Shown here piece after piece: positions 1-11,036 of a DNA stretch of 11,036 bases (position 1 is its first letter; the number at the start of each line of letters is the position of its first letter). The stretch is from Bugula neritina. Taxonomy: Eukaryota; Animalia; Bryozoa. Where the stretch lies: assembly GCA_964035545.1 (NCBI GenBank), contig CAXIUT010000089.1:1-11036 (forward strand), given 5' to 3'. The notes under the pieces were generated by a model. It did no database searches and was not told the DNA's origin. It was given only the letters and a program-made list of their open reading frames with translations. The translations under genes and the position numbers were made by a program.

Positions 1-161
1 CCCAACCCAACCCACCCCAACCCCAACCCAACCCCAACCCCAACCCCAACCCAACCCCAACCCCAACCCCAACCCAACCCCAACCCCAACCCCAACCCCA
101 ACCCCAACCCCAACCCCAACCCCAACCCCAACCCCAACCCCAACCCCAACCCCAACCCCAA
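1..161 (+). repeat. Telomere, C-strand (CCCCAA)n, left end of a macronuclear chromosome
   Basis: Tandem CCCCAA from base 1. There are 14 perfect units at 78-161, with several CCCAA/CCCA short variants distally (1-77). C4A2 is the established Tetrahymena-type ciliate telomere repeat. Confidence 0.97.
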
Positions 162-286
162 CAATATTATATCCTTTGAGATATGATAGCAAAATAAATT
201 TGATAAGAATATTATTGAATAGAAATTTATTAAAATTAATCTCAATTTTGTTTCACTATTAATAAACTTGTATTATTATAGATTGT

Positions 287-991
287 ATGGACTTGCTCGA
301 ATAAATTCTTAGAAAACATCAAACTATCCCTACTAATATCTCCAAAGATATTCGAATAAAAAAATACAAAGCCTTCAAAAATAATCATCTATCAACACCT
401 AAACAATCTCAAACTCGATCTTAATCTTGTCCTCTAAAAAATCACAAAAAATAAGAACAACTATAAAACCTTATATCATCAATTAACAATGAATAAAGAG
501 AAAATATATCAATGAAAAAAAACAAATAAACAAAAATATTTAGTAAAAATAGTTTTATCTTTACAAATTTTGGTCGAAAAAGTGCTTTTCCCATTGAGTA
601 TAAATCCAAGAACGAAAAATGTAATTTTTCAATTACCATCTACCCTAAAGAAAATCATAACTATGAAAATCGTTCAACAGTTTTAGACAACTCTTCTAAA
701 GAACTAGTAAAAAAAAGTAAAGAATAGATCGAGATGAAAGGACTTCCTTTACAAGTAAATCGATTTGCTATCCTTAACAAAAGATCTCCCAAAAGAAAGC
801 AAATAGCAGAAGCAGCTCTTAGTCGTAAATTTTACACACCTTCTGAAATAATTATCCCTTAAATAATCAAAAATAATACAAAATCTTTATCACCCTTACC
901 TTATAAACAAAAAAATATCCAAAGGACAGAAGAAAAGATAGATATTTGTGGATGGGAAAGACCTTTGAGTCCTCATCCACTTTAATAGTGA
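287..991 (+). CDS. Hypothetical protein, 234 aa, Lys/Asn/Ser-rich (TAA/TAG read as sense)
   Basis: ATG at 287 stays open to TGA 989-991 when TAA/TAG are sense: MDLLEXILRKHQTIP...KIDICGWERPLSPHPLXX*. It is flanked by very AT-rich spacers. No domain recognised. Confidence 0.8.
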
Positions 992-1066
992 TAAATACTC
1001 TTCTTTACTTTCATAATAATTATTTATTCAAAATTTAATTTTTATTTCAATAAAAATCGATAATCA

Positions 1067-3046
1067 TCAGTAAATAGCTTTAAGAAGAACATCTTAATCT
1101 CCATTAATAGGTATTACCTCAATTTTCATTTCATTTGCAAGATGCAAAATTACTACTAGAATGCTTGAAGAAGAAAGATTGATATTTATCTAACTAAGTC
1201 GTATCTAGCGAAGTTAGAATACTTTTTCAGTCAATTTTTCTTTCACATCTCTAATATTTCTGATTGTATTGTTTGCAAATCTGTCTGAAGGTTGAAAATT
1301 CCATGATACTTGTGAAGAAGTTCCTATTTAAATAGGAGCTTAGTTATCAATTTAACAAGTACTCATTTCATTTTTTTGATGACTTTTTTATATTTCCATT
1401 TAAGGATATTATTAATTTTCAGGCCTTTAGATAGCTAGAAAACTATTCTGAATAGGTTTTATTGAAATTGATTTTACTTCTTATGGAAATATTCTTTTAA
1501 ATGGTTCACTAAATATACTATATTATACACATTTATTGGAAGCAAAAATTTATCTTGAACTTTTCTCTGTAATATTTCTTTACTGTCATATTTAGATCTT
1601 AAAACATTTTGCCTATTTTATTTTCTGTGATCTAAAAAATCGATAAAATCTTCATCAACTTATTTCTTTTTGATCTATTTTTTTCCTCTTTTTTCTCGAC
1701 GCTTTATTTTTCTTGACTGAAGTTTCATCCCCTTGAATTAAAGTTCCCAAGGAGTCATTTCTGAGTTATATTATGTTTCAGCACTGAGAAAAAAATGAGG
1801 ACCATATTTTTGAGAGAAGTAACTTTGAGTTTCATCTTCATCAATTGAATTAGTAGGAAGATCTTCTGAATATTGAGTGAATTCATTTTGATTCAAAGAG
1901 AAATTCAATTAGTTTTAATTTTGGGAAGATCCTTCTTCTATTTAAACTGGCTTCAGTTCTTCTACATTTTTGTACTAGTAGTTTATCTAATCAGTAAAAT
2001 CATCTACCAAATTCATACCTTAGAAAATTCCTTCTCTTGCATTTTACTTTTTGAAATGAGACATGTTAGCGAAGGAACTGCTGGTTTGTGCTATGAAGTT
2101 TAATTTCTTGAATTCTTATGAAATAAATCGAGGAATTTATGAAGAAGTATATGCTGTTTTTGTCGATTATTCTTCCTAAAATTCATTTGATTCAAAAGGA
2201 GAATCAATTATACTTTAACCCTTAAGATTATCTCCATTCTCTTAAACTTTCTAATTAAAAAAAGTAATTTGACCATTACTTCCAGTCTATTTGACAGATA
2301 AGTACTTAAAAAACATTCAGAAAAAGACTTTTCAAAGTGTCTGAATCAAAAGCCTGCAATTTTTTATTGAAAAGAGGATCAGCTGTAAAATTCATCAAAT
2401 TTTTTTTGATACTTATTTTTTATGGCTACTAGCAATTAATACTCCCTATTTAATATGAGGCCATTGCCTCATTCTAGCCTATACTACTTACATCCATCTG
2501 CAAAAGTGCTCCTCTTTGCTTTCTACTCCTTTCTTCAGGTTATTCAGAGTCAGTTTTATTTGAAACAACTCTTACTAAGCTATCAAACATTCGGTTGGTG
2601 CCCTGAAATACGTGTTCTACTCTTTTGTCATATATCCCCATTGAAGCAGACAAGAGTTCTGATGCAAATTTCCAAAAACGCATGTTTTGTCCTTCTCCTA
2701 ACTGAGGATCTGCAACTCTAACTGGAACCTCAAAAGCATTTCCTGGATTTATTTTCTACTTTAAAATAACATTTACCCCTTTGCGCGCTAATTCTAAAAT
2801 GCTTTGTATACGCTTTTCTTCATCAGGACTTATTCTTAGTCTGTCACTTTCTTAAGTAATTATGTCTTCATAATTTTAGAGTTCATGCCAGATTTCTTGG
2901 GAGTTGATAGTTCTTTGGGAATTACCTGAGAAGATGGAGGCTTGTGAAGAAGTGATGGTTTGTTATGAGCTAGTGACAAGACCATTAAGAGAGCTGAGTC
3001 GAGGACGAGAGCGAGTGTGGGTAATATTTGTTTTTCGTCTACTCAT
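1067..3046 (-). CDS. NCAPH: Condensin I kleisin subunit (CAP-H / Barren / Brn1 / Cnd2 family), ~639 aa after removing 3 tiny introns
   Basis: Hand translation gives family motifs in the expected order: LARKG-KINPGNAF, FWKFASELLSASMGIYDKRVEHV (cf. NFxxASxTLDAxxKIYxxRVD), ADPLFNKKLQAFDSDTLKSLFLN (cf. VDPLFxKxxAxFDE..LLLN), KFLLP, and C-terminal ILVVILHLANEMKI (cf. FICLLHLANE). ATG at 3046-3044, TGA at 1069-1067, immediately followed by a second TGA. Confidence 0.92.
1509..1528 (-). other. 20-nt spliceosomal intron in CAP-H gene
   Basis: GTATAATATAGTATATTTAG on the minus strand. Removal restores the frame leading to the LHLANE C-terminus. Confidence 0.85.
2287..2305 (-). other. 19-nt spliceosomal intron in CAP-H gene
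   Basis: GTACTTATCTGTCAAATAG on the minus strand. Without splicing the frame hits TGA at 2206-2204; with splicing it reads LFLNVFX-TGSNGQITF and stays open to the next intron. Confidence 0.85.
2756..2776 (-). other. Probable 21-nt in-frame intron in CAP-H gene
   Basis: GTAAATGTTATTTTAAAGTAG. Removal joins LARKG to KINPGNAF, matching the kleisin L-x-x-x-N-K-I-x-x-x-N-A-F spacing. It is frame-neutral, so the ORF does not force it. Confidence 0.65.
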
Positions 3047-3203
3047 TACTATTTGAATTATAAATGTGCAAGTTAACTTTAAAGATTGCCTCCATTTTTA
3101 CTTCAATAATTAACTTTCATCAAAAATTAATCACTAATCAATGGATAATTATCTTTTTAGATCTGAATTATTTGATTCAAGTTATTTAGTTATATAATAT
3201 ATA
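3047..3203. promoter_or_regulatory. 157-bp divergent intergenic region (probable bidirectional promoter)
   Basis: AT-rich spacer between head-to-head ATGs at 3046 (minus) and 3204 (plus). Function inferred from position only. Confidence 0.5.
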
Positions 3204-4897
3204 ATGAACAAAAGCTAAATTTCCAACGATTTTAACTTTCAATTCTAACTCGATATTTCTAATACTCAAAACAAAGATAAAACTGAACATTTTTTCTCAA
3301 AAGAAGGATTCCAGCTTGAAGACTTCATGAACATTGGAGATAGAACAAATAAAAGTGATAAATTCGAATCTAAAATCCATCAAAACACATCTTAAATATC
3401 TAAAAAGTAACCTTAAGATCAACTACCATCAGTTTTCATTGATGAACTATCTTCTCATTCAGTAATAAGAAAAAATACGAGAGATTAACTCATTGTTTCT
3501 TCATCTCACATGTCTCAGAATGCAAGCGGTTCCATCACATCTCCAAAATTTGCATAAGCCACTGCTAAGAGTATTTCATTGCCTCCAAGTAAACAGTAAT
3601 TTACTTTAAGAAGAGTTAATGAACAGAAAAATGATGAAATTATCAGAAAAGAATAACATAAAAAGAGTGCTTTTATCAAAAAGGATCACCATTTTGATCC
3701 TCTTCTAAGTTAATATCACAGTATTTAAAGTCAAATTAAATTTTATGAAGAGCAAACTCAAAAAATAATTTATTAAAACTCCAAAATGGAAGACTAAACT
3801 TAAAATTTAATGATGAGTTTCAACAGCGTAAGTTATTAATCATAATTGGATCATTATGCAAAGGAAATCAAAGATATTAATAGACAAATAGAACAAGAAA
3901 GACAACTATAAAAGCAACTAAATAAAATGGTATCACAATTAGAAGAAGAATATCATGGAACAGTTAATTCAATAAAAACTATGGATTTTCCTCGATCAGC
4001 TATTGTTTTTAAAGATGAAGCTAAGGCTTTAATAGATGATATTAATAGTTTAAAAGTTTAATTCTAAGCTTTAGAAAGAGACGATGGATCATTAAATCTT
4101 AGTTCAACTCTATTCGTTGTTCCATCTCACTCAATAGGATATCCAAGTGTTTCTATTCCACATAAACAATAGGAGTAACCTAGTCATAATATGATCAAAT
4201 AAATTTTTGAATAAAATAAGGTTAGTTAAGATCCTCGTTTTTTAACTAACCTTAAAATGGCTTGTTTACGTTCATAATGGGGATTGTTTTCAAACTCAGA
4301 GCTTCAGGTAAGTGTAAGTTATCGTGAATCTCCAAGGATAGTAGTAAGAGTGGGAAACAAAGTTCCCAAAGACCTAGATAAGGTATCTTTAAGACAAAAT
4401 GGAATATCTAAGTTCTAGGGGTAGGTAATAGGAGCTAAAAGTTACTATACTCATAATATTGATGTGAATCAAGATATTGTAAACGATCTTTTTGTTAAAC
4501 TGGAGTTAAGCTATACGATGTACTTTTCAATTGATTTAGATTGTAGTAGAAAAAAATGATAACTTTGTTTATACCAGCTGGTATGACTACATTTGGCGAG
4601 TTTTCTCCAATAACACAGAAAGAATTCGAAGCTGATTCAAAGGATGATTAGTTTATTTATAGTGGAGGGTATCGTCCAATAGATAAAAAACTTATATCTA
4701 GCATATCTTAAATAGCTGTATATCAACCAAATGTGATGATAAATCATGATAAATAGGTATGTTTTGGTCTTTTTATTCTTCCTCTAGGAGATTGTTAATT
4801 TGTTGTGTTTCGACAGCGCGGAGAAATGCTATCAATAGCAACTAAAGAATAAAATTGGCCTCTTGTTAGAATTCTAGAATTCATTTATACTGTTTGA
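3204..4897 (+). CDS. 557 aa protein: low-complexity N-terminus, coiled coil, C-terminal alpha-adaptin appendage (ear)-like domain
   Basis: Open from ATG 3204 to TGA 4895-4897 after one 20-nt intron. C-terminal LKMACLRSXWGLFSNSELQVSVSY..IVVRVGNK...LELSY...ITLFIPAGMTTFGEFSPITQKEF resembles the AP-2 alpha ear (GVLFEN..LQIG..FYGNK..LKLP..KF.P...DF). The CDS is solid; the domain call is moderate. Confidence 0.8.
4520..4539 (+). other. 20-nt spliceosomal intron
   Basis: GTACTTTTCAATTGATTTAG. The unspliced frame stops at 4557-4559; the spliced frame continues ~119 codons through the ear-like platform region. Confidence 0.85.
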
Positions 4898-4920
4898 TTT
4901 AATCATTTTTGTTATTTATT

Positions 4921-5555
4921 CATTTTCTTACATAAAACTCAAAATTGAAGTCATCAGATATTGCCATCAATATTTACCTTTTCTAAAATATCTCAAAACA
5001 AGACCTATCTGTATATATTATCAAAATTTATGATATATTTATTGAACTTTCAACATTTTATCAATGGCTATTGTAAGATGAGACTAAGAGGAGATGAACA
5101 ATTATTGAAAAATCAAAAATATATATTTTTTAAAACTTTAAAGAGTGCATTCTGGCTTATCAAAATCTGTACTGTAAAATTGTAGATTGTCACAGATTTT
5201 TATTTCTAATAGAAAACTAAAAATTGAAACTGTATTTATTTTTATCTTGTAAGTAAAAGAAAAATGTATAGGATAATTCTTGATTATAATTTGTCTTTTA
5301 TTCAGTCTAATTACCAATTCTAGACTTTATATAATAATGTTAATATTGATTTAGTATTGTTTTAATAGCTTATAGAATATTTAATATGATATTCTTTCCA
5401 GAACTGTTATTACTGACAATCCGCTAAACTAAATATCAAACAATAACAAAGTAATCGATGAAAGAATACATTCTCCTTCTCTAAATTCAAGAACGATATC
5501 CCTATTTCATAAAAAATAGTTTTTTCAAACTGATATTAAACAAAGCTTATCCTGA
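4921..5555 (+). pseudogene. Possible decayed gene or short uncertain CDS
   Basis: Frame 1 reads protein-like (FXNISKQDLSVYIIKIYDIFIELSTFYQWLLXDETKRR*TIIEKSK...) but has no ATG and an internal TGA at 5095-5097. It can be joined through candidate introns 5253-5271 (19 nt) and 5354-5375 (22 nt) to TGA 5553-5555. Alternative: an 89 aa ORF from ATG 5264. Confidence 0.3.
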
Positions 5556-5698
5556 AGAATTTTTCATTATTTTAGTGCCCAAATACATCTTTAAAGAAAG
5601 TTCTGTACTTCCTAAGGTTTAAGTTTTAAAAAATCAATAAGTCATTGAAAAATAAAAAAAACATATGAGCAAAAAAATCATTTAAGAGTGAACTGGCT

Positions 5699-6103
5699 TC
5701 AGTTGGGGACTTGCTTGAAATCCTCACCGTCAGTTGAGTTTGAAAATTTAGTTTGGGCCTAAATATCTTTATTAGCCTGAGTCAATGTGGTGGAAGAAAG
5801 ATTGAGGATGAGATTTTTGTTTTTGAATTCAAAGCTGAAGTTTTTGTTATTTGAGTTCTTTTTGATGAAGAGAGTGCCCACTTTTTTGCGACTGTCATAG
5901 CACCAGACTTCTAGCTTGTCTATTTCTTCATGAGCTTCAACCAAAAAGGGAGAATCAGAGGAAAGAACATCTTTTGTAGATGAGACTGATTAGATCTATT
6001 CATCATGGTAGGCGATGACATAGAAGTTGGTCTGTGAGAATCCAGTCTTGATTTTCTTTAAATCTTTGATTTGTAGGAGAACCTTGTATTGGACTGTTGA
6101 CAT
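5699..6103 (-). CDS. Small 134 aa protein, possibly a divergent stand-alone C2-like beta-sandwich
   Basis: MSTVQYKVLLQIKDLKKIKTGFSQTNFYVIAYHDEXIXSVSS...KLEVWCYDSRKKVGTLFIK...DGEDFKQVPN*. Intronless, relatively rich in C-ending codons (TTC, ATC, AAC, CTC). It extends ORF-track entry 5759..5944 through TAA/TAG. LEVWCYD..KVGTLFI resembles C2 LEVWDxD...IGxxxI. Confidence 0.85.
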
Positions 6104-6627
6104 TTGCTTTTTAATTAATATAACATGTGAGATGAAATCTGGAATTTACAAGTGATACCTTCAGTAACAGTAAATCATTAATTTTACATAGTTTCATGAT
6201 TTTATTCCCTTATTGACCCATTATTACTCTAATTGAGCTTCATAATATTCTCTAATAATTGATTATTAAGGATTAATGATAAATACAAAAAGGAAATTTT
6301 TGATACCTTCTTCATCTAATATTATAAAATAATGCAATATCATTCTTATAACTTTGTTTTTAACCTTTTGTTTGACTATTGTAGGATAAATAACTAGTTT
6401 CTAACAGTTTTAATCTTTAATTCAAAAAAAAAAGGATTAAATATATCAATTAACATAAAGTAACTCATTTCTCATCCTGACAATTCTTTTAAAGAGATAA
6501 TTTCAAACAAAATAGTCCATATTCTATTAGTTTTAATCATTTAAATACTTTAAAACAATGATTTTTATTCTAGAATTTTAATAAAATCTAACAACAGCCT
6601 ATATAATTCATAACATAATATATTTAT

Positions 6628-7659
6628 ATGCTAAATACTCGATAAAAATACTCTCTCCAACCCCAAACAGCCAGCCGTTCTTAACTCATCAATAATATCT
6701 TCAAAGTCATCAGAAAAAAAAAAGCAGACCTTGTTCGATAGATCAGACATACAGAAAACAATGAATTATCCTTCCCCAATCTTAATGACAAATTTTACCA
6801 CCCTAAAGAGAAATATCATAAAGGAAGTAATAGTGAGAACGATGAATAATAAAAAGGATAAACATTTGCCCATACACCTGTCAACAAGTATCGTAATGCT
6901 TTCAGAAACCAATCTGTAAAATATGATAGCACTTCTTTAAAAACAAATGATCGAACAGGAAAATAACTATTTAAAATAGAAGTAGACAGAGATGAATATC
7001 AAATGAAAAGTAATCGCATTATGTCATAAGCGACTCAATTACCTCAAAAAATAATTTTTAAGACAGCATAAATTTAATCAAGTGATCTTCCCAAGAAAAT
7101 ATAAATTAATAATTTAAATAACTTACAAAATGCAAAAAAAATGTTCAAATAAAGTATCGTCAAAATACCAAAATCAATCAAAAATAGAAATTAAGCAAGT
7201 TTATTGTAAAATATTCGATTATTAGAATTTTTTAACCCTTTTTTCAATAGAAATAGTAGAATTATCAATGTTTGTCTGCTAAAAATAGGGCATATCATAG
7301 TTAAAAATGACTAACTACTGTATAAGTTGGGAGAATAAAGATCTTATTTTTATATTATCCTTTTGGGTAAGGTAAAGATGACAAATGGAGGTTTAAAAAA
7401 GATTTGTCAGACTGGATAGACTCTTTTATAGGAGATATTTTTCAATGGAAGAGATAAAAACATATCTTTAGAAAGAGCTAAATGTATAGGATAAACATAT
7501 TTGCTCCAAATTGGAATAGGATAATATAAACGTATGAAAGAACAAATGATAAAGCATCGGTTTAGAATAGAAATGCAGGAGATGTAGGTTTTAGTTAAAA
7601 GAAATTTCATAGTAAAGAATTGGCTTAGAAATAAAATAAAGAAATAATACTAAAATTGA
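6628..7659 (+). CDS. Cyclic-nucleotide-binding (cNMP/CAP_ED) domain protein, 343 aa
   Basis: Open ATG 6628 to TGA 7657-7659 with no intron needed. C-terminal LLYKLGEXRSYFYIILLGKVKM...ICQTGXTLLXEIFF...ERAKCIGXTYLLQI matches the cNMP-domain pattern (G..fYiI..G.V...G..FGE...A....ll.i). Confidence 0.88.
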
Positions 7660-7695
7660 TATTGAGTTTTTTATATTACTATTATTCTATAATAT

Positions 7696-7782
7696 GGGGT
7701 TGGGGTTGGGGTTGGGGTTGGGGTTGGGGTTGGGGTTGGGGTTGGGGTTGGGGTTGGGGTTGGGGTTGGGGTTGGGGTTGGG
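7696..7782 (+). repeat. Telomeric repeat, G-strand (GGGGTT)14 + GGG, internal to the window
   Basis: Perfect tandem GGGGTT, oriented as the right-hand telomere for 1-7695, starting 36 bp after the stop codon at 7659. Confidence 0.97.
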
Positions 7783-8299
7783 ACTGTCATTTTTTTATGT
7801 TCAACAACATTCTCTTTTACATGGTTTATATAGATTATTATTTGTTATTATAACTAATCAGATTTGACAAGCAGAGTTAGAGATAAAAAGAATAGTATTT
7901 GATGATAAAAAAATTACAGATTAGTGCCATCATGTAATAATTTCTCTGATATTGATCAACAATTAACCAAGATCAATTGTCAAAGATAAATAAATGCATT
8001 AGTATTAAGAAATTATAACCTTTTAAATCAATATTTTATTCATAACTGTAGAAATGTCAATATTTTAAATTTAGCATCATTTAAACAATAAATAGATTAA
8101 ATATTTCAAATGCCATATAAAAAAGGAACTACAGGAAAAAAAATCATTGCAAAGTAAACTATCAATTAAACATCAATACACAGAAAGGATGATCCGATTA
8201 GTTATAAAAATTAACTGCAAAATACCAGAGCATCTCAACTATCAAAACACGGATATCTTCAATTTTGGAGATTAGCTACAGAAAATATAACTGATCAAA

Positions 8300-8952
8300 G
8301 TAGGAAGAAGTATTTAAATATAAAGGTTAATTTATAAGTAACTTCAAATATTGTTTGTTAATCTATAAAAATTTGTTTTAAAGGTCTTTAATTGAATTCA
8401 ATTTTTTGTTTTGTTTTTTTGATAAGAAACTTGAGAAAGCAGCTTTTTATGGTATTTAGAAGACCCTAGAACTGTTCAATATCATCTATCTTATTAATAT
8501 TGGATCATTTTAGTTTCAATTTCTAGCTTCAACGAGATAACGAAACAGAACTTAAATGCATGCATCTATGGGCATCATCACAGTTCTTTTTCTTTTTTAC
8601 AATACTTATTACTTTTTTCGATTTCAGTTTCCTAAATGACTGGATAAAAACATGATATCTTTGTTGTAAAATCAGATTTTTAACTCCCAAACTTTATAGT
8701 ATGAGCATAAATACAATCCTTTTTGATTTTATTAGCAAATGAATCACTTGTTTTGGCAGTTTCTTTTTGCAACCCAGCAAAGAGATATTTGATGTTTATT
8801 ATACAACTAATTCAGAATTATATATTCTTCCTTCTCTATTACTTATTTATTGGTGGCAATGATGTTTATTCCTTTGATTTTTACCTTGATTCTGTCTTTT
8901 TTAATAATTATTATAAATCATCTAAAACTTCTTCTTTTATATTAGTTTATCC
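8300..8952 (-). pseudogene. Possible decayed coding sequence
   Basis: The minus frame reads TNIKEEVLDDLXXLLKKTESRXKSKEXTSLPPINK...F*ISCII...ETEIEKSNKYCKKEKEL** with TGA at 8955-8953, 8814-8812 and 8580-8575 and no ATG. A further protein-like stretch (NKIDDIEQFXGLLNTIKSCF) lies in another frame. The lower boundary is approximate. Confidence 0.3.
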
Positions 8953-9168
8953 TCAACAGTAATAAAAGCTACATTTTTTTAAAAAATAAACCGTCAAATT
9001 TACCTTATTTTCAGAGGATTAATTTTTTAAAATGAACTAATATAATATTTAAATGATTGGAATATTCTACAAAAGAACATTTTTATAAAGAGGTCAAAAT
9101 TAAAGTTAAAAATCTATTTAAGAACATGAAAACTTCATTAATATTATTTAACTTCCTGATTCAATTGA

Positions 9169-10362
9169 ATGAATAAAATAAATATTTCAAAAATATAAAT
9201 TCCTTTCCAATAAGAGTAAGTTATATACTAAGTATTTCCTAGTCTAGATAAAACAGTTAATATATATTTTAAAGGCAAAAACAATCAAATATTTTTTGCT
9301 CGAATGTAGTAAAAAGGCGTTCGAATAGTATATAAATTAAATTAAACTTAATGCTATAATATTTCAGATGGCCTTATTCTGTGGGTTTCTTAATTTTAAA
9401 TTAAAGTTTTAAACACAAAAAAATAATTTTAAAAAGTAATTAAACCTTCCTTTTGGTTTTGAAAGAACAGTTTTTAAAGCTTGTACCTTCTCTAATTCAA
9501 AAACTACTTGGTCTTCATCTGTATAATGAGATAAATCAGACTATTAGACTGGCTTATTATTCTTTATAAAACAATAGAAACAGATAGTAACTGTGTTGCC
9601 TATTATGAATCGAAAGAAAGAGATTTTAAAACTAACTTTAAATAACTAAAAAGCTTTATATAAAGTCAATGAACACTCTAAATTTGGATGGTTTCAAAGC
9701 AATTAAATAACATATAAGTCAGCATGGAATAAACTAATTTTATCTTTCTACTAACTTGACAACTAATTCAAAGGAAAAGAAAGTTGTATTATCACGATCA
9801 ACTCTATTCTTGATGTACATGAAATTAAGCCATTCAAATCAATACAGGTTAGATAAATTTATGAGTTTGCTGTTAATAGATACTATGTTGAGCTATTTTT
9901 TGATTTACGGTAAGAAGGAGAATCAACTTTAACCCTTGAAATAGACGCTAAATAATCTAGTGGAACTCTTTCAACTATTAGTCAGAAATAAAAATTTGAG
10001 TTGATACCTAAATATAGATCAATTAAGTATTTAAATCAACTCACAGGCAACTTAGAAAAATCTAGATAGAATAAATAGAATCAAATCAGATAAGTTCAAT
10101 TTTGAATATACTTAAGAATAAAAACATTTATAAGAGACCTTAAGATGTTAAGTACATAGTTTCACCTTGGAATTAAAAAATAGTAACAAAAATGTAAATT
10201 ATTGATTTCAAAGCAATAACCAAGAGTAAAAAAGCAATTATTGAGGTATTTTAGCTAATTGATATGAAAGATATATACATACAAATGCTTCTTTCTCTGA
10301 ATTAAAATTTCGATGATGATCTACTTCAAGATGCCCTTGACTTGCTTATTCAAGAGGAATGA
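9169..10362 (+). CDS. Hypothetical beta-strand-rich protein (~380 aa) with two tiny introns and one unexplained in-frame TGA
   Basis: ATG 9169 (MNKINISKIXIPFQ...SLDKTVNIYFKG...DGLILWVS); introns 9521-9539 and 10027-10046 link the frames to ...NFDDDLLQDALDLLIQEE* (TGA 10360-10362). TGA at 9460-9462 needs a third intron, an error or pseudogenisation. The 3' part (from ~9540) is better supported than the start. Confidence 0.6.
9521..9539 (+). other. 19-nt intron candidate
   Basis: GTATAATGAGATAAATCAG contains the TGA that closes the downstream frame. Removal gives FKNYLVFIY-YXTGLLFFIK. Confidence 0.6.
10027..10046 (+). other. 20-nt intron
   Basis: GTATTTAAATCAACTCACAG. Removal shifts into the frame running ~105 codons to TGA 10362. 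Confidence 0.75.
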
Positions 10363-10901
10363 TCAAATATATAATATATTTTACTTATTTTATAATACTA
10401 TACCTAAATAATATCTTAAGTAGCTGTAATTTTCTTACATTGTTTACTTAACTCAATAAATTTGAAATTATTTCGATTGTTAACTATAATTAATTCAAAA
10501 ACAATCACCGGCTTGATGGAATCATAAATAGTTAATCAGATAAAAATATTTATTTACTATCAAAATAAAAATATGTATTTCATAAGAATATATTTACTAC
10601 AATTGATAAAATTATATTTTCTTATTATTAGTTGAAATTATTGATATTTTATCTCCTATCTTATCCTTATCAATAATTAATAATTATGACATCTTGTTTC
10701 AGCTACTTCACTAAAGTGTTAGGACTCTTGATCTCTTCCTACTCGTAAATTTATTCACTTTGATTGAGATAGCGGAGATACTACTTCTTCTGGAGGAGAT
10801 TTATAGCTATATTGATGTGAATAATTATAAAGATTTAATGATATTTTTGATATGTAACAATAATAAGTTGATAATAATAGTTTTCGAATCTAACATAACC
10901 A

Positions 10902-11036
10902 ATGATATCAACTCTAACAACCCTCACCATGTCCTTCACTCGAGTCCCCATGATCAAATTCCTAGGTCCTCGCCATCTCCTCAAACATGTTCCAACTCCC
11001 CAACCATCCAACTCCAATCAAGTCAAAATGAATCTC
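10902..11036 (+). CDS. KGD4: 5' part of a Kgd4/Ymr31/MRPS36-like mitochondrial protein (2-oxoglutarate dehydrogenase adaptor), truncated by the window end
   Basis: MISTLTTLTMSFTRVPMIKFLGPRHLLKHVPTPQPSNSNQVKMNL. An acid-free Ser/Thr-rich presequence-like start is followed by PMIKFLGPRH, matching the family N-terminal P(L/M)IKFxGxR motif, then a Pro/Ser linker. Confidence 0.7.
   Translation, partial: MISTLTTLTMSFTRVPMIKFLGPRHLLKHVPTPQPSNSNQVKMNL

Follow-up and report, generated by a model that had tools for sequence, protein, structure and literature searches.

The closest described counterpart of the DNA considered here is found in Paramecium bursaria, which has multi-gene minichromosomes with (C4A2)n telomeres, where two-telomere PacBio reads are mostly 8-16 kb long and PFGE gives sizes of 6-90 kb (Cheng et al., 2020, BMC Biol, PMC7702705). 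The genome of this species is AT-rich (28.8% GC), with very short introns and spacers and a copy number that is variable between molecules, and its telomere sites are highly variable, about 30% of them lying within coding sequence (PMC7702705). Another example has been described in Blepharisma, whose minichromosomes stand between long chromosomes and nanochromosomes (PMC13685798; PMC9942806), with two-telomere reads of B. undulans clustering near 20 kb (PMC9942806; PMC13685798). One to eight genes per molecule have been given for the spirotrich Oxytricha (as cited in PMC7702705), and Tetrahymena thermophila has about 181 macronuclear chromosomes, which are far larger on average (PMC7702705; PMC5091840). 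An earlier sequence-only reading of this DNA had taken it as known that the C4A2 models Tetrahymena and Paramecium have far larger macronuclear chromosomes, a premise that is out of date given the (C4A2)n-capped minichromosomes of P. bursaria, and the intermediate, few-gene, C4A2-capped architecture that it proposed is not new, having been published for that species (PMC7702705).

The window, by which is meant the whole stretch of DNA that was analysed (11,036 nucleotides), begins with a block, 1-7782, that is very probably a whole macronuclear (somatic) mini-chromosome with five genes, belonging to a ciliate in which TAA and TAG are read as glutamate (Table 1). This block works like a minichromosome of the P. 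bursaria type (five genes, C4A2) outside the genus: it shares with that system C4A2 telomeres of the oligohymenophorean type, a multi-gene molecule, AT-richness, very short introns and spacers, and varying copy number. It differs in that TAA/TAG here behave as Glu, as opposed to Gln in P. bursaria, in its introns of 19-20 nt, and in the placing of the two telomere sites within short ends that are non-coding; its size of 7.8 kb falls just below the main P. bursaria range. Like the nanochromosomes of spirotrichs (Oxytricha, Stylonychia, Euplotes, Halteria), the molecule is telomere-capped, kb-sized and gene-dense, with very short non-coding subtelomeres and a copy number of its own; however, spirotrich telomeres are C4A4 and of fixed short length, as opposed to C4A2 tracts of 88-161 nt here, spirotrichs mostly carry one gene per molecule, as opposed to five, and both class and genetic code differ. 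With Blepharisma it shares the 'intermediate' architecture; Blepharisma has many telomere addition sites, and is unlike the present case in its telomere unit (CCCTAACA), its heterotrich lineage and its other code. With T. thermophila it shares the G4T2 repeat, and Tetrahymena chromosomes arise via programmed breakage and de novo telomere addition. That breakage is directed by the 15-bp Cbs, which is not retained in mature chromosomes; a search of the window for Cbs-like sequence gave 0 matches at up to 3 mismatches.

Table 1. Coordinates of the features recognised in the 11,036-nt window.
Feature	Position	Strand	Description
Left telomere	1..161	+	C-strand (C4A2); the record's first bases, register CCCAAC...; 22 exact CCCCAA units
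Left subtelomere	162..286	.	125 nt, non-coding; ATATTATA 2 nt from telomere
Gene 1	287..991	+	234 codons, intronless; ATG at 287; no assigned function
Gene 2	1067..3046	-	646 codons; introns 2287-2305 (19 nt) and 1509-1528 (20 nt)
Gene 3	3141..4897	+	579 codons; intron 4520-4539 (20 nt); no assigned function
Gene 4	5699..6103	-	134 codons; no assigned function
Gene 5	6628..7659	+	343 codons; stop TGA 7657-7659; no assigned function
Right subtelomere	7660..7694	.	35 nt; reverse complement of ATATTATA adjoins telomere
Right telomere	7695..7782	+	G-strand (G4T2); 14.7 perfect units; internal to record; register at end ...GTTGGG
Appended fragment	7783..11036	.	3,254 nt; outside the chromosome; present in X1 and X2
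Tail gene	about 9169-10362		395 codons, after removal of extra homopolymer bases
Kgd4/YMR31-like gene	10902-11036		start only; Kgd4 match E = 0.0087

Both ends of 1-7782 carry the telomere repeat of the species in the order 5'-C-strand ... G-strand-3', so that the oriented C4A2 telomeres of the sequence-only reading are confirmed, with a C-strand tract on the left and a perfect G-strand tract on the right. The unit is CCCCAA/GGGGTT, not C4A4/G4T4, and the two tracts are 100% complementary over 88 nt. Shortened units (CCCAA or CCCA) are confined to the first ~80 nt of the left tract, near the start of the record, as is expected from homopolymer under-calling in long reads. No run of two or more telomere units was found elsewhere in the window, nor any inverted repeats other than the telomere tracts. 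The claim that neither end cuts a gene also holds, as 125 nt separate the left tract from the first ATG and 35 nt separate the last TGA from the right tract. Missed in the sequence-only reading, further sequence adjoins the right tract directly (...GGGGTTGGG and then ACTGTCATTTTTTT...) and extends up to 11036, where there is no telomere. With the right tract internal and 3,254 bases beyond it, the deposited record is not telomere-to-telomere; for the body that description stands as the best explanation. The contig starts in the register CCCAAC, which corresponds exactly, as its reverse complement, to the register GTTGGG at the junction, as is expected if both are natural ends of molecules.

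Five complete gene models, each running from ATG to TGA, lie between the two telomere tracts, in agreement with the earlier count of five intact genes, with support that is uneven between them. Tallied from the model coordinates, their span takes up about 77% of the body, or 71% with gene 2 cut at 1529. Codon periodicity is strong in gene 2 (p = 1e-10), gene 3 (p = 6e-13) and gene 4 (p = 3e-5), all three of which have homologues in relatives, and is weak in gene 1 (p = 0.004), which has a 28%-identical homologue in the syntenic place in L006/L007 (E = 9e-10). The spliced coding sequence of gene 2 is 1941 nt long and in frame, and its product is predicted to be a condensin kleisin (Cnd2/CAP-H-like): two separate stop-free pieces match Pfam PF05786 at collinear profile positions, 112-158 (E = 0.13) and 730-752 (E = 0.031), the Pfam matches on stop-free pieces of the window all being sub-threshold. 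A PDB search with the kleisin piece returned chance SlmA matches only. Gene 5 is without codon periodicity, no homologue of it was found in the fetched metagenome loci, and, of 10 polymorphisms that distinguish the window from the run contigs, 7 are synonymous in its frame, compared with 0-5 in other frames. A cyclic-nucleotide-binding look of gene 5 was not borne out by Pfam, which gave no match on its pieces. In simulated 7.5-kb sequences, 15% contain a TGA-free run of at least 329 codons, and the length of an ORF is thus weak proof by itself. The spacers 4898-5698 and 6104-6627 hold no convincing extra ORF, even when two bases that all runs carry are added; a purpose-written codon log-odds scan lacked the power to call genes in the spacers or the tail, and the Rfam and tRNA scans gave no match.

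The genetic code has been read from six gene models. They contain 116 in-frame TAA/TAG codons, and TGA ends every complete model. In alignments to four relatives, TAR codons of the window stand opposite GAR 58 times and opposite CAR 21 times, and TAR codons of the relatives stand opposite GAR of the window 47 times and opposite CAR 10 times; these alignments scored TAR as Q, and the Glu excess is seen despite that. This substitution profile resembles that of Glu, not Gln, and by alignment the TAA and TAG codons are assigned to glutamate with TGA as the sole stop, which is the peritrich nuclear code (translation table 30). No rRNA lies within the window, and amino-acid composition does not separate Glu from Gln. 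The Paramecium-type reading of TAA/TAG as Gln is not what is seen here. P. bursaria had been considered as the source organism, its GC content, telomere repeat and minichromosomes all fitting, and was ruled out by the genetic code together with the intron length of 19-20 nt in the body genes.

Loci of relatives were found by scanning metagenome contigs with the kleisin piece of gene 2 (a degenerate pattern from gene 4 gave no match in these contigs). Gene 2 homologues are present in 8 of 8 metagenome loci, with the position of the first intron conserved. In one relative (L004-L008), independently assembled in four metagenome samples, order, orientation and intron positions are all conserved for genes 4, 3, 2 and 1, gene 3 being 57-61% identical to L004-L006 and L008 with its break at the same residue (E = 1e-170) and gene 4 being 35-37% identical to L004-L006 (E = 5e-24). 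The contig of this relative is at least 18 kb long, has extra genes and is without telomeres, and the 7.8-kb packaging is therefore not conserved; it ends about 900 nt past gene 4.

The integrity of the body has been assessed with k=31 contigs of two short-read runs, X1 and X2, in a comparison that excludes 7689-7793 (the telomere addition sites and the junction). Contigs of both runs tile 4800-7672, and the spacer-bridging check proposed with the sequence-only reading did not go against the body, as both spacers are crossed. In X1 the records comprise one reaching up to 5135, allelic bubbles at 5106-5313, and two further contigs at 5284-6740 and 6838-7672; one X1 contig of 4,893 nt runs from 5135 leftwards beyond 4802, its length putting the far end at about 243. 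Gene 5 is joined to gene 4 via the X1 contig 5284-6740 and overlapping X2 contigs. X1 contains 0.72 of the 31-mers from 200-7600, the share to be expected if alleles diverge by about 1%. Depth over the body is even (about 22-24x in X1 and 87-140x in X2), indel errors relative to the short-read contigs number 2 in 2.9 kb of it, and no GC shift, change of code or internal telomere occurs inside it. Even coverage had likewise been proposed as a check on the chromosome; depth is even within 1-7694, and a switch is present, but at the telomere and not inside the chromosome.

Beyond the right tract depth falls to 3.94 (X1) and 43 (X2), with the drop exactly at the tract, and this step supports the right tract as the terminus for most copies. 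The body:tail depth ratio is about 6x in X1 as opposed to 2-3x in X2, a disparity between samples that is expected for unlinked molecules, and the depths in X1 and X2 make the copy number of the body independent of the tail DNA. The tail (7783-11036) is of the same organism, at lower copy number. Relative to short-read contigs it carries at least 5-7 one-base homopolymer insertions in 2.6 kb, and errors of this kind left in the tail indicate that few long reads support it. Between body and tail there is no adapter-like or repeated sequence, and there is no copy of the body within the tail. For a long-read layout to cross an 88-nt telomere, some read has to run physically through the junction, which should therefore be present in at least one read. 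Exact-product look-ups with two window ORFs, made for short-read contigs over the junction, gave no match, and neither did a word search with a 79-aa ORF at 8723-8959. The X1 tail contig has 149 letters left of 7794, an X2 contig departs from the window at 7665 into other sequence, and a contig at 7666 has a depth of about 3.8 in X1 and about 45 in X2. This depth matches that of the tail, which could point to a physical link between the tail and one right-end allele.

The reading that we favour, and consider reasonably likely as a whole, is that of a real 7.8-kb mini-chromosome to which a fragment of another, lower-copy chromosome has been joined at the telomere end, most likely by a chimeric long read. 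By analogy with other ciliates, the germline chromosome would be cut on each side of the five-gene block during macronuclear development, telomerase would cap the cut ends de novo with G4T2 repeats, at 162 and at 7694, and the 7.5-kb body would be kept as a linear molecule that is amplified independently and has a copy number of its own; we infer that both telomeres lie on single molecules. An internal fragment of the lower-copy chromosome would then have been joined on where the telomere ends bluntly (...GTTGGG), most likely in vitro, whether in a chimeric long read made via ligation or by polymerase run-off and re-priming during amplification, and the assembler would have extended the contig with this chimeric read, leaving the tail poorly polished. 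The junction between 7782 and 7783 is probably an artefact. A different artefact, in which the internal telomere comes from short-isoform reads in the consensus, was rejected, as clipped ends make no insertions and the layout needs a junction-spanning read.

Natural explanations for the tail have to be weighed against this. In alternative fragmentation, the 7.8-kb form would be the major isoform and a minor natural molecule, possibly of one allele, would run on into 7783 and beyond, the two stretches being germline neighbours. Depth beyond the right tract that is reduced but above zero agrees with such a molecule, as do the third contig at 7666 with the tail's depth in both runs (3.8 vs 3.94; 44.9 vs 43) and the variable telomere addition sites and overlapping isoforms of P. 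bursaria (PMC7702705). A long isoform, however, should read from 7694 directly into 7783, where the record has 88 nt of telomere in between, and reads of the short isoform are clipped in a consensus, not inserted; with a direct junction and k=31, the X1 contig should also have about 63 letters, as opposed to 149, to the left of 7794, and the dense errors of the tail point to very few supporting long reads, which together leave this explanation unlikely. The telomere could also be truly interstitial, a capped end having fused in the cell to another chromosome or primed its copying to give a natural molecule of body, telomere and tail. This would fit the junction register, which is the same as that of the natural end, and also the depth that the tail may share, in both samples, with one right-end allele. 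Against it, a 2-6x depth step at the tract limits any carriers to a minority of molecules at most, a perfect repeat of 88 nt is more than a k=31 contig can hold, so that short reads give no confirmation, the poorly polished tail speaks for support by a single read, and the literature searched for other questions offered no ciliate precedent. We regard it as improbable, and see an equally slim chance for extension in vivo of the capped mini-chromosome's 3' end, by copying or joining another chromosome, always at the register ...TTGGG.

Doubt might also fall on the body itself, as an assembly chimera of at least two chromosome ends, given that one odd junction (7782 to 7783) is demonstrable in the assembly and that the spacers 4898-5698 and 6104-6627 are unusually long. 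This has been largely refuted and is very improbable: X1 and X2 contigs cross both spacers with depth staying even, gene 4 is linked to gene 5 by the contigs described above, neither internal telomere nor GC shift nor code change marks a seam, and the synteny of genes 4-3-2-1 in an independently assembled relative shows that the body is not a chimera. Telomere-like termini are also found on germline elements such as Tetrahymena Tel-1 and Oxytricha TBE, and inverted telomeric repeats around a discrete block, one tract being internal to the record, would suit a transposon-like element in place of a chromosome. Yet the cargo is cellular, neither transposase nor integrase being present among the predicted condensin kleisin and the four other, ordinary ORFs, inverted repeats are absent beyond the telomere tracts, depth is above that of the flanking DNA and not below it, and the left tract is at the end of the record, so that such an element is hardly credible.

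A small, telomere-capped, few-gene somatic chromosome is therefore retained as the best explanation of 1-7782, while fragmentation of the whole genome, the wider part of the earlier claim, is something that one contig cannot show. Contigs of this assembly can run past a true chromosome end, and chromosomes should be defined by telomere positions, not contig ends; for internal telomeres, read-level checks are required before biological inference. No description of peritrich macronuclear chromosome sizes was found in the literature searched, a search of limited reach. If the pattern extends to the whole genome, this ciliate, whose code is of the peritrich type (UAR=Glu), would pack its somatic genome into precisely cut chromosomes of a few genes each, about 5-9 kb in size and capped by telomeres of the Tetrahymena type. 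It would then be a second C4A2 lineage, after Paramecium bursaria, with such an architecture, here with ends that look reproducible and intergenic, and would help the comparison of how breakage sites are chosen.

The window opens with a C-strand telomere tract of 161 nt that holds 22 exact CCCCAA units, with short CCCAA/CCCA units confined to its first ~80 nt, and a perfect G-strand tract of 88 nt (14.7 units) lies at 7695-7782, the two being 100% complementary across 88 nt. No run of two or more telomere units occurs outside these tracts in the whole window. The tracts enclose nucleotides 1-7782 (the body), which the sequence-only reading had taken for a complete telomere-to-telomere mini-chromosome; both telomeres are indeed present, but the right one is internal to the record and is followed by 3,254 further nucleotides (7783-11036, the tail). 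It directly abuts these AT-rich, non-telomeric bases (...GGGGTTGGG joined to ACTGTCATTTTTTT...), and a telomere is absent at the record's far end, 11036. The gene-to-telomere distances previously proposed hold, with 125 nt between the left tract and the first ATG (287), and 35 nt between the last TGA (7657-7659) and the right tract. The 8-mer ATATTATA lies beside both telomeres, at a distance of 2 nt on the left (164-171) and 0 nt on the right (7687-7694), where the chance of a common 8-mer between two random 12-nt body windows is ~0.0015 (a post hoc figure for one chromosome); the motif may be a candidate signal for breakage or for telomere addition, picked out post hoc on one chromosome.

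Gene calling on the body, in which TGA alone was treated as a stop, yielded five models.

Gene models of the body (1-7782)
Gene	Coordinates	Strand	Codons	Introns
1	287-991	+	234	none
2	1067-3046	-	646	2287-2305 (19 nt), 1509-1528 (20 nt)
3	3141-4897	+	579	4520-4539 (20 nt)
4	5699-6103	-	134	none
5	6628-7659	+	343	none

Since ORF length alone is weak evidence, with TGA-free runs of at least 329 codons found in 15% of simulated bodies, codon periodicity was checked, and was strong in genes 2, 3 and 4, modest in gene 1 and absent in gene 5. Gene 5 differs from the short-read contigs at 10 polymorphisms, of which 7 are synonymous when read in its frame and 0-5 when read in the others. The product of gene 2 is a predicted condensin kleisin, whose spliced CDS is in frame and of which two separate stop-free pieces match Pfam Cnd2 collinearly, at profile positions 112-158 (E = 0.13) and 730-752 (E = 0.031). 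The introns, all of 19-20 nt, have GTA...AG ends, and those of genes 2 and 3 coincide with ~20-nt alignment breaks in relatives, indicating that both their positions and tiny size are conserved. Scans of the two long spacers (4898-5698 and 6104-6627) returned no convincing extra ORF, no Rfam family and no tRNA.

In alignments with four metagenomic relatives (from loci L001-L008), TAA/TAG codons of the window fall opposite GAA/GAG 58 times and CAA/CAG 21 times, while those of the relatives fall opposite window GAA/GAG 47 times and CAA/CAG 10 times, which supports UAR=Glu, a code that the relatives share. These alignments scored TAR (TAA/TAG) as glutamine, yet pairing with glutamate dominates, and the TAR substitution profile is Glu-like (Glu to Gln in 4 of 93 columns; Gln kept as Gln in 27 of 58). 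Pairing and profile together therefore show a peritrich-type code, in which TAA/TAG encode glutamate and TGA is the only stop. Paramecium had been suggested as the source by GC content, the telomere repeat and the minichromosomes of P. bursaria, and was ruled out by UAR=Glu.

Eight loci emerged when metagenome contigs were scanned with a kleisin piece, and five of them (L004-L008, from four samples) represent one sequence, at 99.4-99.6% identity. This relative carries genes 4, 3, 2 and 1 in the window's order and orientation, with amino-acid identities of 28-68%, and the conserved order independently supports 287-6103 as a single natural stretch. The 7.8-kb packaging is not conserved in the relative, which has extra ORF-bearing DNA of about 2.8 kb between genes 3 and 2 and 3.3 kb between genes 2 and 1, and at least 4.5 kb more beyond gene 1; neither a gene 5 homologue nor telomere repeats were found on contigs together spanning at least 18 kb. 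At L006 the extra DNA (4371-6986 and 8980-12265) includes TGA-free ORFs of 287 and 387 codons, whereas just 75-94 nt separate the flanking genes in the window; this difference reflects either loss or relocation of genes in the window's organism or a gain in the relative. Contigs from two samples (L005:1-30 and L006:1-10) begin at most 24 nt apart, some 900 nt past gene 4, and lack a telomere repeat there; in the relative's species this shared start may mark the end of a chromosome or the boundary of a repeat.

Comparison with short-read data covered 4800-10799 and used k=31 contigs for all runs, in which starts, ends and single molecules are not visible and 7689-7793 is masked. Both body and tail are present in each of two runs from one study of organism A (X1 and X2), and in runs that carry the labels of two other organisms the only matches are body pieces of low depth, 2-4% divergent. 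Bridging of the internal spacers by read data, which the sequence-only reading had called for, was observed, as X1 and X2 contigs tile both spacers. In X1 the tiling comprises a piece ending at 5135, allelic bubbles at 5106-5313 (depth about 12 + 11), and pieces at 5284-6740 and 6838-7672; in X2 it includes a set of overlapping pieces between 5993 and 7672. The X1 contig ending at 5135 is 4,893 nt long and continues leftwards past the compared stretch, its length implying a reach to about 243. X1 covers the body at a depth of 22-24 and X2 at 87-140, and right of the right tract the respective depths are 3.94 and 43, so that the body/tail ratio is unequal between the runs. A coverage switch, which had been named as a sign of a chimera, does exist, but exactly at the telomere and not inside the chromosome; this step and the sample-dependent ratio are as expected if the molecules are unlinked and each has its own copy number.

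The tail is from the same kind of genome, as seen in its use of TAR as sense codons, its GC content of 25% and, at 10902-11036, the start of a Kgd4/YMR31-like gene, which weakly matches alpha-ketoglutarate dehydrogenase component 4/YMR31 (PF10937, E = 0.0087). This gene start runs off the window end and is locally GC-richer (34%). No sequence common to tail and body was found, and because the tail begins with unique sequence and not C4A2, it is an internal fragment rather than a whole chromosome. Differences between the window and the short-read contigs are one-base homopolymer indels, two of them in 4800-7694 (4922 and 5670, common to all runs covering them) and at least five to seven in 7783-10364, all extra bases in A runs, with one extra base each at 9155, 9417, 9499, 9568, 9628, 10056 and 10120. 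Once the extra bases are removed, broken frames merge into one 395-codon ORF (about 9169-10362), and a 20-nt 'intron' considered at 10027-10046 becomes unneeded. The indels and the restored ORF thus point to a record built from noisy long reads, few of them under the tail. X1 and X2 contigs give no depth at 10400-10799, and an X2 contig departs from the window at 10364, where the tail gene has just ended in its TGA, and continues with different sequence; possible explanations are another mis-join, allelic divergence or an AT-rich spacer left unassembled.

At the junction (7782/7783), the record's first bases, CCCAAC (1-6), are the exact reverse complement of GTTGGG at 7777-7782, in the same register on both strands, so the junction coincides with an apparently natural, blunted end of a molecule. 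Near it, a T6/T7 length polymorphism at 7665-7672, lies 22 nt from the telomere site, and both runs contain three contig versions there. The layout needs a junction-containing read to cross the 88-nt telomere, and therefore at least one read with body, telomere and tail; an internal telomere arising from clipped read ends was rejected, as clipping cannot add an insertion to the consensus. A chimeric read, most likely, is the simplest account of the junction together with the depth step and poor polish, and could have arisen either through ligation or when a polymerase ran off at the telomere and then re-primed. That body and tail are naturally linked is less probable, given the depth step at the tract and the poor polish of the tail, although an X1 tail contig extends 149 letters left of 7794, a third contig at 7666 has the tail's depth (3.8 versus 3.94 in X1, 44.9 versus 43 in X2), and one X2 contig departs from the window at 7665 and follows unrelated sequence over more than 250 nt. 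The junction, overlooked in the sequence-only reading, is most likely an artefact.

The premise of that reading, that C4A2 ciliates have large chromosomes only, is out of date, since the full-length two-telomere molecules of P. bursaria mostly measure 8-16 kb, with several genes and (C4A2)n ends, and PFGE gives 6-90 kb (PMC7702705). The minichromosomes of Blepharisma are likewise intermediate, standing between nanochromosomes and long chromosomes (PMC13685798, PMC9942806). Unlike these examples, the body belongs to another lineage, with the UAR=Glu code and 19-20-nt introns, and it ends in short intergenic stretches, each of which carries the shared 8-mer next to its telomere. In one paper on seven peritrich assemblies, N50 ranges over 2.3-56.7 kb and telomeres are not analysed (PMC12411067), and no description of peritrich chromosome sizes was found in the literature searched, two likely sources lying outside that search. 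The body is very probably a genuine mini-chromosome, and an ordinary case of an already known genome architecture.

Follow-up and report, generated by a model that had tools for sequence, protein, structure and literature searches.

The ciliate chromosome that fills most of the DNA analyzed here very probably belongs to an organism that translates both UAA and UAG as glutamate and terminates at UGA, the sole stop codon seen, i.e., that uses the peritrich nuclear code (NCBI table 30). This reading is drawn from comparisons of codons with the residues and codons found opposite them in homologs: a profile analysis of HSP70-family genes and the codon exchange observed among orthologs, with TAA and TAG considered separately in each, both support glutamate rather than glutamine as the meaning of TAA and TAG (TAR), as a preliminary description of this DNA had proposed.

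A ciliate chromosome in an animal genome assembly

The window, by which we refer to the whole 11,036-nucleotide stretch that was analyzed, is the whole of one contig (C98; CAXIUT010000089.1) in the 216-Mb assembly of the bryozoan Bugula neritina (GCA_964035545.1). The largest contigs of this assembly (C1 to C9) are animal chromosomes: their HSP70 genes lack in-frame stops, and their tRNA and rDNA arrays are those normal for an animal. None of the sequence examined resembled human DNA. Of the small contigs that were sampled, most have a GC content of 22–34% and C4A2 repeats at their start; these AT-rich, C4A2-capped contigs, which range in size from 4 to 100 kb, represent chromosomes from the macronucleus of a ciliate that came into the animal assembly as a passenger.

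Direct reading of the window revealed a C4A2 telomere at its left end (positions 1–162), the same repeat that caps most of the sampled small contigs, and a G4T2 telomere that marks the right end of the chromosome, yet is internal to the contig (7696–7782). Since both ends are capped, positions 1–7782 are a complete macronuclear ciliate chromosome of about 7.8 kb. Telomeres of the G4T2 type are found in Tetrahymena, and are consistent with an affiliation to the Oligohymenophorea. Five reading frames are carried between the two telomeres, and the subtelomeres are very short: the TGA of the last gene lies 37 bases from the right telomere (7657–7696), and the first ATG about 125 bases from the left one (162–287).

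Past the right telomere, the contig continues with 3.25 kb of further AT-rich, ciliate-like DNA (7783–11,036), for which direct reading revealed neither a C4A2 telomere where it meets the chromosome nor a telomere at the contig end. The join at 7782 is probably an assembly or read chimera between the complete 7.8-kb chromosome and a fragment of another.

Predicted genes of the window

The first frame (287–991, plus strand) is delimited by TGA and represents a predicted gene with no assigned function, having a weak ortholog match to a related contig (L042, E 1e-10). It closes with the triplets TAA-TAG-TGA (983–991), which, given a code in which TAR is glutamate, would specify two terminal glutamates before the real stop.

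The region from 1070 to 3058 on the minus strand, which the preliminary description had identified as CAP-H, is split over several frame segments and contains numerous TAA and TAG codons in frame. Three colinear stop-free pieces of it match PF05786 (Cnd2) alone, at profile positions 112–158, 209–243 and 730–752. The pieces score 11.4, 16.9 and 13.4 bits, each singly under the cut-off of 29.8 bits, while their sum is 41.7 bits, and orthologs occur on related contigs (L037–L043), where codons facing the TAR codons are GAR or TAR. The identification as a condensin kleisin (CAP-H/Cnd2) is thus supported by profile matches. As a second, better-scoring Cnd2 (CAP-H) gene is present on another ciliate contig (C126:6201–7472), the window kleisin would be one of at least two paralogs.

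Two further genes are conserved, neither with an assigned function. The gene at 3204–4897 (plus strand), which contains a frame change near 4535–4556, has an ortholog that is 56–60% identical on related contigs (L040–L044), and the small gene at 5702–6145 (minus strand) has an ortholog on three of them (L040–L042, E 1e-24 to 1e-25). The last reading frame of the chromosome (6562–7659, plus strand) holds the three codons on which the preliminary description was based. It runs for 365 codons without TGA (6562–7656), including 22 TAA and 5 TAG, and ends at the TGA at 7657–7659.

A stop-free stretch of 94 codons at 6635–6916 is not in the frame used by the downstream part of this last gene. Such frame changes inside single genes, seen here (6635–6916 versus 6562–7656), at 4535–4556 and at several points in 1070–3058, may reflect very small introns or indels introduced by the assembly. 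An Rfam search of the window found nothing.

Codon meaning in HSP70-family genes

A scan for the HSP70 family identified four ciliate genes, each on a chromosome of its own, which contain between 2 and 35 TAR codons in frame and lack TGA. As the reference for this single protein family, we built a hidden Markov model (HMM) from 33 BiP sequences of at most 71% identity, collected with a word search that used a stop-free piece as the query; closer relatives were excluded because the gene caller had rendered TAG as Q in them and ended them at TAA. The ciliate genes were then aligned to the HMM with an X at every TAR, and log emission probabilities were summed over the aligned positions of each codon.

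Glutamate was the best residue for TAA (n = 73), with lysine, aspartate and glutamine behind it by 34.6, 34.7 and 62.7 nats, respectively, as well as for TAG (n = 24), with the same three residues behind by 13.7, 15.2 and 23.6 nats; the posterior for glutamate in this profile sum exceeds 0.99999 for TAA and TAG alike. The control codons GAA, GAG, CAA, AAA, AAG, GAT and AAT were decoded correctly by the same sum, and CAG (n = 15) was ambiguous. Gene by gene, TAA was assigned to glutamate in all four HSP70-family genes and TAG in two of them; one gene has no aligned TAG (L006), and a divergent HSP110-like gene was uninformative for this codon (L012).

The most conserved columns of the reference alignment give the same picture. 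Columns with at least 90% glutamate hold the ciliate codons GAA (44), TAA (16), GAG (10) and TAG (8), and columns with at least 90% lysine hold AAA (50), AAG (23), TAA (4) and TAG (2). In columns with at least 90% glutamine, we found CAA (21), CAG (3), a single TAG and no TAA. Invariant HSP70 glutamates written as TAR include those of the motifs GG-E-DFD (TAA), V-I-E-N-A-E-G and F-E-V-K. Furthermore, the summed composition is in keeping with this assignment, as GAR and TAR together account for 9.9% of codons versus 9.1% glutamate in the references, and CAR for 3.5% versus 4.0% glutamine.

Codon usage differs between the two BiP paralogs (L006 and L008, on contigs C95 and C291): one has 0.6% TAR and 9.5% GAR, the other 6.0% TAR and 5.0% GAR. 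TAR may be avoided in a highly expressed BiP copy.

Codon exchange between orthologs

Scanning metagenomes with a 71-residue piece of the kleisin, we identified eight related contigs from several other ciliates, which are syntenic with the window genes at 1070–3058, 3204–4897 and 5702–6145, and counted codons against codons in four non-redundant relatives. Window TAA codons (n = 112) face GAR in 38 cases, TAR in 29, GAY in 6, CAR in 3 and AAR in 1, and window TAG codons (n = 46) face GAR in 12, TAR in 6, GAY in 4, CAR in 3 and AAR in 2. The corresponding counts for GAR, TAR, GAY, CAR and AAR are 54, 26, 23, 8 and 5 opposite GAA (n = 159); 6, 5, 1, 43 and 8 opposite CAA (n = 81); and 5, 3, 2, 5 and 109 opposite AAA (n = 182).

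The TAA and TAG distributions are indistinguishable from that of GAA (p 0.4–0.6). By Fisher tests, they differ from those of CAA (p = 2e-15 for TAA, 2e-6 for TAG) and AAA (p = 3e-29 and 2e-11), p-values that are overstated because the pairs come from four relatives with shared ancestry. Even so, the direction of exchange, between TAR and GAR, is unmistakable, and the code of the passenger ciliate is evidently also that of the relatives.

Individual genes can be followed site by site. In the gene at 3204–4897, 27 of the 30 TAA sites that could be aligned face GAA, GAG, TAA or TAG. The preliminary description had also pointed to TAR codons in acidic linkers of CAP-H. Of these, position 2540 faces TAA, TAA, GAC and TAG in the four orthologs; 2429 faces GAA, TAA, GAA and GAA; and 2426 faces GAA, TAA, ACT and TAA. 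The codons at 2420, 2176 and 2167 fall in regions of low conservation and have mixed codons opposite.

When BiP was compared with a relative that is 94% identical, six of the six TAR sites of either species faced GAR or TAR, with TAG facing both GAA and GAG. Three TAR codons are among the last 10 codons of the gene, and the C-terminus is conserved beyond them up to identical final residues, after which comes TGA in both; TAR is thus read through within ten codons of the end of the gene, with TGA as the terminator.

Stop codon and candidate decoder tRNAs

TGA ends every gene examined (about ten), close to where homology ends. The HSP70 frames, with lengths of 600–800 codons, contain no internal TGA and likewise end at a TGA where homology ends.

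Pattern searches for a CUA anticodon loop with a T arm at the right distance gave six matches, versus one for the reversed pattern, on the small contigs C10, C256 and C188. The tRNA-like candidate at C10:16813–16847 combines a 7-base loop carrying the CUA anticodon with an anticodon stem of 5 bp that pairs perfectly, followed by a variable loop of 4 bases and a T arm. The sequence of the 5' stem strand was predicted from the 3' strand, and exactly this sequence was then found (TCGGA / CT-CTA-AA / TCCGA). In the 3' half of the candidate, the 4-base variable loop and the TTCGATT T loop are as in host and ciliate glutamate tRNAs, and the anticodon stem also resembles that of glutamine tRNAs. A second candidate arm with a CUA anticodon is located at C256:3992–4021.

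The three UUA candidates, on C73 and C214, are equally readable as tRNA-Lys(UUU), and the stem test on the C73 candidate gave no match under either reading; pattern searches of the assembly found no tRNA with an unambiguous UUA anticodon. ARAGORN detected no tRNA in approximately 330 kb of ciliate and related DNA, and the whole-genome tRNA scan scored 63 of 18,702 candidates, mostly from the host.

The comparisons above show the meaning of UAA and of UAG, each scored by itself, and termination at UGA in the genes examined. For the decoding machinery, taking known codes of this kind as a guide, we propose that UAR would be decoded by glutamate-charged tRNAs with CUA and UUA anticodons, and that the release factor would recognize UGA alone.

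The three codons of the last reading frame

The preliminary description had placed two TAG codons (7417–7419 and 7429–7431) and one TAA codon (7492–7494) at conserved glutamate positions of a cyclic-nucleotide-binding (cNMP) domain. Direct reading of the plus strand confirms that all three are present and in frame within the TGA-free stretch 6562–7656. TAR accounts for 7.4% of the codons in this frame, about the level expected by chance for AT-rich sequence, and the three codons alone therefore carry little weight; they are read as glutamate here from the genome-wide evidence, not from their own sites.

The cNMP domain itself was not confirmed in any of the comparisons made. A six-frame scan of the whole assembly with PF00027 at E ≤ 10, in which all 74 candidates were scored, placed none on the window's contig, so that 7213–7560, the stretch in question, has no significant match to the cNMP-binding profile. 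Stop-free pieces of the last frame (20–33 residues) had no relevant match in the PDB, and the local alignment of the read-through translation with Escherichia coli CRP scored at shuffle level (z = −0.26), with one local match, a G-E-x-x-x-x-x-Y-x-I-x-x-G-x-V stretch. A word search found no relatives of the gene at 6562–7659, and no ortholog was found on the related contigs. Furthermore, the ciliate loci examined as possible reference-set seeds contain no canonical F-G-E cNMP motif. The register chosen in the preliminary description is the natural ungapped one with respect to CRP and PKA, which amounts to a resemblance seen by eye. We consider this by-eye argument weak; the conclusion that was drawn from it is correct but rests on other data.

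A PF00027 match of 39 bits is present on another ciliate contig (C315:15896–16090). Searching for the codon pattern F-G-TAR-hydrophobic-A/S-L, we found F-G-TAA-L-A-L inside this match (C315:15942–15958, minus strand), at the place of the phosphate-binding cassette. Judging by this profile match, the invariant glutamate of the cassette is written TAA in the passenger ciliate at this locus, but not demonstrably in the window.

Alternative readings of TAA and TAG

Under table 6, the code usual in ciliates, glutamine is the meaning of both TAA and TAG. This is the commonest reassignment in ciliates (PMC11687900), public gene callers put Q at TAG in a close relative (P0001), and some low-complexity stretches read equally well with glutamine. 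Nevertheless, we regard this code as very improbable here: in the HSP70 profiles, glutamine falls behind glutamate by 62.7 nats for TAA and 23.6 nats for TAG, TAR in conserved glutamine columns amounts to 1 of 39 codons, the ratio of GAR to CAR among the exchanges is 38:3 for TAA and 12:3 for TAG, and CAR by itself already covers the expected glutamine content. Just as improbable is a split code of the kind used by Oligohymenophorea sp. PL0344, with TAA as lysine and TAG as glutamate. Such a code does exist in an oligohymenophorean ciliate (PMC10553269), lysine is the second-best residue for TAA, and three tRNA-like matches on ciliate contigs are readable as UUA or Lys-UUU. Yet TAA favors glutamate over lysine by 34.6 nats (and over glutamine by the 62.7 nats given above), occurs 16 times in conserved glutamate columns and 4 times in conserved lysine columns, where there are 73 AAR codons, and exchanges with GAR in 38 cases but with AAR in 1, and invariant HSP70 glutamates are written TAA, e.g., that of the GG-E-DFD motif. 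The split meaning of TAA and TAG that the preliminary description had allowed for is thus contradicted by the data on TAA.

Somewhat more room, though still very little, is left for a context-dependent code as in Condylostoma or the karyorelicts, in which TAR would be glutamate inside genes while also terminating at some gene ends, about ten of which were looked at. All genes examined end at TGA near the end of homology, one gene of the window ends with TAA-TAG-TGA, and the C-terminus of BiP is conserved beyond three TAR codons in its last 10 codons. That no reassignment took place, and that the in-frame TAA and TAG codons are genuine terminators belonging to pseudogenes, introns or misassembled sequence, is scarcely credible. 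The assembly does have frame shifts within genes (1070–3058, 3204–4897 and 6562–7659) and the chimeric join at 7782, but full-length HSP70 alignments cross 14 to 35 TAR codons without a TGA, TAR positions are kept as TAR or GAR in other species, and TAR codons are concentrated on glutamate columns.

A separate question is which ciliate carries the glutamate code. The SSU rRNA scan of the assembly scored host copies only, and the closest named BiP relatives are Paramecium (68% identity) and Cyclidium (67%), in a comparison that contained no named peritrich sequence. It is conceivable, if unlikely, that the passenger is not a peritrich and that a second lineage of the Oligohymenophorea has acquired, or has retained, UAR as glutamate, here in combination with a macronuclear genome that is highly fragmented into C4A2-capped, 4–100-kb chromosomes.

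Significance and comparison with known codes

The value of recognizing table 30 in this assembly is mainly practical, and leaves the knowledge of genetic codes unchanged. About 300 contigs of the animal assembly are ciliate, and gene calling with the standard, bacterial or table-6 code breaks or mistranslates their genes; recognition of the code would lead to correct annotation and cleaner removal of contaminants, and would yield telomere-capped chromosomes, in a nearly complete set, for a group of ciliates that has been little sequenced. Public protein collections hold close BiP relatives that have Q at TAG and are cut at the first TAA (P0001 / L033:9741–11660). These entries are gene-caller mistranslations, and any inference of the code that took them as references would be biased.

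The use of UAR for glutamate is already known as the peritrich code (PMC11687900), with Campanella and Carchesium among the ciliates named for it (PMC10553269), so that nothing new on genetic codes is added here. The code of the passenger ciliate matches table 30 (Vorticella, Opisthonecta, Campanella, Carchesium) in assigning UAA as well as UAG to glutamate and termination to UGA. With Oligohymenophorea sp. PL0344, in which UAA is lysine and UAG glutamate (PMC10553269), it shares UAG as glutamate and UGA as the stop; PL0344 has suppressor tRNA(CUA) genes, while the passenger ciliate has candidate CUA arms. The two differ in UAA, which is glutamate here rather than lysine (34.6 nats; 38 exchanges with GAR versus 1 with AAR). 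As in the table 6 code (Tetrahymena, Paramecium, Oxytricha), both UAR codons are reassigned together, with UGA as the sole stop, and the telomere is of the G4T2 type, as in Tetrahymena; the difference lies in the amino acid, which is glutamate here and not glutamine.
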